DNA from: Candidatus Woesearchaeota archaeon CG10_big_fil_rev_8_21_14_0_10_45_16
GTDB lineage: Archaea > Nanobdellota > Nanobdellia > Woesearchaeales > GW2011-AR9
Direction: 5' to 3'
NCBI GenBank assembly: GCA_002762785.1
Contig: PCXY01000003.1
Location: 70,463 to 134,462 of the forward strand
Length of the DNA: 64,000 nucleotides
A program made the translations under genes and the position numbers. Positions 1-64,000 of this stretch are shown piece after piece. Below the pieces are notes generated by a model. That model had not been told where the DNA came from and did not search any database. It saw only the letters and a list, made by a program, of their open reading frames with translations. Position 1 is the stretch's first letter; the number at the start of each line of letters is the position of its first letter.

Positions 1-262
1 TAAAGGTACTGACTCAACAATGAGTGTTAGAGTTTTATCATCTGAATCTAAAATTCTATGTGTGTTTATTCCAGCATCATACAATCGTGCTGTAACATCT
101 CTTTCTCGGGAATATCTTTGGTGTGCTCTCATAATTTTTTTTCTCTCTAAAAAAGCCCAAAGAACTGGAAGAGAAAAACCACCATAGGATTTGGTAAATG
201 TACCATTATCTACATTTGTTGAGTTACTACTTACATATTTTCCTAGCCAATCAAGATTCATT
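1..262 (-). CDS. hypothetical protein, 3' part cut by window edge (start codon at 262-260)
   Basis: Open frame on the minus strand from the ATG at 262 to the window start. Not in the ORF track because it is partial. Confidence 0.3.
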
Positions 263-318
263 ATTTAGTTGGGGGAGGCATTTTCATTATAAAGTTTACC
301 TCTATTATTTGCCCGTAG

Positions 319-383
319 TGATTGAGCATAACGATGTTATGCTTCCTTAGGTTTATCCTCAGGTCGAGGCGTAGCCGAGAAGT
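319..383 (+). repeat. composite repeat copy E1 (palindrome CATAACGATGTTATG at 326-340, then hairpin, then a CGTAG motif); candidate attC-like site
   Basis: Exact 15-bp palindrome shared with five other copies. The downstream 7-bp hairpin is degenerate (CCTTAGG tttat CCTCAGG). It is followed by cgtagccgagaag and a T-run. Confidence 0.6.
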
Positions 384-555
384 TTTCAAGTTACCGTGCA
401 TAGTGCGTTGCTGTCAGAAGTCTTTAACACATTTAGTTCAGGCAAAAACAATTAGTGGTTTCATAGTAGTTAGGGGGCTCTCTCGTTTTATCAAAATTAT
501 TAGCAAATTATTTAAATTAGTTCGGTTTTTAGTATGTAAGAGGTATTCAAAGAAA

Positions 556-756
556 ATGGAAACTGACATATTAACCAAGATTCATGAAGATTTAGAGATA
601 TTAAAGCATGATATGGCTGAGATTAAAGAAGTTATCAAACTAGAACCTGAACTACGTGAAGAAGTGATTGAACAAGTTAAAGAAGCCAGAGAACGTATTG
701 TTAAGGGACAATTTGTTAGCAATGAAGATATTCTTAAAGAGTTTGATGTAGAATGA
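556..756 (+). CDS. putative antitoxin, partner of the RelE-like toxin
   Basis: Small acidic ORF whose stop overlaps the toxin start (ATGA). The ORF-track start at 322 would translate through repeat E1, so the internal Met at 556 is the more plausible start. Confidence 0.5.
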   Translation: METDILTKIHEDLEILKHDMAEIKEVIKLEPELREEVIEQVKEARERIVKGQFVSNEDILKEFDVE

Positions 757-1037
757 GCTATGAAGTTATTTGGGATGACAAAGCCCGAAATTTCTTAAGG
801 AAAATTCACAAAGATGATGCTAAAAGAATTGTAAAGAAAGTAAATAGCATTGTTGATGATCCAAGGCATTATCTTGAAACATTAGTTGAGATTAAATCCT
901 ACAAATTAAGAATAGGAGATTTTAGAGCATTAATTGATTTGGATGAAAATAAGCAAACTATTTCTGTCGTGCTGGTTGGACATAGAAAAGATGTTTACAA
1001 ATATGTTCAGAGAAGTGGTTTTAGAAGAAAGAATTGA
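753..1037 (+). CDS. relE: RelE/ParE-family toxin
   Basis: Contains KLRIGDFRALIDLDENKQTISVVLVGHRKDVY, typical of RelE/StbE toxins. Small and translationally coupled to an upstream small ORF. Confidence 0.7.
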   Translation: MSYEVIWDDKARNFLRKIHKDDAKRIVKKVNSIVDDPRHYLETLVEIKSYKLRIGDFRALIDLDENKQTISVVLVGHRKDVYKYVQRSGFRRKN

Positions 1038-1053
1038 TAATTAAAAGAAAAAA

Positions 1054-1416
1054 TTAAAGACTTTGGCGTTGTGTCAATCCTCTTCCTAAATGGTTATAAA
1101 AATTGTGTGAAGCAGATTTTTCTTCTGTTGGATCTGCAACAAGTTCAATACCAAGAGGATTAAAGACTTTTTCTTTCATCTCCCCATCAATTCTTTTGGA
1201 TGAACCAATTGGAACTATCTGATATACTTGTGCAATAACATAAGCTCCAACAACTCCGTCTGTTCCAAAAAGATTGTTGCCATTTTCATCATTATCAGAT
1301 TCATGATATGCTCTGTGGATTGTTTGTAATGTAGCCAATCTTGTTGGATCTTTTCTAATATCATCTAAACAAAATTCAGCTGCTTCTCTTGGTTTTAATT
1401 GTCTAATTTCTGGCAT
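1054..1416 (-). CDS. hypothetical protein
   Basis: 120-aa ORF convergent with the TA pair. No recognisable motif. Confidence 0.4.
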   Translation of the reverse strand: MPEIRQLKPREAAEFCLDDIRKDPTRLATLQTIHRAYHESDNDENGNNLFGTDGVVGAYVIAQVYQIVPIGSSKRIDGEMKEKVFNPLGIELVADPTEEKSASHNFYNHLGRGLTQRQSL

Positions 1417-1620
1417 TTTTTATCCTCCCTATCACCAATTGTGTGAAGATAAGAGCTACTTTAAAAATATTTGTGTTTAAAATGAGAGAGAGCCCCCATT
1501 TCAGTATTTTACATTTACTTTGTTTTTGCCGTTATAGAGTTTTACATTGTTAAAGACAGCAACGCATTAGTTTAGAGAATTTCCTACAGGATTGTTCTCG
1601 TCTAGGTAACTTGAAAATTA

Positions 1621-1676
1621 AGCATAACGATGTTATGTTTCAGGGGGTTTATCCCCCTGCAAGCGTAGCGTAGAGT
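1621..1676 (+). repeat. composite repeat copy E2 (palindrome at 1623-1637; hairpin CAGGGGGtttatCCCCCTG at 1641-1659)
   Basis: Same architecture and orientation as E1 and E3-E6, followed by caagcgtagcgtagag and a T-run. Confidence 0.65.
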
Positions 1677-1775
1677 TTTTAGATTTGAGAACAAAGATTA
1701 ATCACGAACAGAGTGAGACAAGACTTTAGGAAAAAAGCCCTAAGTTATTTAAAGTAGTTAGAGAAATGATATGTT

Positions 1776-2486
1776 ATGGTTGATAAATTATTGGCGAGAG
1801 CAACAAGTCCCACACAGTATGATTTAGATGATATCTCATGGAGTACTGAAAATGGTCTCCAATCTCCTACAAGAAAATTCTTTTTTGATTATTTATTAGG
1901 ATTTAAGGAGGAGTGGAGAGATTCTGATATTTTAGATATTGGTTGTGGGACAGGTTGGTTAATGCATTTGTTAAAGGAGAATGGAGCAAAATCTGTTGAG
2001 GGAATAGAACCATCTCATAAAAATGTTGCATATGCAGGTGATAATGGATTTGAAATTTATCATTGCGATTTAGATTCTTTTTCAGAAGATAAGAGATATG
2101 ATTTATTAATTTCCGTTATGACTTTTGGACACATAAATAATATTGATTCTTCTTTTGAGAAGATGGCAAGATTAGTTAGAGATGGGGGTGGTGTCCAGTT
2201 AATTGTTCCTGCATATGATTATTTTAAAAGAGAAAGAGATGGTTGTAAGGTTGAATTTGAAGAATTAAATCCAGAGGAATATGTTGTTCAAGTAACTCGT
2301 GAGCAAGGAACAATTGCTGAAATTGTGAGAAAAGTGGAGTTTTATGAACGTGCCGCTGAACGAGTTGGTTTAACAGTTGAAGATTCTATTCCGATGGTTC
2401 CAACAGATTCATTGATGAGAGATTCTCCGAGACATGCAACATTTAAAGGTCAGCCAATAACATATCTAGTGAGACTGCGAAAATAG
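1776..2486 (+). CDS. class I SAM-dependent methyltransferase
   Basis: Motif I LDIGCGTGWL and the overall Rossmann methyltransferase pattern. Confidence 0.7.
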   Translation: MVDKLLARATSPTQYDLDDISWSTENGLQSPTRKFFFDYLLGFKEEWRDSDILDIGCGTGWLMHLLKENGAKSVEGIEPSHKNVAYAGDNGFEIYHCDLDSFSEDKRYDLLISVMTFGHINNIDSSFEKMARLVRDGGGVQLIVPAYDYFKRERDGCKVEFEELNPEEYVVQVTREQGTIAEIVRKVEFYERAAERVGLTVEDSIPMVPTDSLMRDSPRHATFKGQPITYLVRLRK

Positions 2487-2519
2487 GGCTTTTTTCTACT
2501 TTCTCAAATCTAAAAATTA

Positions 2520-2583
2520 AACATAACGATGTTATGCTTCGGGAGGTTCACCCTCCCGCAAGGAAACGGAGTTTGAGCGAGTG
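2520..2583 (+). repeat. composite repeat copy E3 (palindrome at 2522-2536; hairpin CGGGAGGttcacCCTCCCG at 2541-2559)
   Basis: Same 15-bp palindrome. The hairpin stem differs from E2/E5/E6 but stays fully complementary, which is a compensatory change. Confidence 0.65.
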
Positions 2584-2690
2584 TTGAAAACCAGCCGTTA
2601 GGCTGTAAATGGTTTTTCTCGCTCATTCCCGGTTTCCGCAGAGTCTGACCTTGAAATTTTGGACATATTGGCTTTTCCTTGAAATAATTC

Positions 2691-2782
2691 CCACCACTGA
2701 CGCTGGTGAGCCGGGGGATGCCCCCTCCGGGGTGGCGAACGAGGACTCACGAAGGGAGTCCGACAGCCGTCAGTAGTGGTGG
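2691..2782 (+). other. GC-rich structured element (candidate small ncRNA) in an ORF-less interval between repeats E3 and E4
   Basis: The outer inverted repeat CCACCACTGACG / CGTCAGTAGTGGTGG encloses two internal hairpins, GGGGGatgCCCCC and GGACTCacgaagggGAGTCC. The surroundings are AT-rich and no ORF of 60 aa or more is present. Confidence 0.35.
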
Positions 2783-2830
2783 ACGCATAATTATTTGATG
2801 GAAAATAACCAAAATTTAATGGTCATATTA

Positions 2831-2888
2831 AGCATAACGATGTTATGTCCCCCAGACTTTACGTCTGGGTGCGAACGTAGTGAGCAAG
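2831..2888 (+). repeat. composite repeat copy E4 (palindrome at 2833-2847; hairpin CCCAGACtttacGTCTGGG at 2851-2869; cgaacgtagtgagcaag)
   Basis: Same palindrome. Third independent stem sequence, same 7-bp-stem plus 5-nt TT-loop geometry. Confidence 0.65.
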
Positions 2889-2958
2889 TATTTTCCAACC
2901 GTGCAGAGAACTAGCGCCATATTTCCTAATCACTTGTAGTTAAAGGGGACAATTTTTT

Positions 2959-3963
2959 TTAGTGCTTGACTATTTCTAATTTTGCTTTTTTATTTTTGGC
3001 AAGAAGTTTGGCAGTTCCACCAATAGGAAATGTAATCATTGGATTAGTATGGCCAAAATCAACATTAGCAATAACAGGTAAGTGGTTTAATTCTTTTTTT
3101 GTTTTGATTATTTTTGTAAGTAATTCTTTAGTCATCTTTGTGGCTTTTTGAAATCTTCCTATTACTATTCCCTGCACTTTTTTAAATTCTGGTTGATGGA
3201 TGATTGATTGGATATCTCTGTCAATAGTGGCGACATGTGCTTCATAATCGTCTTCTAAGAAAAGAATACTACCCTTGATATTTGGTATGTATTCAGTTCC
3301 ATGAAGTAATTGAAGAGTGCATAAATTCCCTCCAATTATTTTTCCAGAAGCTTCGCCCTCATTAATTATCCAGAAACCATCGTTTTTCATAAATTCACGA
3401 TTTTCCTGATCATTTGCCCAGAGATCATCACTCCATTCTTTAGAAGGCAAGACTTCAAATGATTCATCAGAAAATAAGCATTTTTTGAAATAGTCTAATG
3501 AATAGTCAAATCCTCTCTTTTCCCCAAATGAGAAAAAGTGCAGACCAGAATATGTTACTAACCCTGTTTTTGCATAGATTGCATTTGCAAGAGCAGTAAT
3601 ATCTGAATAGCCACAAAGTATTTTAGGATTATTTTTGATTAAGTCATAATCTAAATATCGTAAAAGTTGATTAGAATTAAACCCGCCAATTACCGTTATG
3701 ATTAATTTTATTGATTTATCTTTAAACGCTTCATGGAGGTCATCTACTCGTTTTTTAATTGTTGAGGAATTGAATTCATCTATTTCGTTTACGTGTTCCG
3801 AAAAACTGACTTTAAGTCCTAATTCTTCTAAGCGTTTAATGGCTATTTTTTGTAATTCTTCATTAAGCCAGGGCATAGCCAAACTTCTTGCTGGTGTTAT
3901 TATACGAACGCCATCGCCAGATTTTAACTTTGCTGGAATCATACTTGTTAATGAACGTAGCAA
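2959..3963 (-). CDS. LD-carboxypeptidase (peptidase S66, LdcA/MccF-like)
   Basis: CGYSDITAL matches the GYSD serine motif of S66 peptidases, and the length of about 330 aa fits. Confidence 0.75.
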   Translation of the reverse strand: MLRSLTSMIPAKLKSGDGVRIITPARSLAMPWLNEELQKIAIKRLEELGLKVSFSEHVNEIDEFNSSTIKKRVDDLHEAFKDKSIKLIITVIGGFNSNQLLRYLDYDLIKNNPKILCGYSDITALANAIYAKTGLVTYSGLHFFSFGEKRGFDYSLDYFKKCLFSDESFEVLPSKEWSDDLWANDQENREFMKNDGFWIINEGEASGKIIGGNLCTLQLLHGTEYIPNIKGSILFLEDDYEAHVATIDRDIQSIIHQPEFKKVQGIVIGRFQKATKMTKELLTKIIKTKKELNHLPVIANVDFGHTNPMITFPIGGTAKLLAKNKKAKLEIVKH

Positions 3964-4097
3964 ATATATAAAATGTGCGGTAAAAATAGAGATTTAGAAA
4001 TTGTCCCCTACATTTGGTTTTACATTGTGATTAAGGCGCTAGTTTAGATTGTTAAAGTTAGCGTAAGCGTAGAATTGTTCTAGGTTGGAAAATATTG

Positions 4098-4158
4098 GAC
4101 ATAACGATGTTATGTTTCAGGGGGTTTATCCCCCTGCAAGACACGTAGTGTCGCAGAG
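4098..4158 (+). repeat. composite repeat copy E5 (palindrome at 4100-4114; hairpin at 4118-4136; acacgtagtgtcgcagag)
   Basis: Identical 19-nt hairpin to E2 and E6. The 3' mini-hairpin is GACACgtaGTGTC. An orphan GTAGTG-CATAAC half-site lies at 4187-4201. Confidence 0.65.
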
Positions 4159-4201
4159 GTTTTTGTTGTTGTATCAACCAGTTTAACGCTGTAGTGCATA
4201 A

Positions 4202-5077
4202 CTAATAATCTACGTGAACATGACCGTTTGATGCTATAATGTAACCAGCATATCTAATGAGAACTGCTTTAATATCTACATTTAATTCATGGAAGAGGTA
4301 ACTTCCGATTGTATTTTCATGGCTGAAATAAATGTTGATTGTTTTTTCTGATAAAGCACTCATTAGATTTCTTATTTCATTAGAAGTAGCTTCAGATAAG
4401 GGAGATTCTGTAATCCATTTTCTGAAATGTTCACGTAAAATTCTCAACTTTCTCCTATTTAGTGGGCTCCCATCTTCTAGTGTTTCTTTTAGTTCTGGAT
4501 ACCTCTCTTTCATATCTTTAATTTTTGAACCGCTTCCAGATAATGAACTGTTTTGTCTTGGTCGTGTTAAACGAGCATTAGAGTTTCTTGATAAATAAGA
4601 ATAAGAAAGATCAGCAAACAATCTTGTTCTTTTGCTGTCTGAATTATAGAAATTTACAGTTACATTATCATAAGCTTCCAAAAATTGTTTGAGAAATTTA
4701 TTAAATCTCCAAACTTGAATCATTCCTCTCATAGTTAAATTTTTTCCAGGAAGTTTCCGATAAGATGCCATTAATGGCTCAGGATGACGAACTAAAATAT
4801 TTACACCAGAAGAATTAAAAATTTTAATTTCATTTGTTAATTTTTGATAAGTTTCTTTCGTTGTTGATTCTTGACAATTTTTGATTATATTCAACAATGA
4901 GTTTTTCTGCTCCGATGAGAGATGTTTCTCAAATTTTTTGTAATAACCTAAAAGAAACTTCTCTAAACTTTTCATTCCAGCTTCAATAATTTTGATATCT
5001 TTCTCTTTATGAGAATTATTTAAGAGTTTTCTTCCTGAAGATTTCGTCAACGCAAGGAATGAACTAATATTCATCAT
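4202..5077 (-). CDS. hypothetical protein (weak sulfotransferase-like features)
   Basis: 291-aa ORF. The VRHPEP..SY stretch is faintly sulfotransferase-like and is not relied on. Confidence 0.35.
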   Translation of the reverse strand: MMNISSFLALTKSSGRKLLNNSHKEKDIKIIEAGMKSLEKFLLGYYKKFEKHLSSEQKNSLLNIIKNCQESTTKETYQKLTNEIKIFNSSGVNILVRHPEPLMASYRKLPGKNLTMRGMIQVWRFNKFLKQFLEAYDNVTVNFYNSDSKRTRLFADLSYSYLSRNSNARLTRPRQNSSLSGSGSKIKDMKERYPELKETLEDGSPLNRRKLRILREHFRKWITESPLSEATSNEIRNLMSALSEKTINIYFSHENTIGSYLFHELNVDIKAVLIRYAGYIIASNGHVHVDY

Positions 5078-5112
5078 AAGCTTTAAATAGATCTTATTTT
5101 CTTATAAAACTT

Positions 5113-5673
5113 ATGTTAATTGTTATAGCTGGATTAATTGGAGCAGGAAAATCAACAATTGCTAGAGAACTTTCTAAAAAACTTTCTAAAAAACTTTCTA
5201 AAAAACTTTCTATTCCATTATATAGTATAGATGATGACAAAAAGAGAGTTTACAAGACTCACCCTCAATATGAACATTTCTTGAAGAATCACATCCCATT
5301 TCCGGATGAGACTAGAAAAAAAACTTTTGATGCTTCATTGAAGGGTCTTAGAAAGTTAGCAGAAGAGCATAAACATGCAATTGTTGAAGAAACATTTCAT
5401 AAAAAAATTTTAAGAGATCCATTTTTTGAAGAGGCTAAGAAAATTTTCGGGGGAATGATTTTGATTCTTGCAAAAGTAGATGATAAATTAGTGAAAGAGA
5501 GGTTAGATAAGAGAGAGAAAGATGAAGACCATATGGTTGGATATGGGATGTATCTATCATTTAAGAAACAGTGGGAGCCATTTGAGAAAGTTGATTATGA
5601 ATTTGTTAATGAAGGAAATTTTGATGAAAATATGAATCAGTTGGTGAATTTCCTGAGAGATAAGTTAGATTAG
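5113..5673 (+). CDS. P-loop NTPase, putative nucleotide/nucleoside kinase (AAA_33-like)
   Basis: Walker A GLIGAGKST at the N-terminus. Contains a [12 protein letters not shown] repeat encoded by a 12-bp tandem repeat at 5176-5215. Confidence 0.55.
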   Translation: MLIVIAGLIGAGKSTIARELSKKLSKKLSKKLSIPLYSIDDDKKRVYKTHPQYEHFLKNHIPFPDETRKKTFDASLKGLRKLAEEHKHAIVEETFHKKILRDPFFEEAKKIFGGMILILAKVDDKLVKERLDKREKDEDHMVGYGMYLSFKKQWEPFEKVDYEFVNEGNFDENMNQLVNFLRDKLD

Positions 5674-5750
5674 TTATTTCTTTATGCACGGAAGCGTTAG
5701 GTTTGGGATTTAGCGTTAGCGTAGAATCCATTTACAACAACAAAAACTTA

Positions 5751-5809
5751 AACATAACGATGTTATGCCTCAGGGGGTTTATCCCCCTGCAAGCACGTAG
5801 TGCGCAGAG
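5751..5809 (+). repeat. composite repeat copy E6 (palindrome at 5753-5767; hairpin at 5771-5789; caagcacgtagtgcgcagag)
   Basis: Same architecture. The 3' mini-hairpin is GCACgtaGTGC. Confidence 0.65.
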
Positions 5810-5955
5810 TTGGATTCTCACGTTTTTAGAGGGGGGCGTCAGTTATGACATTAGTTAGTTTTTAGAAAGGGGTCGCCAAATAAAATTTTTGTTACTTGTA
5901 AGTAAATTACAGAAACATTTAAATATTTGCATAGATTTCTTTTATAATACAATGA

Positions 5956-7041
5956 TTGGCAAAGAACGTCAGGAAAGGGATTATATTCCTAATTGGTCAA
6001 GATTATTCTAGCTATAGCTTTAAAGATTTAAGATATGCATCTTCTAATGAAAATTTACAGGACATCTATAATAGAGTTGAAGGCATAAAAGGAAATGGCT
6101 TGTTTGTAATTGGTGGATTTGATCAAGTTGCTTCTTTGTTAGGACATTCCGAACTAGATTTAGCACATTTAGTTGATAACAATCTTACTGCTGTTGAATA
6201 TGCTAGATTCCGCTTAGCACTGACACAAATTTGTGATACTAGATTTGAATATGTTGGTCGACTGATATCACGGAGAGTAAAAGGAATTTTTAATAATATC
6301 TCTTCTTTGAGAAATTTTTATTCTTCTAGAGAGACAGCAAGTGTTAGATTGTTCAACTTTTATAGAACACTATATGATGAACGCCTTACAAGGCTAAGAA
6401 AATTACTTGATTTAAGTCTGTGTTCTGATACAATAGAAGAAAAAATGCTTTATTTTGGGCAATTTAGGATGGAATTTGAAAAAGAAGCAGGGAATATAAG
6501 GGGTATAGAATGGAGAAGAGAATCTCTGGAAGAAGATTTCTGTAGATATGAACAATTTTTAGAAGAAAGAGAAATCGCTTATGATTCTCTGTTTGCTGAA
6601 GAAACAGCTAAATTGCTTTGTGAAAATTTTGGAATTAGTAAAAATCTACTAGAAGAAACAATCTTGAGCGAATATTTTGAAAGTAAATTGAACTGGGGTG
6701 AAAATGATATGGTCGCTGGAAGGAGATTTTGGAGTTTTATTGAATCTAATAAGGACCATTGGCTTTCATCAGACGCCTATTTCGAGAGAGTAAAATCAAT
6801 GTACAGAGAAGAAAGAATTAAATTTTCTCAGCTAGACTTGACCAATGAAGATATCTCGCTTAATCTTTTTGGAGATTTGTCTTTAGTTTATTTATCTAAT
6901 ATTCATGAATGGGTAAAAGTTGAATTAGGAGAACTAATTAAATGTTTATGTTTAAATGAGTTAGGTGTTAATGAACACACAATTTTTCTTTACACAACAA
7001 CAAAAGGAAAGGGTAAATGTAAAATGGCGACCCCGTTATAG
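5956..7041 (+). CDS. hypothetical protein
   Basis: 361-aa ORF. A TATA-like element (cttttataata) sits about 10 bp upstream of the ATG, consistent with an archaeal leaderless transcript. Confidence 0.45.
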   Translation: MAKNVRKGIIFLIGQDYSSYSFKDLRYASSNENLQDIYNRVEGIKGNGLFVIGGFDQVASLLGHSELDLAHLVDNNLTAVEYARFRLALTQICDTRFEYVGRLISRRVKGIFNNISSLRNFYSSRETASVRLFNFYRTLYDERLTRLRKLLDLSLCSDTIEEKMLYFGQFRMEFEKEAGNIRGIEWRRESLEEDFCRYEQFLEEREIAYDSLFAEETAKLLCENFGISKNLLEETILSEYFESKLNWGENDMVAGRRFWSFIESNKDHWLSSDAYFERVKSMYREERIKFSQLDLTNEDISLNLFGDLSLVYLSNIHEWVKVELGELIKCLCLNELGVNEHTIFLYTTTKGKGKCKMATPL

Positions 7042-7123
7042 TTTTAGTTTTTATCTTCTCATAGAGAAGCGTTTTATACATAGCCCCACTCGTTTTTTTT
7101 AGTTTACGTGAGAATCCAATTAG

Positions 7124-7217
7124 GCATAACTCTTTATATGCTGAAATGGGCTGTAATGGGGGAATTTTGGGGATACAAGGGCTGTCCTGAAGCCCATAAA
7201 ACAATAAAGAGTTATGT
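7124..7217 (+). repeat. attC-like long imperfect hairpin E7 (gCATAAC-TCTTTAT ... ATAAAGA-GTTATGt)
   Basis: The 13-bp terminal inverted repeat CATAACTCTTTAT / ATAAAGAGTTATG starts with R''-like GCATAAC and ends with R'-like GTTATGT. An inner stem ATGGGCT/AGCCCAT is separated from it by unpaired bases, as in folded attC sites. Confidence 0.55.
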
Positions 7218-7417
7218 GCCACTATAACCATCATAGTAAGAAATGACTTAGAATGACCTAGAATGTCCTGAAAAAATCTAAATTCACTTTCTAAATTCAC
7301 CTAAAAAAACTTAACCACTTAACATCTTAACAACTTAAACTGACCTGAAATAACATCGATGGACGTATCAGCTTCAACATGGCTGATCTATGATCCCTCT
7401 GCACTGGTCAGCTTCTA
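7218..7417 (+). promoter_or_regulatory. attI-like / promoter region upstream of the recombinase gene, rich in short direct repeats
   Basis: TTAAC repeats with 8-bp period (four copies, 7311-7340). CTAAATTCAC occurs twice (7278-7300). TAGAATG occurs twice (7248-7266). The region sits between the last attC-like site and the recombinase start. Confidence 0.35.
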
Positions 7418-8446
7418 TTGTCCAGTGTGAGAGCGCTTCTACCTGCGAAATTTGGCAGGTTCAGCGGTTGGAGGATGAGCACTGGACACACTGGTCAGGT
7501 CCGGGTAAGATATATAAATCATAAAAGTCATGATAATGACATGGATATTAACATGGATGTTGCTGGCCTTATCACAAAAGAGGGATGGCGTCTGGGAAGA
7601 AGCCCCAGGACTATCAAGACCTACATCTACGTTGTAGAGAAATTCTTAAGGACGTATCATAAAGAGCCGCATCAGGTTACCAAACGGGACATTGAGAACC
7701 ATCTTCTTCGGCTGCAAGAAAGGAACAGCTCAGGCAATACGATGAATGTCCATCTCAACGCTCTTAAGTTCTTTTATGAAAGGGTCCTTAAGAAAAAGCT
7801 GACGGTCAATATCGAGTTTGCTAAAGTGCGGAAGAGTTTGCCCACGGTCTTGAGCAAAGAAGAGACTTCTGCCTTGTTTTCTGCCATCTCTAACCCTAAA
7901 CAGCAGTTGATGGTCAAGCTGCTCTATGCCAGCGGGATGCGGGTCAGTGAACTTGCTTCCTTGCGTGTGCGTGATCTTGAATTCAACAATAACTATGGAT
8001 GGGTCAGGAACGGCAAAGGTGGTAAGGATAGATTATTCATTATCGCCAAAAAGTTGAAGAACGAGATCCTGGCCAGGATATCTCAAAACAAACTGCATTC
8101 TGCTGACTGGCTATTTCCTGGGTATAACAGCAACCACATCAGCCCCAGTTCCATCCGCACTATCATCAAGACCGCTTCCCTGAAAGCTGGTATCAGCAAA
8201 AATGTTCATCCCCACACTTTGCGCCACTCTTTCGCCACCCATCTGATCGAAAATGGCTACGCGGTGACGGAAGTGCAGCCTCTCCTTGGCCATGGTTCGA
8301 TCAACACGACCATGATCTATCTTCATATCGCATCACCACAATTGTTAAAAGTAGAAAGTCCTCTTGATTCGTTAGGGACAGCAGCGAGAGAAGTAAGAAT
8401 AGTAAAGACGGTGGGGGTACGATCTGATCCTCTGGATGCTGCCTGA
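7418..8446 (+). CDS. tyrosine site-specific recombinase, integron-integrase-like (XerC/XerD/IntI family)
   Basis: Conserved blocks match IntI closely: LLYASGMRVSELASLRVRDL, GKGGKDR, HPHTLRHSFATHL, LLGHGSINTTMIYLHI and a C-terminal SPLDSL. The true start may be Met42 or Met46, at 7541 or 7553. Confidence 0.8.
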   Translation: MSSVRALLPAKFGRFSGWRMSTGHTGQVRVRYINHKSHDNDMDINMDVAGLITKEGWRLGRSPRTIKTYIYVVEKFLRTYHKEPHQVTKRDIENHLLRLQERNSSGNTMNVHLNALKFFYERVLKKKLTVNIEFAKVRKSLPTVLSKEETSALFSAISNPKQQLMVKLLYASGMRVSELASLRVRDLEFNNNYGWVRNGKGGKDRLFIIAKKLKNEILARISQNKLHSADWLFPGYNSNHISPSSIRTIIKTASLKAGISKNVHPHTLRHSFATHLIENGYAVTEVQPLLGHGSINTTMIYLHIASPQLLKVESPLDSLGTAAREVRIVKTVGVRSDPLDAA

Positions 8447-8463
8447 TCCCGGGGATAATTCTC

Positions 8464-9687
8464 ATGAACATCCGCCGCGTCAGATACAAAGACATTGAAC
8501 AGGTTCCTCAGCTTCGCATAAACAAACGTTTCAAGCAGGATTTCCAAGGCTCGGCGCCTGCTCCTTTTGTCGGCCGTTATGGTTATCCTAATGTAAACTT
8601 AGGTATTCTCAGCCCGCAATTTGTCGGTGACGTCTCTGAATATGATTCTCCCCGGTTATGGAGCAAGGAAAGCTTCCAGATCGGTCAGGTGGCCAGCATC
8701 CGTTACGGCCTGGTGAATTCCCGTACTAAATGGAGCATCAAAGATCTCTATAAAGATCAGCTGCAATCCGGAAAACGCTTCTTTGAAACCTGTCAGGAAG
8801 TTGGCATGGCCACTAAAGCCGCAGAGATCGAGGTGGCGCTCAAGAAACCGCCTAAGCTGGACTTCAAGCCAGAGAAAGAGATCATCCCCTACGGGCCTGC
8901 TTCTGAGATCCTCAAAGCCAGGATAGCCGGCAGTCCGCGAGTTGATACCAGGGTAGAGAAAGTGGTCTATGATACTGATCTGAAAGCTGCTTCTGGGGTT
9001 GTCAATCTTTATAAGAAAGGATTTGAAGAGAATTACCTGACTCGGCTGCTGTCAGTAGGAACTTTAGGATTGCAAGAAAGAAGAAAGCTGGTGCCGACCA
9101 GATGGAGTATCACCGCCGTCGATGACACCATCGGTAAAGAACTGATAAATGAGGTCAAACAGTTTCCTGTGGGGGAGTATCGCGCTTATTTCGGCGGCGG
9201 CTGGGGCAATTTCTATCTTCTGTTGTTCTTTCCGGAAGTATGGAGCTATGAACTGTTTGAGACGTATCTTCACCCTTCCGGAACCGCAGCTACCAATCCC
9301 TGGTCAAAACAAGGTTATATGTATTCGACCGATCATGAAAGCTATGTTGGTCGCAAGAATTACGCTGAAGAGACCGCCGGCGGCTATTATGCCTGCCGTA
9401 TCTCCGTAGCAGAGAAGATGAAAGAACTTAAGCGGCAAGGATCGTGCCTGGCCTTACGTTTCATCACCCCTGAATATAACATCCCTCTAGGGGTCTGGGT
9501 CTGCCGGCAGGCTACCCGCAAGGCTCTCGAGAAACAGCCTCTCGTGTTTGATTCAGAAGAACTGATGATGGCCTTTGCCAGATCGTTGATAGAACGGAAG
9601 TTTGGTTTCAAGCTTGATTTTCTGCTGAAAGAGTCGCAGCTGCTGAAACAGAAGAAAGAACAGACCAAGCTGGCGGAGTTTGTCTGA
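8464..9687 (+). CDS. conserved hypothetical protein, possibly Nre-family (DUF650/DUF651-like)
   Basis: 407-aa ORF. The Nre assignment is from memory of the family and is unverified. Confidence 0.3.
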   Translation: MNIRRVRYKDIEQVPQLRINKRFKQDFQGSAPAPFVGRYGYPNVNLGILSPQFVGDVSEYDSPRLWSKESFQIGQVASIRYGLVNSRTKWSIKDLYKDQLQSGKRFFETCQEVGMATKAAEIEVALKKPPKLDFKPEKEIIPYGPASEILKARIAGSPRVDTRVEKVVYDTDLKAASGVVNLYKKGFEENYLTRLLSVGTLGLQERRKLVPTRWSITAVDDTIGKELINEVKQFPVGEYRAYFGGGWGNFYLLLFFPEVWSYELFETYLHPSGTAATNPWSKQGYMYSTDHESYVGRKNYAEETAGGYYACRISVAEKMKELKRQGSCLALRFITPEYNIPLGVWVCRQATRKALEKQPLVFDSEELMMAFARSLIERKFGFKLDFLLKESQLLKQKKEQTKLAEFV

Positions 9688-10236
9688 ATTAGAGCCTGTC
9701 TAAATTGGAATTAGTCTGAATTGGAGTTTGAATTGGAATTAGTCTTGTCGGCTGGCTTCTTAATTTTTTTCTGTCAAAGCTTAGTATCTTTTGTCAAATC
9801 TTTGCAAATGTTGTAAGTTAATTATTACCCTCTGAATGGCAACTTGTTTTTACTCCAGGCAGTGATGAACAAGTTTTATAAACACCAAGACTTTCAAAAA
9901 AGTACAAGGTTTGCAAGGGAAACCCTGTGTGTTAACGTGGTCTTAAAGAGGTGATGTAGTGTGGATATCGACCGTGAGTTTGAAGAGTTCGTGCATAAAA
10001 ATTTTAAGAAGTTGACGGAGAATCAAAAGCAGATCTGTAAGAAATTGGGGGTTATCATCCCTCAATAACTTCTTCTTATCATTTTTTTAATATTTTCTTA
10101 GTATATCTTCAATCTCTTTTTATCAAACGATTATAAATTGAACGAATCATCATTATAAACAATCATCATTATAAACTAAGACTATCATAAGCAAAACTAA
10201 TTTAATTCAATTTTAAGTAGAAATTAATATCCAATT

Positions 10237-10779
10237 CTATCTGAAACTAGAACCGCAGCCGCAGGTGGCTTTTGCGTTAGGATTGGTGATCTTGAATCCG
10301 GCATCAGTCAATCCATCACTATAATCGATGACGGCGCCGTTAAGTTTCTCAGCCGCATTCTTACTGAGGAAAACTTTTGCATCTTCTTTCTCGATGACAA
10401 TATCGTCAGCCGTCTGTTCATCAGCCAGTTCAAAGCCATATTTCAATCCTGAACAGCCGCCGGCATGGACGCTTAGCCGAAGAGCTTTCTTCCCATGAGA
10501 TGCGCAGAAGAGCTTGATCTTGTCAGCTGCTGCGGGTGTGATGGTCAGTTCGGGGTTTCCAGACTGCGAAGGCGCGCACTGTTCATTCAGCTTCTTGACA
10601 GCCTCGTCGATCTCTTCTTCTGTGAATCCGTGGCCGCGGAAGCCATCTTCCAGCGATTCGTAGGGGCTGACGTGACAGCCGACGCAATGGACACCGAAAC
10701 TAAGAAGTGTCTCGATCAGTTCAGGATGCTGTTCAACGATGTCCCCGATCATGTCTTCCCGATTTATCATTTTAGTCAT
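10237..10779 (-). CDS. HesB/IscA-type Fe-S cluster insertion protein with an N-terminal DUF1858-like domain
   Basis: The C-terminal CGCGSSF motif is characteristic of IscA/HesB. The N-terminal part carries CVGCH. Confidence 0.6.
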   Translation of the reverse strand: MTKMINREDMIGDIVEQHPELIETLLSFGVHCVGCHVSPYESLEDGFRGHGFTEEEIDEAVKKLNEQCAPSQSGNPELTITPAAADKIKLFCASHGKKALRLSVHAGGCSGLKYGFELADEQTADDIVIEKEDAKVFLSKNAAEKLNGAVIDYSDGLTDAGFKITNPNAKATCGCGSSFR

Positions 10780-10883
10780 CTGTTCTTATTTTATCTTAAA
10801 GTGTATTTTTATTCATTATTATATAAGATTTACTGTATAATCCTTCTATCACAGCCATGTCGTTCGGCAACTTTTTTAAATGT

Positions 10884-11522
10884 TTAAAAATCACCTAAGT
10901 TAGTCTGTTTTCTTTTAACATTAATCACTGAAGCAATAGTCCGGAAATCGTCTTTCATCTGCTGCAGCATCTCTGGGTTTCGTCCTGAATAAAGGTAGCT
11001 GGCCGGATGGATGACCGGGACGACGCTGACTTCTTTCTGGTCTATGCTGGTCTTGAAGATCTTACCACGCAAAGACTTGATACCGGTCTTGCCGATGATC
11101 CTTTCTGTGGCGAAGTTGCCGATGGTGACGATAACCTTTGGTCGCATGATACCGATCAGCCGGTCCAGCCTTTCACGGCAGTTTTGCACTTCTTCTTTCT
11201 GAGGATTACGGTTGTCAGGCGGCCGGCAGAGGATGGTATTGGTGATAAAAATATCTTCCCGAGCCAGGTTGATGGAAGCTAATAACTCATCCAGGATCTT
11301 CCCGGACATACCGCAGAAAGGAACGCCATTTTTATCTTCATTAGCTCCAGGAGCTTCACCGATGAATAAGACTTCAGCCTGCTTGCTGCCGGAGCCGAAG
11401 ACGACTTGGGTCCTATTTTGACAGAGGATCGGGCATCTCTGGCAGGTGCGATATTCTTCTTTAAGCTGTTCGAAGGTCATGAAATGGGTAAGGGGATCTT
11501 TTGTGATTTTATGTCTTTTCAT
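10884..11522 (-). CDS. udg: uracil-DNA glycosylase, family 4
   Basis: CQRCPL motif and [23 protein letters not shown] (GEAPG...PF.G..G) are diagnostic of family 4 UDG. Confidence 0.75.
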
Positions 11523-11658
11523 TCCAGAGAACTACTTTAGAGATTTCCCTCTTCCCATCACCACTAAACCCACTTGGCACTAAACCCACTTGGCACTAAA
11601 CTACTTTGGAGTGATTAATTTGGAAATGTTTATAAACTGGAAATGTTGATCCTGAAAC

Positions 11659-12339
11659 ATGGAAACTGAAACCAGAGGGGCTATTGCTGATGCGCGTCAT
11701 ATCGTGGCTAATCCGCGAGTCAGTTCAGATGGAAGAAAGAACGATCCCGTCGATTTCCTGATCGGCTGTCAACATCTAGAACAGAGACACCGGCTTTATG
11801 TAGTTAGGGCTGATGGTCTTTACGCTCCTAGAAGTGAAACTCTCAAAAGTGAAGCTCCCAAAAGTATTCTCCTGGTAGGTCACATCGGCGCTGGAAAATC
11901 AACTTTAGCAGCTGCCCTAGTAGCTCAGGCTGCTCAGGGAAGCCTTTCTTACTTTTTAGGTTCAGGTGGAGCAGAGTCAGAATTCGGCCTGATGCACATC
12001 GGGTCTGAAGCCAGGGTTTTCCCTCTTGTTGAGACACCTGAAAATTGGAGATTTTACGGAGCAGGTGCAACTGTTGCTGATATTGTTCGCGTGAAGAGAG
12101 AAGGTTCCGGTCCTGTTCTGATGGAAGAAAAAGTAGACCCTCAAAGGTTGGTAGGTTACTTGGGAGCTGATCTATACGACAGAGATGAAAGTCCAGAAAA
12201 TCCGCAGCGGCTCGATGCCATCCAAAGCCTGTTAGTGGGGCCGTTGTTGGAAGGAAAGCTGCGTTATCATTCTCTCAGAAATGTCACCGGAAAGCTGGAT
12301 GAGGCGGTTTCTCTTCTCACCGGCTGTTTTTTCCAATAG
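11659..12339 (+). CDS. P-loop NTPase, function unknown
   Basis: Walker A LLVGHIGAGKST. No other recognisable motif. Confidence 0.35.
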   Translation: METETRGAIADARHIVANPRVSSDGRKNDPVDFLIGCQHLEQRHRLYVVRADGLYAPRSETLKSEAPKSILLVGHIGAGKSTLAAALVAQAAQGSLSYFLGSGGAESEFGLMHIGSEARVFPLVETPENWRFYGAGATVADIVRVKREGSGPVLMEEKVDPQRLVGYLGADLYDRDESPENPQRLDAIQSLLVGPLLEGKLRYHSLRNVTGKLDEAVSLLTGCFFQ

Positions 12340-12375
12340 GAAACTTTATAAATGATGCTCTAGTTTTAGGAGCAA

Positions 12376-12564
12376 ATGGAGCAACAGCAGGAAGTAAAGC
12401 CCAGCAAGACCAGGCGGTTTTTAAAGGAAACGAAAAGAGTGCTTCATATCACCAAGAAGCCAAACCGCACTGAATTCCTAAGCCTGAGTAAGATCACTGG
12501 CTTGGGTGTAGCGATCATCGGCGCCATCGGTTTTGTCATCTTCCTGATCAAACAATTTATCTAA
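12376..12564 (+). CDS. secE: preprotein translocase subunit SecE / Sec61-gamma
   Basis: 62-aa protein with a basic N-terminus and a single C-terminal TM helix, immediately upstream of spt5. Confidence 0.55.
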   Translation: MEQQQEVKPSKTRRFLKETKRVLHITKKPNRTEFLSLSKITGLGVAIIGAIGFVIFLIKQFI

Positions 12565-12565
12565 A

Positions 12566-13030
12566 ATGGCTGAAACACATATCTTTGGATTACGCACGGC
12601 AGCTAACCGGGAAGACCAGGTTGTTGACTATCTTATCTCTAAGCTGAAGAAAAGCCCGAAAGGTATCTTCTCTGTGATCAGGCCGCACGGTATGCGCGGC
12701 TATATCTTCGTGGAAGCCGTCTCCAAAGCTGATGCAGAATCTACTCTTCAAGGGGTTCCTTATGCCCGCGGTCTTTTGCCTTCTGAGATCCCTTACCCGG
12801 AGATTGAACACATGCTGGAGCAGGTCAAGGTTGAGATGAATGTCCATAAGAACGATATCGTGGAGATTATCTCTGGTCCGTTCAAACGGGAGAATGCCAA
12901 AGTCATGCGTATCAACAAGCAGAAGGAAGAGATTGTTGTCGAACTGCTTGAGTCTGCTGTTCCGATCCCGATCACTGTTAAGATGGATGCCGTCAAGGTT
13001 ATCCGTCGTGAAGGCGAAAGCGAAGATTGA
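12566..13030 (+). CDS. spt5: transcription elongation factor Spt5 (NusG homolog)
   Basis: NGN domain plus a KOW motif (GDIVEIISGPFKRENAKVMRI). Conserved secE-spt5 adjacency. Confidence 0.8.
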   Translation: MAETHIFGLRTAANREDQVVDYLISKLKKSPKGIFSVIRPHGMRGYIFVEAVSKADAESTLQGVPYARGLLPSEIPYPEIEHMLEQVKVEMNVHKNDIVEIISGPFKRENAKVMRINKQKEEIVVELLESAVPIPITVKMDAVKVIRREGESED

Positions 13031-13115
13031 GCTTTGCTTTAAGTGCAGACTTTTAGGAATAGATACCTTTTTAAACTTATATTTCTTCTCTTCTCTTTAA
13101 AGAGGTGATGTACTG

Positions 13116-13364
13116 ATGATGTGCAGTAGCAGTGGAATGTGTATAAAATGCAAGGGTGTCATGAAACTTATCACTGGCGCTCTTCTTCTGCTGAACGCTT
13201 TCGTATGGCCGTTATGGCTGGGCGTAGACGGCTGGGTATCGTTCGTTGCAGCACTCATGGTTCTAGGCGGATTAGTGAAGTTGTTCGTGCCGAACGGCTG
13301 TCCGCATTGCAGAGCTATGAGTTCCGGTTCGATGATGCCAGCTTCTGGTAAGAAGAAAAGGTAA
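13116..13364 (+). CDS. small membrane protein with CxxC and CPHC motifs
   Basis: 82 aa with a hydrophobic core, preceded by a strong SD-like AAAGAGGTGAT. Confidence 0.35.
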   Translation: MMCSSSGMCIKCKGVMKLITGALLLLNAFVWPLWLGVDGWVSFVAALMVLGGLVKLFVPNGCPHCRAMSSGSMMPASGKKKR

Positions 13365-13599
13365 ATTTTTCTTTTTTTTATTTAATATTATTTCTTGTTG
13401 TTTCTTTAGGATCGGTGCGGCGGTTTGTCCATTGCTCAGGGATTAGCTACATAGTCATCAATTTGGGCTATTATTACGATTATTATTACGATTATTTTGA
13501 GGAATAATATCAAAGATCAATATTAGCTAATTGACAAGATAATGACGCCTACGGCGTTTTATAGCAATCTTTTTATAATAGGGATGAAGAAGCCTTCCC

Positions 13600-13830
13600 G
13601 TGCCAGCGTCGCTTAATCCGGTGGCGTCCAAGCAGCAGCTTACGCCGGAGAATATAGCGTCGGTCTCGAACAAGTGTCACGCCACTTGAGAGGCGGGGCG
13701 ACATACGCTTCGCTTAGTCACCGTGAAACATTTTATCGAGTTAACCGATCCCTCTGGGATTCCCGGTTCAAAACAGATGTCGCATCAAGAAATTGTGGAT
13801 CGATGAAAGTCCGGGCGCTGGCGCTTTTTC
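13600..13830 (+). ncRNA. candidate structured ncRNA of about 230 nt. Type unresolved. Contains the RNase P CR-I-like 12-mer GAAAGTCCGGGC.
   Basis: A TATA box TTTTATAA at 13571-13578 puts the transcription start near 13600. The 5' GCCAGCG (13602-13608) pairs with the 3' CGCTGGC (13817-13823), followed by an oligo-T tract at 13824-13830. Several internal GC-rich hairpins. Confidence 0.4.
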
Positions 13831-13910
13831 TTTACTGTAAAAAGCCAGAAAGCTCAGCACACAAAGAAACGCAATGGCCTTTCTTGTACCCCCGAAATCA
13901 ACGTGATCTC

Positions 13911-14912
13911 TCAGGGCTTTTTTCTAACGATATGATCCGTAATTTCAGTTGAGAATGTGATCGGATAATCGACTTGGCATCTTTCTAATATACCATTTAA
14001 TTCGTCGATTCCAATGTCGCCGGTCACTTCCAAAGTTCGTTGCCTCTTATGATGTCCGTTTTTTCCATTAACTTTTACGCTTACACCAGAAGAGTCAGTT
14101 CTTCTTCCATGTCCGCGGACTCTTTTAGCCATTGCTTGTAACATCCCAACATCTACTCCTTTTTGAGATTCCACAGTAACGGTATACATACGTCTTTGTT
14201 GAAGAGCTTCTTCTAGGGCCTGAGCTGAATTTAAAACTTTTGAAGTTAAATATTGATGAAAGATAGCTTCGCACTGGTGGGGAGCATCAATTCTGCTTCC
14301 AAGATTTACCCTTGCTTCTAACGCTTTTCGAAGGAGAGAAGCGTATAATTCTCTTTCGTTTACTGGAATGATTGCGGGTGGATAGGCTGCTTGTTCTAAT
14401 GTAAAATTCTGTAGTAATCTAGCTGCTCTTCCATTACCGTCAGTATAAGGATGAATGTGGGCTAATCTAGCATGTGCCTCAATAGAACGTAGTACTGGAT
14501 GTATATCGGCGCGCTGTAGGGTATAAGCAAGACTATCCATCTCATAGATTATTCTTTCAGGCGCTGAGGGAGGAACGGTCCCGATCGTGACTTCGATATT
14601 TCTGTAATTGGCGGTAGGGTTATTTGCTGGTTCTATCAGATGTCCCAAAGATGCCAGAGAGGCTGTAGTGATTCCGCTTCGAGCTAGATGATCCCAAGCT
14701 CTTTCGATATTAGTTCCAAATTGCCTATCTCGTTTAGAATAAGATGATTGGCAACCAGTAGCTTCAGATTCGTCTTCTATAGCGATCGAATGACGGATTG
14801 CATCACGTCGGATGGCTCCTAATGTCTCTTTCCTGACATATAATGAATATTCTGGATGAGCGTTAATACGTCTAAGAGTAATATCTAGTCTCTCTAAAGT
14901 TTTTTGGGACAT
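13911..14912 (-). CDS. Fic/DOC family protein (putative AMPylase)
   Basis: HPYTDGNGRAARLL matches the Fic motif HPFx[DE]GNGR. Confidence 0.8.
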   Translation of the reverse strand: MSQKTLERLDITLRRINAHPEYSLYVRKETLGAIRRDAIRHSIAIEDESEATGCQSSYSKRDRQFGTNIERAWDHLARSGITTASLASLGHLIEPANNPTANYRNIEVTIGTVPPSAPERIIYEMDSLAYTLQRADIHPVLRSIEAHARLAHIHPYTDGNGRAARLLQNFTLEQAAYPPAIIPVNERELYASLLRKALEARVNLGSRIDAPHQCEAIFHQYLTSKVLNSAQALEEALQQRRMYTVTVESQKGVDVGMLQAMAKRVRGHGRRTDSSGVSVKVNGKNGHHKRQRTLEVTGDIGIDELNGILERCQVDYPITFSTEITDHIVRKKP

Positions 14913-15076
14913 TAAACCTCTCTTCTTGTCTCTATTTATAAATCTTTCTAAAGTTTAACTACTCGTTAGTGGCAGTTGTGGGTTTTGGGTTAGAATTATG
15001 GATCTTTGGCTCGGCGTGATACGACCCTCATTAAAAAAAAGCGTTAAAAACAATTTCAAAAAAATCAATTCAGAAA

Positions 15077-15412
15077 TCAAACATCGACCATCTCAATCTC
15101 GATGTTAAGACCTTCAGGGATAGGCACCCTCATCACCAGGCGGAGAGTTCGCTCCTCCGCGCCGATATCGATAAGCCGCTTATGGATACGCATCTCGTAG
15201 CGTTCCCAGGAAGCCTTTCCTTCACCGTCAGGAGACTTTCGCGTGGTTACTTTCAGCTTCTTGGTGGGAAGCGGAATAGGGCCGCGAAGATCGACTCCGG
15301 TCTTGCCGGCTATCTCCTTGATATCACCGCAGATCTTGTTGATCTTGTCGATGTCGGTACTTGCTAGTTTTATACGTGCGCGTTGTGCCATTCTTCCTCC
15401 ATGATGAACCAT
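15077..15412 (-). CDS. rps10: 30S ribosomal protein S10 (uS10)
   Basis: Typical S10 sequence, located immediately downstream of tuf as in archaeal str clusters. Confidence 0.85.
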
Positions 15413-15454
15413 GGTTCACCATGCTTGTTGTGTGAAAGGGTAAAAATAAAAAAT

Positions 15455-16747
15455 TTATAATACTTTTTTAACTAGATCCATACACATTCCAGCTGCTACG
15501 GTAACGCCGGAATCACGGATAGCGAACTTAGCCATCTGCGGGATCTCGCTGTTTTTCTCGATGACGACGGCCTGGGTAGGTCGCAGCCTGACGATAGCAG
15601 CGTCTCCGTTTCTCAGGATGTCTTTGTTTTCAGTGACTTCCTGACCGGTTGCCGGGTTGATCTTCTTGACGATCTCTACGAACTGGCAAGCAACTTGCGC
15701 AGTGTGGATGTGGAAGACTGGTGTGTAGCCGACAGTAACAACACTCGGATGGTTCATGATGACGATCTGAGCGGTAAACTCGGTTACGACAGTTGGAACG
15801 TTGTCAGAATGACCTAGAACGTCTCCTCTAGCGATGTCTTTCTTACCGATACCACGGACGTTGAATCCGACGTTGTCGCCAGGTTCAGCTTGCTGAGCTT
15901 GTTCGTGATGCATCTCGATAGACTTGACGTCACCGGATACTCCCTTACCTTCACGGCCAGGGACGACGGTAACCTTGTCGCCGATTTTCATGACCCCTGT
16001 TTCGATCCTTCCTACTGGGACAACACCGATACCGGTGATATTATAGACGTCCTGGATAGGCAGGCGTAGAGGTAAATTGGTCGGTTTTGAAGGAACTTCA
16101 AACTTGTTGATAGCTGACAATAATGTATCGCCAGTCCACCAAGCCATCTTTTCAGATTTCTTGGTGATGTTCTCGCCAGGTAATGAGGCGATAGGGATGA
16201 ATCTTAGCAAGTCAGTCTTCCATCCTGCCTGAGCAGCATGTTTCTTAACTTCTTCGATAACTTCTTTGAACCTTTTCTCTGAGAAATCGACTCCTGAAAT
16301 ATCCATCTTATTGATAGCGACGACAAGTTGTCCTACACCAAAGATCTTGGATAGTTTAAGATGCTCGATGGTCTGAGCGTTGACGCCGTCGTTAGCAGCG
16401 ACTACCAGAACTGCGCAGTCTGCCTGAGAAGCGCCGGTGATCATGTTTTTGATGAAGTCCTTGTGCCCTGGAGCGTCGATGATGGTGAAATAGTATTTGT
16501 CGGTGTCAAACCTTTTGTGAGCCAAGTCGATAGTTACTCCTCTTTCCTGCTCTTCTTTCAGGTTGTCCATGACGAAAGCGAACTCGAAGCCGCCTTTACC
16601 AAGCTGCTGCGCTTTTTCTTTAAGTTTTCTCATAGCTTGTTCGTCAACGTTTCCGGTGTCGAATAGCAGACGGCCAACAGTTGTGGATTTACCGTGATCT
16701 ACGTGACCGATGAATACTAGGTTGATATGTTCTTTTGTTTTTGCCAT
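15455..16747 (-). CDS. tuf: translation elongation factor aEF-1alpha
   Basis: [14 protein letters not shown] and NKMD GTPase motifs. Archaeal/eukaryotic EF-1alpha type, not EF-Tu. Confidence 0.95.
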
Positions 16748-16913
16748 TTTTTTTCAGGTAACCTCTCTTGTTTATTTTAAAGTAGGATTGTTCTCTCAGG
16801 TTTTGAGTTTATTTATAAAGATTTCGGAATTCCAGTGAGAATTCCGGAATCTCCTAGAGGTTTTACCTCTGTTAGACTTCGGTGAAGAAGTAGCTTTACT
16901 GAGGCTATAACCA

Positions 16914-17345
16914 TTATTCTTTTAACAAATTTACAGATCTTACCCACATCTCAACCAAAGCCATCAAAACATAGGCTTGCATAGAATTATCAACATTATG
17001 TGAACCATACACAATGGGTTTAGATTCTCGAAATGACTCTTCTACGCGATTACCCATGACATTTTCTATGGCTTTATCTATGACCCTATCTATAGATAAC
17101 CCAACGCCCTTTCCTGCAATGGAGAATTTGGTGACGAAAGGACTATCCTCCTGGAATGTGTACGGAAAAGGATGATCTTGTCTTAATGATCTTGTCAGTT
17201 CAGTTCCCATTCGATTTATCCTGTTTTGCCGTTCTCTTGGGATATTAGCCTCAATCATCTTTTGTGCAAACTCACCATCTAAAATAATGCCTACATTATA
17301 TGTAGGTTGATATAAGCCAGTAGGTTGCCAGATAATATTACTCAT
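16914..17345 (-). CDS. hypothetical protein
   Basis: 143-aa ORF. No motif recognised. Confidence 0.4.
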   Translation of the reverse strand: MSNIIWQPTGLYQPTYNVGIILDGEFAQKMIEANIPRERQNRINRMGTELTRSLRQDHPFPYTFQEDSPFVTKFSIAGKGVGLSIDRVIDKAIENVMGNRVEESFRESKPIVYGSHNVDNSMQAYVLMALVEMWVRSVNLLKE

Positions 17346-17379
17346 GATAAACTAGGAGAATCAGCAATTAATAAATCTA

Positions 17380-18519
17380 TTGAACTGGATTTTACCCACC
17401 CCAACCTTTAAATACGGTCCGGAAATCCTTAATATCATGCTTTCAGCGAAACAGATAGCCCAATTGCGGGAGGAGATCGAGACTGCCCAGAACCCTTTGT
17501 TCATCCATGACAGCGATGCTGATGGCCTTTGTTCGTTCTTATTATTATATAAGATACGCCGGGAAGGCAAGAATTTCATCTTTAAAGCCGCGCCAAAGCT
17601 GGATGCTACTTTCCTGCCGAAGATGGCCTCATATAATGCTGACAAAGTCTTTATCCTGGACGTCCCTAAAGTGGATCAAGAATTCATCGACGGGATAAAA
17701 GTTCCCGTGTTTTGGATCGACCATCACCAGCCGTTGAAACGTCATAACGTTAATTACTTCAATCCCCGGATAAAAGAGCCTGATGCCTATATTCCGACGA
17801 CCAGGATGTCTTACCAGGTATCTGAAAACCCCGATGATATTTGGATCGCCACGGCCGGTTGTTTAGGTGACTGGCATATGCCTGATTTCATCGATCAGTT
17901 TGTCGAAAAGTACCCGCATCTTCTGGCGAAAGGCAGTTCTCTCCCGGAAGCCGTTTTCAAGCAGCCGGTAGGCAGGCTGGTCAAGATGTTCTTCTTCCTG
18001 TTGAAAGGTCCGACGGCAGACGTGCGGCAGTCTGTCAAAGTATTGACGAGGATAACCTCACCGGATGAGATACTTAACCAAGAAACTCCACAAGGAAAGT
18101 TTCTCTATAAACGCTTCTTTAGTATCAACCAGAAATATGAGCTCCTGCTGAAAGAAGCCCGGAAGCATGCTACCAGCAGTCCCATTCTCTTTTTCCCATA
18201 TTTGGACGATCAATGGTCGTTTACAGCAAATCTGGCTAATGAACTTACTGTCTTATATCCCAAGAAAGTTATCATCGTCGGCCGCCGTAAGTCTGGTGAG
18301 ATGAAATGCAGCCTGCGGGCTCAGTTTGCGATCGACAAGGCTTTGGCCAAAGCCCTGGAAGGGGTGCAAGGCTATGGGGGCGGCCATCCTAACGCCTGCG
18401 GCGCTGTCATCAAAGAGCACGATTGGGATCGCTTCTTGGCAGGACTAAAACGAGAATTGAAACAAGAATTGAAACAGGAGTTTAAGCAGGAGTTGAAACA
18501 AGAGATAAAAAATGGTTGA
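17380..18519 (+). CDS. DHH-DHHA1 phosphoesterase (NrnA/RecJ-like)
   Basis: DHH motifs HDSDADGLCS and WIDHHQP. DHHA1 motif GGGHPNACGA. The C-terminus has ELKQE repeats encoded by a 15-bp tandem repeat. Confidence 0.65.
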   Translation: MNWILPTPTFKYGPEILNIMLSAKQIAQLREEIETAQNPLFIHDSDADGLCSFLLLYKIRREGKNFIFKAAPKLDATFLPKMASYNADKVFILDVPKVDQEFIDGIKVPVFWIDHHQPLKRHNVNYFNPRIKEPDAYIPTTRMSYQVSENPDDIWIATAGCLGDWHMPDFIDQFVEKYPHLLAKGSSLPEAVFKQPVGRLVKMFFFLLKGPTADVRQSVKVLTRITSPDEILNQETPQGKFLYKRFFSINQKYELLLKEARKHATSSPILFFPYLDDQWSFTANLANELTVLYPKKVIIVGRRKSGEMKCSLRAQFAIDKALAKALEGVQGYGGGHPNACGAVIKEHDWDRFLAGLKRELKQELKQEFKQELKQEIKNG

Positions 18520-18892
18520 ATTCCTCCCTTTACTGGCCCTAGCGGGGCTGGCTGCCGGCTATCTGCTGGGGGTTATCGCACCTGAAGAGATCTCTTCCGG
18601 GAGGAAGTATTTTCGTGCACTATTACGTGTTTTTGGTTCCATCACGGTCGGTCTTTTACTTTTCTTTCTTTGGAATATTAATGTCGCTCTTATAACCGTT
18701 TACTTCTTGATATCTTCATCGTTGATTTTCTGGAAGAAGAGAACCATGGTTCTTGAGATTGTCCTATATGCTCTTCTCCTATTGCCGTTATTCTTATTAC
18801 AGACATACTTACAGCCGACGCTGACATCAATTCTCTTCCTCTACGGCCTGCCTCTCGGCACTTTGATCTATGAAACACAAAAAAGATCTTGA
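18512..18892 (+). CDS. hypothetical membrane protein
   Basis: Multiple hydrophobic segments. Confidence 0.35.
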   Translation: MVEFLPLLALAGLAAGYLLGVIAPEEISSGRKYFRALLRVFGSITVGLLLFFLWNINVALITVYFLISSSLIFWKKRTMVLEIVLYALLLLPLFLLQTYLQPTLTSILFLYGLPLGTLIYETQKRS

Positions 18893-19511
18893 AGAGACCC
18901 TGAAAGAGAAAGTATCACCTCTTCTAGATGAGACCATGAAGAAAAGCTGGGGTGTGGCCATCCCTAAGATGGGGACTGACCTTACCGATCAGCTTTCCAC
19001 ACCATTGTTCGATATCTACGTGCCTTTACAGCTCGATTTTAAAGAAGCTAAGAAACAGTTCAAGAAACAGTTCCTGAAAAGAGAGCTTCACCTTCATGTC
19101 GGCAATGTCTCCCAGCTGGCCAAATTTCTAGGGATAGACCGGCGCAGTGTCCACCGCGTCATCAAAGACCTAGATATCAAGATGGCGGAGATGCGCGACG
19201 GTTCAGAAGAGCAGTATAAACAGGACGTTGTTGACCAGGCTCTTCGAGGGACGCTGCAGCAGTATAAAGAGATCATCCAGCCTCAGAAGATGGAGAACAT
19301 CTACCAAGAGATCCCTGCTTTGTCACGTAATATCGCCAAATTATTACCGCATCATCATCTGACCTGGAAAGAAGCTGAACGAGAGTTTGAACGGCAGTTC
19401 CTGAAACGTCTGCTGGAAGAACAGGAAGGCAGCATCTCCACCACCGCTAAGAAAGCTGCTTTACGTCCGGAGACACTGCACCGCAAGCTGAAGAAGCTGG
19501 GGTTGAGATAG
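18870..19511 (+). CDS. protein with two tandem Fis-type (HTH_8-like) DNA-binding domains
   Basis: The segments QFLKRELHLHVGNVSQLAKFLGIDRRSVHRVIKDL and QFLKRLLEEQEGSISTTAKKAALRPETLHRKLKKLGL both resemble the NtrC/Fis C-terminal HTH. Confidence 0.45.
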   Translation: MKHKKDLEETLKEKVSPLLDETMKKSWGVAIPKMGTDLTDQLSTPLFDIYVPLQLDFKEAKKQFKKQFLKRELHLHVGNVSQLAKFLGIDRRSVHRVIKDLDIKMAEMRDGSEEQYKQDVVDQALRGTLQQYKEIIQPQKMENIYQEIPALSRNIAKLLPHHHLTWKEAEREFERQFLKRLLEEQEGSISTTAKKAALRPETLHRKLKKLGLR

Positions 19512-19512
19512 G

Positions 19513-20247
19513 TTATCTCTTGATCTCGACTGCTCTGGCCATCCAGCGCTTTAGTTCCCGTGGATGCAGGGCGTCAGCTTGTATGTAACCTTCATAAAAT
19601 CTGCCCGTCTCAAGATCCAGCAAATTCTGATCAATTTCTCTACCTACCCTGCTACCTGCAACCCAATGTTTAGATAAAGTTTCTTCAAGTCGGACAGAGT
19701 GTCCATAAGAATCTTCGAAATTCATCTCACTCTTAACATTGTAAAGCACTACTGGAGTAAGATGTCTTCCATTTTGGCTCCGTATTCCAACTGCTGCGTA
19801 GGGGTTCTGTTGTTGTCCAACTGTTTTTCTTGCAACTGTCTCTTCAGGAAGTTGCTCAAGGGTTCCTGGTAAAGTGGTCCTCATAAGATACTGGCCAATA
19901 TTTGTGAAATCACGTCTACTTACCTCAACGGTCCTGCCATCTTCTAGGTTTTCTACTGTTGTAAAAAGAACTCCGTCAACTCTATAGTCTGTTCTGCTTT
20001 CTTGTCTTTCTACTTCGAGCCTTCTGGTGACTCTTACTGGAGTTAAAAAATCAAACTGGGCGCCTACATCTCTGATAAGGACTCTTCTGGAGGGTCTGCC
20101 ACCAACAAGTCTTCTTGAAGTATGTCCCTCGCCTTCTTTTCTGATAATGGTGGCTTCAGGAACAATTTCCAAAATTCTAAGAAGAGAATCGTATCCAGTA
20201 ACAACACCTTCAATCGTTCCTAAGTTGGTTTTTTCTGTAGTTGTCAT
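19513..20247 (-). CDS. hypothetical protein
   Basis: 244-aa ORF. Confidence 0.4.
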   Translation of the reverse strand: MTTTEKTNLGTIEGVVTGYDSLLRILEIVPEATIIRKEGEGHTSRRLVGGRPSRRVLIRDVGAQFDFLTPVRVTRRLEVERQESRTDYRVDGVLFTTVENLEDGRTVEVSRRDFTNIGQYLMRTTLPGTLEQLPEETVARKTVGQQQNPYAAVGIRSQNGRHLTPVVLYNVKSEMNFEDSYGHSVRLEETLSKHWVAGSRVGREIDQNLLDLETGRFYEGYIQADALHPRELKRWMARAVEIKR

Positions 20248-20359
20248 TTTGCTATCCCTGATTGGCGGTCTTATATAAAAATTTCCTATCTCTTTGGTTA
20301 ACTCTCGATCGACAATAACCCAAAAACTATATAAACCATAAAATAAGCATTCTGGTATT

Positions 20360-20836
20360 ATGAAAAAAAGAGGCAGTAAGAAGTCCGCTAGAAGAGGTTC
20401 TGCAAAAACTGAGGGCCAGGGTAAGACCGGCCGTAAGAATGGTCATAAGAAGAATGGCAAGGAACACCCGATCTTCCATCAGCATCTGACCCGTGGACAA
20501 AAAGCTGCCGATCTCATCGCTAGGTTCGGTGGCAGCTGGGTCTTCATCACTTTATTCTTCCTGTTCCTTGTGGCTTGGGTAGCTGTCAATAGTATCATGC
20601 TGGCCCAAAAGCCGTTCGATCCATATCCTTATATCTTGTTGAACTTGTTTTTATCCTGTCTGGCTGCCATCCAGGCACCGATCATCCTGATGGCTCAGAA
20701 CCGGCAGGCGGAACGTGATCGTATCGACGCCAAGTATGACCATCAAGTCAACCGGAAAGCAGAACGGGAGATCCAGGCCGTGCAGAAAGAATTGCGGTCG
20801 ATCCGGGATGCTGTGGTAAGACTGCGAAGGAAATGA
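20360..20836 (+). CDS. DUF1003-family membrane protein
   Basis: PFDPYPYILLNL with two TM helices, preceded by a basic N-terminus. Confidence 0.5.
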   Translation: MKKRGSKKSARRGSAKTEGQGKTGRKNGHKKNGKEHPIFHQHLTRGQKAADLIARFGGSWVFITLFFLFLVAWVAVNSIMLAQKPFDPYPYILLNLFLSCLAAIQAPIILMAQNRQAERDRIDAKYDHQVNRKAEREIQAVQKELRSIRDAVVRLRRK

Positions 20837-20839
20837 TGG

Positions 20840-21421
20840 TTATCGACGTGTCTGGCATCGTTCTGAAAGCAGTCTGAAATATACGCCATGTGAATCTTTG
20901 AGATCATGTTCTTTTCGTAGTAGGATCTCCAGAATTTCTTGTAAGTCTGGATCGGTAAGTTTTCTCTGAGTGTAAGGATAGAATTCAGAAACCTCAAAAC
21001 CTTGAGCTTCATAGACCAAAGCTTTCACCGCAGCATCTAACTTATCTAGCTGCTTGGCAATCTTTGCTTCTGGTGTCTGTCCTTGATCGTATTCCTGCCA
21101 TAGTTCCATGACCTCTTGACCATAAGAATAATCCTTTGTCAGATCATGCATGGCTTCTGTCTCTCTTCTTCTTTTCTCTTCAGGAGGAATATTATCATGG
21201 GGAGTTATGTCACCGACGATCAGCTCACTCAGGTCATGGACCAGAAGCATGTGGGGTATGTAGAATTTTCTTGTAAAATGATACCCAGCTAAAGAAGCGT
21301 GAACTGAGTGGTCGAAGACAGACTCGCATCGTTCTTCAGGAACACCTCGGTCCAGCCACCCTTGGCGTCTGACATCTCTTAATAGGTATATCGCTCCAGC
21401 TATCCCTTTTAGTTCCAGCAT
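20840..21421 (-). CDS. HD-domain phosphohydrolase (YfbR-like)
   Basis: H...HD...D metal-binding pattern (HSVHASLAGYH ... LVHDLSELIVGD). Confidence 0.6.
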   Translation of the reverse strand: MLELKGIAGAIYLLRDVRRQGWLDRGVPEERCESVFDHSVHASLAGYHFTRKFYIPHMLLVHDLSELIVGDITPHDNIPPEEKRRRETEAMHDLTKDYSYGQEVMELWQEYDQGQTPEAKIAKQLDKLDAAVKALVYEAQGFEVSEFYPYTQRKLTDPDLQEILEILLRKEHDLKDSHGVYFRLLSERCQTRR

Positions 21422-21513
21422 TGATCTCTGAAATGAGCGATTTTTTAAAAAATGACTGGAAGAAAAAGATCAATAAATAAAAATAATAAATTCAAAATAA
21501 TAAAATAAAAAAT

Positions 21514-23517
21514 CTACAACAAGCTGAAGCCGTAGGCGATGAACAGCGGCGCGAAGACGATGGCAAAGGTGTTGATGACCTTGATCAGCGCGTTCAATGC
21601 CGGGCCGGCGGTATCTTTGAAAGGATCGCCGACGGTATCGCCGACAACAGCTGCTTTATGAGCGTCCGAACCTTTACCGCCATGATGGCCGTTCTCGATG
21701 TATTTCTTAGCATTATCCCAGGCGGCGCCGGCATTAGACATAAAGAGAGCCATCAGCAAGCCGGAAAGGATGACACCGATCAACACTCCACCGAGAGCTT
21801 CCACGCCAAGCAGCATACCTACCAATCCCGGTGCGGCGACGGCGATGACAGCCGGCAGGATCATGTTCTTCAGAGCTGCTTTAGTGACGATGTCGACACA
21901 TTTGCCGTATTCTGGTTTTGCTTCGCCGGTCATCAGGCCCTTGATTTCTTTGAATTGTCTTCTAACTTCGATGACAATCTTGTGGGCAGACGTTCCGACA
22001 GCGTTCATCAGGATCGCTGAGAAGATGAACGGCAGCATCGCGCCGATAAACAAGCCGACTAGAACAGCCGGATTGGTCAGCAGGAAGCTGATCGGCTCGG
22101 TTACGAAATGGCCGATCTCTTCGGTAAAAGCCACGAACAAAGCCAGAGCAGCTAAAGCCGCTGAGCCGATAGCATATCCTTTCGTGACAGCTTTGGTGGT
22201 ATTGCCTACAGCATCCAGCTCGTCGGTGATCATACGGACATTCTTATCAAGGCCGGCCATCTCTGCGATGCCTCCGGCGTTGTCTGTAATAGGTCCATAA
22301 CTGTCCAAGGCGATGATCATGCCGGTAAGTGACAGTAATGCTACAGCAGCGATAGCTACACCATAGACACCTGCTAAAAAGTAAGCTGTAATAATTCCGG
22401 CGCAGATGGCCAATACTGGGATCAAAGCTGACTGCATGCCGATACCTAATCCTGCGATCAAGTTAGTTCCTGCACCAGTGACGGAGGCTTCTGCAATCTT
22501 CTGTACCGGCCGGTATTTGGTGCTGGTGTAATATTCAGTGACGATGTGGATCAATAAGGTTATGACCAGACCGACAACACCTGCCCAGAACAGGCTCAAT
22601 GGGTTTTTAGTGTAGACAGTTACTGCGTAAAAGCCGATGGCGGAGAAGACACCGGAAGCGATCAGTCCTTTGTGGAGGGCTCCCATGATGTTCTGTGATT
22701 TTCCCAAGCGGACAAACCAGGAACCGATGATCGAACCGAAGATGGCGACGACGCCTAACATCAAAGGATATTCGACGGCCATGTTGTAGGTAGCTGATAC
22801 GGATGGGATCAAAGCCAAGAGCATCGCTGCCAGCAAAGTGACGACATACGTCTCATAGAGGTCAGCGCCCATGCCTGCGCAGTCGCCGACGTTATCACCA
22901 ACATTATCGGCGATAGTAGCCGGATTTCGGGGATCGTCTTCAGGGATGCCTTTTTCGATTTTTCCGACGAGGTCTGCGCCGACGTCAGCAGCTTTGGTAT
23001 AGATACCGCCGCCGACCCTGGCGAACAAGGAGATAAGTGATGCACCGAAACCGAGGCCGACTAACATTGCCGGATCACGGTAGATGGCGTAGAAAGTGCT
23101 GACTGCTAATAGTGCTAGTCCGACGACAGCCATCCCGGTGACGGTTCCGCCGTTGAACGCGATACTTAAAGCTTCTTTGAGACCTTTCTTGGCCGTCTCT
23201 GCGGTGCGGACATTAGCCCGGACGGAGATGCTCATGCCGATAAAACCAGATAATCCTGAAAGGACTGCGCCGAACAGGAAACCGGCTGCGATCGGGAAGC
23301 TGAACAGCCATCCCAACAAGACAGTGATGAAGACCGCGAAGATGGCGATCGTCTTGTACTGCCGGGACATGTAAGCCATCGCTCCTTCCTTGATGGCGTT
23401 GGCGATCTCCTGCATCTTTTCAGAGCCGGGTTTCGCTTTAAGAATCCGTAATGATAGATATCCTGCGTATAACAACGCTACTATACTGGCGATGATTGCG
23501 ATTATTGCTGTATCCAT
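21514..23517 (-). CDS. hppA: membrane-bound H+/Na+-translocating pyrophosphatase
   Basis: Multi-TM protein of about 670 aa with GDNVGD and DxxGNTT-type motifs characteristic of V-PPases. Confidence 0.9.
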
Positions 23518-23622
23518 AGTCTGACCACCTTGTTCGTTTATAGGGACAGCTTTTGGAGAATCTTTTATATATTTTTTGATTGGGTTAGGGATTCTGTCTT
23601 AGAGATGAGCAAAAATTATTAA

Positions 23623-24588
23623 ATGATACGGCTTATCTCATCAGTCAATATGAAAGAAAAAACAGTGGTCTTGGTAACCCCTTATAAAAATCCTGATCTA
23701 GATGGGACTGCCTGCGCATTTGCCTATGCAGAGTATTTACAGAAAGCTGGTAGGAATGCTATGGCGGCAATATTTGGAACACCATCTCGAGAAGCTCAAT
23801 TTGTGCTTAAAATATTCAATATTCCTCCACTTAAAGATGCTGAAGAGATCGTCGATGATGTTAACAAAATTATTATTGTTGATGCAAGTGATATGCGTGG
23901 TCTTTCTGATAAAATCAATCCAGAGAAGGTGATAGAAATAATCGATCACAGAAAGGTTCATGAAGCCCACACCTTTCCGAAAGCAAAAGCTCAGATTGAA
24001 TTGGTCGGTTCTGCTGCTACTTTGATTGCTGAAAAATTTTTCAATGAAAAGACACAAATCTCAAAAGAATCAGCAGTTCTTCTTTTTTCAGCAATTGTAT
24101 CAAATACTGTCAATTTCCAAGCAAACGTAACTACAAAGAGAGATCATACGATGGCAGAGTGGCTAAAGACCAAATTTGTTGTCCCTCAAAATTACGTACA
24201 CGAAATGTTTGCTGATAAATCTAACCATGAGGAGCTACTTCACCAGGTATTTGATGATGATTTGGCGGCGTTTCAATTTAATGGTTTTTCTTTAGGGATC
24301 GCTCAATTAGAGATAATTGAGGTTGACAGATTTATAGATAATAATTTAGAAAAAATAAAAGAAAATCTTTCTAAAATTAAAAAAGAAAAATCATTTGACT
24401 TCGTTTTCTTAACCTGCATTGACTTGGAAAAAGCGTTCAACAAGTTAATAGTAATTGATGATAAAACAAAAAGGATGCTTGAGCAGGCGCTTGATGTGAG
24501 TTTTGAAAAGCGAGTCGCTAGGATGGCAGGGATTATGATGAGAAAAGAGATAGTTCCTTTGATCAAAGAGATTTTAGAGACCAGTTGA
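23623..24588 (+). CDS. DHH-family phosphoesterase, family II inorganic pyrophosphatase-like
   Basis: N-terminal YKNPDLDGTACAFAYAEY resembles the PpaC H-x-NPD-D motif. DHH motif 3 reads DHR. Confidence 0.5.
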   Translation: MIRLISSVNMKEKTVVLVTPYKNPDLDGTACAFAYAEYLQKAGRNAMAAIFGTPSREAQFVLKIFNIPPLKDAEEIVDDVNKIIIVDASDMRGLSDKINPEKVIEIIDHRKVHEAHTFPKAKAQIELVGSAATLIAEKFFNEKTQISKESAVLLFSAIVSNTVNFQANVTTKRDHTMAEWLKTKFVVPQNYVHEMFADKSNHEELLHQVFDDDLAAFQFNGFSLGIAQLEIIEVDRFIDNNLEKIKENLSKIKKEKSFDFVFLTCIDLEKAFNKLIVIDDKTKRMLEQALDVSFEKRVARMAGIMMRKEIVPLIKEILETS

Positions 24589-24622
24589 AGCCTGATTTTG
24601 TTAAAATTTTATTTTATCGAAT

Positions 24623-24994
24623 CTACCCCACCATCACCACTTTCTTCTTCTGGCGGATGGTCAGGTACGGTTTCTGCAGCCGCCGTTTCAAAGCCATATC
24701 CTGGGTCAGGATAAGATATCCCTTTCGAGAATACGCTGTCAGCAGGTCGTCAACGTTGCCCAGGCTTTTGATGACTTTTACATTCTTGCTCTTGATGATG
24801 CTTAACGCTAATTTCGCAGCAAGCTTATACTTCCCCCTCTGTTCTTGACTGATCTTCTCTAATTCGCTGATAGTTCCTTCAAGGATCGCAACTTTGTACG
24901 GAAAATCAGAGCATCGGTCCAGTTCTGAGAAGATGTCCACACCAAACTCGCCGATGGCCATCAAGGCATTAGTATCTACCAGTATCGTCTTCAT
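24623..24994 (-). CDS. PIN-domain protein (VapC-like)
   Basis: ILVDTNAL N-terminal acidic motif and conserved Asp positions. Confidence 0.6.
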   Translation of the reverse strand: MKTILVDTNALMAIGEFGVDIFSELDRCSDFPYKVAILEGTISELEKISQEQRGKYKLAAKLALSIIKSKNVKVIKSLGNVDDLLTAYSRKGYLILTQDMALKRRLQKPYLTIRQKKKVVMVG

Positions 24995-25003
24995 TCTATC
25001 TCA

Positions 25004-25855
25004 TCATTCTAGATGTCGTATGGCAGCGATCCAGTATAACCTTGTTACGACCACTGCCAGGATGAACAGCAACAGGGTGAACAACATGAATCCCGAATCC
25101 GCTTCAATCTCTTTATAGGTCAGATATAACGGCAGGAAAAGGACAGCGCCATTGATAGCCAGCAACACCGCCACTTTATGGATGTTCTTTACGCTGATGG
25201 TGAAGATCCTTTTCGGCAGCTTCTTCCAGGGACTGTTGATGCAGGCCGCTGCCGTCAGGAAGAAATAATACAAGACCAAAGCGGCGATGCCGATGATGTT
25301 GAACAATGTTTCCGGAGTCGCTGATTCGATCGACCATTGACGGTAAAAGTAATAGGTCGAAAAGATGATCCAGATCAATATCAAGATGCTTGTCGTTGCC
25401 AGATACCTGCTGAACTGTCTCAAAGCTGATCTCCAGGAAATCTTCTCAAAGATCTGCATGGTAGATGTCCAGATGAGGCCGTTGATCACCAGGAAGAAGA
25501 ACAAGGCCCATGACGAAGCTTTGAGCAGCAGCTGTTTCAGTCCCTGCGCGCTCTTATACAACGGCAGATAATCCTGGATGAACGGCTGGCCCTCCTGGAG
25601 CTGCGCCGTATCATAGTTTGCAGTCTGCACGGAAGCCACGATGTCCTGGCTGTACTGGATGGCCTGCAACTGGTAGCTTGGCACCAGCAAGGCCGGCCAG
25701 ACGATGATCGTTATCTGCAGGACAATCAGGATGAGCAGAAACTTCTTCTTGTTCCTGAACGCTTCAAGCACATCATCCAACCCTTTTTGCAGGTACTTCA
25801 TGGCAGGAAGGAAAGGATGATAGTTTAAAGACTTTTCTGAAAAAGATCTCTTCAA
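25004..25855 (-). CDS. hypothetical integral membrane protein
   Basis: 283 aa with several TM segments. Confidence 0.4.
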   Translation of the reverse strand: MKRSFSEKSLNYHPFLPAMKYLQKGLDDVLEAFRNKKKFLLILIVLQITIIVWPALLVPSYQLQAIQYSQDIVASVQTANYDTAQLQEGQPFIQDYLPLYKSAQGLKQLLLKASSWALFFFLVINGLIWTSTMQIFEKISWRSALRQFSRYLATTSILILIWIIFSTYYFYRQWSIESATPETLFNIIGIAALVLYYFFLTAAACINSPWKKLPKRIFTISVKNIHKVAVLLAINGAVLFLPLYLTYKEIEADSGFMLFTLLLFILAVVVTRLYWIAAIRHLE

Positions 25856-25911
25856 TGATAGTCGGTGTGAAATGCGTTAATTTTATATAGGATAGTAATA
25901 ATCAGTTATAC

Positions 25912-26064
25912 ATGGCAAAACCGATCAGGGCAACTCCTACATTACGTGGAGAGGACGCACGAAGGTTTATGAGGCAAGTGTTGGAAGAACAAAGAAACCC
26001 ATCCACGGCCAGAGTTAAGCTTTTGCGTGATGCCCATCAGGCTAGATTTAATTTTCCTCAATAA
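25912..26064 (+). CDS. small hypothetical protein (50 aa)
   Basis: ORF below the track threshold. A TATA-like TTTTATATA lies about 25 bp upstream of the ATG. Convergent with, and overlapping, the GNAT gene. Confidence 0.25.
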   Translation: MAKPIRATPTLRGEDARRFMRQVLEEQRNPSTARVKLLRDAHQARFNFPQ

Positions 26065-26602
26065 GTTTTAGGTCAAGATACATCGGTGTTGTTCCTTTCA
26101 TTCTTTCTTTTAATGTTCCAAATCCCATCTTTTTGTAAAAGTGTATAGAATCGCGTTTCTTATCAGAGTTTCTCTTTGCATCCAAAGTTATGAAACGACA
26201 GCCAGCTTTATTCTTGTTGATTCCATCAGCAACATTTATGACGGACAAGATCATCAGTCTTCCTAATCCTCTTCTTAAATACCTATCGTCGACACAAAGT
26301 CTTCCGATCTTTAAAGCAGGCAACGACTTATAATGGATCCCTTTTTCCCGGAAAAACTCTTTAAGATCACCTTCAAGATTAATCTTATCGTTAAGTACCG
26401 TAACATAAGAAACCAAGTGGTCTTTATAATACCATAGAAATGTGACCGAAAGTCTCTGCTCTTGATTTTCTAGTGCATCTTCCCTTAGAAAATCAACCAG
26501 CTCTTTTTCATAGGAATTAAAACCGCTAACATCGTAGTTCTGGTTCATTATCTCTATTCGTATATCTTCTGGATTAAATTTTTCTGGTTCTACATCCATC
26601 AC
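26048..26602 (-). CDS. GNAT-family N-acetyltransferase
   Basis: RRGLGRLM matches the R/Q-x-x-G-x-G/A acetyl-CoA motif. Confidence 0.65.
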   Translation of the reverse strand: MMDVEPEKFNPEDIRIEIMNQNYDVSGFNSYEKELVDFLREDALENQEQRLSVTFLWYYKDHLVSYVTVLNDKINLEGDLKEFFREKGIHYKSLPALKIGRLCVDDRYLRRGLGRLMILSVINVADGINKNKAGCRFITLDAKRNSDKKRDSIHFYKKMGFGTLKERMKGTTPMYLDLKLIEEN

Positions 26603-26667
26603 AACTTTTAAGAGAGCAACGATAGTTTAAAGACTTTTCTGAAAAAGAAAGAGGAGGAAAAACCTCC

Positions 26668-26850
26668 TCAACTAAGATTCTTGATAACCCGTTTCGGGTG
26701 CACTTTGTGTATCCTCACTGTCACTCTCTTCGTCCCGATGACAAACTCAACCTCATCCAGGCTCTGCCGCAGCCCTTCATCTATCTTTTTCATGATCTCC
26801 ACGTCGCTTAACGTGGACGCTTCCAGCCCCAGCAGCATTTTCAGGCTCAT
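26668..26850 (-). CDS. small protein c (60 aa), paralog of protein b
   Basis: Starts MSLKMLLGLEASTLSD. Its ATG overlaps the stop of protein b (ATGA). Confidence 0.35.
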   Translation of the reverse strand: MSLKMLLGLEASTLSDVEIMKKIDEGLRQSLDEVEFVIGTKRVTVRIHKVHPKRVIKNLS

Positions 26851-27026
26851 GATAACTTCGCTCTCTTTCTCCTCATGGTGCTGGTGTTGGTCGGAACCAG
26901 GCGGCCGGCTGCCAGATACTGAAAGTCTCTCTGCAGATGATTCTCGGCAGCCCGTTCCAACATATGGTATACTTCTTGTTCAGTCAATGACGTCGTGTCC
27001 AGTCCCAGCAGGTGTTTGAGGGTCAT
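26847..27026 (-). CDS. small protein b (59 aa), paralog of protein c
   Basis: Starts MTLKHLLGLDTTSLTE. Shares an ATGA overlap with protein a upstream and protein c downstream. Confidence 0.35.
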   Translation of the reverse strand: MTLKHLLGLDTTSLTEQEVYHMLERAAENHLQRDFQYLAAGRLVPTNTSTMRRKRAKLS

Positions 27027-27175
27027 CCTTCCACCCCCTGTTCGGCATCCATGTATCCTTGCATGAAGCCGTCTTCTTCCGGACTCATCACGTCGTCTTC
27101 TACAAGGAGGGACCGCAATTGCGGATCATAGACGTCTTCCTCATAGAGGTACCCATCGTATTGTCGTAATCTCAT
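27023..27175 (-). CDS. small acidic protein a (50 aa)
   Basis: First gene of the overlapping triplet. GC-rich. Confidence 0.3.
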   Translation of the reverse strand: MRLRQYDGYLYEEDVYDPQLRSLLVEDDVMSPEEDGFMQGYMDAEQGVEG

Positions 27176-27298
27176 GTACACCACCCCGTTTTGAGCAGAT
27201 GAAAGAGCACTTTCTGCTCATTTTACTATTAACATAACATTTAAATATAAATACATTTTCCTAATGCTATATATCACGTATATACGTACTAGTGATAA

Positions 27299-28252
27299 GT
27301 GACAATGGAATACCGCAAGCTAATATCGTTTGGGAAGAACAGTTTTGTCATCTCCCTGCCCAAGGCCTGGATCTCTCAGAACAAGCTGGAGAAAGGTGAT
27401 CTGATCTATCTTGAAGAAGAAGGACAGAGCCTGCGTCTGAGAATCAAAGAATCTGAAAAGCCGGTCGAAGAGAAGACGGCCTCTATCGTTATCGATGGCA
27501 AATCTCCACAGGCTATCCAGCGGGAAGTTATCGCTACCTATGTTCAGAACTATCCTAAGATCATCCTTAAAGGCAACGAGATCAAGAGCTCGGTGAAAGA
27601 ACTGCAAGGTATCATCCAGAACCTCATCGCGTTGGAGATCATGGAGCAGACTTCCGATTCTATCATCGCCCGCGATTTCCTTAACATGGATACCGTCTCC
27701 GTCGACGAATTGCTACGAAAGATGGACATCGTCACCCGGACCATGTTCAAAGAGATGTGTAATATCTTTACTGAGGATAACTATGAAAACCTCAACGATC
27801 GGGATACTGACGTCAACCGTCTTTATTTCTTGCTATATCGGGCAATCTTGTACAACCTGGAGAATCCTACTAAAGCCATGAAGAATCTCAAGATGACCGG
27901 CAAAGACTTATTGAAGATCAATTTCCTGGCGTTCTACGTTGAAGCGACAGCTGACGAAGTCCGCCGTGTCGCTCGTTTTTCTCATAAGCTGAAGATCACG
28001 CCGGCTAAGCAGAAACAACTGGAAAGCTATTTCAAAAAGATGCGCGATCTTTATATGGATACGATGAAAGCAGCTCTTGCGAAAGATATCAAAGGTGCTT
28101 TAGCTCTGGCTGATCACAAGCGTTCTTGCGATAGAGATCTGAAAGATATTGAAGATCCTAAGATCCCTGAGCTGAATTATGTTGTCTCTCGATTACAGCG
28201 GATGACCAGCTTGGTCCATAATATGGGACGAATTGTCTATACATTAGGATAG
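27299..28252 (+). CDS. PhoU-domain protein with an N-terminal AbrB/SpoVT-like domain
   Basis: N-terminal ISFGKNSFVISLPKAWI swapped-hairpin motif. The helical remainder is like archaeal PhoU homologs. Confidence 0.5.
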   Translation: MTMEYRKLISFGKNSFVISLPKAWISQNKLEKGDLIYLEEEGQSLRLRIKESEKPVEEKTASIVIDGKSPQAIQREVIATYVQNYPKIILKGNEIKSSVKELQGIIQNLIALEIMEQTSDSIIARDFLNMDTVSVDELLRKMDIVTRTMFKEMCNIFTEDNYENLNDRDTDVNRLYFLLYRAILYNLENPTKAMKNLKMTGKDLLKINFLAFYVEATADEVRRVARFSHKLKITPAKQKQLESYFKKMRDLYMDTMKAALAKDIKGALALADHKRSCDRDLKDIEDPKIPELNYVVSRLQRMTSLVHNMGRIVYTLG

Positions 28253-28320
28253 TCATGTCCTGATGATGTTTTTTTAAGAAACGTTTAAAAAAGAAAGTTC
28301 GATTTTTAGAGAGAAGGGGT

Positions 28321-29268
28321 GTGGTGCGGGTACAGATGACAGAGCAAGACACAGTACAGCGGACGATCCAGGATCTGCGGAGAAGATGGAGGACTGGAGA
28401 AAAAGAATCACTTTCTGATTCCGATCTACGTACTCTTGAAGTGATCATGAAAGATGAGACTGGGTTCACTTTTGATACGCTTCATGATGCTTTTCTTTTT
28501 CGCTTTTCTGGAGCGATAGTAAAAGAAGCCCTCAATAGAGACAACCATGTTATTACCCTGCCGACGGGGACAAGACATCTTTACGCCCTGCCGGGGGGCA
28601 GGATCCGTCCTGAAGCGATGCCTTTCAGCGCTCTTTTGTTTGCACAGTTCTGGCATGATAACAGATCTTTTTATGAACAAGCTTTTGGAGGAGATAGAAG
28701 CCAGATAGGATATCTTAAAGATCGAACATTCCTCAATCCACTTAAAGAGCTGGCGAAGCAGATGGATATGCCATTTAGAGACGGAAGGTCAAACATCCGT
28801 CAGGAAGGCTATCGGGAATTGAGAGAAGAGCTTGGTCTTGTGACAAGGAGAAGGGGTGAAAGAGATGGTCTTCCTGTCCACATCAAGAGAGCGGTTCCCA
28901 TCGATATGTACCTCCATCGTTATCGAAGAGCCATTCCGGGCAGTGATGAAGGTAGGATCGGATGGTTTGTGTCTTTTAACTATCTGGTTGATGTGACTGG
29001 AAATTTTGAAGCGGTAAAAGAGCACGTCAAACCAAGAGAAGCAGAAGGCATCCGCTGGGTTTCCTTGGCTGAAGCTGCTAGGCCGGGGCATGCTGAATTG
29101 TATCATGATACCGTACACTATGTTGCCGTGCGCCTTGGTGATCTAGGTCTGGTCAACACCCAACCGAGACATGGTCGTTACGAAAGAAGTCTTTCCAATG
29201 ATCAATCAGTCATGCCGGTCGAGACGGTAAGGGTTCCCTGCTTTGGCATGGCTCATGCTGATAGATAG
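28321..29268 (+). CDS. NUDIX-domain protein
   Basis: Nudix box GYRELREELGL (RE..EE.G). Confidence 0.5.
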   Translation: MVRVQMTEQDTVQRTIQDLRRRWRTGEKESLSDSDLRTLEVIMKDETGFTFDTLHDAFLFRFSGAIVKEALNRDNHVITLPTGTRHLYALPGGRIRPEAMPFSALLFAQFWHDNRSFYEQAFGGDRSQIGYLKDRTFLNPLKELAKQMDMPFRDGRSNIRQEGYRELREELGLVTRRRGERDGLPVHIKRAVPIDMYLHRYRRAIPGSDEGRIGWFVSFNYLVDVTGNFEAVKEHVKPREAEGIRWVSLAEAARPGHAELYHDTVHYVAVRLGDLGLVNTQPRHGRYERSLSNDQSVMPVETVRVPCFGMAHADR

Positions 29269-29340
29269 TAATAACTTTTATAAACAGGGTCTTTTTCTTA
29301 ATTCTCACCTATTAGACATGGGCACCTGCGCTCAGGTAAT

Positions 29341-29441
29341 GTGGGGGTAGCAAAGCCTGGTCAAATGCGCAGGACTTAAGACAACTTTGAAAGATATCCT
29401 GTCCTTTAGTAGGTTCGAGGGTTCAAATCCCTTCCCCCACA
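29341..29441 (+). tRNA. tRNA-Leu (anticodon UAA) with a 15-nt intron after position 37
   Basis: Acceptor stem GTGGGGG/CCCCCAC. Anticodon stem CAGGA/TCCTG. Loop is CTTAAG, then the intron, then A. Long variable arm. T-arm GAGGG-TTCAAAT-CCCTT. A TATA box lies upstream. Confidence 0.8.
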
Positions 29442-29493
29442 CTCTTTTGTTATAGCAATCTTTAAATAACAATTCTTAATTTTGCCTACTGAT

Positions 29494-29579
29494 GCCCCTG
29501 TGGCCTAGCGGTATGGCGTTACCTTGGTATACATCATACAAAGAGGTAAAGGTCCCGAGTTCAAGTCTCGGCAGGGGCT
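29494..29579 (+). tRNA. tRNA-Thr (anticodon GGU) with a 14-nt intron after position 37
   Basis: Acceptor stem GCCCCTG/CAGGGGC. Anticodon stem TTACC/GGTAA. Loop is TTGGTA, then the intron, then A. T-arm CCGAG-TTCAAGT-CTCGG. Confidence 0.8.
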
Positions 29580-29690
29580 TCACAGGCGCCTGCCGGCTTA
29601 AAGGTCTTGACCTTTTTTGTCGGCAGGGGCTTCTTTTTTCTATTCTCCAACACAGTAAAACATTAATAGTTGCCCTCTTAGTCATCATCG

Positions 29691-30635
29691 ATGCTTGACA
29701 CGATCTCAGCCGACGTTCGAAATACACTCGCTTCTTTCTCTGAGGATGATGCCATAATCTTCAACAACAAGTTATACCGGCTGGACAGAGAGCGATATGA
29801 AGCGATCCCATTGGCTGATGCCAGAAAAGAAGCGCCAAGGATCGCCTTCATCGACGGCGGGCAGGCCGAGATACTTTCTGCGGGAAATCTTTCTGTCTCT
29901 TTCATCCGCGTGGCAGCGGCGGTCTTCAAGAGGGGTATCAAGCTGGAAAACCTTCAGGAGGAGTTCTACCTGTTTACCAAAGCCGTCTGGCATGGTGATG
30001 ATCTTTATTATCATTCCACCATCTATGGTTCTGCTCTCATCCAGAAAGAAGATCTTTACATAAGTTCCAACGATGCTTCGATCAAGATCGGTTCAGAACG
30101 GGCGCCGATATCTAAAGTGGCAAACATGGCCAGAAGGTTTGCCGAGCTGGCTCTGGCTGCTAAAGTAGATGCAGATCATGTCGTCCTTGACGGCACCTTG
30201 GAAAAGACGTTCAGGAATGAAGAGAAATATCTGGAGAAACTGTCTTCCACCATTTCGGCTGTCGCTAAATCTTCTTCTCTGTTTACAACGTCAGGCAACA
30301 GTCCCGTGGTCTTGCTCAATAAGATCGGTCCTGAAGGCTGCTGGCGCTATTCTCTTGATGAGGCTGCTCATTTCGTCAAACTCCATCCAGCTTCAAGACA
30401 CGTCTTTCGTTTTGAAGGAGATACGACCGTGCTGTCTTCACTGCTGTCTCTTTGCTCCGACGCTTTATTTTTAGGCTACCCTTATGGTCTCCTCATGGCC
30501 GATCAGCTGGCTCGGGTCAGCAATGCTGAGAAGAAGAGCCTGCGGCTGCGATTATTGTTAAACAAAGACAATTCCGAGATCGTCAATTACCTGCAGACGA
30601 TGAACGCCCATGATATCTTGGATACGTTAGGATAG
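29691..30635 (+). CDS. hypothetical protein, possibly NurA-like nuclease
   Basis: The N-terminal IAFIDGG resembles the first Asp motif of NurA. Weak. Confidence 0.3.
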   Translation: MLDTISADVRNTLASFSEDDAIIFNNKLYRLDRERYEAIPLADARKEAPRIAFIDGGQAEILSAGNLSVSFIRVAAAVFKRGIKLENLQEEFYLFTKAVWHGDDLYYHSTIYGSALIQKEDLYISSNDASIKIGSERAPISKVANMARRFAELALAAKVDADHVVLDGTLEKTFRNEEKYLEKLSSTISAVAKSSSLFTTSGNSPVVLLNKIGPEGCWRYSLDEAAHFVKLHPASRHVFRFEGDTTVLSSLLSLCSDALFLGYPYGLLMADQLARVSNAEKKSLRLRLLLNKDNSEIVNYLQTMNAHDILDTLG

Positions 30636-30950
30636 CTTGTCGATCTTGGCCGCCATGATAAAGTCATTCTCAGAGAGGCCGTTGACAGCATGCGTCCATA
30701 AAGTTACTTTTACTTTTCCCCAAGCCAGGAAGATATCTGGATGGTGGCCTTCTTTCTCCGCCAGGGAGCCGATCTTGTCGACAAACTTTAAGGCAGTCTT
30801 GAAATCTTTGAACTTATATCCTTTTTCGATCTGATGGCTTCGTACTGTCTTCCAGCCTTTCACCATCTTCTGATACTTCTTCAGCCGTTCTCCTTTTAAC
30901 GGAGGGATGCCGCCCTCACAGGCTACACACTTCTTTTTTGTAAGATCCAT
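30627..30950 (-). CDS. pterin-4a-carbinolamine dehydratase (PCD/DCoH)
   Basis: EKEGHHPD motif plus an N-terminal CxxC. Confidence 0.8.
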   Translation of the reverse strand: MDLTKKKCVACEGGIPPLKGERLKKYQKMVKGWKTVRSHQIEKGYKFKDFKTALKFVDKIGSLAEKEGHHPDIFLAWGKVKVTLWTHAVNGLSENDFIMAAKIDKLS

Positions 30951-31005
30951 CTATCATAGGATATTAGAGGTGGATTTAAATATTATCTTTTTTTAATGTC
31001 TTCTT

Positions 31006-31557
31006 ATGAAAAAAGTGGAAGAAGAACAGTTGTGGAACGATTTTGAGGTAGAGGAAGAAAGACCATCTCGATGGAAGAAACCGTTGTTGTTCATGTTGGG
31101 AATGTTTATGATATTCCTAACTGTCTCCTACATCATCGTCGGCTATCCGATCTCCTCCATCATCGAAGGACAGCTGGAATCGGATGCCTTGCAGAATAAT
31201 GTCCTCAATCTGGATTCGTTTTCCCTCATCTTCATCAATGACACAGAGAAAACTCTCCAGTCATTGTACTTCTCAGAGCAGAAGGTCGAGTTCAGTGTCT
31301 GTCTTTCCGGCTATCTGCAGGATGACGATTATTACATCACCTCTTTATACCAGCCGGCGATGTTCGAGCAGGCTTTCGATCATGTTTCTTTTGAGCCCTG
31401 TTCGACAGAATCGTTGATATTCCTGCATACCCATCCGTACAAAAGCTGCATCGCTTCCGACACCGACATCAACACCCTGAAGAAGATGAAAGCCAGAAAT
31501 AATGATGTGCTGATGGTAGTGATGTGCGAGCCTGATCGGTTCAGCGTCTATGGTTGA
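31006..31557 (+). CDS. JAB/MPN (JAMM) metalloprotease-domain protein with an N-terminal TM helix
   Basis: HTHPYKSCIASDTD fits the JAMM pattern HxHx7Sx2D. Confidence 0.5.
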   Translation: MKKVEEEQLWNDFEVEEERPSRWKKPLLFMLGMFMIFLTVSYIIVGYPISSIIEGQLESDALQNNVLNLDSFSLIFINDTEKTLQSLYFSEQKVEFSVCLSGYLQDDDYYITSLYQPAMFEQAFDHVSFEPCSTESLIFLHTHPYKSCIASDTDINTLKKMKARNNDVLMVVMCEPDRFSVYG

Positions 31558-32644
31558 TGCTCCATCTTTGGTAATCTCTCAATTGCTGGATGATGTACTC
31601 CGGCATGTTTAGATGATTCTTGTTGATGATCTCATCAAGAGGGACTAATCTAACCTCACCGATCTCGCCGCGGACCAACGGCTGGAATGAATCGGAGGTT
31701 AACTCTCCGACGGGTCTGGCTGCATAAACTTCTTTGTAGACGATATCTCCGCGGTCACCATCCCTGACATATTTTTCTACAAAATGTATCTCGTCGATCT
31801 CTAATCCTGTCTCTTCCCTTCCTTCTCTGGCGGCAGCTTGGTTGAAACTTTCCAAAGGTCTTTTCCTGCCGCTGGGGATAGTCCAGATCTCTCTTTTATT
31901 ATCATAGACCACAACAACTCTCTGTTCATATTCGATGACCACGCCAACTGCCCGTACAATGTCATCACTTCTTTCACGGAAATTATTTGTGTTGACAGAT
32001 TCTATCCAATGATGAAGAGTAGTAAAGTCATCAACCGTGATATGAGCTATCTCTTCCAGTTCCGGGCATCTATATGGCCTGAAAGCCGCAGTATAACCTC
32101 CTTGATCACAGAGATATTTGATGACCGGCTGATCATTGTCATTATCGCCGACGTATAGGGCTGAAGAGAGACTGATATCCCGTTCATCACACAACTTCTT
32201 AAAAGCGTCTAGTTTCTGTCCCATCGGCACTCTCGCAGTATATCTGCCGGTGATGATGCCTCTTTTAGTCGGTAATTCATTAGCCATGGCAAAATCAAGT
32301 CCTAGCTCTTTACGAACATGCTCAGCAACCAGATCGATGCTGCTGGTAAGGATGCCGGCGTGTTGCACGCCGTGTGGCAGATGCCTGAAAAATTCTTCAA
32401 CTCCTTCGGTGTAAGGTATCTCTCCCATCGCTTTCAGAACTCGTTCAACATTTCTTTGCCGTAGAAGCAGGGCATTTAAAGGTCCCCAACGATGGATAGA
32501 TTCAGGATCACGCCGAAACCTCGCTTTCAGCAGATCTAACTGCTTTTGCTTTATGCCTGCCGCTAACGAGAAAAGGTCAAAAGTAGACCCATCTATGATG
32601 GTATGGTCCAGGTCCGTAATGATGGTCTCTATCGTTTCAGCCAT
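31541..32644 (-). CDS. HAD-superfamily phosphatase fused to a NUDIX hydrolase
   Basis: N-terminal DLDHTII (HAD motif I). C-terminal GRKRPLESFNQAAAREGREETGL (Nudix box). Confidence 0.55.
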   Translation of the reverse strand: MAETIETIITDLDHTIIDGSTFDLFSLAAGIKQKQLDLLKARFRRDPESIHRWGPLNALLLRQRNVERVLKAMGEIPYTEGVEEFFRHLPHGVQHAGILTSSIDLVAEHVRKELGLDFAMANELPTKRGIITGRYTARVPMGQKLDAFKKLCDERDISLSSALYVGDNDNDQPVIKYLCDQGGYTAAFRPYRCPELEEIAHITVDDFTTLHHWIESVNTNNFRERSDDIVRAVGVVIEYEQRVVVVYDNKREIWTIPSGRKRPLESFNQAAAREGREETGLEIDEIHFVEKYVRDGDRGDIVYKEVYAARPVGELTSDSFQPLVRGEIGEVRLVPLDEIINKNHLNMPEYIIQQLRDYQRWSINHRR

Positions 32645-33540
32645 GATGTAAAGTGTTCTTCGATCATTTCTGTCTTCTTTTTCAGCAGAGCAGTCTGTTT
32701 TTTGGATTCGGTCTCGTCGTCAAGCGATTCAGAGATCTTATTAAGCGTCCAGACAGCTCTCAGGGTCTCATCCCGCAGCTTGAACAGAGGAAGACTCTCA
32801 ACTTTCTTCCCAGATGCCTTCTCGTATTCTTTGAGGAACGCATCCTCATCAACATCAGTATGGTTCAGGAAATTCGCTAGGTCCAGTATTACCGGTCCGT
32901 TCTTGCTGAATTCCCAGTCGATAAACATGATCTTTTCTCCATCGTAGATGATATTGGACGGTTTGTTGTCGCCTTTTAGGATGCTGAGAGACGAAGACTT
33001 TTCTTCCTTCAGCTGTTCCCTTACTTTCTGCAATAACAGTTCAAATCTCTCTATTGTCTGTCCATGTAGGGGATGATCCCGCAGCGGCTGCAGGTCGTAT
33101 CTCTGATAATGATCATCTAACTCTTTGACCAGAGAATACCTCTTTTCTCCGATAGTGATAGAATGAAGATGGACATAGGTCTCGGCTATCTTGCTGACAG
33201 CCTCTTCTGGGATACCCTCACTGAGATCTTTTCCTTCTATATATTCGAGGATGATGATACTGGTGTCAAAGAAACTTCTGCTGTCGTCGAGAAAGTATGC
33301 TTTAGGGGCTATCTTGATATTCTCGATGGTTTTCAGTACTTCAAACTCTTTCCGGGTCTTTCCTGTGTTCTCATGCGGGAGATAGCGGTTGATCCTGAAA
33401 ACATATCTCTTTTGGCCTGATCGTATCAGATAGAGTTCATTGAACTTTCCCCGGCCAAGATGTTCAACCTGAGGCTGATCTATCTGAAAGCTCTTCTTTA
33501 TCTTGTCCTGCTGGAGGTATTCTCTGATCTTACTTATCAT
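32629..33540 (-). CDS. aminoglycoside/choline kinase-like phosphotransferase (APH family)
   Basis: FIDWEFS and DLANFL motifs. Confidence 0.5.
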   Translation of the reverse strand: MISKIREYLQQDKIKKSFQIDQPQVEHLGRGKFNELYLIRSGQKRYVFRINRYLPHENTGKTRKEFEVLKTIENIKIAPKAYFLDDSRSFFDTSIIILEYIEGKDLSEGIPEEAVSKIAETYVHLHSITIGEKRYSLVKELDDHYQRYDLQPLRDHPLHGQTIERFELLLQKVREQLKEEKSSSLSILKGDNKPSNIIYDGEKIMFIDWEFSKNGPVILDLANFLNHTDVDEDAFLKEYEKASGKKVESLPLFKLRDETLRAVWTLNKISESLDDETESKKQTALLKKKTEMIEEHFTSWLKR

Positions 33541-33576
33541 CAGGCTCTCAGAATGGCTCTTATTTTAAAAATTTGT

Positions 33577-34494
33577 TCAGGGATAATTCTTGGTAGGCGA
33601 ATGGTATCCTAACTTGCCTTTGCTATGGTCCTGGAACGTTTTCTGATGATATTGGCGATATTTCTCTTTCGTGCCATATTTCTCAGCGATCATCTCATAC
33701 TCTTGCAGCGCCGCGAGATGGTCCTTTTTTATCAAGGGAGTATTTCCGGTCTTTAGATATTGTCTTATCTCTTCAAAAACCCAGGGATTGATGACAGCCT
33801 GTCGGGCGATCATGACGCCGCTGCAGCCGAGATCAAACATCTTTTTGGCGCTCGGTCCGTCGGTGATGAAACCATTGCCGATGATCGGTATCTTTGCTAT
33901 CGAGATTATTTCTTTCAACGCTTGGAAATCGATCGGACTCATCGAATCCTGGTCAGCAGTCTTAGGATGGACGGTGACCCAATCTAATCTAAGTTCATTG
34001 ACTAATTCGATGATCCCCAGGTAGAGCTTGTTTTTTTTCTCCATGGCGTTCAAGCCTAACCTGATCTTGATGCCGCACGGGACCGGTGAGTATTGCTTCA
34101 GGACCGTCAACAGTTCCCGCATCCTGGCTCTTCTCTTCAGTAAAGCCGGACCGCTGCCTTTGGAGATGACGTCCTGTGAAGGACAGCCGAAATTGAGGTC
34201 GATGCATCTGATGTTCTGATATCTTAGTTCTCCTTCTTCTCTTTTCTTTGTGATAAGTTCTAAAGTCTGTTTGAGAACGTCTGGTTTTGAGACCAATAAT
34301 TGCAGACCAGTGGGAACATCCTCCAGATAGCAGTCGATAAGATCAGTAGTGGCTTTATTGTTCCGAAGTATCGCTTCCGCCCGGATCATCTCAGTAAAGG
34401 TAAGGTCAGCCCCTCTTTTGACGCAGACGCTTCGGAAACCTAAGTCAGAGACACCTTCCATCGGCGAGAGCCACAGCGCGTTTTGTATGTTCAT
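33577..34494 (-). CDS. dus: tRNA-dihydrouridine synthase
   Basis: NFGCP active-site motif and TIM-barrel FMN-binding pattern. Confidence 0.7.
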   Translation of the reverse strand: MNIQNALWLSPMEGVSDLGFRSVCVKRGADLTFTEMIRAEAILRNNKATTDLIDCYLEDVPTGLQLLVSKPDVLKQTLELITKKREEGELRYQNIRCIDLNFGCPSQDVISKGSGPALLKRRARMRELLTVLKQYSPVPCGIKIRLGLNAMEKKNKLYLGIIELVNELRLDWVTVHPKTADQDSMSPIDFQALKEIISIAKIPIIGNGFITDGPSAKKMFDLGCSGVMIARQAVINPWVFEEIRQYLKTGNTPLIKKDHLAALQEYEMIAEKYGTKEKYRQYHQKTFQDHSKGKLGYHSPTKNYP

Positions 34495-36663
34495 GATATC
34501 TATCTTGGGAAGGAGGCTTTTTATAAACGTATTGTCTGTTGTTTAATTATCTTTATAAATGGATTTTATTATTTTTTACATATGGGGGATTCTTTAGATG
34601 ATCTTGTCAGTTATGCTGAGAAAGTACGTCGTTTTGTCGAGACACCGACAGAAGTAAGATTAGATCGGGAAGGGGATGTTTATACGGCCACTATACTGGT
34701 GGCTGATCTCTACGGAAATCTAAGAGATTGCCAGCTTGAGGTTAAGGTAGCCGATGGTTATGGTCATGTTGCTTTCAATAAAATTCCAGCTAAAAGACTT
34801 GAAGCCCCCGATATTGGAGATCCCGACCACCTTTTTCTAGGATTTCATCAGGATGTATTGGTCCATGTTGACGAGATCTATAGGAAGAGTAAACTGCGTC
34901 CAGAATCAGAAGCGATAGTTGCTCCTATTCCTGAGTCTTGTCAACCAGCAGAAGAGCTAGTTCCTGAAGTGGTTGCTGTTGCACCACCTGTTGCACCACC
35001 TGTCAATCCAGTAAGTGTTGATCCTGCTGCGGTTGCCCCTGGATCGATCATTAGGCCACCATCAACTGCTCTTGAACCCTCTGGAAGTTTAGATGATGTT
35101 GTTGGTCGTTTACCATCACCGGCTATGGAAAGATCTCTAGCAGGTCAACCTGATTATTACCATCCCTTAGCAGTCTCATTACGAAGACGTCTGGAGGATG
35201 AAGGATATTTGAGAGACGGAAAGATAGTTCTGAGAGGTCAGACCAATGATAGGGAACATTTCTGGACTTACAGCAATACTGCGTATTTTACAGAAAGAAG
35301 CGTTTCTACTTTAAGAAATCTGGCAGAGCGTCTCTCTCTCAATGTTTTTAACAGGTCTATTTTTGCTTATGGTCTCACAGTTGCAAATGCCCTCAAATTA
35401 AAATTGCTTCCCACTAAAAAAGGTCCAGCCCACTTGAATTATTCAGAATTGGAAACAGTTTTTGGGATGGAAAGGGGTGAATTCAGAAAGGTTGCGGGAG
35501 CCCATTTTGTTACTGGGGCTGATACTGCGGAGATAAAGAGAAATCAGCAGATAATCTATTCTCAGATCTTTGACCTTGCTCTCTCTCTTGATGCTGAAGA
35601 CACCAGAATTGATACTATCACTACTCCACCTGTTTCTCTTCTTGAAGGGATAGTGGCTGTTTCAGAGGAACTGGATATAGAGATCACGGAAAAACAGTTG
35701 ACTTCTTTGGAGGATTCGTTACGAAGCCGTCTTGTCAATGAGGGATATATTAAAGATGGACGGATTCACTTAGGAAAAAAGTCATGGGCTCGGGATGATT
35801 TTCTGGATTTTGGTCTAGCAGCTAATCTTATTGGTAAAACCAGAAATGCTATTTCACAATACGCGAAGAGCCATAATCTTCGAGTGTTTAGTGGGATTGA
35901 TATTGGCATCACGGTCGAGAAAACACTTTTGTATTGTTTCACACCAAAGTACCGATCAGGGCACCATGCTTTTGGAGGTCACGAATTATCAGAGCTTTAT
36001 GGTGTTGATGCCTCTCAGTTACCTTTAGGATTAATTAAAAAAACTGAAGAAGAAGCCCATTATGACCTCCAGAAACGACAGAGAGATACTTTCTTTAGAG
36101 TTTTCAACAGGGTCATGGATGGTTTGGATGCAGCAGTTTCTGAGGAGATTCCCAATACTGCCGTCGAAGAACAGGTTGACCTTGCTCAGTATCAAGATGA
36201 TTTCAATCGGATCTACTTCAATCTCGCTTTGGGAACGAGCATACAAGGTAATGCGATAACGATCGGCGATTATTCCGTCAAATATGACCATGGAATACCC
36301 CGAGGAAAGGCTAGAGATTTACTCGATGGTAAACTGTCGGTAAAAGACGCTGAAACCATAGACCCTTTTACTGTTTTAGTCCTTGTCTCTGAGCCGTATC
36401 CAGAGATCGCTGACAATCTTTCCGGCAATGGAACATATGATACGCTGGCCAGAAACTGGGCGAGCATGATGGCCGATAAGGAACAGAGGACAGCTTTCAT
36501 GGAAGGTTTAGGATACCTGTCGATCCCTGATTTTAGGACAGCTCTTTCCGAAAGAGGTTTTAGTCCGATGAAAGTCCAAAAAGATTTTGGAGGATGGGTA
36601 AAAGAGTATGCTGTCCTTGGAATGATGCCAAGAGGTGCTATTGATAAGATTGCATCAAGTTAG
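34483..36663 (+). CDS. large hypothetical protein with an internally repeated domain
   Basis: Two copies of L-R-x-R-L-x-x-EGY-[LI]-[RK]-DG-[KR]-I-x-L modules, and a Pro-rich linker PPVAPPVNP. The true start is probably at MGDSLDD. Confidence 0.4.
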   Translation: MYVHDIYLGKEAFYKRIVCCLIIFINGFYYFLHMGDSLDDLVSYAEKVRRFVETPTEVRLDREGDVYTATILVADLYGNLRDCQLEVKVADGYGHVAFNKIPAKRLEAPDIGDPDHLFLGFHQDVLVHVDEIYRKSKLRPESEAIVAPIPESCQPAEELVPEVVAVAPPVAPPVNPVSVDPAAVAPGSIIRPPSTALEPSGSLDDVVGRLPSPAMERSLAGQPDYYHPLAVSLRRRLEDEGYLRDGKIVLRGQTNDREHFWTYSNTAYFTERSVSTLRNLAERLSLNVFNRSIFAYGLTVANALKLKLLPTKKGPAHLNYSELETVFGMERGEFRKVAGAHFVTGADTAEIKRNQQIIYSQIFDLALSLDAEDTRIDTITTPPVSLLEGIVAVSEELDIEITEKQLTSLEDSLRSRLVNEGYIKDGRIHLGKKSWARDDFLDFGLAANLIGKTRNAISQYAKSHNLRVFSGIDIGITVEKTLLYCFTPKYRSGHHAFGGHELSELYGVDASQLPLGLIKKTEEEAHYDLQKRQRDTFFRVFNRVMDGLDAAVSEEIPNTAVEEQVDLAQYQDDFNRIYFNLALGTSIQGNAITIGDYSVKYDHGIPRGKARDLLDGKLSVKDAETIDPFTVLVLVSEPYPEIADNLSGNGTYDTLARNWASMMADKEQRTAFMEGLGYLSIPDFRTALSERGFSPMKVQKDFGGWVKEYAVLGMMPRGAIDKIASS

Positions 36664-36737
36664 AGATGCAGGCGAGGATTCCATATTAGCTGAAATGTCA
36701 CTTACATTTAAATATCCCAAATCATTCCTCTCTCCTA

Positions 36738-38738
36738 ATGCCTGAGACTAAATTGGACGCAGCCTCACCATCTCTTCTTTCTCTAGCTGTGCTTAAAGAG
36801 TATGAACTTCTTGATCCTATCCCCGGGTCGCGTCTGGAGGAGTTGGGTCTTTCCGCCTATGCAGAAAAAGCCTTTCCTTTATCAGGAGATGAAAACAGTT
36901 TCTATGCGGCTTCGATATTAGCTGCGATCATCAGAGAACATGATCAGATAGAAGTTCCCACTTACGTATCGAGAGATAGTATCGCTGCCATCGAATCTCT
37001 CGGAGAATATTCTCCGTTGGAACAGAATTTAGCAGGAGAGCGGCTATCATATCTTTTATCAAAAGGCATTGTACCGGAGCGCAACGGTCAGATCCCTATC
37101 GCCGATCTTGACCTGATCCTGGAAGACTTTCTCTATGCCAGCTGCGGACAGCCGAAAGTGTATGAGCAGAAGGTGGTTCTGCTACGGGAACCGGAGCCAC
37201 CAGTAGAGCCGAAAGTCCAGCTGCCTGCCAATGATAATTCTCGAAGGCCGCCGGTTATCGAAAGAAGACCACGTCAACCAGCCAGATCAGAAGAACCAAA
37301 GAAACGCAGAGGAAGATCACCTTTAGTGCTGGTTTCAGCGCCTGAAGAGACCCAGCCGCAATCGTATAGGCCTAGAAGAGTTGAAGATGTTGTTGATCAT
37401 ATTAGAGATAACACCACTATTGTTAGGAGAAGAGAACCTGCTGCAGAAGATAAAGAGATAAGTCAACAAGACCATGAAGCCAGCAGAGATTCTGTCCGGG
37501 CCTATCTCCGCGATATCGGTCGTAGACCTTTACTGACCCGGGAAGAAGAAGTAGAATGGGGGAAGCAGGCTGAGGTAGTGCATTCTGATATGGCTGATCT
37601 CATCCTATCAGCTCGTTTTGGCGCGTTTCCCTCTGGAAGTGGAGATATTTCTGATAATACCGGCCTGTATCTGGTCCTGCATCAGATAGCTACTGCTAAT
37701 TATTCGAGAAGTAGGGATTATGCTCTCACCAATGAACAAAAAGAATTGATCTACCAGCAAAGATACTCAGAACTTCCAGAAGGTTCATTGTATCGTCGCC
37801 TTGTGGAAGTTCTTACAGGTCAGAGAGATGTTGAAGAACTTTCAACCGATGTTATCAGAATTCCACGAGATCTTATTCTAGACTCAGCGAGAGATCTAAT
37901 GTCAATCGTTAAATATCAGATCAATGATGATCCTCATCAAAGCGCAGGTTCTGAAGTGAAGAGAGAGCTTGTGAGAGATCTTGGAAGAAAGCTTAGGGAA
38001 TACGGCAGACTCAAAGACAAGATGGTCGAAAGCAATCTTCGTCTGGCGGCTTCCATCGCAAGAAAATATTTTGGTCGCGGTCTCGATTTTCTGGATCTCG
38101 TTCAAGAAGGTAACATCGGCCTGATGAAAGCTGCTGATAAGTGGGATTATCGACTAGGATTTAAATTTTCAACCTACGCTATCTGCTGGATCAGGCAGAG
38201 TATTGCCCGGGCTATCGCAGACAAAGGTAAGAATATCAGGGTTCCGGTCCATATGACCGAATTGATACATAAAGCGCGTAGAGCTGAGATGACATTGGCT
38301 GATAAATTAGGAAGAGATGCTTTGCCAGAGGAAGTAGCAAGATATATGGGGATAAGTGTTGATCAATACCATAAGATGAAAAAAGCAAGGCGTTCTACGA
38401 TCTCATTGAATTCTAAAATCGGAGAAGGCGAAGATGCAGAGTTGGGCGATTTTATCGCTGATGGATCTTCTCCTTCAGGATTTGATACTGCTCAACGAAA
38501 TGAGTTAGAAAAGATTCTCAACTCCCTGTTGGGAACGCTTTCACCAAGAGAAGAGAAGATTTTACGGATGAGATTTGGCATGGGTCTGCCAGCAGATCAC
38601 ACCCTTGAGCAGATTGGTCAAGATTTTGAAGTTAGTCGGGAGCGAATAAGACAGATTGAAGCCAAGGCTTTAAGAAGATTAAGACATCCAAGTAGGACTA
38701 AGGAACTAAAACCTTTTATGGACGATCTTGAACAGTGA
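36738..38738 (+). CDS. rpoD: bacterial-type group-1 sigma-70 family RNA polymerase sigma factor with a long N-terminal extension
   Basis: Region 1.2 reads YLRDIGRRPLLTREEE. Regions 2.1-2.4 (NLRLAASIARKYFGRGLDFLDLVQEGNIGLMKAADKWDYRLGFKFSTYAICWIRQSIARAIADKGKNIRVPVHM) and region 4.2 (LSPREEKILRMRFGMG...ERIRQIEAKALRRLRHPSR) are nearly identical to bacterial RpoD. Confidence 0.85.
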   Translation: MPETKLDAASPSLLSLAVLKEYELLDPIPGSRLEELGLSAYAEKAFPLSGDENSFYAASILAAIIREHDQIEVPTYVSRDSIAAIESLGEYSPLEQNLAGERLSYLLSKGIVPERNGQIPIADLDLILEDFLYASCGQPKVYEQKVVLLREPEPPVEPKVQLPANDNSRRPPVIERRPRQPARSEEPKKRRGRSPLVLVSAPEETQPQSYRPRRVEDVVDHIRDNTTIVRRREPAAEDKEISQQDHEASRDSVRAYLRDIGRRPLLTREEEVEWGKQAEVVHSDMADLILSARFGAFPSGSGDISDNTGLYLVLHQIATANYSRSRDYALTNEQKELIYQQRYSELPEGSLYRRLVEVLTGQRDVEELSTDVIRIPRDLILDSARDLMSIVKYQINDDPHQSAGSEVKRELVRDLGRKLREYGRLKDKMVESNLRLAASIARKYFGRGLDFLDLVQEGNIGLMKAADKWDYRLGFKFSTYAICWIRQSIARAIADKGKNIRVPVHMTELIHKARRAEMTLADKLGRDALPEEVARYMGISVDQYHKMKKARRSTISLNSKIGEGEDAELGDFIADGSSPSGFDTAQRNELEKILNSLLGTLSPREEKILRMRFGMGLPADHTLEQIGQDFEVSRERIRQIEAKALRRLRHPSRTKELKPFMDDLEQ

Positions 38739-39061
38739 CCATCGCTGGATCGACTGGATCGGTATGATACGCTTGATTCATGTCTCCATTTTTTGAAAGT
38801 CCTGATTTAAGTGTTTTGCAGAAAAAGGCTATGTAGAAATCTCTTCGAGAGGTCACGGCCAACTCGCTCTTTTACTGAAGCGATTGGAATGCGACCTCCC
38901 CGGATGGGGCTTCCCCCTGTCGCAAACTGTCATCACAAATTACTGGCACCGCTCGTGCAGAGGCGGTGACCCTTCATTTTCTACAGAGCACCAGAAAAAC
39001 AAGAACTCCATTAAACTTATAAACCAGGGTTAAGGAAAGAATGGCATAGGAGGAATAAAAT

Positions 39062-39661
39062 ATGATAAAGATACATGGTAACAGGATGTCTGGAAACAGC
39101 CTTAAAGTTGAATGGGTAGCTAAATTGGTCAAAGCTGAGTATACCTTTGACGAGAAAGATTTCAAGACAGACCTGAAGACAGCCGATTTTCTGAAGTTAA
39201 ACCCGGTAGGTAAGATTCCGGTCGTAGAAGATGGAGATTTCGTCTTATTTGAAAGCGGAGCTATCTGTAAATATCTCTGTGATACGCAAAGCAGTGATCT
39301 TTATCCAAAGGATCTGAAACAGCGAGCTTTAGTAGACCAATGGATCGATTTCTCGACCATCCATGTCGGCGGGGCTATGTCTAAGGTCGCTTTCAACAAG
39401 GTGTTTGCACCAAAGATGGGGGTGCCGGTCGATGAGCAATCGATGGCTGATGGGATCAAGTTCTTGGCTCGTTATCTTCCAGTCGTAGAAGAACAGTTGG
39501 GAAAAGGTCAGTTTCTTATGGGAGATTCCCTAACCTTAGCAGATATCACCCTTTTGGCATCTCTCCACTATGCTGAACCGGCCGAGGTTGACCTAAGTCC
39601 GTATCAGAAGATCACTGCCTGGCGCAATAGATTGCGGGAGATGGATTTTTTCAAGAATTAA
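39062..39661 (+). CDS. glutathione S-transferase
   Basis: N-terminal thioredoxin-like GST domain (LNPVGKIPVVEDGDFVLFESGAICKYL). An AGGAGG sequence lies 7 nt upstream of the ATG. Confidence 0.7.
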   Translation: MIKIHGNRMSGNSLKVEWVAKLVKAEYTFDEKDFKTDLKTADFLKLNPVGKIPVVEDGDFVLFESGAICKYLCDTQSSDLYPKDLKQRALVDQWIDFSTIHVGGAMSKVAFNKVFAPKMGVPVDEQSMADGIKFLARYLPVVEEQLGKGQFLMGDSLTLADITLLASLHYAEPAEVDLSPYQKITAWRNRLREMDFFKN

Positions 39662-39670
39662 TTTTTTTCT

Positions 39671-40681
39671 TTAATTTTGCTTTCCTTCCGCTTCCTTATA
39701 CACATACTCAAATTCCTGCAAGAATCGCTGAGCTATCTTCTCGTCATGGATGATCAGGATGTTCTCATCGTTCCTTTCGTCCCCGGAACCGGTCGGGTTC
39801 ATGCTTCCGGTGATGACTGTCTTGCCGTCGATGATAAATACTTTATGATGCATGTTGTTGGGATTGCCGTCTTTCAGCACGTCCATATCCTGGTAGATGA
39901 TCCGGTCGTACTCAGAATCATCCGTCACCTGTCGGGCTTCCATCACTCCTCTTATCAAGATGCCGTCTCTATGTTTCAGCAGGATCATGTCACCGATGCC
40001 GTCGTTGGTGAACGAGAAGGTCAGGAGATGGATGGAGGTTTCTGCTTTCTGTAACTCTTCTTTGATATGTGCGGCGCAATGGTCTTCCGGACAGAAGTAA
40101 TTCTCGATCTTGACCCCGTCAAGTTTCACCGAAGGGTTTTGGACTGGTTCTCCTTTCTTGAAATCACCGTCCCACATCTCCTGGAATTCCGCATCATAGT
40201 TTTGGGCTAAGGTCTTGGAATCTATCAGCAGCAGATTATTGTTATTCTTATCTACTCCATTATTGGTGGGATTCATGCTGCCGGTGGAGATCTTCTTGCC
40301 GTCGATGATACAGAACTTGTCGTGCATCAGGCCCCAGGAATCTTCCCGGACAAAATCATAGGTAAACTTATGGATATAATCATTATCAGTCACTACTTTT
40401 ACATCTAAGCCCTGCCGTTCTTTTGATAACAAGACTTCTTGTACGGATGGCAGTCCGATGTCGAAGAGAGCGCAGTGGACAGATTCTTCGGCTGTTGAAA
40501 TGAAATTGGTGAAAGCTGTCTCACAGCCTTCACGTGGACAGAAATAGACCTGGATACTGCCCTGATCCTGGACATAGCTCTCTGAAGCGACGATACTGCC
40601 GGTCATCCCGGAAAAGTCAAGGTCTTGGTAATAGCTGAATCCCAGAAGGATGATAACTATCAACAACACGTACCGCCTCAT
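39671..40681 (-). CDS. phospholipase D-family protein (two HKD motifs) with an N-terminal signal/TM
   Basis: HDKFCIIDGKKISTGSMN and HHKVFIIDGKTVITGSMN. The start is taken at MRRYVLLIV rather than the 40795 track start, which would overlap the upstream gene. Confidence 0.75.
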   Translation of the reverse strand: MRRYVLLIVIILLGFSYYQDLDFSGMTGSIVASESYVQDQGSIQVYFCPREGCETAFTNFISTAEESVHCALFDIGLPSVQEVLLSKERQGLDVKVVTDNDYIHKFTYDFVREDSWGLMHDKFCIIDGKKISTGSMNPTNNGVDKNNNNLLLIDSKTLAQNYDAEFQEMWDGDFKKGEPVQNPSVKLDGVKIENYFCPEDHCAAHIKEELQKAETSIHLLTFSFTNDGIGDMILLKHRDGILIRGVMEARQVTDDSEYDRIIYQDMDVLKDGNPNNMHHKVFIIDGKTVITGSMNPTGSGDERNDENILIIHDEKIAQRFLQEFEYVYKEAEGKQN

Positions 40682-40712
40682 GAGAGGGAGAAAACAGGCT
40701 TGATTAATTAAG

Positions 40713-41087
40713 TTAATGGAAGTAGGGAGAAAGCCTTGCTGCCAGATCATCGAAATCCTGACTAAGATCTTTTTTGGTAAGATAGATCTCCCCATGTTTG
40801 AAATTAAAACAGTTGTCGGCAGGCCGATAGCTTTCTTGTCCGACTAGACAAAATACGATATAACTTCTTCTTTGATTGCCTACTTCTCTTAATCTTCTAA
40901 GAACATTCAACCCATCAAACTGAATATCATCGCACATGACCACAGAAAAATAATCCTTTCGCACTCTTTCCTCTAATTCTCTTTCTGAAGCAGCTTCTTC
41001 TATGTCTATTCCTGGAAATGCTGTTTTCAGTACTCCAGCATAAACAAGTCTCCAACATCCTTCAGAATCGGCGACGATAGCTTTCAT
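40713..41087 (-). CDS. CheY-like receiver (REC) domain protein, possibly degenerate
   Basis: Candidate acidic pocket (IVADSE) and VVMCDD phospho-acceptor. Confidence 0.35.
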   Translation of the reverse strand: MKAIVADSEGCWRLVYAGVLKTAFPGIDIEEAASERELEERVRKDYFSVVMCDDIQFDGLNVLRRLREVGNQRRSYIVFCLVGQESYRPADNCFNFKHGEIYLTKKDLSQDFDDLAARLSPYFH

Positions 41088-41135
41088 AAAGTCCCTAAAA
41101 ATATAAATATAATAAAAAAGTAATGGTAAAAATGC

Positions 41136-41651
41136 TTACCTTATCCCTCGACCTTTCCTGCCGGCAGAAGTCTTGCCCTGGAAGACACGGGTCTGGTTCT
41201 TCTTGGTCTGCAGCCACTGCAGGTTCTTGTCGGCTTTGATCACTGGGTGATGCGGATCGACCATGATCACTTCATACCAGTAGAACTTGCCGTCTTCAGC
41301 TGCCCAGTAGGAATTAAGCACAGTCAGGTTCAGGAACTTCTTTTGCGCCCTTTCTTCAGCGATCTGCTGATAGTTCTTGCTAAGGTTCAGCCTTGTTCCG
41401 TATCGCTTGGGTCTTCTACCTGCGCCTGGTTTAGGCCGGCGATGACCTCCTCTTGGAACTCTTTGCCGTATGATGACAAATCCTTGCTTGGCTTTATAGC
41501 CAAGAGAACGAGCTCGGTCCAGACGGGTTGGTCTTTCCGCTTTGACGGTAGTCGGTTCCTGACGCCATTGCAATAGGCGCTCCCGCCAGACTTCTGGCAT
41601 GTTTTCTTTCGGTTTTTTCCACAATTCACGTAGATTCTTATATAGACTCAT
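41136..41651 (-). CDS. rpl15e: 50S ribosomal protein L15e
   Basis: Matches the eukaryotic/archaeal L15e pattern (LGYKAKQGFVI..R.RRGG, LNSYW..ED..YEVI..DP). Confidence 0.85.
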   Translation of the reverse strand: MSLYKNLRELWKKPKENMPEVWRERLLQWRQEPTTVKAERPTRLDRARSLGYKAKQGFVIIRQRVPRGGHRRPKPGAGRRPKRYGTRLNLSKNYQQIAEERAQKKFLNLTVLNSYWAAEDGKFYWYEVIMVDPHHPVIKADKNLQWLQTKKNQTRVFQGKTSAGRKGRGIR

Positions 41652-41922
41652 TTTGGCCTCCGTTGTTTCACTTGTTATTAGGCATCTGCTGCCTGCTCTG
41701 CAATGACTTAATCATTGCTTAGGATTCAGGTAAGCCATTACCCACATCTCCCTGACCTGGATTTGACCGGCCTTTTAAAAAGGTTTTGGCATTGCAGGCT
41801 CTTCTCCCTACATCTCAATTTGTATTTGTAGGGGAAAAAATCTCTCAGTTCTTGCTAAAGACTAAAACTAAGAACTAAAAATAAATTAAGAAAATGGTAA
41901 AAAGGTTGTTTCCAGCGAAGGA

Positions 41923-42087
41923 TCAGTAACTTCTCTTCTTTGAGTAGCATTCCCTACAGAAAACGTCTCTGCCTTCTTTCGGTTTGAATGGTACTTCACA
42001 CTGCTTGCCGCATTCGCCGCAAGTCGCTTTGTGCATTTCTTTTGGTCCAAAATCTCTTTTGAATCCGCCTTGACTATCGTTTCTCAT
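41923..42087 (-). CDS. small zinc-ribbon protein (54 aa)
   Basis: Below the track threshold. Has CGECGKQCEVPF...RDVFCRECY, i.e. two CxxC pairs. Confidence 0.4.
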   Translation of the reverse strand: MRNDSQGGFKRDFGPKEMHKATCGECGKQCEVPFKPKEGRDVFCRECYSKKRSY

Positions 42088-42226
42088 TGTTTCCTCCAGT
42101 ATTAGTTCAATGAACTATAAAACCTATATATTACAGGTTTACTTATAAATCTTCTTAGGAAATTTCTGTCAGCGAGTCGGTATTGCCGGTAGGGCTTAGC
42201 TAACTATCTCCAAAAATCTACGTGCC

Positions 42227-43462
42227 ATGCTGCGCTCACACGGAATGCAACCAAATACGTACCAAGAACAGAAGCCTTTAAATATTCTGGTCATATCTAT
42301 ACTAACACGATATGGAGGTGTGGTTTATATGGATATAAGTCCGATAATCAAAGACGATTTCTTGGCGGTGGAAGATACGGCGATGCTTTCAGAAGCATTG
42401 GGCCAATTACGACAGTATGACAAGAGGGCCGCGCTGATCTTTAGGAATAAGAAGTACCAGGGCCTCATCGAGCGGAAAAGGCTCCTGACGACCAACATTG
42501 ATGCTACTAACACCAAGATCGGCAAGTATGTCCATATGACTCCGATCGTCAGCGACCATGCCGACATCCTGGAGACAGCAGTCTACCTGGCTGATACGGA
42601 ATCAGATTACCTTCCGGTCCAGAATAACAGGACTATCGTCGGTGTTGTCCATGCTTTAGACCTGGCTAAGCTGGCCATGACCCTGCCGGAGACCAGCAAG
42701 CTGAAAGTATCTGACATCAAGCTGCTGAAACCTCGTAAAGTCAACAGCACCGATTCTCTGTCGGTCGTCTTAGAGATCATGAAGAAAGAGCATGTTGATC
42801 ATGTTCCTGTCTTTAAAGATAATGCCTTGTTTGGTATCGTCAGCTTCCGCGACCTGCTGCGAAAATACATTAACTGGTCGCCGAAGAGAGATTTCTCTGC
42901 TAAGTTTAACAAAGAAGCAAGCTCCAGGGCGGCAAGGGTAGACATCAGTCCTTTAGCCTCATTGCCGGTGCAGAACTTCAGCACCAACGATAATCTGGTG
43001 AAGATCAAAAGTTCAGCCACCTTGCTGGAAGCGGTGACCCTGCTGTTCAAGAACAACATCCGCAACCTGATCGTCACGGAAGACAACCAATATCTGGGCT
43101 TGTTGTCGTTACGTAACATTCTCACTGCTGTCAGCAAGCTGAAAGTCCAGAAGAACTACAATATCAAGTTTGTCGGGCTTAACAAGCTGGATTGGCATCC
43201 GTCTGAGAAAGAAGCTCTGAAGAAGATCGCTTCCAACGAATCGTTCAAGCTGCAGCGGATATTGAAGAACGAGTTCAGCCTGATCATCCATCTTAAAGAG
43301 TATGAGAAAGAAGGTCAGAAACACAAGTATTCCGTGACCATGCGGGTCGATTTCCCGGGCAGGAACATCAGTATCTCCCAGGACGATTGGGATTGGCGTA
43401 CAGCAGTCAGGAAAACTTTTGCCAACGCCAAGAACAAGCTGGGGAAACAGTTTAAAGTTTGA
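42227..43462 (+). CDS. CBS-domain protein (tandem CBS pairs)
   Basis: Repeated CBS-like modules. The true start is probably at MDISPII. Confidence 0.55.
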   Translation: MLRSHGMQPNTYQEQKPLNILVISILTRYGGVVYMDISPIIKDDFLAVEDTAMLSEALGQLRQYDKRAALIFRNKKYQGLIERKRLLTTNIDATNTKIGKYVHMTPIVSDHADILETAVYLADTESDYLPVQNNRTIVGVVHALDLAKLAMTLPETSKLKVSDIKLLKPRKVNSTDSLSVVLEIMKKEHVDHVPVFKDNALFGIVSFRDLLRKYINWSPKRDFSAKFNKEASSRAARVDISPLASLPVQNFSTNDNLVKIKSSATLLEAVTLLFKNNIRNLIVTEDNQYLGLLSLRNILTAVSKLKVQKNYNIKFVGLNKLDWHPSEKEALKKIASNESFKLQRILKNEFSLIIHLKEYEKEGQKHKYSVTMRVDFPGRNISISQDDWDWRTAVRKTFANAKNKLGKQFKV

Positions 43463-43590
43463 TTTTTTAATATATTACATTTTTTTAAATTCTTTTTATT
43501 CTCATGACTTTATCCTGATTATCTTAGACTCCAAACATCTTAACAGAAATTATTCTTAAAAGAAATTATTAAAGAAAATCTAATCCTAAC

Positions 43591-43983
43591 TCACTTCTTT
43601 TCCATCTTCTGACGGAACTTGCGAGCGTTCTCTTCATTGACGAAACGGTAGGTCTTGCCGTTGATCTTGGCTTCCACGACATCTTCCACGTCCATCAACG
43701 GTTCGCCGGTCAAAGCGTCTTTGCCCAGCTGGCCGGCCTGTGAGGCGCCTTCCATGAAACCTTCTTCCCAGGTGTCGATCTCGTCATCCTCTTCCAGCTT
43801 CTCACGACCTTCGTCAGAATAGATATCTTCGTCCTCATCACCGTGTTCCATGGCATCCTGTTTCTCTTCGCTAGTCTCTTCATCAAGGATACCTTGTTCT
43901 TCGGCAGCATGGACTTCATCTTCATGAGCTGCTTCTTTCTTTGGATCGCGTTTAGCCTCTTTTCTCATGTCATTTGGAAACAT
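43591..43983 (-). CDS. acidic hypothetical protein
   Basis: Very D/E-rich, with a basic C-terminus. Confidence 0.35.
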   Translation of the reverse strand: MFPNDMRKEAKRDPKKEAAHEDEVHAAEEQGILDEETSEEKQDAMEHGDEDEDIYSDEGREKLEEDDEIDTWEEGFMEGASQAGQLGKDALTGEPLMDVEDVVEAKINGKTYRFVNEENARKFRQKMEKK

Positions 43984-44287
43984 TCTTCAGTTTAAAAGGA
44001 TTGTGGTTTGACAGAGTAAAGATCTGCCACGATACCTTTAAAAAGAGCCCCCGGTGTTGCTGCAATCATGACCATAGATTTGCATCTTGCTGGTATCCGG
44101 CTGGTTGAAAGGCCAAGAAGTCTCCGGCATCCTTTCGGTCCGAGGACTGAGGTGCTCTTTACGGGAAGACTCAGAGGGGACATAACTCCTGTTGAAAGAC
44201 TCGTCGCGCTCACGGACGGCCATAGAGTGACTGTCTATACGGATAGCATTGCGCAGTTTGCTTCACACTATCAACCTTTGATAAAAG

Positions 44288-45862
44288 ATGCTCTGGCTGA
44301 TCTTCAAGGTTATAAAATGGAATGATGGTTGGCTGAAGCCTTATCAAGCAAAAATTTATATAGGAACTGCTGTAGATCAACTTATGCATAACAAACATCC
44401 CGCAGGACCGCCTTCTGATCTCAAACAGATAGATGAGACCACCTGGGAACTGCCCATTTCTCATAAAGAAGGGATGCGGGTTCCGGCCAGGATCATTGCC
44501 AGTAAAGAGCTCATCGATGCGATGGACGGCGGTGTCTTTGAACAGGTTTCTAACGTAGCCACGCTTCCAGGGATCCAACGCTATGCTTTCTGCATGCCTG
44601 ACGGACACTGGGGTTACGGTTTTCCCATCGGCGGCGTCGCAGCATTCGATCCAGAGGAAGGGGGAGTCATCTCGCCCGGTGGAATTGGCTTTGACATAAA
44701 TTGCGGCATGCGTCTGATAACGACTAATCTTACCATAGACGAAGTCAAGCCCAAGATCAAAGAATTGGTCGATGCTCTTTATTTGAAAGTTCCAGCCGGT
44801 GTCGGCTGTAAAGGATTCGTTAAGCTGGATAAAGAAGAATTCAAGAAAGTGTGTATGGAGGGCGTGGAATGGTGCGAGAAGAACGGCTACGCCTGGAAAT
44901 CTGACGTTGAAAACACTGAAAGTTATGGCAGGATTCCGCATGCTGACATCACTAAAGTTTCTGACAAGGCCATCAAGCGAGGTATGGACCAGCTCGGCAC
45001 TCTTGGTTCCGGCAATCATTACCTGGAGATCCAGGAAGTGCGTGAAGGCAACATCTTCGATAAAGAAGCTGCCAAAGCCATGGGCGTCACCAAAGTTGGT
45101 CAGATCGTTATCATGGTGCACTGTGGCAGCAGAGGTTTCGGCCACCAGATCGGCACCGATTATCTCCGGGTGTTCCTAGATGTCATGCCTAAATATGGCA
45201 TCAAGATCCTTGATCAGGAACTGGCTTGCGCGCCGTTCAAGTCACCGGAAGGACAGGATTATTACAAAGCGATGGCCTGCGCTGCTAACATGGCTTTCGC
45301 CAATAGGCAGGTCATCACCCATCGTATCAGGGAAGTGTTCAGCCGTATCTTCAACAAGACTGCGGAAGAGCTGGAGATGAACCTGGTCTATGATGTCGCT
45401 CACAATATCGCTAAGCTTGAAAAACATGTTGTCGATGGTAAAGAGAAGACGTTGATCGTCCATCGGAAAGGATCGACGAGAGCTTTCGGACCTTCTAGGT
45501 CTGAAGAATTACCAGAAAAATATCGGCAATGTGGACAGCCAGTCATCTTAGGTGGTTCCATGGAAACTGGTTCATATCTTTTGGCTGGAACTGACGCTGC
45601 CGATGAGTTCTTTGCGTCTACTGCACACGGCGCCGGCAGGACCATGAGCCGGACCAAAGCTAAAGAACTGGTGCGAGGCGACAAGCTTCAGAAAGACATG
45701 GAAACTCGCGGCATCTATGTCCATGCCGTGACCATGCAAGGTCTGGCTGAAGAAGCTGGACAGGCTTACAAAGACATAAATCTCGTCGTCGATACGTTGG
45801 ATAAAGCTGGGATAACGAAACCTGTCGTGGCTTTGAAACCGATCGGCAACGTTAAAGGATAG
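44288..45862 (+). CDS. rtcB: RtcB RNA-splicing ligase
   Basis: GNHYLEIQ and TAHGAGR motifs. Consistent with the intron-containing tRNAs. The true start may lie downstream of 44288. Confidence 0.9.
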   Translation: MLWLIFKVIKWNDGWLKPYQAKIYIGTAVDQLMHNKHPAGPPSDLKQIDETTWELPISHKEGMRVPARIIASKELIDAMDGGVFEQVSNVATLPGIQRYAFCMPDGHWGYGFPIGGVAAFDPEEGGVISPGGIGFDINCGMRLITTNLTIDEVKPKIKELVDALYLKVPAGVGCKGFVKLDKEEFKKVCMEGVEWCEKNGYAWKSDVENTESYGRIPHADITKVSDKAIKRGMDQLGTLGSGNHYLEIQEVREGNIFDKEAAKAMGVTKVGQIVIMVHCGSRGFGHQIGTDYLRVFLDVMPKYGIKILDQELACAPFKSPEGQDYYKAMACAANMAFANRQVITHRIREVFSRIFNKTAEELEMNLVYDVAHNIAKLEKHVVDGKEKTLIVHRKGSTRAFGPSRSEELPEKYRQCGQPVILGGSMETGSYLLAGTDAADEFFASTAHGAGRTMSRTKAKELVRGDKLQKDMETRGIYVHAVTMQGLAEEAGQAYKDINLVVDTLDKAGITKPVVALKPIGNVKG

Positions 45863-45924
45863 ATTAGCTGGATAGAGTGGATGAGACAATTTAGAAAAAG
45901 AGATGATGAGGAAAGAGGGGGAGA

Positions 45925-46407
45925 TTGATGCAGTTGCGTTATGCTCTATTGGTACTGCTATTTACCACTTCTGTGTGCGCTGTTCCTTTTCCTTTTTCTT
46001 CTCCATACCAACTACCGGCAGTAGTAGAGTCTTTTGATCCTGTGGCTGTCCCATCTTTGTTTTTTGAAAATCCGTTCATTTTTTTTACTGAGATACATTC
46101 GGAAGAAAAGATAAAACTCTCTGAACTATTGTCTGAACCTGCTTTCTACATAATCCGGATTGACCAAAAAGGTTTCAAGCCGGCCTTTCTTGAAGTTAAA
46201 GTTGGTGACACTGTTGAATGGCAGAATATCCGTTCTACCTACCGTCTTAATAAAGCGTTGATCGTAGGTTCCTGGTTGTGCGGTCATTTTCAGAGTCCCT
46301 TGCTGCAAATAAATGATACTTTTTCCTGGACTTTCACGCAGGAAGGAAAATGTCAAATCGTCGATGCCGTCACTAAACAAGTAGGGCGGATAATCATCAA
46401 GTCGTAA
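45925..46407 (+). CDS. secreted cupredoxin-like domain protein (paralog 1)
   Basis: Signal peptide. KVGDTVEWQN strand motif typical of cupredoxins. Shares IVG..C...FSWTFT..C.IVD with 48184..48702. Confidence 0.45.
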   Translation: MMQLRYALLVLLFTTSVCAVPFPFSSPYQLPAVVESFDPVAVPSLFFENPFIFFTEIHSEEKIKLSELLSEPAFYIIRIDQKGFKPAFLEVKVGDTVEWQNIRSTYRLNKALIVGSWLCGHFQSPLLQINDTFSWTFTQEGKCQIVDAVTKQVGRIIIKS

Positions 46408-46443
46408 GAAAGATATATAAATCAATTCTTCTTTTTTTACGAT

Positions 46444-48057
46444 ATGAGATGGATAGCTATTCTGATCTGCTTATTAATCTTGACCACACCTGCACTAGCA
46501 GCTAACTCCTTAGCTGATGCTCAGGAACAATTACAAACGCTGAAAGGATTGGAATTTCCTGCCCCTTTGAGTTCTGTCTTCAAGAATGAACGTATGAATA
46601 TTGAGGTTACCATGCAGGATGGCAAGGTGGAAACTGTCGGTATTACTATCACTGATGGAACTATTAAAACGGTTTCCATGGAATCTTTAGAAAATCCGAC
46701 GATCATTGTCACTATGAAAGAGATGGTCTTTTTCAAAGTGATACACAGCGCTGAGCCTTTGCAGGCTTTAAAAGAAGCCATCGATAAAGGAGAGATAAGA
46801 TATTCTGCTGTGGGGTTTATCAAGAAGATCAAAATGGGGACTTTTTCATTTATTGGTACTATCATGAAGTTTTTTAGCGATGCTAACGAACAAAAAGAGG
46901 ACCTGATAGAACCAGAGATTATCGAAGAAGAGTTGGCAGAGATCCCATTAGATGTCCCAGACCCAGTCTTTGCTGCTTCAGTTGTCACCCTTGAATCTTG
47001 CGGTGATCCTGAGGGAGGCTGGCAGGAGAACCATCGCTATGAGTTATCTGCTGATATCAACGTGGAAGGAGTCTATTCTTGTTTCCAGCCCACTGCTTCA
47101 AACATAGTTTTTGATGGAAATGGCTACTCATTGAGAGGTCAGGGAGAGACTGCCATCAGAATCGAAGATCTGAACAATGTACGTCTCCACAGCTTAGATC
47201 TAGTCGGATTTGAGACTGGTATATATTTGGCCGATTCTGTTAATGTGAGCGTCCAGCAGATTCACCTTCGCAATATCCAATATGGCCTCCGTTCTGACAG
47301 AAGTGATGAAGTCAAGGTCATCAACGTCGATGCTCTCTCTGATGGAAACCGGGCAGGGATCGGCCTCTTTTTCACTTTCGGCAGCAATAATCAGATCAAT
47401 CAGAACACTTTCAGCAACCTGGCCAGCGCCATCCAGCTCCAGGGAGAAGAAGAAAGCTCTGTGACTGGGAATAGGATCAGTGGCTCTTATAGAGGCATCG
47501 TGAATACTGATGGGATACAGAACACAATAAGCCAGAATACTATCCAGGATCCTTCTATTGCCGGAATTATTCTGCGGCGTGGCGAAAGTAATACTATCTT
47601 TAGAAACATCATCCAAGGCAGTTCGGGACAGGTCAACGCCGAACCTTTGGCTGCAATCAGTCTTGATGAAAGCAATGCTAACACTATCCAGGAAAATACG
47701 ATTCAAGAAACTTTTCTGGATGGTATCCATCTTTTGGGATCTTCACAGAACATCATCCGCGCTAACACTCTCCTTGGAAATGAAGGCAAGACTGCTATCT
47801 TTCTGATAGCAAGCGCCGGCAACAACATCCTGGAGAATGAGATCACTCGCAATGGTGTCGGTATTGCTGCTCTCTCTTCTAGTCCCACTTTCAATGTCAG
47901 GATCAGCGACAATACTATCTGCAATAATAGGATTAAAGACCTGGTCTGTTCAGGTTTCCAGCAGATAGATGGGGCTGGCAACACTTTCCGCAGTCAGGAA
48001 GGTTGTCCAGTGTCATCTTGGCCGGTGCTCGGAACTCATTATCAACCCTGTAATTAG
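46444..48057 (+). CDS. secreted right-handed parallel beta-helix repeat protein (NosD/pectin-lyase-like)
   Basis: Signal peptide and multiple PbH1-like repeats (..N.I..N.I....GI.L...). Confidence 0.5.
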   Translation: MRWIAILICLLILTTPALAANSLADAQEQLQTLKGLEFPAPLSSVFKNERMNIEVTMQDGKVETVGITITDGTIKTVSMESLENPTIIVTMKEMVFFKVIHSAEPLQALKEAIDKGEIRYSAVGFIKKIKMGTFSFIGTIMKFFSDANEQKEDLIEPEIIEEELAEIPLDVPDPVFAASVVTLESCGDPEGGWQENHRYELSADINVEGVYSCFQPTASNIVFDGNGYSLRGQGETAIRIEDLNNVRLHSLDLVGFETGIYLADSVNVSVQQIHLRNIQYGLRSDRSDEVKVINVDALSDGNRAGIGLFFTFGSNNQINQNTFSNLASAIQLQGEEESSVTGNRISGSYRGIVNTDGIQNTISQNTIQDPSIAGIILRRGESNTIFRNIIQGSSGQVNAEPLAAISLDESNANTIQENTIQETFLDGIHLLGSSQNIIRANTLLGNEGKTAIFLIASAGNNILENEITRNGVGIAALSSSPTFNVRISDNTICNNRIKDLVCSGFQQIDGAGNTFRSQEGCPVSSWPVLGTHYQPCN

Positions 48058-48183
48058 GAGATTATACGATCAGAAGAGTTACAATCTGAAGAAGGGTTAC
48101 AATCAGAAAACTAAGTGATTATCAGAAAATAATTATAAATTTCAGAAAATGCTTGTAAATTAAGTGATTAGGAGGTAATTAAA

Positions 48184-48702
48184 ATGACAAAGATGATCCT
48201 GATGATACTAACCTTATCCCTGGCATCTCTTTTGATGCTGACGGCATGCAACGTCCAGCCAGCCGATTCCGCGGATGATTCAGTCGTCGAAAGCCAGCCG
48301 GCTGAGAACGTTCAGGATGATGTTCAGGAAAAAATCGAAGAAGAGAGCGAGACCGAAGAAGTTCAGGATGCAGAAGATACATTGGAAATTGGGGATATAG
48401 CAGATCGAGACGATACCGAAACTATGGAAAAAGTTGATTCCGTCCATAAAGTGGAAATTACGGAAAGTGGTTTCGCCCCAAGTTCACTGACTATAAACAT
48501 AGGCGATACGGTGGAATGGAGAGTGGCCAGAACCGGTTCTTACAAAAAAGCGATGATTGTTGGAGCGAGAAATTGTCTTGATGTTCGAAGCCAGCCGTTT
48601 ACTGCCGGTGAATTCTTTAGCTGGACTTTCACTGAACCAGAGACCTGCACTATCGTTGATGGGGTCATGACCACGCTTTCCAGCAAGATCGTTATAAAAT
48701 AA
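48184..48702 (+). CDS. secreted cupredoxin-like domain protein (paralog 2), lipoprotein-like signal
   Basis: LTAC lipobox-like. IGDTVEW ... FSWTFTEPETCTIVD shared with 45925..46407. Confidence 0.45.
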   Translation: MTKMILMILTLSLASLLMLTACNVQPADSADDSVVESQPAENVQDDVQEKIEEESETEEVQDAEDTLEIGDIADRDDTETMEKVDSVHKVEITESGFAPSSLTINIGDTVEWRVARTGSYKKAMIVGARNCLDVRSQPFTAGEFFSWTFTEPETCTIVDGVMTTLSSKIVIK

Positions 48703-48754
48703 GATCCATTCTTCTTTTTCTTTGTATCTTGTCTTTTTTATTTTTGTTATAAAT

Positions 48755-49318
48755 TTATCTCTTGCTTATCCTTTTTTTATTCTTCTTTTTCTTCTGATGA
48801 TCTCTTTTGTTCGGGTTCTTTATCTTTAGTCCTGTTTTTCTTTTCTCTATGTTCTTACCTTTAGAAACAAACCGTAATGATCTGGCAGCTATCCTCAGAA
48901 CTCGTGCCAGCCTGCCGCTCTTTGCTATTTCTTTTGCGCCTTTGCTTGCTTCAAGACTTTCATGAAGGATAGCCTGGCCGACGGCGATCTCTCCTGCTCT
49001 AAAGATGAATGAATATAACCGGGAAAGGATGGTGAATAAAAGCACGAATGGGAATACCGCAACTATATCCAGCCAGTATCGCTTGAAAAATTCTTTGATA
49101 GTCTTGGCATCTATCGCCAGAAAGATCAGGTCAATGATAAAGATGCTGATGATGAACCCATCGAGGACTGTAATCGCTGTTTCTAAAGTATGGTTCTCAT
49201 AGTGTGTCCACTTAAAAATATGGGCCAGCTCATAGAAGATGATGCCTAACAGCAGGAGGAGCGCATAGGGAATAAGCTTACTGTTGATTTTTTCTACTTT
49301 TTTCCAGAACGGATGCAT
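48755..49318 (-). CDS. voltage-sensor-domain-like membrane protein (S1-S4 only) with a K/R-rich tail
   Basis: Three TM helices followed by an S4-like RLARVLRIAARSLRF (Arg every third residue). No pore domain. Confidence 0.4.
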   Translation of the reverse strand: MHPFWKKVEKINSKLIPYALLLLLGIIFYELAHIFKWTHYENHTLETAITVLDGFIISIFIIDLIFLAIDAKTIKEFFKRYWLDIVAVFPFVLLFTILSRLYSFIFRAGEIAVGQAILHESLEASKGAKEIAKSGRLARVLRIAARSLRFVSKGKNIEKRKTGLKIKNPNKRDHQKKKKNKKRISKR

Positions 49319-49610
49319 CGTACGGCCTCTTTCTTTACTGCTTCTTTCTTTGTAGAAGTTCTTTTTGCTTTTTAAAATTATCTTTTACCATTCTCTTTTA
49401 GTAAGTTAAAATCTTCTTTTTCCACCAGTGTATTCACTGGTGGTTGACTTCTGGTAATGTCTGGAGTGGAAAAAGAAGGGTCAGAATTCGACCCGAGCCG
49501 AGGGCGAGCATGCCGCCGGTCTATTGACCGGTGGTGGTCGAATTCTTTGACGCCAGTGAAGACAAAAAATTTAAATACATTCAAGATTTACAACTATCAA
49601 TTAAAATGAG

Positions 49611-50585
49611 GTGTTATACATGAATAAAATTTCAAAAAAGATTATGTTGGCTGGTATGATGATTCCGTTATTATTTCTTATCGGCTGCGCTGGGCAACTG
49701 ACTGATGATGAATTAAATTCCGAGCTTGACGGCTTATCTGATGAAGAGTTATCAGCCCTCGGCCAGGAGCCTGGCGCCCTTGCTGGACAAGCCATCCAGC
49801 TGAAGTCTTCTACGGCCGCAGCTGTCAAAAAAGTTCAGAAATCTGTCCAAAGTTATTCCTGTTCGCCAAGCGGCGACAGTGTCCGTGTCTCTCTCATGAA
49901 AGATGGGAAAGAAGCTTATTCCAGGATTATCTCTCCTCTTTGTAAAGAAAACATCGCTGCCCAGCCGGTCTGTTTTGGCAGTTGGTACAGATTTGAACAG
50001 ACTCAGTGCCAGTTCGGCTGTTCTGCCGGCAGCTGTATCCAGCCGGTTATTCCTGAGGATCAGCCGGTTCAAGACTTTGAAGCCTGTGACTTGAACTTTG
50101 AAAGTTATCCTTGCTACTTTGTTGATAGAAACAACAATTTCAACGGCAAGCTGGTCGTGGGCCAGGCTGCTCCGGCTACCGATAATCTGGCCATGACCGA
50201 CATCGCTACCGGTATGCGTTATCAGAATCAGCTGGTAGGATTTGTTAATGTTACTGTGCTTGATTCTGAGGTTGCTAGCGTCTACTCTCAGAACTTGGTC
50301 TCAGTCGGTCACGCTTGTAATAATAGGGTAACGGCTCAACTGTTGGGAATTCCTCAACCGCAGCTAGTCAATGGTAGTTGTCCAAATAAAGCGTTAAACG
50401 ATGGAGAAGTGTTAATCCTGCTCTCACGGCCGGGTAATTCAGTTGCTTTGGTGGTAGCCGGCAGTGATGATGAGATGACTCGGCTAGGAGCAAAAATTCT
50501 TGCTACATCGCCCCAGTTGTTAAGTGGGACGCTGAATGTTTGTTCTGGTACAAACATCACCACTGTTCGATGTGAAGAACGCTGA
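49611..50585 (+). CDS. secreted Cys-rich lipoprotein, hypothetical
   Basis: LFLIGCAG lipobox and many Cys. Confidence 0.4.
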   Translation: MLYMNKISKKIMLAGMMIPLLFLIGCAGQLTDDELNSELDGLSDEELSALGQEPGALAGQAIQLKSSTAAAVKKVQKSVQSYSCSPSGDSVRVSLMKDGKEAYSRIISPLCKENIAAQPVCFGSWYRFEQTQCQFGCSAGSCIQPVIPEDQPVQDFEACDLNFESYPCYFVDRNNNFNGKLVVGQAAPATDNLAMTDIATGMRYQNQLVGFVNVTVLDSEVASVYSQNLVSVGHACNNRVTAQLLGIPQPQLVNGSCPNKALNDGEVLILLSRPGNSVALVVAGSDDEMTRLGAKILATSPQLLSGTLNVCSGTNITTVRCEER

Positions 50586-50935
50586 TTTTGTTCTTTTTCT
50601 CTTTTTTCTTTTTTTCTTAGACCATTATAATCCTCTCAAAATCTAGTCCTGCAAATTTCTAATCCTATAACTCTCTAATCCTGGACAGTTCTGTCGCTAT
50701 CTGCACAATTCAAATTCTCAGTTTTTCACAAGCCCACTCTCTTTTTGTTTTCTTTAAAGTTCATTTAGCATAAGGTTCACCGGATGAAGAAAAGGTACAA
50801 CTACCATCTGAAATCTTCTTCAAATATTTTTGAAAACATGGGGACCGCTCTCCTTTTGATTTGCGCCGCGCTTTCAAAAGTTATTTATATCTCAATATTT
50901 TAATCTTTGCAGGAAAAGTAAATAGAGGTGTCTGA

Positions 50936-51502
50936 ATGATAAAAAAAATGTTTATTAAACTGCTTATGCTCAATATTTTGCTCTTAGCACTGTTCTTGGT
51001 CAGCTGTGCTCCTGAAACCTCTGAACAAGAGCTTCCTGAACAAGAGATGGCTGTTCAGCCGGATGTCGGTGAAGGGCAGAACAAGTACGAAGATACGCTT
51101 TTTTCAGCCGTATATCCTGATACCTGGACTTATAGCGAAGTAACATACGGCCTGCAGACCGATATCTCTTTCTTTCCGATAGGCGGGGAAAGTCTCGTCG
51201 GTTTGTTCGTGAGTCCGCTTGACATGAGCATGGCAGGACTAGAACAAGCCCGGCTTAGCGAGATAGAGAAATCAGGCGGAATACTGGCTCTCGTCTCGAG
51301 GGAAGAAGTTATCTTTGCTGGTAAGAAAGCGGTAAAGCTGACTACTATAAATGATGCTGTGGCTGTCAAGGGCGATCAGGTTGAATATATAGTCGATGCT
51401 GGTTCAAAGAGTGTATCTGTAGCATTGATCATGCCTCTCGATTCAACTGAAGATGAAAAGCAGGACTTGCAGGCCATTGCTGAAAGTATCCGTTTTGCAT
51501 AA
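50936..51502 (+). CDS. secreted hypothetical protein
   Basis: Signal peptide with a LVSCAP lipobox-like motif. Confidence 0.4.
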   Translation: MIKKMFIKLLMLNILLLALFLVSCAPETSEQELPEQEMAVQPDVGEGQNKYEDTLFSAVYPDTWTYSEVTYGLQTDISFFPIGGESLVGLFVSPLDMSMAGLEQARLSEIEKSGGILALVSREEVIFAGKKAVKLTTINDAVAVKGDQVEYIVDAGSKSVSVALIMPLDSTEDEKQDLQAIAESIRFA

Positions 51503-51604
51503 GCCCTCGTTTTGAATAAGTTTTCTTTTTCTTTTTTCTCCAGTATTTTTTTCATTATTGAATGAATACAAATCATTTTAAAGCTTCTTGGCCACTTTCC
51601 ATTC

Positions 51605-52702
51605 ATGCGTCAGGGAATGAAGATCGGCAGAGTTTTCGGCATCGATATATTTATCCATCCCTCATGGTGGATAATCTTTGTTTTTCTAGCCTGGGTTCTT
51701 TCAACACAATATTTTCCGCAGGTTGATATCCTGCCAGGACAGACCGGACAGATCTATTGGTTTATGGGTATCGTCTCTGCTCTCCTGTTGTTCATTTCAG
51801 TCTTGTTACACGAGCTGAGCCATTCGCTGGTCGCCCGGCTGCGGAAGATAAAAGTGAGCAGTATCACCCTCTTCTTTTTCGGCGGTGTTGCCGGTATAGA
51901 ACAAGAAGATCTTAAACCATCCTCGGAGTTCCTGATGGCGATTGCCGGTCCTTTGTTCTCATTGTTGCTGGCGGGCATTTTTTATCTTATCACCCTGCAG
52001 AACGGAAACGGTATCGTCGATGCTATGTTTTTCTATTTGGCCCAGCTTAATCTGATCCTTGGCATCTTCAATCTTATTCCCGGCTATCCATTGGACGGTG
52101 GCAGAGCTTTCCGGGCAGTATTGTATGCTGCTCTTAAAGATATCAGAAAAGCTACAAAGATAGCTGTCATCGGCGGTAAGATCTTTGCCGGAGCATTGAT
52201 CCTCTTGGGTATAATTACCCTTTCTCAAGGCGGTTGGTGGCCTCTTCTCTTGGGAGCTTTCCTTTACTTTATTGCTGGAAACAGCTATCAGCAGGTGTTG
52301 TTAAAAGATGTGCTTTCTAAGATCTCGATCAAGAGTTTTATCCTCACCAAATATGATAAAGTCAGCCCTTCACTGCCATTTGCGGCTTTTGTAAAGAAAT
52401 ATGCTGATTCAGGACGAGATACGTTTGTCGTTGGCACGACTGCAATCCAGGGTTTGCTTGATCTTAAGAAATTGAAAGTTATACCTCGACGCCCGATAAA
52501 AGTCAGCGATGTGACTATCCCTCTCTCTGCATTAGCATCCGTCTCCTCTAAGGATTCTGCGTACACGGCTTTGGAACGCTGTCTTAGTCAGGATCTTGAT
52601 CTGCTGCCGGTTGTTGACAAAGGGAGGGTGGTCGGTATTGTCAAGCGGGATCGTCTTCTTACCAGATTCCAATGGGAACTGCGGTTTGGCGGAAAAAAAT
52701 GA
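51605..52702 (+). CDS. site-2 protease (peptidase M50) with a C-terminal CBS domain
   Basis: HELSH zinc motif and NLIPGYPLDGGR (LDG motif). Multi-TM. Confidence 0.8.
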   Translation: MRQGMKIGRVFGIDIFIHPSWWIIFVFLAWVLSTQYFPQVDILPGQTGQIYWFMGIVSALLLFISVLLHELSHSLVARLRKIKVSSITLFFFGGVAGIEQEDLKPSSEFLMAIAGPLFSLLLAGIFYLITLQNGNGIVDAMFFYLAQLNLILGIFNLIPGYPLDGGRAFRAVLYAALKDIRKATKIAVIGGKIFAGALILLGIITLSQGGWWPLLLGAFLYFIAGNSYQQVLLKDVLSKISIKSFILTKYDKVSPSLPFAAFVKKYADSGRDTFVVGTTAIQGLLDLKKLKVIPRRPIKVSDVTIPLSALASVSSKDSAYTALERCLSQDLDLLPVVDKGRVVGIVKRDRLLTRFQWELRFGGKK

Positions 52703-52936
52703 TGGTTCTGCCAGTGGATTGCGCGAGAGTTATGACATAAACCAATATATCGTCTCTCGACTCTATCTATTCTCCCAATCGCGCTCTCCTCTTCTCTCCT
52801 ATCTTTGATTTTATGATTGTCTTCTCAGGTTTTATATCATAGAGTTGTAAACTACACACCGAGAGAGAGATTAAAAATAGCAGAATGAGCTAAAACCACA
52901 AAAAGCATTAAAAAGCGGCTTCTTAATTTTAACTGT

Positions 52937-53728
52937 ATGTTCAAAGATCAGATTATCAGCCGGCTCAAAGAACTTACTGGACATAACTCTATCATCATCA
53001 CCACCAGAGGAAATGCTGCCATTAAAGCTGTTCTTTCGGCAGTTAAAGAAAAACTGCTGATCCCGGAAGAAGGCGGCTGGCTGACTTATAAGAAAGCTGA
53101 CAATTATTCTGAAGTAAAATGCGATGATGCGGTCATCAATCTACGTGATCTGGAACAGAAATTACAGACAAAAGAATATGGCGCTTTCCTTTATCAGAAT
53201 CCCGGCGGCTATTTTGCTGAACAGCCGATGGTTGAGATATATGCTCTCTGCCGGAGATTTGGGTGTTTAGTCATCTTGGACGTCTCAGGTTCTCTTGGTA
53301 CGGAGTTATGCGACGGCAGGTACGCTGATGTCAGCGTCGGCAGCTTCGGTGAATGGAAACTGGTGGAAGCTCATGTCGGCGGTTTCATCTCCTGCAAAGA
53401 TTCAAAATTATCTGAACAATTGCGCCCTGCACTTCTTGCCGATGAAGATTCATTAAAAATTATCTTAGAAAAATTAGAATGGCTGGATAAAAGGATCTTA
53501 TTCTTATCAGAAAAAAGAAAAAAAATCCTAAAAGATCTCCAAGATTTTAAGATAGTCCATCCAGATGATCTTGGTTTCGTGGTGGTAATAAAATATGGCG
53601 CGGAAAAAGAGAAAGAGCAGATTCTAACGTATTGTCAGAAGGAACAGCTTCCTTGGACAGAATGTCCTCGATATATCCGGCTTAATAAGAAAGCGGTCAG
53701 TATTGAAGTCAAACGGCTGGTGGGATGA
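52937..53728 (+). CDS. hypothetical protein (weak PLP-dependent aminotransferase-fold features)
   Basis: SFGEWK could be a PLP-lysine motif. Weak. Confidence 0.3.
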   Translation: MFKDQIISRLKELTGHNSIIITTRGNAAIKAVLSAVKEKLLIPEEGGWLTYKKADNYSEVKCDDAVINLRDLEQKLQTKEYGAFLYQNPGGYFAEQPMVEIYALCRRFGCLVILDVSGSLGTELCDGRYADVSVGSFGEWKLVEAHVGGFISCKDSKLSEQLRPALLADEDSLKIILEKLEWLDKRILFLSEKRKKILKDLQDFKIVHPDDLGFVVVIKYGAEKEKEQILTYCQKEQLPWTECPRYIRLNKKAVSIEVKRLVG

Positions 53729-54208
53729 GTGGCAGATTATCGTTTAAAATTAGGTTCCTCCGGCTCTCCCGGCCATTTTAAAGATTCTAACATATCTGGC
53801 CTGGCGCTGATGCGGCGCGGACCTTTACGGTACTGCGCTCTTACGCTAGGTTTTGTCGCGGCGGCTATGACTTCAGCGATCATCGCTGTAGCGCCTGATG
53901 ATCTTCCTCTGTATTCTGGACGGATCGATTTCCCTGGGGTCGAAAAGGTTGAGGTGCGCCGTTCTGCTCATCAGGAAGGAAAAAATATTTCTGAAAATAT
54001 TTCTGATGTCTCAAATATTTCAAATATTTCCCAAGACCGCTTGACTATCTCCGTCTTTTATGAAAATGGCGGCAAAATTATAATCTATGATCATAACGCT
54101 AACTATCAAATAGATGATGGTGATACGGCCCTAATCAGCCGGAGAACTGTTTATTCTCATCATGATCTTGAGCGTATCCTTGCTAAAGTACAGATGAAGA
54201 TGGACTAA
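53729..54208 (+). CDS. hypothetical protein with an ISENISDVSNISNIS repeat
   Basis: ORF only. Confidence 0.3.
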   Translation: MADYRLKLGSSGSPGHFKDSNISGLALMRRGPLRYCALTLGFVAAAMTSAIIAVAPDDLPLYSGRIDFPGVEKVEVRRSAHQEGKNISENISDVSNISNISQDRLTISVFYENGGKIIIYDHNANYQIDDGDTALISRRTVYSHHDLERILAKVQMKMD

Positions 54209-54390
54209 AAATGGTTCTAATTGATTCTAATTGATTTTATCTGGCTCTAATTGATTTTATCTTCTATCTGAAGTAGAAATCATTTGTTTGCGATGGTGGT
54301 GGTCTGTGGGGTAAGACTGTGGAGTAAGACCTTTTCTACAGAGCCTGCCGGTGGCAAAGATATTTAAACCCTTTCGTTCTTCTTTTCTTC

Positions 54391-54777
54391 ATGGCATTAA
54401 AAATTCCTGATTCCATGGACGAATGTCTTTATTTCAGCAACCGCTCTATCGCTGATTGTCAAGTTTTGGCGTGGGTCTATCGCAAGACCTGTCCCAAATG
54501 CAAGAAAGCCAAGATGGGCAAGCCGGTAGTAAAAGGTAAAGTCAAGACCAGGGCTAAGGAATATACTTGTCCAGAGTGCGGTTATACTGAAGAAAAAAAA
54601 GAGCATGAAGAAAGTCTTGACTTAGAAGCGAGCTATACCTGCCCCCATTGCGGGAAAAAAGGCGAATCGACAGCTAAATACGTCAGAAAGACCTACAAAG
54701 GGGTTCCTTCGTTCATCGTCGAATGCCAGCATTGCCATGAAAAGATTCCTCTTACTAAGAAGCTGAAAGGAATTTAG
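54391..54777 (+). CDS. multi-CxxC zinc-ribbon protein
   Basis: CPKC, CPECG, CPHCG and CQHCH pairs. Confidence 0.4.
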   Translation: MALKIPDSMDECLYFSNRSIADCQVLAWVYRKTCPKCKKAKMGKPVVKGKVKTRAKEYTCPECGYTEEKKEHEESLDLEASYTCPHCGKKGESTAKYVRKTYKGVPSFIVECQHCHEKIPLTKKLKGI

Positions 54778-54849
54778 TTTTTTATTAAGTTTTTTATTAT
54801 CTTCTTTTTGACGTAATCTTTATATATTGTTTTATTTCTAATATACGTT

Positions 54850-56940
54850 ATGGACCCGCAGAAAATAGTTGTCACGGCAGCTCTCCCTTATGCTAATGGC
54901 AGTATCCACATCGGCCACCTGTTAGAATATATCCAAGGGGACATCTTTGCCCGCTTCCTTAAGCTGATCGGTAAAGATGCGTTATACATCTGCGCTTCTG
55001 ACATGCATGGTACGCCGATCCAGGTCAATGCTAAGAAAGCTGGTATCGATCCGGAGGAGTTTGTTGAGATGTACTGGCAGGAACATCAGAAAGACATCGC
55101 TTCGTTCCTGGTCCATTTTGATAATTTCTATAAGACTCATTCGCCTGAAAACAAAGAGTTGGCAGAACTGTTCTTTAGTACGCTGAAACAGAAAGGCTTG
55201 ATCTCTCTTAAAGAGATAGAGCAGATGTACGATGAAGAGGCGAAACAATTCCTGCCTGATAGGTTTGTCAAAGGGAAATGTCCCAAATGCAAGGCTGAAG
55301 ATCAATATGGTGATGTCTGCGAGTCCTGCGGCGCGGCATATAACACTTCTGATCTGATCAATCCGTATTCTGTCCTGACTAAATCTAAACCTGTCTTAAA
55401 AAAATCAAATCATTATTTCTTCAAGCTGAGCAAGATGAGCCGGCAATTGCAGAGATGGATCAAGTCTCACCCGCTTCTGCAGCCAGAGATGGTCAATTTC
55501 GTCCAGCAGTGGCTCGATGAAGGTCTGCAGGATTGGTGCATCTCTCGTGATGCGCCGTATTTCGGGTTTGAGATACCAAACTCAAAAGAAGAAGCAGGAG
55601 CCCCTAAATATTTCTACGTCTGGTTGGATGCGCCTATCGGCTATATCTCTTCAACCAAAAATTATTGTGATGCTAATGGCAAGAGCTGGGATGATTACTG
55701 GAAAAAAGGCGATGTGTATCATGTTCTTGGTAAAGATATCACCTATTTCCATTTCTTATTCTGGCCGGCGATGCTGATGGCCATGGATATTCCCATCCCT
55801 CGGTTGACCGTCCATGGCTTTATCACTGTGAATGGTCAGAAGATGAGCAAATCGCGGGGTACTTTCTTTACTGCGCAAGAATTTTTAGAAAAGTTCGATC
55901 CAGAGGCGCTGCGATTTTATTATGCTTCCCATTTAGACCGTAAAGTTATCGATGTCGATCTAAACTTCACTGAGTTTCAGGCCGTCGTCAACAATGTACT
56001 TATGGGCAACCTCGGTAATTTCTGTTACCGCACCTTAACTTTTGCTCAAAAGAATTATGGTGAGATCACCAAAACGGCAGCGGAACCACAGCTGGTATCG
56101 GAACTAGAAAAACTATTTGTCGAAATAAAACAAAATTATCAAGATATGGATTTCAAGACGGCTGTCAAGAACATCATGAAAGCCGCCGATATCGGCAATG
56201 CTTATTTCCAGAAAGCAGAACCGTGGAAAAAGAAAGAAAATGAGGCGGAGAAAGAAGAAGCCCGGGCGGCGGTAGGGTTCTGTGTCAATATTGCCCGTAA
56301 TTTGGCTATCATCTGCAGTCCGATCCTGCCAGAGTTCAGCCGTAAGATATTTTCCTCTCTCAATCAGACCGGTCGATCTGAGACATCTTTCCGATGGGTT
56401 GATCTTTCCTTCCACTGGAAAGGCAGGATAGAAGAAGTCCAGAAGCTGGTGGAGAAGATTGAAGAATTGCCCCAGCGCGAAAATTTTTCCTTGTCGATAA
56501 AAGCTGGTCAGATCGTTGAAGTGAAAAATCATCCTAACGCTGACAGCCTCTACCTGATGCAGGTTGATTTTGGTTCCCAAAAGAAGCAGGTGGTAGCCGG
56601 ACTTAAAAAATATTTCACGTCTGAACAGCTCCAAGGAAAGAAAGCCTTATTCTTAATGAACCTGAAACCAGTTAAGATCCGCGGTGAGAAATCGGAAGCG
56701 ATGACGTTGGTGGCAGATGATGGCCAGATTCTTGCTCTTCTTGAAGTAGATGCTCCGCTTGGTTCTCAGGTTTCTGTTGACGGGTTGGCGGTTTCTGAAG
56801 CAGAGATCGGTTTTGACGAGTTCCAGAAAGTGAATTTAGTTGTTGAAAAAGGCCGAGTCGTCTATAAAAGCAAGGTTCTGAAAGCGGCGGGCAAAGAAAT
56901 AGCTGTCACCAGCGTGAAAGATGGGGCTAAAATCGGTTGA
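54850..56940 (+). CDS. metG: methionyl-tRNA synthetase with a C-terminal tRNA-binding domain
   Basis: HIGH motif (SIHIGHLLEY) and KMSKS (KMSKSRGT). Zinc knuckle CPKC...CESCG. C-terminal EMAP/Trbp111-like domain. Confidence 0.9.
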   Translation: MDPQKIVVTAALPYANGSIHIGHLLEYIQGDIFARFLKLIGKDALYICASDMHGTPIQVNAKKAGIDPEEFVEMYWQEHQKDIASFLVHFDNFYKTHSPENKELAELFFSTLKQKGLISLKEIEQMYDEEAKQFLPDRFVKGKCPKCKAEDQYGDVCESCGAAYNTSDLINPYSVLTKSKPVLKKSNHYFFKLSKMSRQLQRWIKSHPLLQPEMVNFVQQWLDEGLQDWCISRDAPYFGFEIPNSKEEAGAPKYFYVWLDAPIGYISSTKNYCDANGKSWDDYWKKGDVYHVLGKDITYFHFLFWPAMLMAMDIPIPRLTVHGFITVNGQKMSKSRGTFFTAQEFLEKFDPEALRFYYASHLDRKVIDVDLNFTEFQAVVNNVLMGNLGNFCYRTLTFAQKNYGEITKTAAEPQLVSELEKLFVEIKQNYQDMDFKTAVKNIMKAADIGNAYFQKAEPWKKKENEAEKEEARAAVGFCVNIARNLAIICSPILPEFSRKIFSSLNQTGRSETSFRWVDLSFHWKGRIEEVQKLVEKIEELPQRENFSLSIKAGQIVEVKNHPNADSLYLMQVDFGSQKKQVVAGLKKYFTSEQLQGKKALFLMNLKPVKIRGEKSEAMTLVADDGQILALLEVDAPLGSQVSVDGLAVSEAEIGFDEFQKVNLVVEKGRVVYKSKVLKAAGKEIAVTSVKDGAKIG

Positions 56941-56949
56941 TTAGGCGAA

Positions 56950-57058
56950 GGTATTTAGTTAGCCTGCACGGCACGATTACGGGAGCGGATTTACATAATC
57001 AATTTAGGCTCCCGTGTGCCTCAATGGGCAAGGTAACTAAATACGTACGATTAGGCAA
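56950..57058. repeat. MITE-like imperfect palindrome of about 105 bp
   Basis: Terminal inverted repeats GTATTTAGTTA / TAACTAAATAC with an inner CGGGAGC/GCTCCCG. Flanked by GATTAGGC direct repeats at 56938 and 57047. Followed by (GTGTAC)x3. Confidence 0.3.
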
Positions 57059-57090
57059 AATTTAAATATACGTGTACGTGTACGTGTACC

Positions 57091-57324
57091 ATGGCCACCA
57101 AAACATTAACTATCATGGATGACGTGTATGATCTTCTGCTGAGAAATAAGCTAGAAGATGAAAGCTTTTCTGAAGAAATCAGACGCATCTTATCTAAGAA
57201 AAAATCTAAAAAATTAATAGATTATTATGGTATTATCTCTCACAAAGATGGAGATGAGATAAAGCTGGTTCTTGAAAAGAAACGTGAAGAGAATATAAAA
57301 TTGAAAAAAACGAGGTATCTATGA
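57091..57324 (+). CDS. putative VapB-like antitoxin
   Basis: 77-aa ORF overlapping the start of the PIN gene (ATGA). Confidence 0.5.
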   Translation: MATKTLTIMDDVYDLLLRNKLEDESFSEEIRRILSKKKSKKLIDYYGIISHKDGDEIKLVLEKKREENIKLKKTRYL

Positions 57325-57707
57325 AAGTTTTAGATACTTCTTTTCTTATTGATCTTATGCATGGTGATCCAAAAACCAAGCCCATAGCAGAATTGAACGA
57401 AATCTTACTGACAACTCAGATTAATATGTATGAGATCATGGTTGGTTTATTCTATAAAAACATGAAACCATCAAAATTATTACAAATTCAAGAAATGTTT
57501 GAGAATATCAGGGTTCTGCCTCTAGATGAAAATGGCATTATGCGATCAGCCGAGATTAGTGCTAACCTTATCAAGAGGGGAGAGATTATAGAAGATTGTG
57601 ATTGTCTTACTGCAGGCATAGCCCTTAGTAGGGGAATATCTACTATTGTTACTGCTAACAAAAAGCATTTCCAAAGGATTAAAGGAATCACGGTAGAATC
57701 GTATTAA
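57321..57707 (+). CDS. vapC: PIN-domain toxin (VapC)
   Basis: MKVLDTSFLIDL N-terminus and conserved acidic residues. Confidence 0.7.
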   Translation: MKVLDTSFLIDLMHGDPKTKPIAELNEILLTTQINMYEIMVGLFYKNMKPSKLLQIQEMFENIRVLPLDENGIMRSAEISANLIKRGEIIEDCDCLTAGIALSRGISTIVTANKKHFQRIKGITVESY

Positions 57708-57767
57708 TATAGTCGGTGACTAACACAAACCTTTATATACCTTCTTTCTTTCCTTTTCCCATAAACT

Positions 57768-60083
57768 ATGAGTAAAAAAAAAGGGATGGGTCTAGCAGAT
57801 GGTGTTTTCTCCAGCAGAGGTCAGGTTACAGTCTTTATCATAATAGGTATCATTCTCGTCTTTGCTTTTGCCGGCATTCTTTATGTGACACAAAACGTCA
57901 GCGAGAGTCAGTTAGAGACCCAGGAGACAATACTCACCTCCAGCGTGCCCCAGGCTTTCGCTCCGGTGCAGTTTTATACTGAAAACTGCCTGGAACAGAT
58001 CGCTAAAAGGGGGCTGCTTATCTTAGGAGAACAAGGTGGTTATATCAATCCTGATCTGATCGGCGATTTCTCATTATCTGATCCTACCGAGCATGATGGG
58101 ATTTACCTGGAACCGCTGAAAGTTCCTTATTGGCATTACAACCAGAATCCAAATCAAGCTAATGAAATGGCTTTCGCTTCATTACGTCCTGGAATGACTA
58201 TCAAGGATAATCCTGAACTGAGCATTGAGGCCCAGCTCAGCAGGTATGTCCGTGAGGAGATTAATGGCTGCTTAGAAAATTATGATCCTTTCAGGACCCA
58301 GGGATTCACTTTTTCTGATGTTGCAGTGAATGACGTCGATGTTCGTATTCTTCCACAGGAAGTATTATTCTCGATGGACCTGCCGTTAGAAGCTGCTATC
58401 GGCGATTCCGAGGGTCGTTTTGACCATTTCGTGGTCCGTGTGCCGCTGCAATTACAGCGGTATTATACCTTAGCGCAGAACATCACTTTAACAGAACAGG
58501 AATTTGGTTATTTGGAGAATATTGGCCTTAATCTAGTGCAAATCTATTCCGGCGTTGATCGTGATCGGTTGCCTCCGACAACAGCTACTACTTTCGATGA
58601 AACCAGTTTCATCTTCTGGCAGACCAACAATGTTGAAGAAAAGTTTAAACAGATGCTGGTCTCTAATGTGCCGTTGATTAGGTATTTCTCTGCTGATAAT
58701 TATTTCCGGTATGAATATCCGGTGTCTGACTTGAGCGGCCTCTATCAAAGAACATCTGACGACATGATCATCCCTTTGGGCGGAGCTGAAGGCCTGGAAG
58801 TGCGGTTTGATTATTTTAATTGGGATATTTTCTTAGATATCAATGAAGGTGAGAAGTCTATCGAACCAGCCGAGTACAAGTTCAAGAGTCCTTTGCCAGT
58901 TATCCCTTTTTCGTTCAGTATCCAGAACTATTATAATACCTATGACTTCAGTTATCCGGTTCTGGTTTCGATCACTGATCCTGAAGCTCTTAACGGTGAG
59001 GGATATACTTTTAATTTTGCCATGGAAGCTAATGTCGTCAATAATCGTGTGGCTAAAGCAGATAAAGTGGAACCGGCTGCCGTTTCTTTAGCTTCTAGTT
59101 TAGTCTGTAATGATAACCAGCGCGATACTGAGATAATCAGGACGCTGGTGGTGGACAGCGAAAACGGCGATCCTTTGGAGCTGGTAAGATTAGGATTCCA
59201 AGTGCCGCAGCAGGATTTCTGCGCTATCGGACAGACCGACAGTTCAGGAGTGCTGGAAGCGAGTTATCCGGCGGTATTCGGCGGAGTTATTGATTTTGAG
59301 CGTGAAGGATATTTGACCAATTTTTATCCGATCAATACTTACGAATATAAAGAGCAACCAGGTATTATTGGTTATGCAGCATTAACTGGGCAGAGTCCGG
59401 TGATAGAGATGCATCGCATCAAGACGATTAATGCTACCATCAAACAGAAATCATTGGAGAAGTGCGTTGATAGGAACTGTCCGACCCGCGGCTTCTTTGA
59501 TGGCGCCGATGCTTTGATTTCCTACAAGCCTGATTTAGTTAATGAGCGGCATTCTTGGTCTTTTTCCAATGCTGCCCGCGACCTTGATCCCGAAGAGACG
59601 GGGGTATTAACCTTGCGTCGGATAAGAGATACTAATCCTAGTGTTATTCAAGATGATTTCGCTTCAGCAGTTTCCGTCACCGGTAATCAGGAAGTAGAAA
59701 TACAATTGGTTCCGGGGGTCTATGAAGTGACTGGTCTGGTCTCTCGCGATGAATCTTTATTTGTACCTGAGGATGAACGCTGCACAGGCGGTATCCTGGA
59801 AGCAATTTCTTGTGGGGATAGCGACGGCTGTTGTTATCCGATTGATCCAGTTGAAATTCCGCAGTTTGTAACCGGTCAGGTATCCTGGGATACCGAGAAG
59901 AGTTACTTGGTGATAACACCGGAACAATTATATGGCTCAAAGGAAATTACTTTTTACATTTTAACCTATAACATCTATGACGTGCCCGAAAATTTACGGA
60001 TTATAGAGGATCTGCAGGTTATGGGTAATCTGACCAGCGTATCAAAAGAGCTTAGAAGTTTATTAGAACCGAGGTATAGTTAG
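57768..60083 (+). CDS. large surface protein with a class-III (type IV pilin-like) signal-peptide-like N-terminus
   Basis: KKKG...SSRG|QVTVFIIIGIILVFAFAG: a basic N-terminus, an RG-Q junction, then a hydrophobic helix. 771 aa. Confidence 0.45.
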   Translation: MSKKKGMGLADGVFSSRGQVTVFIIIGIILVFAFAGILYVTQNVSESQLETQETILTSSVPQAFAPVQFYTENCLEQIAKRGLLILGEQGGYINPDLIGDFSLSDPTEHDGIYLEPLKVPYWHYNQNPNQANEMAFASLRPGMTIKDNPELSIEAQLSRYVREEINGCLENYDPFRTQGFTFSDVAVNDVDVRILPQEVLFSMDLPLEAAIGDSEGRFDHFVVRVPLQLQRYYTLAQNITLTEQEFGYLENIGLNLVQIYSGVDRDRLPPTTATTFDETSFIFWQTNNVEEKFKQMLVSNVPLIRYFSADNYFRYEYPVSDLSGLYQRTSDDMIIPLGGAEGLEVRFDYFNWDIFLDINEGEKSIEPAEYKFKSPLPVIPFSFSIQNYYNTYDFSYPVLVSITDPEALNGEGYTFNFAMEANVVNNRVAKADKVEPAAVSLASSLVCNDNQRDTEIIRTLVVDSENGDPLELVRLGFQVPQQDFCAIGQTDSSGVLEASYPAVFGGVIDFEREGYLTNFYPINTYEYKEQPGIIGYAALTGQSPVIEMHRIKTINATIKQKSLEKCVDRNCPTRGFFDGADALISYKPDLVNERHSWSFSNAARDLDPEETGVLTLRRIRDTNPSVIQDDFASAVSVTGNQEVEIQLVPGVYEVTGLVSRDESLFVPEDERCTGGILEAISCGDSDGCCYPIDPVEIPQFVTGQVSWDTEKSYLVITPEQLYGSKEITFYILTYNIYDVPENLRIIEDLQVMGNLTSVSKELRSLLEPRYS

Positions 60084-63000
60084 ATGAATATGCAAAAGAG
60101 CTGGATGAGTATCTTCATGGCGATGCTAGTGTTAACATTGCCCTTCTATTCTGCTTCAGCTCTGGCTGCCAGCGTTTCCGTCACCAGCAACAGCGGTGAG
60201 GACGGTTTTCAGGATGGTTCTTTAAACGGCTGGATCAATGGTGAAGGGGATACCTGGAATTTAGAAGTGGTGGTTGATGATCCTCTTCTTGAAACCATCG
60301 ATCCAAATCAGGTTGTCTTGGTTCTTGGCACAGCCGAAAGACCGTTCCAATCCTGCGCTGATTCCGCTTTAGGCGCTACCTGTACTTTTGCGGAACCGTT
60401 CCCTCGCGGTCTTAATGATGGGGAATACCCATTCTATGTCGAATATCGTTTTATCAATGAGAACGGCGTGCCCGATACTGTCAGAAGCATCCAGCATGTT
60501 CTCCGTTCTGATGCCAGCGCGCCCAAAGTAGAGGGTTTCTCTATCCGTCAGCAGGGACAGGATGTTCTGATGGATTTCAGAGTGACTGATCAACCTGCAA
60601 CCGTCCCTGCCGTGGGCATACGATCCATCGAAGTTTATGATAGTGATACCGGCGCGGTGTTGCAGTCAATCTCTTTGGAACAAGGCGATATCACGTTTAA
60701 TTATATCAATGACGGCGGTTTCGGCGGCCGTTTGCAGTCGTCTTTAGAAGGGCAAGGAAGGATGTCAGTGAAGGTACGGGCGACTGATTATTTTGATCAT
60801 AATGCCGTCAGCTCTGGTGATAATAGATTAACTTTTGATTACGTTCCTCCTCAACCTCTCAATGTTTCGTTTACTCGTCTGGGTCAATTTATGGGCACCC
60901 ATCCGGTAATCAGCGATATGGTCGTTTATATCGATGAGCTCAGCGCCCTTAATGAAGTGCAGGCTTTCAGTTCAGAGGTAGAATTAGCTGGACAGCGGGG
61001 AAATTGTGTTCGTGTTGCTGGTTCCGATACGTTATGGAAATGCACCTGGGCTAACGCAGAAGTCAATCCGAATGCGCAAGTTTCGGTGCGTATCGCTACT
61101 TCAGACCAGTTTCAGAATCCCGTCGACACTACTTTAACCCAAACCTTCACGGTGGACAGCGATCCGCCAGTTCTGCAGTTCTTCGGTTCTGAAAGAACGT
61201 ATCAAGGCGCGAGTTACATTCCTCGTAATAAGGATACTAAACTGATCTTACAAGCTGCAGAACAAGGAGCGGGTGTCGATCTGATAAATGGTATTCGAGC
61301 CAACTTGGTCGATTTTACGGGAGGTTCAGCCAGCGCTCAGGCTACGGAATGCGTCGAACAGGAAGACCAGATCTTCTGCTTCTGGAACGTCAGGTTCAGC
61401 CGCGACAATGATGCTGTCCGTGTCGCCTTGTCAACATTTGAAGACAGAGTAGGAAATGCTGGTGTCGGTGCGGAAGGAACCTTGCAGGAACTTGATCTGC
61501 ATATTGATGATGTTGCTCCGGTAGTTGAGAGATTAGATATTTTTGGCATCTCTGAATCCGGTGTCCATGATTATTTTCAGAGCCGGGATGCGGTCCAGTT
61601 AAATATGGTTGTTGATGAAGCGCATGGCTTATTGATATTGGTCGATCTGCGTGATCTGTTAACTGATGCTTTAGATAAGTTCCCAGAAGGACCTTTCAAT
61701 GAAGCAGGTTGGTTTGCTGTTTCTGAAGAAGATGCCTGTGAACGGGTCGATGCCAAATGGGATTGTAAGATCGAACTTCCTGAACAGATCCGTTCCGGTC
61801 CTGACAGTTCCGTGCCATTACAAGTACGGGTTTTAGATACTGCCGGTAATGCTGCAACTAATTATCCTGATACTGATAATGCTCGATTAACTTCAGCTCG
61901 TGATGGTAAATATTCAATTGATCTGTTAGGTTTAGATGAAAATGAGGTTGATCCTGATTTCTGGGGTATCCAAAGAATCACTAGCCCGGTACCGTTTGTC
62001 GATCTTGAATCGGCTGCTTTGGTGCCGATGCGGGTGCCATATACAATTAATCTTGAAACTAAGAATGACGCTGAGATGCTGAACGTTAAGTTATTAGGCT
62101 GTCAGCTTGGTGAGGGCAGTGATAATGCCACCGGGAAAGGTCCTGATATCGGTAAGGCTTTATTGATGGGCGGTGTCAGTGAATCTCCGCAGATTGTCTT
62201 AGAATTTGATCAGTTTGAGGGGAAAGAATTCTTCGACGTCGAGAAAGATTTTGAAGATTTTGAATCCGCAAAAGTTGAATATGTCTGCAATTTACAATTA
62301 TTCTCTAAGATCGGCCGGGCGGCGGTGCGAGCGGCTGAGAATCAGGAAGTCAAGTTAGAAGTGCGGTTTGGATTGACTGAGCTGGGCAGTAAAGATGAGA
62401 ATATTGATGCGAAATTGGATGAGATCAGGGATGAGGTTGGTTTTAGCATCTTAAACAAGATTCGGTTCTTGGCTGATATTATTAAGTGGGGTAGATACCT
62501 GGCTCAAATTGTTACTATCATTAATAATTTCATGCTGTTGGTTGATGGCTTTATTCATGCTAGTGAAGGATTGAGGATAGTCCCAATTTATGGTTTTTCA
62601 ATTGCAAGCGCTTCTTGTCAGACTAATCTTGGTGTAAAAGCGACTGGATATAGTTTTATGTCCTATCTTCAATGGCCGGCGCAAGTTTTAAGTTGTAATC
62701 CGGCACCTTTTGCTGGCAGTGCGTATGGAACATACCAAAGTGGGGTACTTAGTTATTATAACGGTTGGAAATCTCAAGCTCTTATCGGAGGAAGGGAATC
62801 AACGATAGTTCAATCAGGCAGTTTATATGATAATATCTGGACTTCAGGTTTAGGTCTTTGCCTTCCTGGTGTTATTTATAATTTAGAAAAATACCGCCAG
62901 ATACGATGTGTGGAGATGCAATGCTTGGCTGAAGCTGTTCCTGCTGGAACTTCTACATTTGAAGGATGTAAAAGGATGGGCGAAAGGCTTGAATGTAAAT

Positions 63001-63290
63001 ACTTCTGGGGAGAAGCTGTGGGGATACTTATTCCTTTCACTGGTCTCTTTGAAGCTATCAAGAATTTCATAACAGGAATATTACGAAGTCCGATCAGTCT
63101 TGTTTCAGGTACATCAACTTTGCTTTGTTCATCGTTTTGTCCTACGAATGGTTTCTGGGCAACAGCCTGTGATTGGACTGGTAACGGTTTATTGCTGATT
63201 GAAATTTTTGATAATATCATCGGTCTGGTCGACAGTTATCCTACTGTCACGTACGATGTCTGTTCAGAATATGAGGGCGATATCTTTTAA
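60084..63290 (+). CDS. giant secreted/cell-surface protein (1068 aa)
   Basis: Sec signal peptide (ASALAAS). Translationally coupled to the upstream gene. Confidence 0.45.
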   Translation: MNMQKSWMSIFMAMLVLTLPFYSASALAASVSVTSNSGEDGFQDGSLNGWINGEGDTWNLEVVVDDPLLETIDPNQVVLVLGTAERPFQSCADSALGATCTFAEPFPRGLNDGEYPFYVEYRFINENGVPDTVRSIQHVLRSDASAPKVEGFSIRQQGQDVLMDFRVTDQPATVPAVGIRSIEVYDSDTGAVLQSISLEQGDITFNYINDGGFGGRLQSSLEGQGRMSVKVRATDYFDHNAVSSGDNRLTFDYVPPQPLNVSFTRLGQFMGTHPVISDMVVYIDELSALNEVQAFSSEVELAGQRGNCVRVAGSDTLWKCTWANAEVNPNAQVSVRIATSDQFQNPVDTTLTQTFTVDSDPPVLQFFGSERTYQGASYIPRNKDTKLILQAAEQGAGVDLINGIRANLVDFTGGSASAQATECVEQEDQIFCFWNVRFSRDNDAVRVALSTFEDRVGNAGVGAEGTLQELDLHIDDVAPVVERLDIFGISESGVHDYFQSRDAVQLNMVVDEAHGLLILVDLRDLLTDALDKFPEGPFNEAGWFAVSEEDACERVDAKWDCKIELPEQIRSGPDSSVPLQVRVLDTAGNAATNYPDTDNARLTSARDGKYSIDLLGLDENEVDPDFWGIQRITSPVPFVDLESAALVPMRVPYTINLETKNDAEMLNVKLLGCQLGEGSDNATGKGPDIGKALLMGGVSESPQIVLEFDQFEGKEFFDVEKDFEDFESAKVEYVCNLQLFSKIGRAAVRAAENQEVKLEVRFGLTELGSKDENIDAKLDEIRDEVGFSILNKIRFLADIIKWGRYLAQIVTIINNFMLLVDGFIHASEGLRIVPIYGFSIASASCQTNLGVKATGYSFMSYLQWPAQVLSCNPAPFAGSAYGTYQSGVLSYYNGWKSQALIGGRESTIVQSGSLYDNIWTSGLGLCLPGVIYNLEKYRQIRCVEMQCLAEAVPAGTSTFEGCKRMGERLECKYFWGEAVGILIPFTGLFEAIKNFITGILRSPISLVSGTSTLLCSSFCPTNGFWATACDWTGNGLLLIEIFDNIIGLVDSYPTVTYDVCSEYEGDIF

Positions 63291-63363
63291 GATGGTGTCG
63301 CTGTCTACTTTTTCTGACCAGTTGTCTAAAAAAAAAGGACAAGTCACTATCAATCTTAGACAT

Positions 63364-63924
63364 ATGTCTAAAAAAATAGACGCTCTGGCCATTTTCTTGA
63401 GAGATTATTCTAATTCATATAATGGAAGAGAAATTTCACGCAGAATAAAAGTTAGTCCACAAACAGCATTGACGGTTTTAAACAGTTTAGTAGCAGAAAA
63501 GGTTCTTAGTGTTCAGAGAGATGGAAGAAATAAGGTTTATTCTTTGAACAAGAGTAATCTGCTCACAAAACAGATGCTTCAGGTAGCTGAAATCTCTAAA
63601 GCATCTATGATATTGAATGATTCAGAGTTTCGGTTAATTATTGAGACTTTAATCCCTTTCGCAGAAACTATTGTCGTCTTTGGTAGTTTCGCAAAAGGGA
63701 AGCAAAAAGAGAGTTCTGATTTGGATTTGATAATTATCAATGGTCAGAAAGAAAAAATTAGATCAGCTGTTAAAATATTTCCCCGCGAGATCAACTTTGA
63801 ACTTAGCACTTGGAAAAGTTATGCTGACAGTTTTCGTAAGAAGAATACTTTAGCTATGGAAGTCATAAAAGATCATTTGATCTATGGAAACGTTTTTAAG
63901 GTTGTCGAGGTTTATTGTCAATGA
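63364..63924 (+). CDS. winged-HTH plus minimal nucleotidyltransferase domain protein
   Basis: GSFAKGK...DLDLII matches the GS-x(n)-DxD nucleotidyltransferase motif. The start is taken at MSKKID, because the 63199 track start would overlap the upstream gene. Confidence 0.5.
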   Translation: MSKKIDALAIFLRDYSNSYNGREISRRIKVSPQTALTVLNSLVAEKVLSVQRDGRNKVYSLNKSNLLTKQMLQVAEISKASMILNDSEFRLIIETLIPFAETIVVFGSFAKGKQKESSDLDLIIINGQKEKIRSAVKIFPREINFELSTWKSYADSFRKKNTLAMEVIKDHLIYGNVFKVVEVYCQ

Positions 63925-64000
63925 TGAACAAAGCGGTGACGATGTTTGTATTGTTTATGCTGCTAGGCAGTATGATAGTTGCTGCTCAGGAAGAAGTTGT
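63921..64000 (+). CDS. N-terminal fragment of a secreted protein, continuing beyond the window
   Basis: MMNKAVTMFVLFMLLGSMIVAAQEEV looks like a signal peptide. Confidence 0.25.
   Translation, partial: MMNKAVTMFVLFMLLGSMIVAAQEEV

Follow-up and report, generated by a model that had tools for sequence, protein, structure and literature searches.

Integrons, built of an IntI integrase and cassettes with attC sites, offer one comparison for the locus described here: attC is laid out as R''-L''...L'-R', and the integrase VchIntIA possesses an extra domain (residues 184–240). Such systems with IntI and attC are carried by archaeal MAGs, Nanoarchaeota among them (PMC9668308). Another comparison is provided by Xer recombination, for which archaeal dif sites are reported as TAA-N6-8-TTA in an 11-6-11 layout (PMC11840125, PMC2958812). 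Here, we analyse a window of 64 kb (the whole stretch of DNA under study), in which an array of cassettes ends next to a recombinase gene, and we consider it probable that a chromosomal array for gene capture, based on the Xer/dif system, is present here, in which host XerA inserts small mobile cassettes at a dif-like site. The host is a tiny archaeon of DPANN/Woesearchaeota type, which would hold swappable one-gene cassettes beside xerA, the gene of its chromosome-resolving recombinase. In the literature, we found no published description of a XerA-linked DPANN cassette array.

The array and its repeated site

Between positions 318 and 5810 the window contains six co-oriented copies of an element, in number and orientation as the earlier note had stated, its length being ~66 nt rather than ~58 bp as judged from the extents of covariance-model matches. 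The 15-nt core CATAACGATGTTATG, beginning at 327, 1623, 2522, 2833, 4100 and 5753, is identical in all six copies; for a core search allowing three mismatches, 1.6 matches are expected by chance and none of 100 shuffles reached 12. The covariance model, derived from related sites, gave exactly six matches in 64 kb at E<=1, with zero additional copies in the other 56 kb. GC content is 0.31–0.39 across positions 1–7000 versus 0.40–0.51 in most of the remaining window, two late 1-kb bins of which fall to ~0.37, in agreement with the AT-richness noticed previously at 0.3–7.3 kb; at the loci checked, arrays have GC of 0.32–0.36 and flanking or host DNA ~0.33 to ~0.45. Since the left arm of site 1 is of cassette type (GATTGAG-CATAAC), this site is not the left chromosomal junction, and the array continues past the left end of the window. 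Pfam recovered the unrelated accessory genes proposed from the sequence (RelE toxin/antitoxin pair, methyltransferase, LD-carboxypeptidase and P-loop kinase), while two ORFs of the array are without family. The features are as follows; site coordinates are the covariance-model spans, except for site 3, where the span is 2513–2582.

1–326: terminal part of another cassette ("cassette 0"), GC 0.33
318–383, +: inter-cassette site 1, 67.4 bits, core 327–341 exact; hairpin 2 at 345–363, hairpin 3 with GTA loop, terminus AGT
342–1622: cassette 1, three ORFs; terminal inverted repeat AGTTTTCAAGTTACC (381–395) paired with GGTAACTTGAAAATT (1605–1619)
556–756, +: DUF2683-like antitoxin, cassette 1 (Pfam)
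753–1037, +: ParE/RelE toxin, cassette 1 (Pfam)
1054–1416, −: 120-aa ORF, cassette 1
1614–1676, +: inter-cassette site 2, 68.5 bits, core 1623–1637
1638–2521: cassette 2, inverted repeat TTTTTAGATTTGAGA paired with TCTCAAATCTAAAAA
1776–2486, +: SAM-dependent methyltransferase, cassette 2 (Pfam Methyltransf_23/25/11)
2513–2643, +: inter-cassette site 3, 59.8 bits, core 2522–2536, fold z −6.0
2562–2637: expanded third hairpin of site 3
2644–2832: cassette 3 (mini-cassette), ORF-less at a threshold of 60 aa, no Rfam family match; weak end inverted repeat, 2646–2669 paired with 2802–2825
about 2691–2782: GC-rich palindrome of cassette 3 (from folding)
2824–2889, +: inter-cassette site 4, 74.3 bits, core 2833–2847
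2848–4099: cassette 4, inverted repeat TATTTTCCAACC paired with GGTTGGAAAATA, junction fold z −7.6
2959–3963, −: LD-carboxypeptidase, peptidase S66, cassette 4 (Pfam Peptidase_S66 and S66C)
4091–4159, +: inter-cassette site 5, 66.3 bits, core 4100–4114
4115–5752: cassette 5, inverted repeat GTTTTTGTTGTTGT paired with ACAACAACAAAAAC, junction fold z −10.3
4202–5077, −: 291-aa ORF, cassette 5
5113–5673, +: P-loop kinase, cassette 5 (Pfam AAA_18 and AAA_33)
5744–5810, +: inter-cassette site 6, 69.1 bits, core 5753–5767
5768–7124: cassette 6, inverted repeat TTGGATTCTCACG paired with CGTGAGAATCCAA, junction fold z −9.9
5956–7041, +: DUF7790 protein, cassette 6 (Pfam)
7118–7141, +: terminal (attI/dif-like) site, AATTAGG-CATAAC-TCT-TTATATGC
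7124–7217: terminal palindrome, fold z −1.7 to −2.6
7242–7338, +: direct repeats between terminal site and xerA (Tandem Repeats Finder)
about 7480–7523, +: conserved xerA promoter/operator block, ACTGGACACACTGGTCAGG...ATATATAAAT
7541–8446, +: xerA, XerA-type tyrosine recombinase of 301 aa, presumed catalyst

The element was found in 96 metagenome stretches and seven archaeal MAGs, and in none of the viral contigs. Every site carries the invariant dif-like inverted repeat CATAAC-GAT-GTTATG within the core consensus ATT-RRR-CATAAC-GAT-GTTATG-YYY, the right arm being followed by a 7-bp hairpin (hairpin 2), with compensatory changes at seven of seven pairs, and by a small third hairpin. Hairpin 2 is represented by 59 distinct stems in 91 unique copies and has a conserved loop TTYAY, into which nested insertions have entered in some sites. 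The R/Y positions flanking the core vary independently, as expected of protein-binding arms and not of a hairpin. In its inverted arms CATAA...TTATG the core is alike to Xer sites, yet it is not a canonical dif because of its TAA-N5-TTA spacing, as opposed to the TAA-N6-8-TTA and 11-6-11 layout of archaeal dif (PMC11840125, PMC2958812).

The recombinase and the region upstream of its gene

The recombinase ORF opens at 7418, from where the gene had been drawn to 8446, whereas the gene itself most likely starts at ATG 7541 (301 aa), since gene callers on other assemblies chose this codon, homologues are mostly ~260–300 aa long, and a conserved promoter block, present in eight of nine aligned lineage sequences, lies at ~7480–7523. 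The product passes the NCBIfam XerA_Arch cutoff (NF040815; 235.5 bits, cutoff 220) and fails that of the integron integrase family (TIGR02249; 216 bits, cutoff 265); it aligns end-to-end as a single stretch with P. abyssi XerA (PDB 4a8e, 141.5 bits), scores 137 bits against VchIntIA, and in the alignment has no counterpart of VchIntIA residues 184–240, the IntI-specific domain. Hence the enzyme, previously called IntI-like, is of XerA type. Its gene resides in conserved xerA-nreA synteny, the core gene nreA following here as in lineages L117 and L121. The archaeal surroundings were recognised properly, the same contig carrying EF-1alpha, S10 and Spt5/SecE.

Upstream of xerA, where an attI-like region had been proposed, a distinct site does occur at 7118–7141. 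It is a hybrid, with the cassette-type left arm, common to the cassette sites and this chromosomal one, joined to a different right arm of chromosomal type, and it has neither hairpin 2 nor hairpin 3. An equivalent hybrid is present in L016, L019, L020, L055, L081, L111, L117 and L119; overall the terminal site is recognisable in nine of 11 lineages, 150–420 nt upstream of the xerA start codon. The palindrome-bounded array abutting a tyrosine recombinase gene, as described in the earlier note, is thus a recurrent layout: array, terminal site and xerA follow each other on one strand in 11 XerA lineages (the window, L016, L019, L020, L043, L055, L081, L111, L117, L119 and L121), the comparative data being metagenome assemblies throughout, with most arrays on short contigs without xerA in view. 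Inside the cassettes examined, tblastn detected no XerA-like gene. The feature at 7124–7217, first taken for a long attC-like hairpin, is indeed an inverted repeat, but it holds a half-site and not the full element. It comprises the terminal site at 7125–7140 and a second copy in inverse orientation (CATAACTCTTTATTGT, the reverse complement of 7197–7212). Comparable palindromes exist in L055 (z −4.7), L111 and L119, and L117 has none. The segment 7218–7417, correctly described as direct-repeat-rich, contains 2.8 copies of AATGACCTAG and 3.9 of AACTTAAC according to Tandem Repeats Finder, the latter in four tandem copies comprising the left-arm hexamer CTTAAC; alignment shows the repeats at 7242–7338 to be window-specific, an insertion relative to other lineages, and they may serve as binding sites for accessory factors.

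The general arrangement, in which a recombinase and a special site accompany an array of cassettes, the above scores against TIGR02249 and VchIntIA, and the existence of IntI and attC integrons in archaeal MAGs including Nanoarchaeota (PMC9668308) would all suit a genuine integron, i.e., an IntI integrase, attI and attC-hairpin cassettes recombining as folded bottom strands. This is nevertheless highly improbable: the recombinase is under the IntI cutoff and over that of XerA and lacks the IntI-specific domain; AAC and GTT boxes lie 3 nt apart, without L boxes, without the R''-L''...L'-R' layout and without covariation of the flanking positions; variable complementary parts occupy opposite ends of a cassette instead of lying together; and cassette genes have mixed orientation. 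The recombinase groups with XerA, which the earlier note had itself named as a reason for rejection; the integron claim in its strict form therefore fails, and membership in the integron family is close to refuted, the sites not being attC. What persists of the proposed integron architecture is the cassette array with its attI-like site, so that the more cautious wording, an undescribed integron-like platform, is supported.

Cassette content, exchange and ends

Cassettes have a median length of ~1 kb and mostly one gene. Among the 144 families to which their 154 ORFs belong, methyltransferases, TrmB/HTH regulators, Fic, PIN, ParE and HEPN/NTase are abundant; 92 ORFs lie on the site strand versus 62 on the opposite one. 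Variation at cassette boundaries, anticipated for such a platform, was found: homologous cassettes occupy different arrays and homology stops at the core, with breakpoints from −12 to 0 walking from the right and from +12 to +16 walking from the left. Thus, the start of cassette 2 has a different upstream neighbour in L064, and both ends of cassette 6 are matched in L059, where it is internal to the array, homology ending at window position 7130, directly after CATAAC. A second class of breakpoints lies at the end of hairpin 3, and homologues of the cassette 1 start stand behind five different hairpin modules (L035, L040, L062, L023 and L110), neither being predicted by a single crossover in the core.

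Such apparent swapping of hairpin modules independently of cassettes, the compound palindromic nature of the sites, nested insertions in the hairpin-2 loop, ORF-less mini-cassettes recurring in arrays (81 nt in L009, about 175 nt in L071/L083) and the many arrays on contigs without xerA could also mean that MITE/REP-like elements, or targets of an unlinked enzyme, punctuate a hypervariable island, xerA being a mere neighbour and the dif region a hotspot. We hold this for rather unlikely, because sites lie on the same side and strand in 11 of 11 XerA lineages, cassettes share the left arm of the terminal site, the core is Xer-like, and among the best 25 of 95 cassette families no transposase was noticed. 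Moreover, copies are strictly clustered and co-oriented instead of scattered genome-wide: exact matches are confined to one stretch in each of the contigs of 930, 596 and 485 kb.

At its two ends, every cassette has a perfect inverted repeat of its own, 14–18 bp long. An exact complementary run of at least 9 nt was present in 73 of 110 adjacent site pairs versus 1.1% of 3000 between-locus pairs, the same-site control being at background level. Over 64 unique cassettes, stem positions 2–12 are nearly all Watson-Crick, and each of the four pair types occurs at variable positions, with zero wobble pairs. For circle junctions as reconstructed, folding energies are −22 to −32 kcal/mol (z −7.5 to −10.3), that of cassette 2 being −25.9 kcal/mol (z −9.4). 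The pairing bears on the notion that the element is a terminator/insulator or small structured RNA, with the island varying by ordinary homologous recombination between repeats. Hairpin 2 covaries, and the T-runs often following AGT (AGTTTTT) and A-runs often preceding ATT would halt read-through into a cassette from both sides, as may suit cassettes of mixed orientation, which need their own promoters. Even so, we find this explanation quite unlikely: the element matches no Rfam family, and wobble is rare without clear strand bias (17 G.T versus 9 A.C among mismatched pairs of hairpin 2, none at the end-repeat variable positions), so that DNA pairing fits better than RNA pairing; neither the hybrid half-site beside xerA nor the cassette-end palindromes would have a role, and homology breaks inside a core of 15–24 nt, short for homologous recombination.

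Many contigs stop at a site or within ~100 nt of it, that of another assembly (L006) having its first base inside site 6, and some of the apparent shuffling could come from chimeric joins at repeats in metagenome assemblies, a caveat countered by the agreement of independent assemblies of the window population. That the array as a whole is such an artefact is hardly credible, since JGI and ENA assemblies reproduce the window order with 100% protein identity across the cassettes covered, a Logan contig matches the window from the terminal site through xerA, the same architecture appears on NCBI MAG contigs of 45–385 kb, and chimeras would not create end repeats pairing within each cassette.

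Putative route of cassette capture

With the gene-capture reading on the Xer/dif system, the anchor would be the dif-like site just upstream of host xerA, where cassettes presumably enter, XerA, the likely catalyst, recombining a circular cassette with this xerA-proximal site. Insertion would split the cassette site, leaving its right arm, hairpins and one palindrome half at the left end of the cassette and the other palindrome half with the left arm at the right end, while the hybrid site with chromosomal right arm would be re-formed next to xerA; being regenerated there, it would allow repeated insertion to build a co-oriented array. Through core-by-core recombination of neighbouring sites, a cassette would leave the array as a circle, in which the palindrome halves would meet and the site could fold into a four-armed structure. 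The array would then be an analogue of integrons and IMEX, integron-like in its working with different parts. Hairpins and palindrome probably act as folded DNA and, by analogy with attC or CTX-phage attP, may determine which strand is used or the direction. Selection for folding would not require cassette-end palindromes as perfect as those observed, and this hints at some further mechanism of copying or genesis.

Cassette array and the site between cassettes

The first 7.3 kb of the window had been described in the earlier note as an AT-rich island of accessory genes separated by co-oriented copies of a conserved element within an archaeal contig, and this description was borne out. GC content there amounts to 31-39% as compared to 40-51% over most of the remaining window (two late 1-kb bins are at about 0.37), and the functionally unrelated genes encode a ParE/RelE toxin with a small partner, a SAM methyltransferase, an S66 LD-carboxypeptidase, a P-loop kinase, a DUF7790 protein and two family-less ORFs; the archaeal affiliation of the contig is evident from genes for EF-1alpha, S10, Spt5/SecE and NreA. 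Six co-oriented copies of the element (hereafter the site) lie between the accessory genes and possess an invariant 15-nt core, CATAACGATGTTATG. A search for this core at three mismatches is expected to yield 1.6 chance matches. The covariance model trained on related sites retrieved these six copies alone across 64 kb at E ≤ 1. No Rfam family matches the elements, either at the gathering threshold over the whole window or at E ≤ 1 over positions 1-8500. Several peculiarities of individual segments deserve mention. The region of cassette 3 (2537-2832; cassettes are numbered from the leftmost to the xerA-proximal one) contains no ORF of at least 60 aa, its site has a strongly enlarged third hairpin (2562-2637, z -6), and its body includes a GC-rich palindrome (about 2691-2782) without an Rfam match; a related site is present in L093 (275), L-numbers here and below denoting related loci from metagenome and MAG contigs that bear the same site. 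The P-loop kinase gene has an in-frame 12-nt tandem repeat at 5154-5213, just past the P-loop, encoding (LSKK)x4. Farther along the contig, two Rfam tRNA genes (29341-29441 and 29494-29579) exceed the 71-position tRNA model in length, which is consistent with the presence of introns; ARAGORN reports no tRNA in the window.

Every copy of the site begins with ATT-RRR-CATAAC-GAT-GTTATG-YYY-C. Next come a 7-bp hairpin closed by a TTYAY loop and a short third hairpin, in which the loop is usually G(T)TA and the shoulders are G/A-rich, and the site closes with AGT. Since the purine/pyrimidine positions flanking the core vary on each side without regard to the other across 201 sites from 110 related loci, the flanks behave like two arms of a protein-binding inverted repeat; a selected hairpin, suggested by the palindromic character of the core, was discarded on the same ground and because RNAalifold makes no call there. 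RNAalifold support is confined to the separate 7-bp hairpin, in which 59 distinct stems among 91 unique copies are accompanied by compensatory double changes at 7/7 pairs. Its wobble pairs (17 G.T versus 9 A.C) are too few to tell the strand of folding, and wobble bias was therefore dropped as a test of top- versus bottom-strand or RNA folding. In some loci (L021 1735; L036 286; L080 54; L087 133; L009 1022; L038 5426) this hairpin is split by approximately 45-60 nt inside a TTTA loop (..TTTAAGTGAGCCAGACTAA...CTGGCGAACGTG..), and the inverted repeat of the insert's own suggests a small element nested in the site. In its primary structure the core resembles Xer sites. The dif site of E. coli reads GGTGCGCATAA-TGTATA-TTATGTTAAAT, and dif-like arms are seen both in cassette sites (..CATAA-CGATG-TTATG.., that is TAA-N5-TTA) and in the terminal site between cassette 6 and xerA (CATAAC-TCT-TTATATG). 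Published archaeal dif sites are 11-6-11 imperfect inverted repeats with TAA-N6-8-TTA (PMC11840125), and the TAA-N5-TTA spacing of the cassette core is shorter.

Cassette ends, mobility and gene content

The 12-16 nt after AGT are the reverse complement of the 12-16 nt before ATT of the following site, and these two complementary halves of the cassette-end inverted repeat are designated X and X'. In the window, such complementarity was found for five of six cassettes, with a weaker pair in the remaining one. An exact complementary run of at least 9 nt is present in 73/110 adjacent site pairs versus 1.1% of 3000 between-locus controls, and complementarity of the two flanks of one site stays at the background level. 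The end stem extends over 14-18 bp in 64 unique cassettes and is different in sequence in each of them; its positions 2-12 are almost wholly Watson-Crick paired without wobble, the variable ones using all four pair types. Deeper internal inverted-repeat patches occur in 24/80 cassettes. Just inside the left end repeat, many cassettes contain a semi-conserved CCGTRCATAGA(N)..TGNCNCC motif (window 384-420 and 2890-2910; many loci). Excision by core-core recombination would bring X' and X together around a rebuilt site. Five circle junctions rebuilt in this manner for the window are predicted to adopt a four-armed fold with energies of -22 to -32 kcal/mol (z -7.5 to -10.3), and the junction may also be read as a single long palindrome, X'-ATT-RRR-CATAAC | GAT | GTTATG-YYY-[hairpins]-AGT-X, having a branched insert of about 45 nt on one side. 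As candidates for naturally occurring circles, L071 and L083 with their 58-59-nt terminal overlaps were considered and rejected, being alternative assembly paths between recurring mini-cassette copies. Such ORF-less mini-cassettes of 81 and about 175 nt are repeated within arrays (L009 686/767, 2603/2684; ends of L071 and L083) and flank the alternative paths in the latter two loci. A single site in L062 (700-960) connects the end of a RelE-type cassette with the start of this cassette type (X'-site-X; 78-90% identity to cassette 1 of the window), representing either a circular-cassette junction or a tandem copy.

The exact 24-nt site pattern was detected in 7 archaeal MAG contigs and 96 metagenome stretches; the same scan of viral contigs gave no match, and there is thus no evidence for virus-borne cassettes. 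Across loci the sites are grouped in co-oriented arrays, and contigs of 930, 596 and 485 kb each have a single stretch of exact matches. Six loci with "mixed" orientation owe this mostly to weak 3-mismatch matches, L075 being an exception with exact-core matches on both strands. Variation of cassette boundaries at the conserved element, as expected for mobile units, is apparent from metagenome assemblies, which provide the comparative data throughout, including those for cassettes moving as units. Shared cassettes reside in different arrays with breaks clustering at the core: for cassettes common to two loci, homology ends at positions -12 to 0 from the right and +12 to +16 from the left. Thus cassette 6 occupies an internal array position in L059, where homology stops exactly after CATAAC (7130), and the start of the window methyltransferase cassette has another upstream neighbour in L064. 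A second class of breakpoints falls at the end of hairpin 3, the start of the RelE-type cassette being found behind five different hairpin modules and a single 58-nt hairpin module preceding unrelated cassettes. Crossover at AG|TT, by analogy to G|TT of integrons, was rejected as the main one because terminal sites retain the left arm only, up to CATAAC; the second class of breaks near AGT remains beside the core breaks and is not accounted for by the scheme proposed below.

The 92 unique cassettes have a median length of 1.0 kb and mostly contain a single ORF. The 154 ORFs make up 144 families; 92 ORFs have the orientation of the sites and 62 the reverse orientation (5 versus 3 in the window). 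Their Pfam families comprise methyltransferases, TrmB/HTH regulators, Fic, PIN, ParE, HEPN/nucleotidyltransferase, MFS transporters and DNA methylase. Integrase is absent among the best 25 of 95 cassette Pfam families, and according to tblastn XerA-like genes are located only downstream of arrays, with none within cassettes. GC content of arrays is 0.32-0.36 in the loci checked (window 1-7000; L020 6858-9843; L121 5530-9850), with flanking or host DNA ranging from about 0.33 to about 0.45, and this steadiness despite variable host composition suggests a shared cassette pool.

Recombinase and terminal site

Comparisons with profiles and with proteins of solved structure assign the recombinase to the XerA type. 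It scores 235.5 bits with the NCBIfam model XerA_Arch NF040815 (cutoff 220) and 216 bits, in two stretches, with the integron-integrase model TIGR02249, thus falling below the cutoff of 265. Among PDB entries it matches P. abyssi XerA (4a8e) best, with one continuous alignment over residues 19-269. Its 141.5 bits are almost equal to the 137.3 bits of V. cholerae IntI4 (VchIntIA), which aligned in two pieces; residues 184-240 of the latter, forming the integron-specific domain, have no counterpart, and query residues 183-198 bridge the gap. The nearest homologues belong to Woesearchaeota/Nanoarchaeota MAGs. Similarity of the conserved blocks to integron integrases, emphasized in the earlier note, is understandable, but the score below the TIGR02249 cutoff and the lack of the IntI domain, together with grouping with XerA by profile score and alignment to solved structures, speak against a strict integron at the family level. 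The ORF reported at 7418-8446 is real, while its start is most likely ATG 7541 (301 aa) and not 7418, because gene callers on other assemblies picked the former, homologues are mostly about 260-300 aa long, and a conserved promoter block falls within 7418-7540.

Features between cassette 6 and the end of xerA (window positions)
7118-7141: terminal site, AATTAGG-CATAAC-TCT-TTATATGC, preceded by the end repeat of cassette 6
7242-7269: 2.8 tandem copies of AATGACCTAG
7308-7338: four tandem copies of AACTTAAC, holding the left-arm hexamer CTTAAC
7402-7435 and 7480-7523: ACTGGWCA repeats, then the ATATATAAAT box directly upstream of the xerA start codon
7541-8446, + strand: xerA

The terminal site combines a left arm of the cassette type with a different centre and right arm and is devoid of hairpins 2 and 3. 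Eight further lineages (nine with the window) have an equivalent hybrid site at a distance of 150-420 nt from xerA on its upstream side; an inverted second copy comes after this site in the window, L055 and L111. The palindrome at 7124-7217, previously taken for a long attC-like hairpin, is indeed present and consists of the terminal site and this inverted copy, not of attC. Sites are located upstream of xerA on the same strand in 11/11 distinct XerA lineages showing both (window, L016, L019, L020, L043, L055, L081, L111, L117, L119 and L121), which would occur by chance with a probability of about 10^-6 given four possible arrangements. Several long contigs break off within the array or shortly before xerA, as repeats would lead one to expect. 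In the window, L117 and L121 the next gene after xerA is nreA, and xerA is thus part of a conserved core synteny. Candidate left chromosomal junctions in L016 (3761), L019 (57) and L121 (5530) were too few and too unlike to rebuild an empty site, and GC skew has no turning point at the locus within the 64-kb window. The direct-repeat-rich region noticed before the recombinase corresponds to the two blocks of tandem repeats, and the segment containing them (7242-7338) is an insertion relative to other lineages. ACTGGWCA repeats and the adjoining box are conserved also in L055, L111, L117, L119, L081, L020 and L016 with proteins only 55-67% identical; they look like a conserved operator plus promoter, implying that xerA may be regulated.

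Relation to known systems and proposed mechanism

In its organization the array works like an integron and like an array of integrative mobile elements exploiting Xer (IMEX), being a member of neither family. As in integrons, a tyrosine recombinase gene adjoins a special insertion site, beyond which short cassettes, mostly of one gene each, form a co-oriented array, the sites lying upstream of xerA on its strand in 11 lineages and the hybrid site being recognisable in nine of these; cassettes move as units bounded at the recombination site, as metagenome assemblies indicate; accessory functions are very diverse and rich in toxin-antitoxin genes, with the same cassettes in different arrays; cassette-site pairing is conserved above sequence; and the newest insertion is presumably located beside the recombinase. 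The first difference is the XerA-type recombinase without the IntI-specific domain (around patch III). The second concerns attC, which is one imperfect hairpin of 57-141 nt with extrahelical bases, R''(RYYYAAC)-L''...L'-R'(GTTRRRY), whereas here the AAC and GTT boxes are just 3 nt apart without the R''-L''...L'-R' layout, an invariant inverted-repeat core of double-strand type is supplemented by hairpins, and variable complementary segments are split between the two ends of the integrated cassette. Integron cassettes are mostly promoterless, co-oriented and expressed from Pc, whereas in the arrays studied cassette genes face both ways (92 versus 62), so that one Pc promoter could not serve all of them. 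So far, the integrons known from archaea possess canonical IntI and attC (Ghaly et al. 2022, PMC9668308). A further distinction from integrons is the transcription of xerA away from the array, on the site strand.

IMEXs, exemplified by CTX-phi, TLC-phi, VGJ-phi and the gonococcal island, form tandem arrays at bacterial dif. Cassettes are similar to them in lacking their own recombinase (tblastn) but having a dif-like site, in presumed integration at the host Xer target, tandem accumulation and regeneration of a usable chromosomal site at one junction, the terminal site keeping its non-cassette right arm in nine lineages. Cassette and chromosomal sites, moreover, share one arm and differ in the centre and the other arm, and for sites sharing one arm with differences in the centre and the other arm CTX-phi uses single strand exchange, its attachment region being palindromic and foldable, as in cassette sites. 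Known IMEXs, however, are phages, satellites or islands of bacteria that span several kb and carry genes for replication or morphogenesis, whereas the units described here are gene cassettes of about 1 kb, many per array, in an archaeal host with, presumably, a single XerA and no FtsK. In a review of archaeal tyrosine recombinases the term "IMEX" does not occur and XerA is treated solely as a chromosome resolvase (PMC8371274). [quoted passage not shown] With this system the array shares the recombinase family and a TAA...TTA inverted-repeat site directly upstream of xerA, differing by many sites versus one, N5 versus N6-8 spacing, hairpin appendages on sites and accessory genes between them. 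In the pdif modules of Acinetobacter, too, Xer-type sites delimit small sets of accessory genes (resistance, toxin-antitoxin) that turn up in varied contexts; these modules are plasmid-borne and flanked by inversely oriented XerC/D and XerD/C sites, whereas the sites under study are co-oriented, chromosomal and tied to xerA, and conserved hairpins and cassette-end palindromes are present. No description of a XerA-linked cassette array was found in the literature, coverage of which was incomplete.

According to the mechanism proposed here, a circular cassette would be recombined by XerA with the xerA-proximal site. Homology of cassette and terminal sites is limited to the left arm and the bases next to it, for which reason the reaction may involve exchange of a single strand, as for CTX-phi or attI x attC; insertion would regenerate the hybrid site beside xerA, ready for the next cassette. 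Cassettes would be excised by recombination between the cores of two cassette sites, which are homologous throughout. Hairpins and the end palindrome probably function at the DNA level, in folded or extruded form, rather than as RNA, because wobble pairs are rare and have no strand bias. Integration and excision by host XerA we infer from three sequence features: linkage, orientation and arm similarity. A more far-reaching, tentative reading, to which as a whole we give slightly less than even chances, is that of an archaeal system of gene capture not described before, which would either have converged with integrons or be related to their Xer-like ancestor, and in which housekeeping XerA would serve as the integrase and its dif-like site as attI, cassettes would be minimal Xer-exploiting elements drawn from a shared low-GC pool, and the attachment site of an excised cassette would be a palindrome of about 95 nt folding into a four-way junction. 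Such a system appears to occur widely among DPANN archaea of the Woesearchaeota/Nanoarchaeota type.

Integron integrases and Xer recombinases are closely related, which bears on the way a cassette-capture platform could arise from a chromosome-resolution system. In this respect, cassette arrays based on Xer would represent either a present-day counterpart of an intermediate in integron origin or an independent invention of the same solution. Xer-exploiting mobile elements were not found described in Archaea, and these would be the first. For DPANN archaea, which are genome-reduced symbionts, the array would offer a concrete route for the exchange of accessory genes such as toxin-antitoxin, methyltransferases, regulators and transporters. 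In vitro, XerA needs no cofactors to recombine dif (PMC2958812, PMC3646895), and the proposal is directly testable because the sites are short and defined; the site could also attract interest as a compact recombination module assisted by structure. As a minor observation, the xerA-proximal cassette gene encodes a TrmB-family regulator in L117 (144-854), L121 (8982-9716) and L122 (516-1250), and six cassette proteins are TrmB-like; TrmBL2 of T. kodakarensis marks the boundary of the dif-surrounding domain (PMC11840125), and this parallel may be a coincidence.

What the first reader, a model, noticed from the sequence alone, without database searches (positions are those of the whole stretch)
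319..5809. Six copies of a composite 58-bp element: 15-bp palindrome plus a hairpin whose stem covaries between copies
Each copy begins with the exact palindrome CATAAC-GAT-GTTATG, at 326, 1623, 2522, 2833, 4100 and 5753. Its halves resemble integron R'' (RYYYAAC) and R' (GTTRRRY) boxes, with a mismatch to consensus at the middle position in each half. After a 3-nt pyrimidine spacer comes a 7-bp-stem, 5-nt-loop hairpin. The stem sequence differs between copies but stays complementary: CAGGGGG/CCCCCTG three times, CGGGAGG/CCTCCCG, CCCAGAC/GTCTGGG, and CCTTAGG/CCTcAGG. The loop always starts TT. Next is CAAG, a second mini-hairpin around CGTAG(T)G (for example GACACgtaGTGTC and GCACgtaGTGC), a ...(c)AGAG end, and usually a T-run. 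These compensatory stem changes indicate selection on the secondary structure, of folded ssDNA or of RNA, rather than on the sequence. All six copies are on the same strand although the flanking genes are not. This is not a canonical attC, in which R'' and R' are 50-130 nt apart. It could be a compact recombination site, or a transcribed structured module such as a 3' end or terminator.
Basis: seen in the sequence. Interest (0 to 1): 0.8.

Follow-up and report, generated by a model that had tools for sequence, protein, structure and literature searches.

The report
Gene-cassette junction sites beside archaeal xerA
The six repeats are the joints between small mobile gene cassettes stacked at the chromosome's dif recombination site, next to the XerA recombinase gene of a DPANN archaeon; this is an integron-like gene-capture system that I could not find described anywhere.

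Summary
There are six exact CATAACGATGTTATG copies (0.15 expected by chance), each followed by a covarying 7-bp hairpin. A covariance model built only from other genomes finds exactly these six in the 64 kb.

The palindrome is not a unit. Its left half ends one cassette and its right half starts the next. The bases flanking each half pair with the far end of the same cassette (72/117 cassettes perfect), not with the adjacent half (4/117).

Joining a cassette's own ends in silico gives a conserved four-way junction:
- P1: a cassette-specific inverted repeat plus AATT/AGTT with an invariant T·G.
- P2: the two arms.
- P4: tandem G·A plus a GNA triloop.

The array has at least 13 sites in a longer contig. 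It lies between the two halves of a dif-like site (ATTnnnCWTAA-N6-ATAWG...), 160-420 nt upstream of xerA. In seven independent DPANN xerA loci, sites lie only upstream of xerA and on its strand.

Best reading: XerA/dif-dependent, integron-like cassettes, probably recombined as folded single-stranded DNA. The locus fails the defining tests for a canonical integron (no IntI domain, no attC architecture). I found no prior description. Nothing here is experimentally tested.

The parts
1..331 (+). 3' part of an upstream cassette (minus-strand ORF 1-261); the array continues off the left edge of the window
   Evidence: L214, a same-population contig (99.8% identical), extends 9.2 kb further left and carries 7 more sites.
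320..384 (+). Site 1: linker GATT (320-323), left arm GAGCATAA (324-331, end of the previous cassette), central CGATG (332-336), right arm TTATGCTT (337-344), P3 hairpin (345-363), P4 hairpin (364-380), AGTT (381-384)
   Evidence: (52.9 bits).
332..1627 (+). Cassette 1 (1296 nt): DUF2683-like antitoxin candidate plus ParE toxin (556-1037, +) and a 120-aa ORF (1054-1416, -). P1 arms are 385-395 TTCAAGTTACC and 1605-1615 GGTAACTTGAA; imperfect pairing extends about 70-100 nt further
1616..1677 (+). Site 2: AATT, AAGCATAA | CGATG | TTATGTTT, P3 1641-1659, P4 1660-1673, AGTT
   Evidence: (65.5 bits).
1628..2526 (+). Cassette 2 (899 nt): SAM-dependent methyltransferase (1776-2486, +). P1 arms are 1678-1691 and 2501-2514 (14 bp perfect)
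   Evidence: A 93%-identical second copy of this cassette lies further left in the same array (L214 6907-7825).
2515..2645 (+). Site 3: AATT, AAACATAA | CGATG | TTATGCTT, P3 2540-2558, an unusually long P4 hairpin 2559-2641, AGTC
   Evidence: (60.7 bits).
2527..2837 (+). Cassette 3 (311 nt), non-coding: one long hairpin with a G+C-rich apex (2691-2782)
   Evidence: (I11). No Rfam match.
2826..2890 (+). Site 4: TATT, AAGCATAA | CGATG | TTATGTCC, P3 2851-2869, P4 2870-2886 (TGC-GA-AC-GTA-GT-GA-GCA), AGTA
   Evidence: (61.2 bits).
2838..4104 (+). Cassette 4 (1267 nt): LD-carboxypeptidase (S66) on the minus strand (2959-3963). P1 arms are 2891-2900 and 4083-4092
4093..4160 (+). Site 5: TATT, GGACATAA | CGATG | TTATGTTT, P3 4118-4136, P4 4137-4156, AGGT
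   Evidence: (67.2 bits).
4105..5757 (+). Cassette 5 (1653 nt): 291-aa ORF (4202-5077, -) and a P-loop kinase (5113-5673, +). P1 arms are 4161-4173 and 5733-5745 (13 bp perfect)
5746..5811 (+). Site 6: ACTT, AAACATAA | CGATG | TTATGCCT, P3 5771-5789, P4 5790-5807, AGTT
   Evidence: (61.6 bits).
5758..7129 (+). Cassette 6 (1372 nt): DUF7790 protein (5956-7041, +). P1 arms are 5812-5823 GGATTCTCACGT and 7106-7117 ACGTGAGAATCC. It ends with AATT-AGG-CATAA, whose AGG pairs with the CCT at 5768-5770
7119..7146 (+). Terminal dif-like site: ATTAGGCATAA (left arm, supplied by cassette 6), CTCTTT (central region), ATATGCTGAAA (chromosomal right arm)
   Evidence: Equivalent sites lie 160-420 nt upstream of xerA in L217, L007, L218/L094, L091, L219, L220 and L005.
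7541..8446 (+). xerA: 301-aa tyrosine recombinase, a XerA equivalog
   Evidence: (NF040815 236 bits, cut-off 220).

Best explanation
The six copies are the boundaries between mobile gene cassettes inserted in tandem into the chromosomal dif site, which lies just upstream of xerA in a DPANN (Woesearchaeota/Nanoarchaeota-type) archaeon.

Anatomy, read directly from the sequences. A cassette runs from CGATG-TTAWGnnn-P3-P4-AGTT-IR_L, through its cargo (0-3 genes, either strand), to IR_R-AATT-n'n'n'CWTAA. The crossover falls at CWTAA|C. What looks like a palindrome is therefore the 3' arm of one cassette abutting the 5' arm of the next. Each cassette's two ends are complementary. When they are joined or paired they form a four-way junction:
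- P1: IR_R/IR_L continued by AATT/AGTT with an invariant T·G.
- P2: the two arms, 9 bp.
- P3: 7-bp stem with a TTYAY loop.
- P4: outer stem, tandem G·A, inner stem and a GNA triloop.
In this fold the full 11-nt Xer-type arm ATTnnnCWTAA is double-stranded. Eight bp come from the right arm and three from AGT, and P3 and P4 bulge out between them.

Mechanism, inferred. The host XerA recombines these sites with dif and with each other, as host Xer does for IMEX elements. The substrate is most likely the folded + strand, as for integron attC bottom strands and CTX-phage attP(+). One strand is cleaved after ...TAA and exchanged, and replication completes the event. A new cassette then lands next to the chromosomal right arm of dif, nearest xerA. 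The original left arm is pushed to the far end of the array.
For: 1. The site family is real and local.
- Six exact copies against 0.15 expected.
- A model built from other genomes finds only these six in the 64 kb.

2. The crossover is in the centre of the palindrome.
- The 5 bases flanking the right half pair perfectly with those flanking the next site's left half in 34/51 and 72/117 cassettes. The figures for the adjacent half are 0/49 and 4/117; permutation gives a mean of 5.5 and a maximum of 17.
- In the window all six pairs fit: ctt/aag, ttt/aaa, ctt/aag, tcc/gga, ttt/aaa, cct/agg.
- A duplicated cassette in L005 loses identity immediately after its left half-site.

3. The array is bounded by the two halves of a dif-like site.
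- Right end: cassette arm + CTCTTT + ATATGCTGAAA at 7119-7146.
- Left end: AATTAAGCTTAA|CGATGTT directly after mscL in L214.
- Sites of the form ATTnnnCWTAA-N6-ATAWG lie 160-420 nt upstream of xerA in 8 loci.

4. The array is linked to xerA.
- In 7 independent xerA loci (XerA 46-67% identical) every model hit is upstream of xerA and on its strand. There are none in the 10 kb downstream.
- The protein passes the XerA equivalog cut-off.

5. The four-way junction is supported.
- On 90 reconstructed junctions, 95.1% of cells pair against 62% in shuffles and at most 47% when partners are slid.
- The covariation score is 0.82 against 0.18.
- 26 of 32 pairs show changes on both sides.
- These include arm and linker pairs that were not used to select the data.
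- As DNA, reconstructed junctions fold at -23.7 to -31.8 kcal/mol (z -6.1 to -9.1). The genomic array context gives -13.4 to -17.8 kcal/mol (z -2.1 to -3.5).

6. There are hints that one particular strand folds.
- T·G is present in 86/90 linker pairs.
- Non-Watson-Crick positions in P3 are G·T 25 against A·C 11, p = 0.03.
- P4 uses C-GNA-G triloops and tandem G·A. From my own knowledge, these are classic very stable DNA mini-hairpin motifs.

7. The region looks foreign and the cassettes look mobile.
- G+C is 32% against about 45% for the rest of the window.
- The cargo is accessory: toxin-antitoxin pairs, methyltransferase, kinase, Fic, PIN.
- Cassette ends are shared between genomes while the cargo differs.
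- Cassettes are duplicated within arrays.
- Assemblies break at the array.
Against: - Nothing is experimental. No excised circle or alternative array order was recovered for this population.
- The one contig that puts cassette 1 next to a different xerA (L217) could be an assembly chimera through a shared cassette end.
- If the arms are aligned by sequence, cassette sites have a 5-nt central region (CGATG) against 6 nt in the chromosomal dif. That is short for a tyrosine recombinase.
- In a fully folded array each arm duplex would have to serve two neighbouring sites, a geometry with no precedent.
- Characterised XerA (Pyrococcus, Thermoplasma) acts on double-stranded dif without strand preference (PMC5357621).
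- The strand-bias statistic is modest and not corrected for relatedness.
- The function of P3 and P4 is unknown.
- Cassettes that share a P1 arm type carry different P3/P4, which the model does not explain.
- Most related loci are short MAG contigs, so arrays elsewhere in those genomes cannot be excluded.
Confidence: 0.6

Rival explanations
1. Classical double-stranded Xer recombination, as for VGJ-type IMEX elements or Acinetobacter dif modules. XerA recombines duplex cassette sites with duplex dif. The end-to-end complementarity and the hairpins serve something else, such as transcription termination at both cassette ends, a replication or packaging signal of the free form, or binding of an accessory protein.
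For: - The same dif and xerA linkage as the best explanation.
- Known XerA enzymes work on duplex dif (PMC5357621).
- Many IR_L arms begin with T-runs and IR_R arms end with A-runs. From general knowledge, these could act as archaeal oligo-T terminators in both directions.
Against: - A protein reading duplex DNA gives no reason for variable arm positions (W and nnn) to covary with the far end of the same cassette.
- It gives no reason for a T·G to be conserved opposite AATT.
- It gives no reason for the outer 3 bp of the 11-bp arm to be restored only in the folded form.
- P3 and P4 covariation also requires a single-stranded state at some stage.
Confidence: 0.2
2. Single-strand transposition or excision by an unlinked enzyme, such as an IS200/IS605-type HUH transposase or another nuclease. 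This enzyme would recognise the hairpins and insert 3' of ...TAAC. Under this reading XerA and dif are only the preferred target or a neighbour.
For: - All sites are strand-specific.
- Sites are defined by structure and vary in sequence.
- Each insertion recreates a target for the next.
Against: - No such gene is conserved next to the arrays. The only conserved neighbour is xerA.
- The arms match the Xer-type dif arms, and the array is bracketed by the two halves of a dif-like site.
- I did not scan the whole window for HUH genes, so this is not excluded.
Confidence: 0.08
3. The conserved structure acts in RNA. The array is transcribed and each element is a processing site, terminator or small structured RNA. 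The DNA-level cassette order is a by-product.
For: - Covarying helices and G·U-compatible positions on the + strand.
- T-runs follow the element.
Against: - P1 and P2 pair across 0.3-4 kb that contains genes on both strands (74 against 39).
- There is no Rfam match.
- The DNA-level evidence (half-sites at both array ends, duplicated cassettes, shared ends with different cargo) needs DNA recombination in any case.
- No bulge-helix-bulge motif is seen at the boundaries.
Confidence: 0.05
4. A canonical integron: IntI plus attI plus attC cassettes.
For: - A cassette array lies next to a tyrosine recombinase gene whose 5' end faces the array.
- The half-sites resemble RYYYAAC and GTTRRRY.
- NCBI's name for the XerA family includes 'integron integrase'.
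Against: - The recombinase scores 217 bits against the integron-integrase model, below its 265-bit cut-off. The match is split where the IntI-specific domain lies, and the same split is seen against VchIntIA, 2a3v.
- The R''-like and R'-like boxes are 3 nt apart and belong to different cassettes.
- There is no single 55-140-nt imperfect hairpin at each cassette's 3' end.
- Published archaeal integrons have canonical attC sites and IntI with the additional domain (PMC9668308).
Confidence: 0.02

Closest known systems
Integrons (IntI, attI, attC gene cassettes), including sedentary chromosomal integrons and the archaeal integrons of Ghaly et al. 2022 (PMC9668308)
   Same: - A tandem array of small, mostly promoter-poor accessory cassettes, including toxin-antitoxin pairs, next to a tyrosine recombinase gene whose 5' end faces the array.
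- Sites are defined by secondary structure with free sequence covariation.
- The arm consensus resembles RYYYAAC/GTTRRRY, with the inferred cut after AA^C.
- The start of each cassette pairs with a box near its own end.
- The likely substrate is folded single-stranded DNA.
- The newest cassette is predicted to sit nearest the recombinase gene.
   Different: - The recombinase is the XerA orthologue and lacks the IntI-specific domain.
- The insertion point is a dif-like site.
- The site is a four-way junction built from both ends of the cassette, with the crossover at the tip of the arm helix. An attC is instead a single hairpin at the 3' end with the crossover at its base.
- An 11-nt core, TAACGATGTTA, is invariant.
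- A third of cassettes have their main ORF on the opposite strand.
IMEX: integrative mobile elements exploiting Xer (CTX phage, VGJ phage, TLC phage, gonococcal genetic island)
   Same: - The cassettes encode no recombinase.
- They are inserted at dif and flanked by dif-like hybrid sites.
- Tandem arrays build up at dif.
- CTX phage uses a folded single-stranded attP(+) and a single strand exchange.
   Different: - Known IMEX are bacterial and are phages, plasmids or islands that can replicate or transfer. Here the units are 0.08-4 kb cassettes, some of them non-coding.
- Every unit carries the same elaborate four-helix end structure.
- No archaeal IMEX is mentioned in the archaeal tyrosine recombinase review (PMC8371274).
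Acinetobacter plasmid pdif (dif) modules
   Same: Small accessory modules (resistance genes, toxin-antitoxin pairs) bounded by Xer-type sites and thought to move by the host Xer.
   Different: - pdif sites flank modules in alternating inverted orientation on plasmids (my own knowledge).
- They are plain 28-bp duplex sites without hairpins.
- Here all sites are direct repeats on a chromosome and are structure-dependent.
Linked xer/dif modules: XerS/difSL, XerH/difH, and some archaeal xerA/dif pairs
   Same: A single Xer recombinase gene with its dif site immediately upstream (PMC5357621).
   Different: Those modules are described only for chromosome dimer resolution, without cassette arrays.
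IS200/IS605 elements and their non-autonomous derivatives
   Same: Strand-specific single-strand DNA elements recognised through hairpins, which insert 3' of a short target without duplicating it.
   Different: - No HUH transposase is linked to the arrays.
- The ends pair with each other rather than forming separate left-end and right-end hairpins.
- The arms and target are Xer/dif-like.

Membership tests
Integron | Integron integrase carrying the IntI-specific additional domain around patch III | tested here: not met
   TIGR02249 scores 217 bits, below its 265-bit cut-off, and matches in 2 stretches with the best one ending at residue 191. The VchIntIA structure 2a3v also matches in 2 stretches, broken at about residue 183. 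The XerA equivalog NF040815 passes (236 > 220), and P. abyssi XerA 4a8e matches in one stretch, 19-269.
Integron | attC: one imperfect hairpin of about 55-140 nt at the 3' end of each cassette, ordered R''-L''...L'-R' | tested here: not met
   The R''-like and R'-like boxes are 3 nt apart. Each pairs with the other end of its own cassette, 0.08-4 kb away (72/117), not with its neighbour (4/117). The two hairpins lie outside the boxes.
Integron | Cassette array adjacent to the recombinase gene, ending in a distinct insertion site (attI) | tested here: met
   The array ends at 7119-7146, 395 nt upstream of xerA, in a hybrid site whose right part is chromosomal. The same layout is found in 7 loci.
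Integron | Recombination of the folded bottom strand, with cleavage at AA^C | not testable with these tools
   The junctions place the crossover at ...CWTAA|C, and the fold is supported by covariation. Neither strand use nor cleavage can be shown in silico.
IMEX (Xer-exploiting integrative elements) | The element encodes no recombinase of its own | tested here: met
   Pfam finds no recombinase in any of the window's cassette ORFs.
IMEX (Xer-exploiting integrative elements) | Integrated at the host dif and flanked by dif or dif-like sites | tested here: met
   The left boundary is AATTAAGCTTAA|CGATG (L214 1366-1380). The right boundary is ATTAGGCATAA CTCTTT ATATGCTGAAA. Both fit the 11-6-11 imperfect palindrome found upstream of xerA in 8 loci. 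That this site is the functional dif is itself an inference.
IMEX (Xer-exploiting integrative elements) | Integration and excision depend on the host Xer | not testable with these tools
   Only the association can be shown: sites lie upstream of xerA and on its strand in 7 of 7 loci, with none downstream.
Acinetobacter-type dif modules | Modules bounded by Xer sites in alternating inverted orientation, on plasmids | tested here: not met
   All sites are in direct orientation on the chromosome.
REP/BIME-like or terminator repeat dispersed through the genome | Copies scattered in intergenic regions genome-wide | tested here: not met
   A covariance search of the whole 64 kb with filters off finds six hits, all within 317-5789. 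The next best hit scores 8.2 bits.
CRISPR array | Identical repeats of 25-40 nt separated by spacers of 25-70 nt | tested here: not met
   Spacing is 311-1653 nt and contains genes, and only 15 nt are identical between copies.
Any Rfam RNA family | A match to a curated covariance model | tested here: not met
   Nothing in 250-7450 at E <= 1 apart from one spurious lncRNA hit. At gathering threshold the window has only two tRNAs.
IS200/IS605-type single-strand transposons | A Y1 HUH transposase (in cis or in the genome) and separate subterminal hairpins at each end | not tested
   No such gene was seen among the annotated neighbours of 8 loci. The whole window and whole genomes were not scanned.

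The most novel reading that the evidence does not exclude
DPANN archaea carry a previously unrecognised, third kind of gene-capture platform. The housekeeping chromosome-dimer resolvase XerA and its dif site double as an integron-like cassette acquisition system. Cassettes are recognised not by sequence but by a four-way-junction fold of single-stranded DNA, assembled from both cassette ends. This would be a living example of the Xer-to-integron transition, and a natural structure-specific recombination site with a new architecture.
Probability: 0.45. Interest if true: 0.92.

Novelty: new variant of a known kind. Interest (0 to 1): 0.85.

Why it matters
- **Origin of integrons.** Integron integrases are thought to derive from Xer-like recombinases. 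A system in which an unmodified XerA orthologue and dif host an array of structure-defined cassettes would show how that step can happen.
- **Gene exchange in DPANN.** It would extend Xer exploitation (IMEX) to archaea. It would also explain how tiny DPANN genomes exchange accessory, toxin-antitoxin and defence-type genes.
- **Reach of the family.** The element family was found in more than 170 stretches of DPANN genomes and metagenomes.
- **Assembly and cargo.** Assemblies break at these arrays, so the cargo is probably under-sampled.
- **Recombinase biology and tools.** The four-way-junction site has covarying arms, an invariant T·G, and GNA-triloop and tandem-GA hairpins. It is a new natural design for structure-specific recombination and could be used for single-strand DNA integration tools.

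Tried and rejected
- **tRNA-fragment att duplications.** Rejected. ARAGORN and Rfam find no tRNA at the sites, and covariation between copies rules out repeated duplication of a single att site.
- **Self-cleaving ribozyme or another known RNA.** No Rfam match at E <= 1.
- **Viral or plasmid origin.** The family pattern hit only two IMG/VR contigs. Both lack the hairpin and are chance matches.
- **attC-like pair CATAACTCTTTAT (7125-7137) / ATAAAGAGTTATG (7204-7216).** I first read this as an attC-like hairpin around the terminal site. It is not conserved in L094 or L007, so I dropped it in favour of the 11-6-11 dif-like reading.
- **Population variants of the last cassette.** A metagenome scan with the window's own dif flank found nothing.
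- **Same-population contigs L001-L004.** They are identical to the window and only show that assemblies break in the array.
- **L217.** It seemed to show cassette 1 (99.2% identical) next to a xerA only 61% identical. The mismatches cluster in the last 60 nt, so I cannot exclude a chimera through a shared cassette end. I do not count it as proof of transfer.
- **Excised circles among contigs.** Sites whose two adjacent arms pair occur 4 times in 117, no more than chance at about 5.5.
- **GC skew.** It is positive across the whole window. It neither confirms that dif lies at a terminus nor reliably identifies the lagging-strand template, so I did not use it.

Full report
**The observation.** CATAACGATGTTATG occurs six times in the window, at 327, 1623, 2522, 2833, 4100 and 5753, all on the + strand. 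Shuffles give 0.15 matches on average, even allowing two mismatches. 'CAAG' and '...AGAG' hold in four of the six copies. The first coordinate is 327, not 326.

**The organism.**
- Rfam finds two intron-containing tRNA genes that the bacterial tRNA finder misses.
- The neighbouring core genes are archaeal: SecE, Spt5-NGN, aEF-1alpha.
- The adjacent recombinase has hundreds of 55-69% identical relatives labelled Nanoarchaeota or Woesearchaeota.
- The first 7 kb has 32% G+C against about 45% for the rest of the window.
- Its genes are accessory: a ParE toxin with a small partner, a SAM methyltransferase, an LD-carboxypeptidase, a P-loop kinase, DUF7790 and two unknowns, on both strands.

Every segment between two copies is bracketed by an inverted repeat.
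- Uninterrupted pairing runs for 5-14 bp in the six window cassettes.
- One arm begins right after the element's AG-T end.
- The other arm ends 9 nt before the next TAAC.
- Imperfect pairing extends for 70-100 nt beyond that.

The repeat that follows copy 6 (5812-5823) has its partner at 7106-7117. That partner is followed by AATT-AGG-CATAA and then by unrelated sequence. This is a seventh, half site.

The 3 nt after each GTTATG are the reverse complement of the 3 nt before the next CATAAC: ctt/aag, ttt/aaa, ctt/aag, tcc/gga, ttt/aaa, cct/agg.

**The same rule holds across related loci.** I used about 200 related loci from a genome scan and a metagenome scan. About 70 of the 86 genome stretches are from DPANN MAGs. 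The rest are bacterial matches without the hairpin, roughly the number I estimated by hand for chance.
- The five bases flanking the right half pair perfectly with the next site's left flank in 72 of 117 non-redundant cassettes.
- They pair with the adjacent left flank in only 4 of 117. Permutation gives a mean of 5.5 and a maximum of 17 (smaller set).
- The variable position inside the 'palindrome' (CATAAC...GTTATG or CTTAAC...GTTAAG) follows the same rule.

The palindrome is therefore a junction of two independently inherited cassette ends, and the crossover lies in the invariant centre.

A duplicated cassette in another genome (L005) loses identity exactly after its left half-site.

**The fold.** Joining each cassette's own ends in silico gives a four-way junction in five of the six window cassettes with RNA parameters. 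DNA parameters gave it in all five that were folded; cassette 3 is too long for the tool.
- DNA energies are -23.7 to -31.8 kcal/mol (z -6.1 to -9.1).
- The same length of genomic array context gives -13.4 to -17.8 kcal/mol (z -2.1 to -3.5).

On 90 reconstructed junctions from many genomes:

| Measure | Observed | Shuffled | Partners slid |
|---|---|---|---|
| Cells forming a standard pair | 95.1% | 62% | at most 47% |
| Covariation score | 0.82 | 0.18 | at most 0.19 |

26 of the 32 pairs show changes on both sides.

Two caveats apply. The outer 12 bp of P1 were located by complementarity, and P3 was pre-filtered. The arm pairs and the linker pairs were not, and they still covary. Examples are GC 40 / AU 36 / CG 10 at one arm position, and linker/partner pairs AATT/AGTT, TATT/AGTA, ACTT/AGGT, GATT/AGTC and CATT/AGTG.

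One linker position is T·G in 86 of 90 junctions.

P4 has a recurrent design:
- a covarying outer stem;
- a tandem G·A;
- a 2-3-bp inner stem;
- a C-GNA-G triloop, as in GCGTAGC, ACGTAGT and GCGAAGC.

From my own knowledge, these are classic hyper-stable DNA mini-hairpin motifs.

In P3, among 245 copies chosen without regard to the hairpin, 172 are perfect. The non-Watson-Crick positions are G·T 25 against A·C 11, p = 0.03, uncorrected for relatedness.

**The recombinase and the target.**
- The 301-aa protein at 7541-8446 passes NCBI's XerA equivalog model (236 bits, cut-off 220).
- It fails the integron-integrase model (217 bits, cut-off 265). That match is split where the IntI-specific domain lies.
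- Its best solved relative is P. abyssi XerA, matched in one stretch. V. cholerae IntI4 matches in two.
- The array's right end reads ATTAGGCATAA CTCTTT ATATGCTGAAA (7119-7146). This is an 11-6-11 imperfect palindrome of the dif type.
- Sites of the form ATTnnnCWTAA-N6-ATAWGnnnAAn lie 160-420 nt upstream of xerA in seven further loci.
- Linked xerA/dif modules are known in some archaea (PMC5357621).
- A longer contig from the same population (L214) shows that the array continues 9 kb to the left, with at least 13 sites.
- In L214 the array starts right after mscL with AATTAAGCTTAA|CGATGTT, a chromosomal left arm joined to a cassette start.

The array thus sits between the two halves of a dif-like site. 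This is what successive insertions at CWTAA|C would produce.

In seven independent xerA loci (XerA 46-67% identical), every covariance-model hit is upstream of xerA and on its strand. None lies in the 10 kb downstream. In the window itself the model, which was built without window sequences, finds only the six sites.

**Mechanism.**

*Shown:*
- cassette units with complementary ends;
- a crossover in the invariant core;
- an array bracketed by dif halves next to xerA.

*Inferred:*
- XerA catalyses the recombination.
- The substrate is folded single-stranded DNA of the + strand.

The argument for a folded substrate rests on three features that duplex recognition by a protein does not explain: the covariation of variable arm bases with the far end of the cassette, the conserved T·G, and the P3/P4 covariation.

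In the fold the whole 11-nt Xer-type arm ATTnnnCWTAA becomes duplex. Eight bp come from the right arm and three from AGT beyond P4, and P3 and P4 bulge out between them. In duplex form the cassette's right arm matches only 8 of the 11 positions.

A single cleavage after ...TAA, followed by strand exchange and replication, would reproduce every junction seen. This is how integron attC sites and CTX-phage attP(+) are handled.

*Weak points:*
- The central region is 5 nt.
- In a folded array each arm duplex would be shared by two neighbouring sites.
- There is no experimental support.
- Characterised XerA enzymes act on duplex dif.

**Comparison with known systems.**
- It works like an integron, but it fails two defining integron features: the IntI domain and the attC architecture.
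- It fits the IMEX definition at the level that sequence can test. Known IMEX, however, are bacterial phages, plasmids or islands, not arrays of structured mini-cassettes.
- The archaeal tyrosine recombinase review does not mention IMEX.
- Published archaeal integrons have canonical attC sites and IntI (PMC9668308).
- Nine literature searches, including one for the core sequence itself, found no description. That library is incomplete, so prior description cannot be excluded.

**Unexplained.**
- Cassettes that share a P1 arm type, and the 100-170 nt at each end, can carry different cargo.
- They can also carry different P3/P4 hairpins. There are 4-5 different P3 stems among the 5-6 members of each of the largest P1 clusters.
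- So some further exchange or rapid turnover acts inside the end structure.

Noticed in passing
window 2527-2837, especially 2691-2782; L005 about 5790-5880: Cassette 3 has no ORF. It consists of an 83-nt P4 hairpin plus a long hairpin whose G+C-rich apex (CCACCACTGACGCTGGTGAGCCGGGGGATGCCCCC...) is about 80% conserved in a cassette of another genome. It looks like a structured RNA or DNA module carried as cargo. There is no Rfam match.
   Followed up: partly
window 5166-5213: A 12-nt tandem repeat (AAAACTTTCTAA, about 4 copies) lies inside the P-loop kinase ORF and encodes repeated LSKK. The same cassette in the same-population contig L214 is 12 nt shorter (1641 against 1653 nt). That difference is the size of one repeat unit, but I did not locate it by alignment.
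   Followed up: partly
window 29341-29441 and 29494-29579: Two tRNA genes of 101 and 86 nt are found by Rfam but not by ARAGORN in bacterial mode. They probably contain introns, which is the first clue that the window is archaeal.
   Followed up: no
window 7240-7269 and 7480-7499: Between the dif-like site and xerA there are three tandem 10-mers (GAAATGACTT AGAATGACCT AGAATGTCCT). There is also a doubled CACTGGNCA motif about 40-60 nt before the xerA start. CCACTGGTCAA-like motifs recur at the same place in L005, L007, L008, L219, L220 and L221. They may be regulatory or accessory binding sites.
   Followed up: partly
window 7125-7137 and 7204-7216: CATAACTCTTTAT and ATAAAGAGTTATG form a perfect 13-bp inverted repeat with 66 nt between the arms, overlapping the dif-like site. 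It gives an attC-like spacing of CATAAC...GTTATG. It is not conserved in L094 or L007.
   Followed up: partly
window 7350-7362 (minus strand reads CCATCGATGTTAT); L007 about 2380-2395: An inverted, partial copy of the cassette core (CGATGTTAT) lies about 220 nt downstream of the dif-like site, and a similar one is seen in L007. Its significance is unknown.
   Followed up: no
L217 (Logan SRR6240789_318302) 1-901 against window 728-1628: Cassette 1 at 99.2% identity directly abuts a dif-like site (ATTAAACATAA CTCAAT ATATGCTGATT) and a xerA that is only 61% identical in protein. This is either recent horizontal transfer of the cassette or an assembly chimera through a shared cassette end; the mismatches cluster in the last 60 nt.
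   Followed up: partly
window cassette 1 and 6 ends; L068, L078, L010, L036, L039, L060, L199 and others: The terminal 100-170 nt of a cassette are 84-95% identical between genomes while the cargo differs. Cassettes with the same P1 arms also carry different P3/P4 hairpins. This points to modular reshuffling inside the end structure.
   Followed up: partly
L048 (rc coordinates 5305-5385 and 7222-7302): Two identical 81-nt 'empty' cassettes, consisting of end structure only with no cargo, sit at two places in one array with different neighbours.
   Followed up: no
window 8464-9687; L218, L221: A gene with Nre_N/Nre_C domains directly follows xerA here and in two other DPANN loci, but not in all.
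   Followed up: no
Genome-contig loci L011, L012, L014, L049, L060 and others: Many MAGs that carry the element are titled 'uncultured Methanosarcinales archaeon' (binchicken assemblies). The one I checked, the assembly that holds L005, has a XerA whose relatives are labelled Nanoarchaeota or Woesearchaeota and a DPANN-like array, so at least that taxonomic label looks unreliable. A few are labelled Saccharibacteria or Patescibacteria, probably through mis-binning.
   Followed up: no

Follow-up and report, generated by a model that had tools for sequence, protein, structure and literature searches.

Cassette arrays tend to be viewed as collections of protein genes, and gene-less cassettes are common and almost never explained. 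Group IIC-attC introns and IS1111-attC insertion sequences (ISs) sit beside attC sites, where they adjoin the attC-type hairpin, always oriented antisense to the cassettes and with no duplication of the target; these attC-targeting elements are ∼0.6 to 2 kb long and contain ribozyme domains or a transposase gene. Elements of the REP/BIME kind are GC rich, intergenic, and patchily distributed, lie between co-oriented genes, and are thought to form RNA stem-loops at transcript ends. They are mobilized as single-stranded hairpins, and REPs are simple hairpins of ∼35 nt that occur in hundreds of copies per genome and have a dedicated RAYT transposase. For the ORF-less integron cassettes described in Vibrio, Xanthomonas, and oral Treponema, the presumed cargo is a promoter, a small RNA, or some other non-coding element (PMC6557892; PMC8876359). 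Such cassettes are the closest concept for the locus described here, and the closest precedent for the choice between RNA and single-stranded DNA (ssDNA) is the DUF1874 motif. This multi-stem motif is tied to cassette-like gene arrays and recurs in consecutive intergenic regions, as attC sites do, and its authors remained undecided between an RNA and an unusual ssDNA attC-like site (Weinberg et al. 2017; PMC5737381).

The 64-kb stretch of archaeal DNA analyzed here (the window) contains a short cassette that, like the ORF-less integron cassettes, has recombination sites at both ends and no ORF. Unlike in those cassettes, the cargo is a defined, conserved three-way-junction element found in several arrays, the host is an archaeon, and the recombinase is of the XerA type rather than an IntI. 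In contrast to the DUF1874 motif, the element is rare, occurs no more than once per array, lies beside a true repeat, and does not match the DUF1874 Rfam model. It shares with REP/BIME elements the high G+C content, the intergenic location between co-oriented genes, and the patchy distribution; however, it is 92 to 150 nt long and branched, has conserved junction bases, and is present in one copy in 64 kb. The likeness to attC sites, which fold as bottom-strand hairpins, consists in strand-specific folding, two short helical boxes with unpaired bases set asymmetrically between them, one arm with an extrahelical base, and an end structure whose length varies, whereas the absence of an AAC/GTT core, the lack of repetition along the array, and the conserved bases inside the “variable” part set the element apart. 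The attC-targeting elements differ as well, given that the 92- to 150-nt family has neither ribozyme domains nor a transposase and yields no Rfam intron match. The element is probably a new structural family within a known kind of object, the ORF-less cassette.

An ORF-less cassette and its GC-rich cargo

Positions 1 to 7200 of the window are spanned by an array of repeats. The invariant palindrome of the array, CATAACGATGTTATG, occurs six times (at 327, 1623, 2522, 2833, 4100, and 5753), a count that was reached in none of 100 shuffles. After each copy come a 7-bp hairpin, which covaries from copy to copy, and a small CGTAG hairpin. The repeats E3 and E4, spaced 311 nt apart, enclose no ORF of 60 aa or more, as the first-pass annotation of this DNA had stated; the longest frames encode 55 aa (2609 to 2776, plus strand) and 50 aa (2598 to 2750, minus strand). 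Other intervals of the array hold unrelated genes, namely, those of a ParE toxin, a methyltransferase, an LD-carboxypeptidase, and a kinase. The crossover is probably located within the palindrome, directly after CATAAC, because a duplicated methyltransferase module ends within palindromes and because variable cassettes in three related loci join an identical segment at this point, with TCCC following CATAAC. The canonical cassette direction would then be the minus strand of the window. The duplication of the methyltransferase cassette is found in the same population; its copies are 93% identical and have palindromes at their borders. Within the ORF-less cassette, the right arm of the imperfect palindrome H1 is an inverted partial copy of the distal part of E3, and H1 folds as ssDNA with an energy of −19.1 kcal/mol (z = −5.8 against mononucleotide shuffles).

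The cargo of the cassette is a segment of 92 nt with a G+C content of 68%, set in array DNA of ∼33% G+C; the remainder of the window has ∼44%. Over the 100 nt from 2701 to 2800, the G+C fraction is 0.62, against ∼0.28 to 0.40 across most of the array. The first-pass annotation had singled out this segment and proposed for it a compact multi-stem structure with a 12-bp outer stem interrupted by a 3-nt bulge. In the MFE fold, this stem is indeed present and closes a three-way junction, which the relatives described below share. Of the two hairpins proposed along with it, GGACTC/GAGTCC is part of the MFE fold, whereas GGGGG-atg-CCCCC can form as an alternative but is less supported and is probably in the wrong register, the MFE fold pairing the G/C runs as CCGGGGG with CCUCCGG. 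The fold of the plus strand has an energy of −46.0 kcal/mol (z = −2.34; 6 of 200 dinucleotide shuffles were equally good), and that of the minus strand has an energy of −44.3 kcal/mol (z = −2.20, dinucleotide shuffles). By itself, the fold energy is only modestly unusual (z of about −2.3), so the fold alone is not decisive, and the decisive support comes from relatives elsewhere. The parts of the element and of its surroundings are listed in Table 1. The possible A/T extension of the rod is not conserved among the relatives, and inspection by eye placed no conserved archaeal promoter or oligo-T terminator at the ends of the element.

Table 1. Coordinates of the ORF-less cassette, its GC-rich element, and the recombinase end of the array (positions in the window)
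Feature	Position	Strand	Basis or remark
Repeat E3, attC-like site of the cassette	2513..2603	.	Palindrome 2522-2536
E3 internal parts: covarying 7-bp hairpin 2540-2558; distal core-like box GTTAGGC 2597-2603
ORF-less cassette, 311 nt, bounded by putative crossover points inside the E3 and E4 palindromes	2527..2837	-
H1, 76-nt imperfect palindrome centered on the GTTAGGC box	2562..2637	.
Possible A/T rod extension, AAATAATT (2681-2688) with AATTATTT (2791-2798)	2681..2798	+	Extended fold
GC-rich structured element, rod plus three-way junction	2691..2782	+	Fold; model R3, built from other loci, matches the exact coordinates
Rod 5' arm: P1 2691-2696, P1b 2697-2702 (CUGACG), P1c 2703-2705	2691..2705	+	Alignment A7
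P2: 2710-2713 with 2733-2736	2710..2736	+	Alignment A7, helices 3 and 4
Inside P2: G-run 2714-2717, C-run 2722-2725, G-run 2729-2732		+
Purine-rich junction GAACGA	2737..2742	+
P3 hairpin GGACUC-ACGAAGG-GAGUCC	2743..2761	+	Apex of 4, 7, 18, or about 58 nt among relatives
Rod 3' arm, inner part: P1c 2764-2766, bulged C 2767, P1b 2768-2773	2764..2782	+
Rod 3' arm, outer part: bulge UAG 2774-2776, P1 2777-2782	2764..2782	+
Repeat E4, beginning of the next attC-like site	2824..2874	.	Palindrome 2833-2847
Recombinase-proximal terminal (attI-like) site: GGCATAAC, then TCTTTAT...ATAAAGA, then GTTATGTGC	7123..7219	.
XerA-type tyrosine recombinase at the array end	7418..8446	+	Profile models; homologs at the same position and in the same orientation

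Two further assemblies from this population (one ENA contig and one JGI contig) have an identical copy of the element, which is not an assembly artifact. No second copy was found in the 64-kb window or in the 8.2 kb of the same array that lie beyond its left end. Likewise, no near-identical copy beyond the population itself was detected in the genomes, metagenomes, viral contigs, plasmids, and phages scanned. A 19-mer of the element gave a single match in 185,579 genomes, rejected as a chance match (in a Limisphaerales bacterium, with unrelated flanks), and none in viral contigs; blastn against plasmids and phages produced only chance matches outside the element. A 20-mer had no match in the JGI metagenomes, a weak negative given that this collection does not include the JGI contig known to carry the element.

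Relatives in other archaeal arrays

A degenerate pattern of the repeat matched more than 116 metagenome stretches, which provided 518 kb of related arrays for searching. A covariance model built from the window sequence alone (R1) gave weak matches over its full length in one of these arrays, L022, at positions 4023 to 4171 (23.7 bits; E, 0.003 to 0.015) and in two others, L047 and L103 (17.5 bits). Variants of the L022 type are present in L064/L073, and variants of the L047 type are present in L163 and L138; in all, related archaeal (Woesearchaeota-type) arrays hold five further distinct sequences that belong to two further types. When its filters are off, R1 misses L022 because of a 64-nt insertion in that sequence, single-sequence models being fragile. 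The strongest single test is a leave-one-out search. A model constructed from L022, L064, and L047 only, with the window sequence left out (R3), has a sole match in the 64-kb window on both strands, at 2691 to 2782 on the plus strand, where it aligns over its full length with 39.3 bits (E of about 3e-6). A four-sequence model (R2) found no other match in 572 kb of related arrays, no further members in 135 kb around recombinase genes, and, as a negative control, no match in 152 kb of unrelated viral loci that share a 15-mer of the conserved motif. The viral scan with this 15-mer had returned 18 loci, all of them chance matches without a model match. R2 and R3 were derived from an alignment with one extra C in the L047 row; the pair counts given below were made without that C.

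In a hand-made alignment of six distinct sequences from three lineages (A7), 96.2% of 210 cells are paired and 20 of the 38 pairs changed on both sides, values that no shuffle of 500 reached and that compare with 30 to 48% pairing in slid-partner controls; these statistics are inflated because the sequences were aligned by hand with the structure in mind. Helices 1 and 2 of the rod are 92 to 100% paired, and both sides changed in 12 of their 18 pairs. All relatives have a terminal helix of 6 to 7 bp followed by a bulge of 1 to 4 nt on the 3' arm, and then a helix of 6 bp (CUGACG/CGUCAG in the window, CUGACG/CGUCGG or UGUCGG in the L022 type), a third helix of 3 to 6 bp, a short P2 around a G-run, a C-run, and a G-run, a conserved UG.CGRR..UAGGRC stretch, and a P3 hairpin that starts with GGRC and has an apex of variable length (Table 1). 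The 1- to 4-nt bulge and a single bulged C are found on the 3' arm of all six sequences, and P3 shows a compensatory change from G-C to U-A between types C and D. Within P2, the comparative data favor the pairing of the C-run with the second G-run as a CCCC/GGGG hairpin; the first G-run can also pair with the C-run, an alternative that is less supported. Together, the covariation in this alignment and the leave-one-out match establish the conservation of the structure in related cassettes, a point that the first-pass annotation had raised.

Conservation in the alignment extends to unpaired bases and bulge positions, which plain inverted repeats do not require. The motif UG.CGRR(N0-2)[U/G]AGGRC, at 2733 to 2746 in the window, comprises the 3' strand of P2, the GAACGA junction, and the start of P3; the corresponding regular expression, which was derived from the family members, matches only these members in 580 kb. 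The G+C content of the elements is 55 to 68%, while that of the host arrays is ∼33%. G-U pairs occur at several positions on the plus strand, corresponding to A-C on the other strand, and the RNA fold of the L022 element has −62.8 kcal/mol on the plus strand versus −41.9 kcal/mol on the minus strand. With ssDNA parameters, the plus strand is favored by just 1 to 3 kcal/mol.

The strand of the element relative to the repeats is the same in all cases. In types A, B, and C, a spacing of 3 to 12 nt separates the GTTAKG box of the attC-like site from the start of the rod, which in the window follows the box at a distance of 88 nt. The window element is the sole cargo of its cassette, and the elements of the relatives lie between co-oriented genes, directly after the attC-like site; the left-hand neighbors are on the plus strand in five of five cases (chance expectation, about 5%). 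Downstream, there is a gene for a ParE/RelE-like toxin, one of two unrelated unknown genes, or, at the window copy, nothing, and the element is not tied to any gene family. Among toxin cassettes that are 90 to 99% identical, the element is present in L047, L103, L139, L138, and L163, and the site is “empty” in L159 to L162. Compared with these “empty” alleles of the same toxin cassette, type C contains a 21-nt piece with a GTTAKG-like box (TCGTAGTCCTCGTTATGTTT) that was co-inserted with the rod. In L140, the element is apparently a decayed remnant and thus is not under strong selection everywhere. Overall, it is rare, with three types among about 224 repeat copies and at most one occurrence per array.

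Two assignments to neighboring features were rejected. The element is not a leader or an RNA antitoxin of the neighboring toxin; it is absent upstream of toxin homologs at 90 to 91% and lower identities and even from one identical toxin copy, and in the other types, the downstream genes are unrelated or, at the window copy, missing. A TATA-like box between the element and the start codon likewise suggests, as a sequence inference, that the element lies outside the toxin mRNA leader. Nor does it belong to the IS200/IS605 copy of L138 and L163, an unrelated insertion sequence immediately upstream that has its own paired end hairpins and stops at the rod boundary. Because this IS adjoins the first base of the rod in both loci, that base is a real 5' boundary.

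RNA or folded single-stranded DNA

Structure, conservation, strand bias, non-coding nature, and patchy distribution are established for the element; what the first-pass annotation had observed is confirmed, and its interpretation as a small structured RNA is partly supported. The 92-nt segment probably belongs to a small, uncatalogued family of GC-rich structured elements, of which the window copy appears to be a clear member. The reading that we consider best, at a probability of roughly 0.45, is that the element is a novel, horizontally spread structured RNA module. Its most likely working form would be an RNA from the plus strand of the window, antisense to the canonical direction of the array, which would fold into a long rod of three stacked helices capped by a three-way junction. 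The bulge of 1 to 4 nt and the single bulged C would lie on the 3' arm of this rod; one branch would hold the G-run, C-run, and G-run, and the conserved purine-rich junction would lead to a second hairpin of variable length. By analogy with REP/BIME, such a self-contained module may serve most likely as a stable structure for protein binding or for transcript end formation or processing, and it may move horizontally together with the adjoining end of the recombination site. The family would be sporadic in the cassette arrays of AT-rich DPANN (Woesearchaeota/Nanoarchaeota-type) archaea. An RNA is favored because of the conserved unpaired junction bases, the conserved set of internal helices, and the high G+C content in AT-rich archaeal DNA, which are the usual marks of structured RNAs, and because nothing in the element resembles the recombination core of the array. 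Caution is warranted given that the arms of the rod are also inverted repeats, and inverted repeats co-evolving at the DNA level would give the same “compensatory” pattern; the sequence alone cannot separate action as RNA from action as ssDNA.

The main rival, in which the structure acts instead as ssDNA or as part of a mobile element, is less likely, although several observations point in this direction. One option is an accessory or alternative recombination fold beside the attC-like site, on the would-be recombinogenic “bottom” strand; another is that a small, non-autonomous mobile element targets the vicinity of such sites and has this structure as its folded end. The short distance from the GTTAKG core-like box on a constant strand in types A, B, and C, the 21-nt box-carrying piece co-inserted in type C, and the difference in presence or absence among cassettes with nearly identical toxins all agree with such a role, and the strand that folds is complementary to the canonical direction of the cassettes. 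The layout, too, loosely resembles a folded attC, with a 6- to 7-bp box, an asymmetric bulge, a 6-bp box, one extrahelical base on the 3' arm, and a variable end. However, the rod lacks the CATAAC/GTTATG (AAC/GTT) core found in every repeat of the array, conserved unpaired junction bases deep within a “variable terminal structure” are unexpected for a hairpin recombination site, and the window rod is 88 nt away from the box. For a mobile element, target-site duplication or conserved terminal bases that recur across the types are missing: the termini differ between types (CCACCAC, GTTGCCC, and GCGCCAC), no consistent duplication is seen at the junctions, and MITE features are therefore lacking. 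A transposase is not a regular neighbor, and the IS200/IS605 copy of L138 and L163, which has separate end hairpins of its own, merely abuts the rod.

The remaining explanations fit the data less well. A functionless sequence is improbable; the cassette would then be dead, and its GC-rich segment would be either a degenerating piece of foreign DNA or a palindrome formed by chance. The single copy in the window, the rarity of the family, the modest z value of the fold, and the possibility of loss illustrated by L140 would suit this view; yet three diverged lineages hold one architecture via compensatory changes, the window element was found by a model built without it, and the G+C content is held at 55 to 68% in hosts whose arrays have ∼33%. 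That a known RNA class (a self-cleaving ribozyme, a tRNA-like RNA, a riboswitch, an archaeal C/D or H/ACA guide, or a fragment of a group II intron) was overlooked is very improbable, compatible as this would be with a compact multi-stem fold in a mobile-element context. Rfam 15 (4,227 models), run on the whole window, gave nothing for the element at the gathering score, and ARAGORN found no tRNA. Even at E ≤ 10, the three element types retrieved only chance-level isrN and sraL, far below threshold, and the self-cleaving ribozyme and tRNA models that the first-pass annotation had in mind were not among the hits. By eye, the element showed no CUGANGA/GAAA hammerhead core, no HDV-like, C/D, ACA, or bulge-helix-bulge features, no K-turn G-A pairs after the bulge, and no GUGYG intron start or group II features. 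Since there is no Rfam match, the element is no known ribozyme, tRNA-like RNA, or riboswitch. Finally, open frames do cross the element, but a short protein, encoded by either of the 55- and 50-aa frames given above, is scarcely credible: a chimeric query of six open frames from the three types had no homolog among 5.8 billion proteins, the candidate starts are buried in stems and lack a ribosome-binding site, and the gene callers predicted no gene at the element in the two other assemblies. Indels of 1 nt and 14 nt between close variants shift every reading frame, and together with the lack of a protein match in any frame, this indicates that the element is non-coding.

It is possible, if tentative, that the family represents a new class of structured nucleic acid cargo in the Xer-type integron-like platform of DPANN archaea, in the form of a functional RNA or of a second folded-ssDNA site. 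As an RNA, the cargo could be regulatory, protein sequestering, or catalytic, delivered by cassettes without a protein gene; as ssDNA, it could be a site used in the mobility of cassettes or elements. The mutually exclusive pairings of the G-run, C-run, and G-run in P2 could act as a switch. Here, a defined fold makes up the non-coding cargo; compensatory changes have preserved it in several archaeal arrays, and RNA catalogs do not list it. Should the fold act as RNA, cassettes would be a means by which tiny symbiotic archaea exchange structured RNAs; should it act as DNA, it would reveal an unrecognized step in the movement of the arrays or of their parasitic elements. The element is a concrete, short, and testable object and also highlights an integron-like platform whose recombinase is of the XerA type.

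The recombinase and the array platform

The recombinase at the end of the array scores 235.5 bits with the archaeal XerA model NF040815 (cutoff, 220), compared with 216 bits, in two stretches, with the integron integrase model TIGR02249 (cutoff, 265). Its best PDB match is XerA of P. abyssi. In an alignment with VchIntIA (2a3v), 14 residues of the recombinase (225 to 238) stand opposite 55 residues of IntI4 (185 to 239), and the IntI-specific domain around patch III is absent. In 11 further loci (six of one scanned set, L164 to L167, and L171), a homolog of this recombinase borders an array at the corresponding end and with the same orientation.

The terminal site of the window is located about 200 to 300 nt upstream of the recombinase start. 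The same terminal layout is found in L170, L171, and L172, three related loci in which different last cassettes join one identical sequence directly after CATAAC; this identical sequence begins just behind the ATAAC that they share, ∼270 nt before the start codon of the recombinase. The layout of the platform thus comprises a recombinase, an attI-like site, and an array with a fixed crossover, and in this respect, the array is integron-like. The repeat boxes are of the AAC/GTT type (CATAAC-GAT-GTTATG plus a distal GTTAGGC-like box 75 to 100 nt away), and as ssDNA, the repeat is predicted to fold into three local hairpins in place of R''/R' pairing. In related arrays, the longest ORF of an inter-repeat interval is on the plus strand in 48 of 85 intervals and on the minus strand in 37. 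The array therefore fails two defining features of integrons, the IntI domain and a single ORF orientation. Given a XerA-type recombinase without the IntI domain and ORFs of mixed orientation, “integron cassette” is an analogy rather than an established membership.

The gene that follows the array recombinase encodes an archaeal Nre protein. Elsewhere in the window, Rfam found two long tRNAs that ARAGORN missed. One of the related repeat-bearing contigs carries an archaeal 23S rRNA, and the homologs of the recombinase and of the cassette toxin are annotated in their sources as Nanoarchaeota or Candidatus Woesearchaeota.

Tyrosine recombinase at the array end

The cassette array (window 1-7200) ends at a gene for a tyrosine recombinase of the archaeal XerA type, which is preceded by a terminal site. 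This arrangement is consistent: XerA-type genes flank cassette arrays in the window and in the comparison loci L061, L116, L048, L031, L076, L065, L164-L167, and L171, always on the same side of the array and with the same orientation. The array-flanking enzyme lacks the additional domain specific to IntI, the integron integrase. Together, the arrays and the Xer-type enzyme look like an integron-like platform in Woesearchaeota-type archaea, and a literature search found no description of such a Xer-type platform in these archaea. Many contigs break just upstream of the recombinase gene.

Coordinates of the features in the window and in comparison loci (L-numbers)
Feature	Location	Remarks
Array repeat copies	window 318-368, 1614-1664, 2513-2563, 2824-2874, 4091-4141, 5744-5794	
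Imperfect palindrome, 76 nt	window 2562-2637	centered on the GTTAGGC box of repeat copy E3
12-nt tandem repeat in kinase-like gene	window 5154-5213	codes for KKLS repeats
Terminal site	window 7123-7219	CATAAC-(inverted repeat)-GTTATG form; ~200-300 nt upstream of recombinase gene
XerA-type tyrosine recombinase	window 7418-8446	at array end
tRNA genes, 101 and 86 nt	window 29341-29441 and 29494-29579	Rfam
Archaeal 23S rRNA gene	L004 11915-13976	group I intron inside, Rfam 77.7 bits
ParE/RelE-like toxin gene, 105-107 aa, with downstream ORFs	L047 337-932 and ~30 related loci (L138-L163)	
IS200/IS605-type element	L138 3300-3858, also start of L163	Y1 transposase

Array repeats and cassettes

The array repeat was also found in more than 116 metagenome stretches (L004-L119). 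Its components are, in order, an invariant 15-nt palindrome, a 7-bp hairpin, and a small CGTAG hairpin. The stem of the 7-bp hairpin, which encloses a TTTAT-like loop, covaries among repeat copies (CAGGGGG/CCCCCTG, CGGGAGG/CCTCCCG, and CCCAGAC/GTCTGGG, among others). As single-stranded DNA, the repeat is predicted to fold into three local hairpins, not a single long hairpin of the attC type. The 76-nt palindrome is restricted to repeat copy E3; its right arm is a partial inverted copy of the distal part of the repeat, and its single-stranded fold has a predicted energy of -19.1 kcal/mol (z, -5.8).

The array continues for at least 8 kb past the left end of the window in another assembly of the same population (L002), which contains 12 repeat copies. 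A methyltransferase cassette is present twice in this one array (L002 5884-6802 and window 1616-2534; 93% identity), and the homology between the two cassettes stops within the flanking palindromes. Apart from a single 12-nt gap, the window and the ENA assembly of this population are 99.8% identical; we infer that the gap lies in the tandem repeat of the kinase-like gene.

Relatives of the GC-rich element

An exact 20-mer of the GC-rich element, the 92-nt structured segment between repeat copies E3 and E4, had no match in the JGI metagenome collection, a weak negative given the incomplete coverage of short contigs. This incompleteness is evident because the scan did not return the element-bearing JGI contig Ga0210050_1041503 (L003). 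In two loci carrying relatives of the element (L138 and L163), the insertion site of an IS200/IS605-type element coincides precisely with the 5' boundary of the GC-rich element; similar hairpins lie at the two ends of the IS200/IS605-type element (3315-3343 and 3816-3844 in L138). In L047 and the ~30 related loci, no antitoxin gene was found upstream of the ParE/RelE-like toxin gene. A conserved 45-aa ORF always lies 3' of the toxin gene, often with an ORF of 30 to 57 aa in between, and the toxin and downstream ORFs may form a toxin-first module.

tRNA and rRNA genes

Both tRNA genes detected with Rfam were missed by ARAGORN in bacterial mode; they are probably intron-containing archaeal tRNAs. 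The contig with the intron-split 23S rRNA gene also bears one copy of the array repeat.
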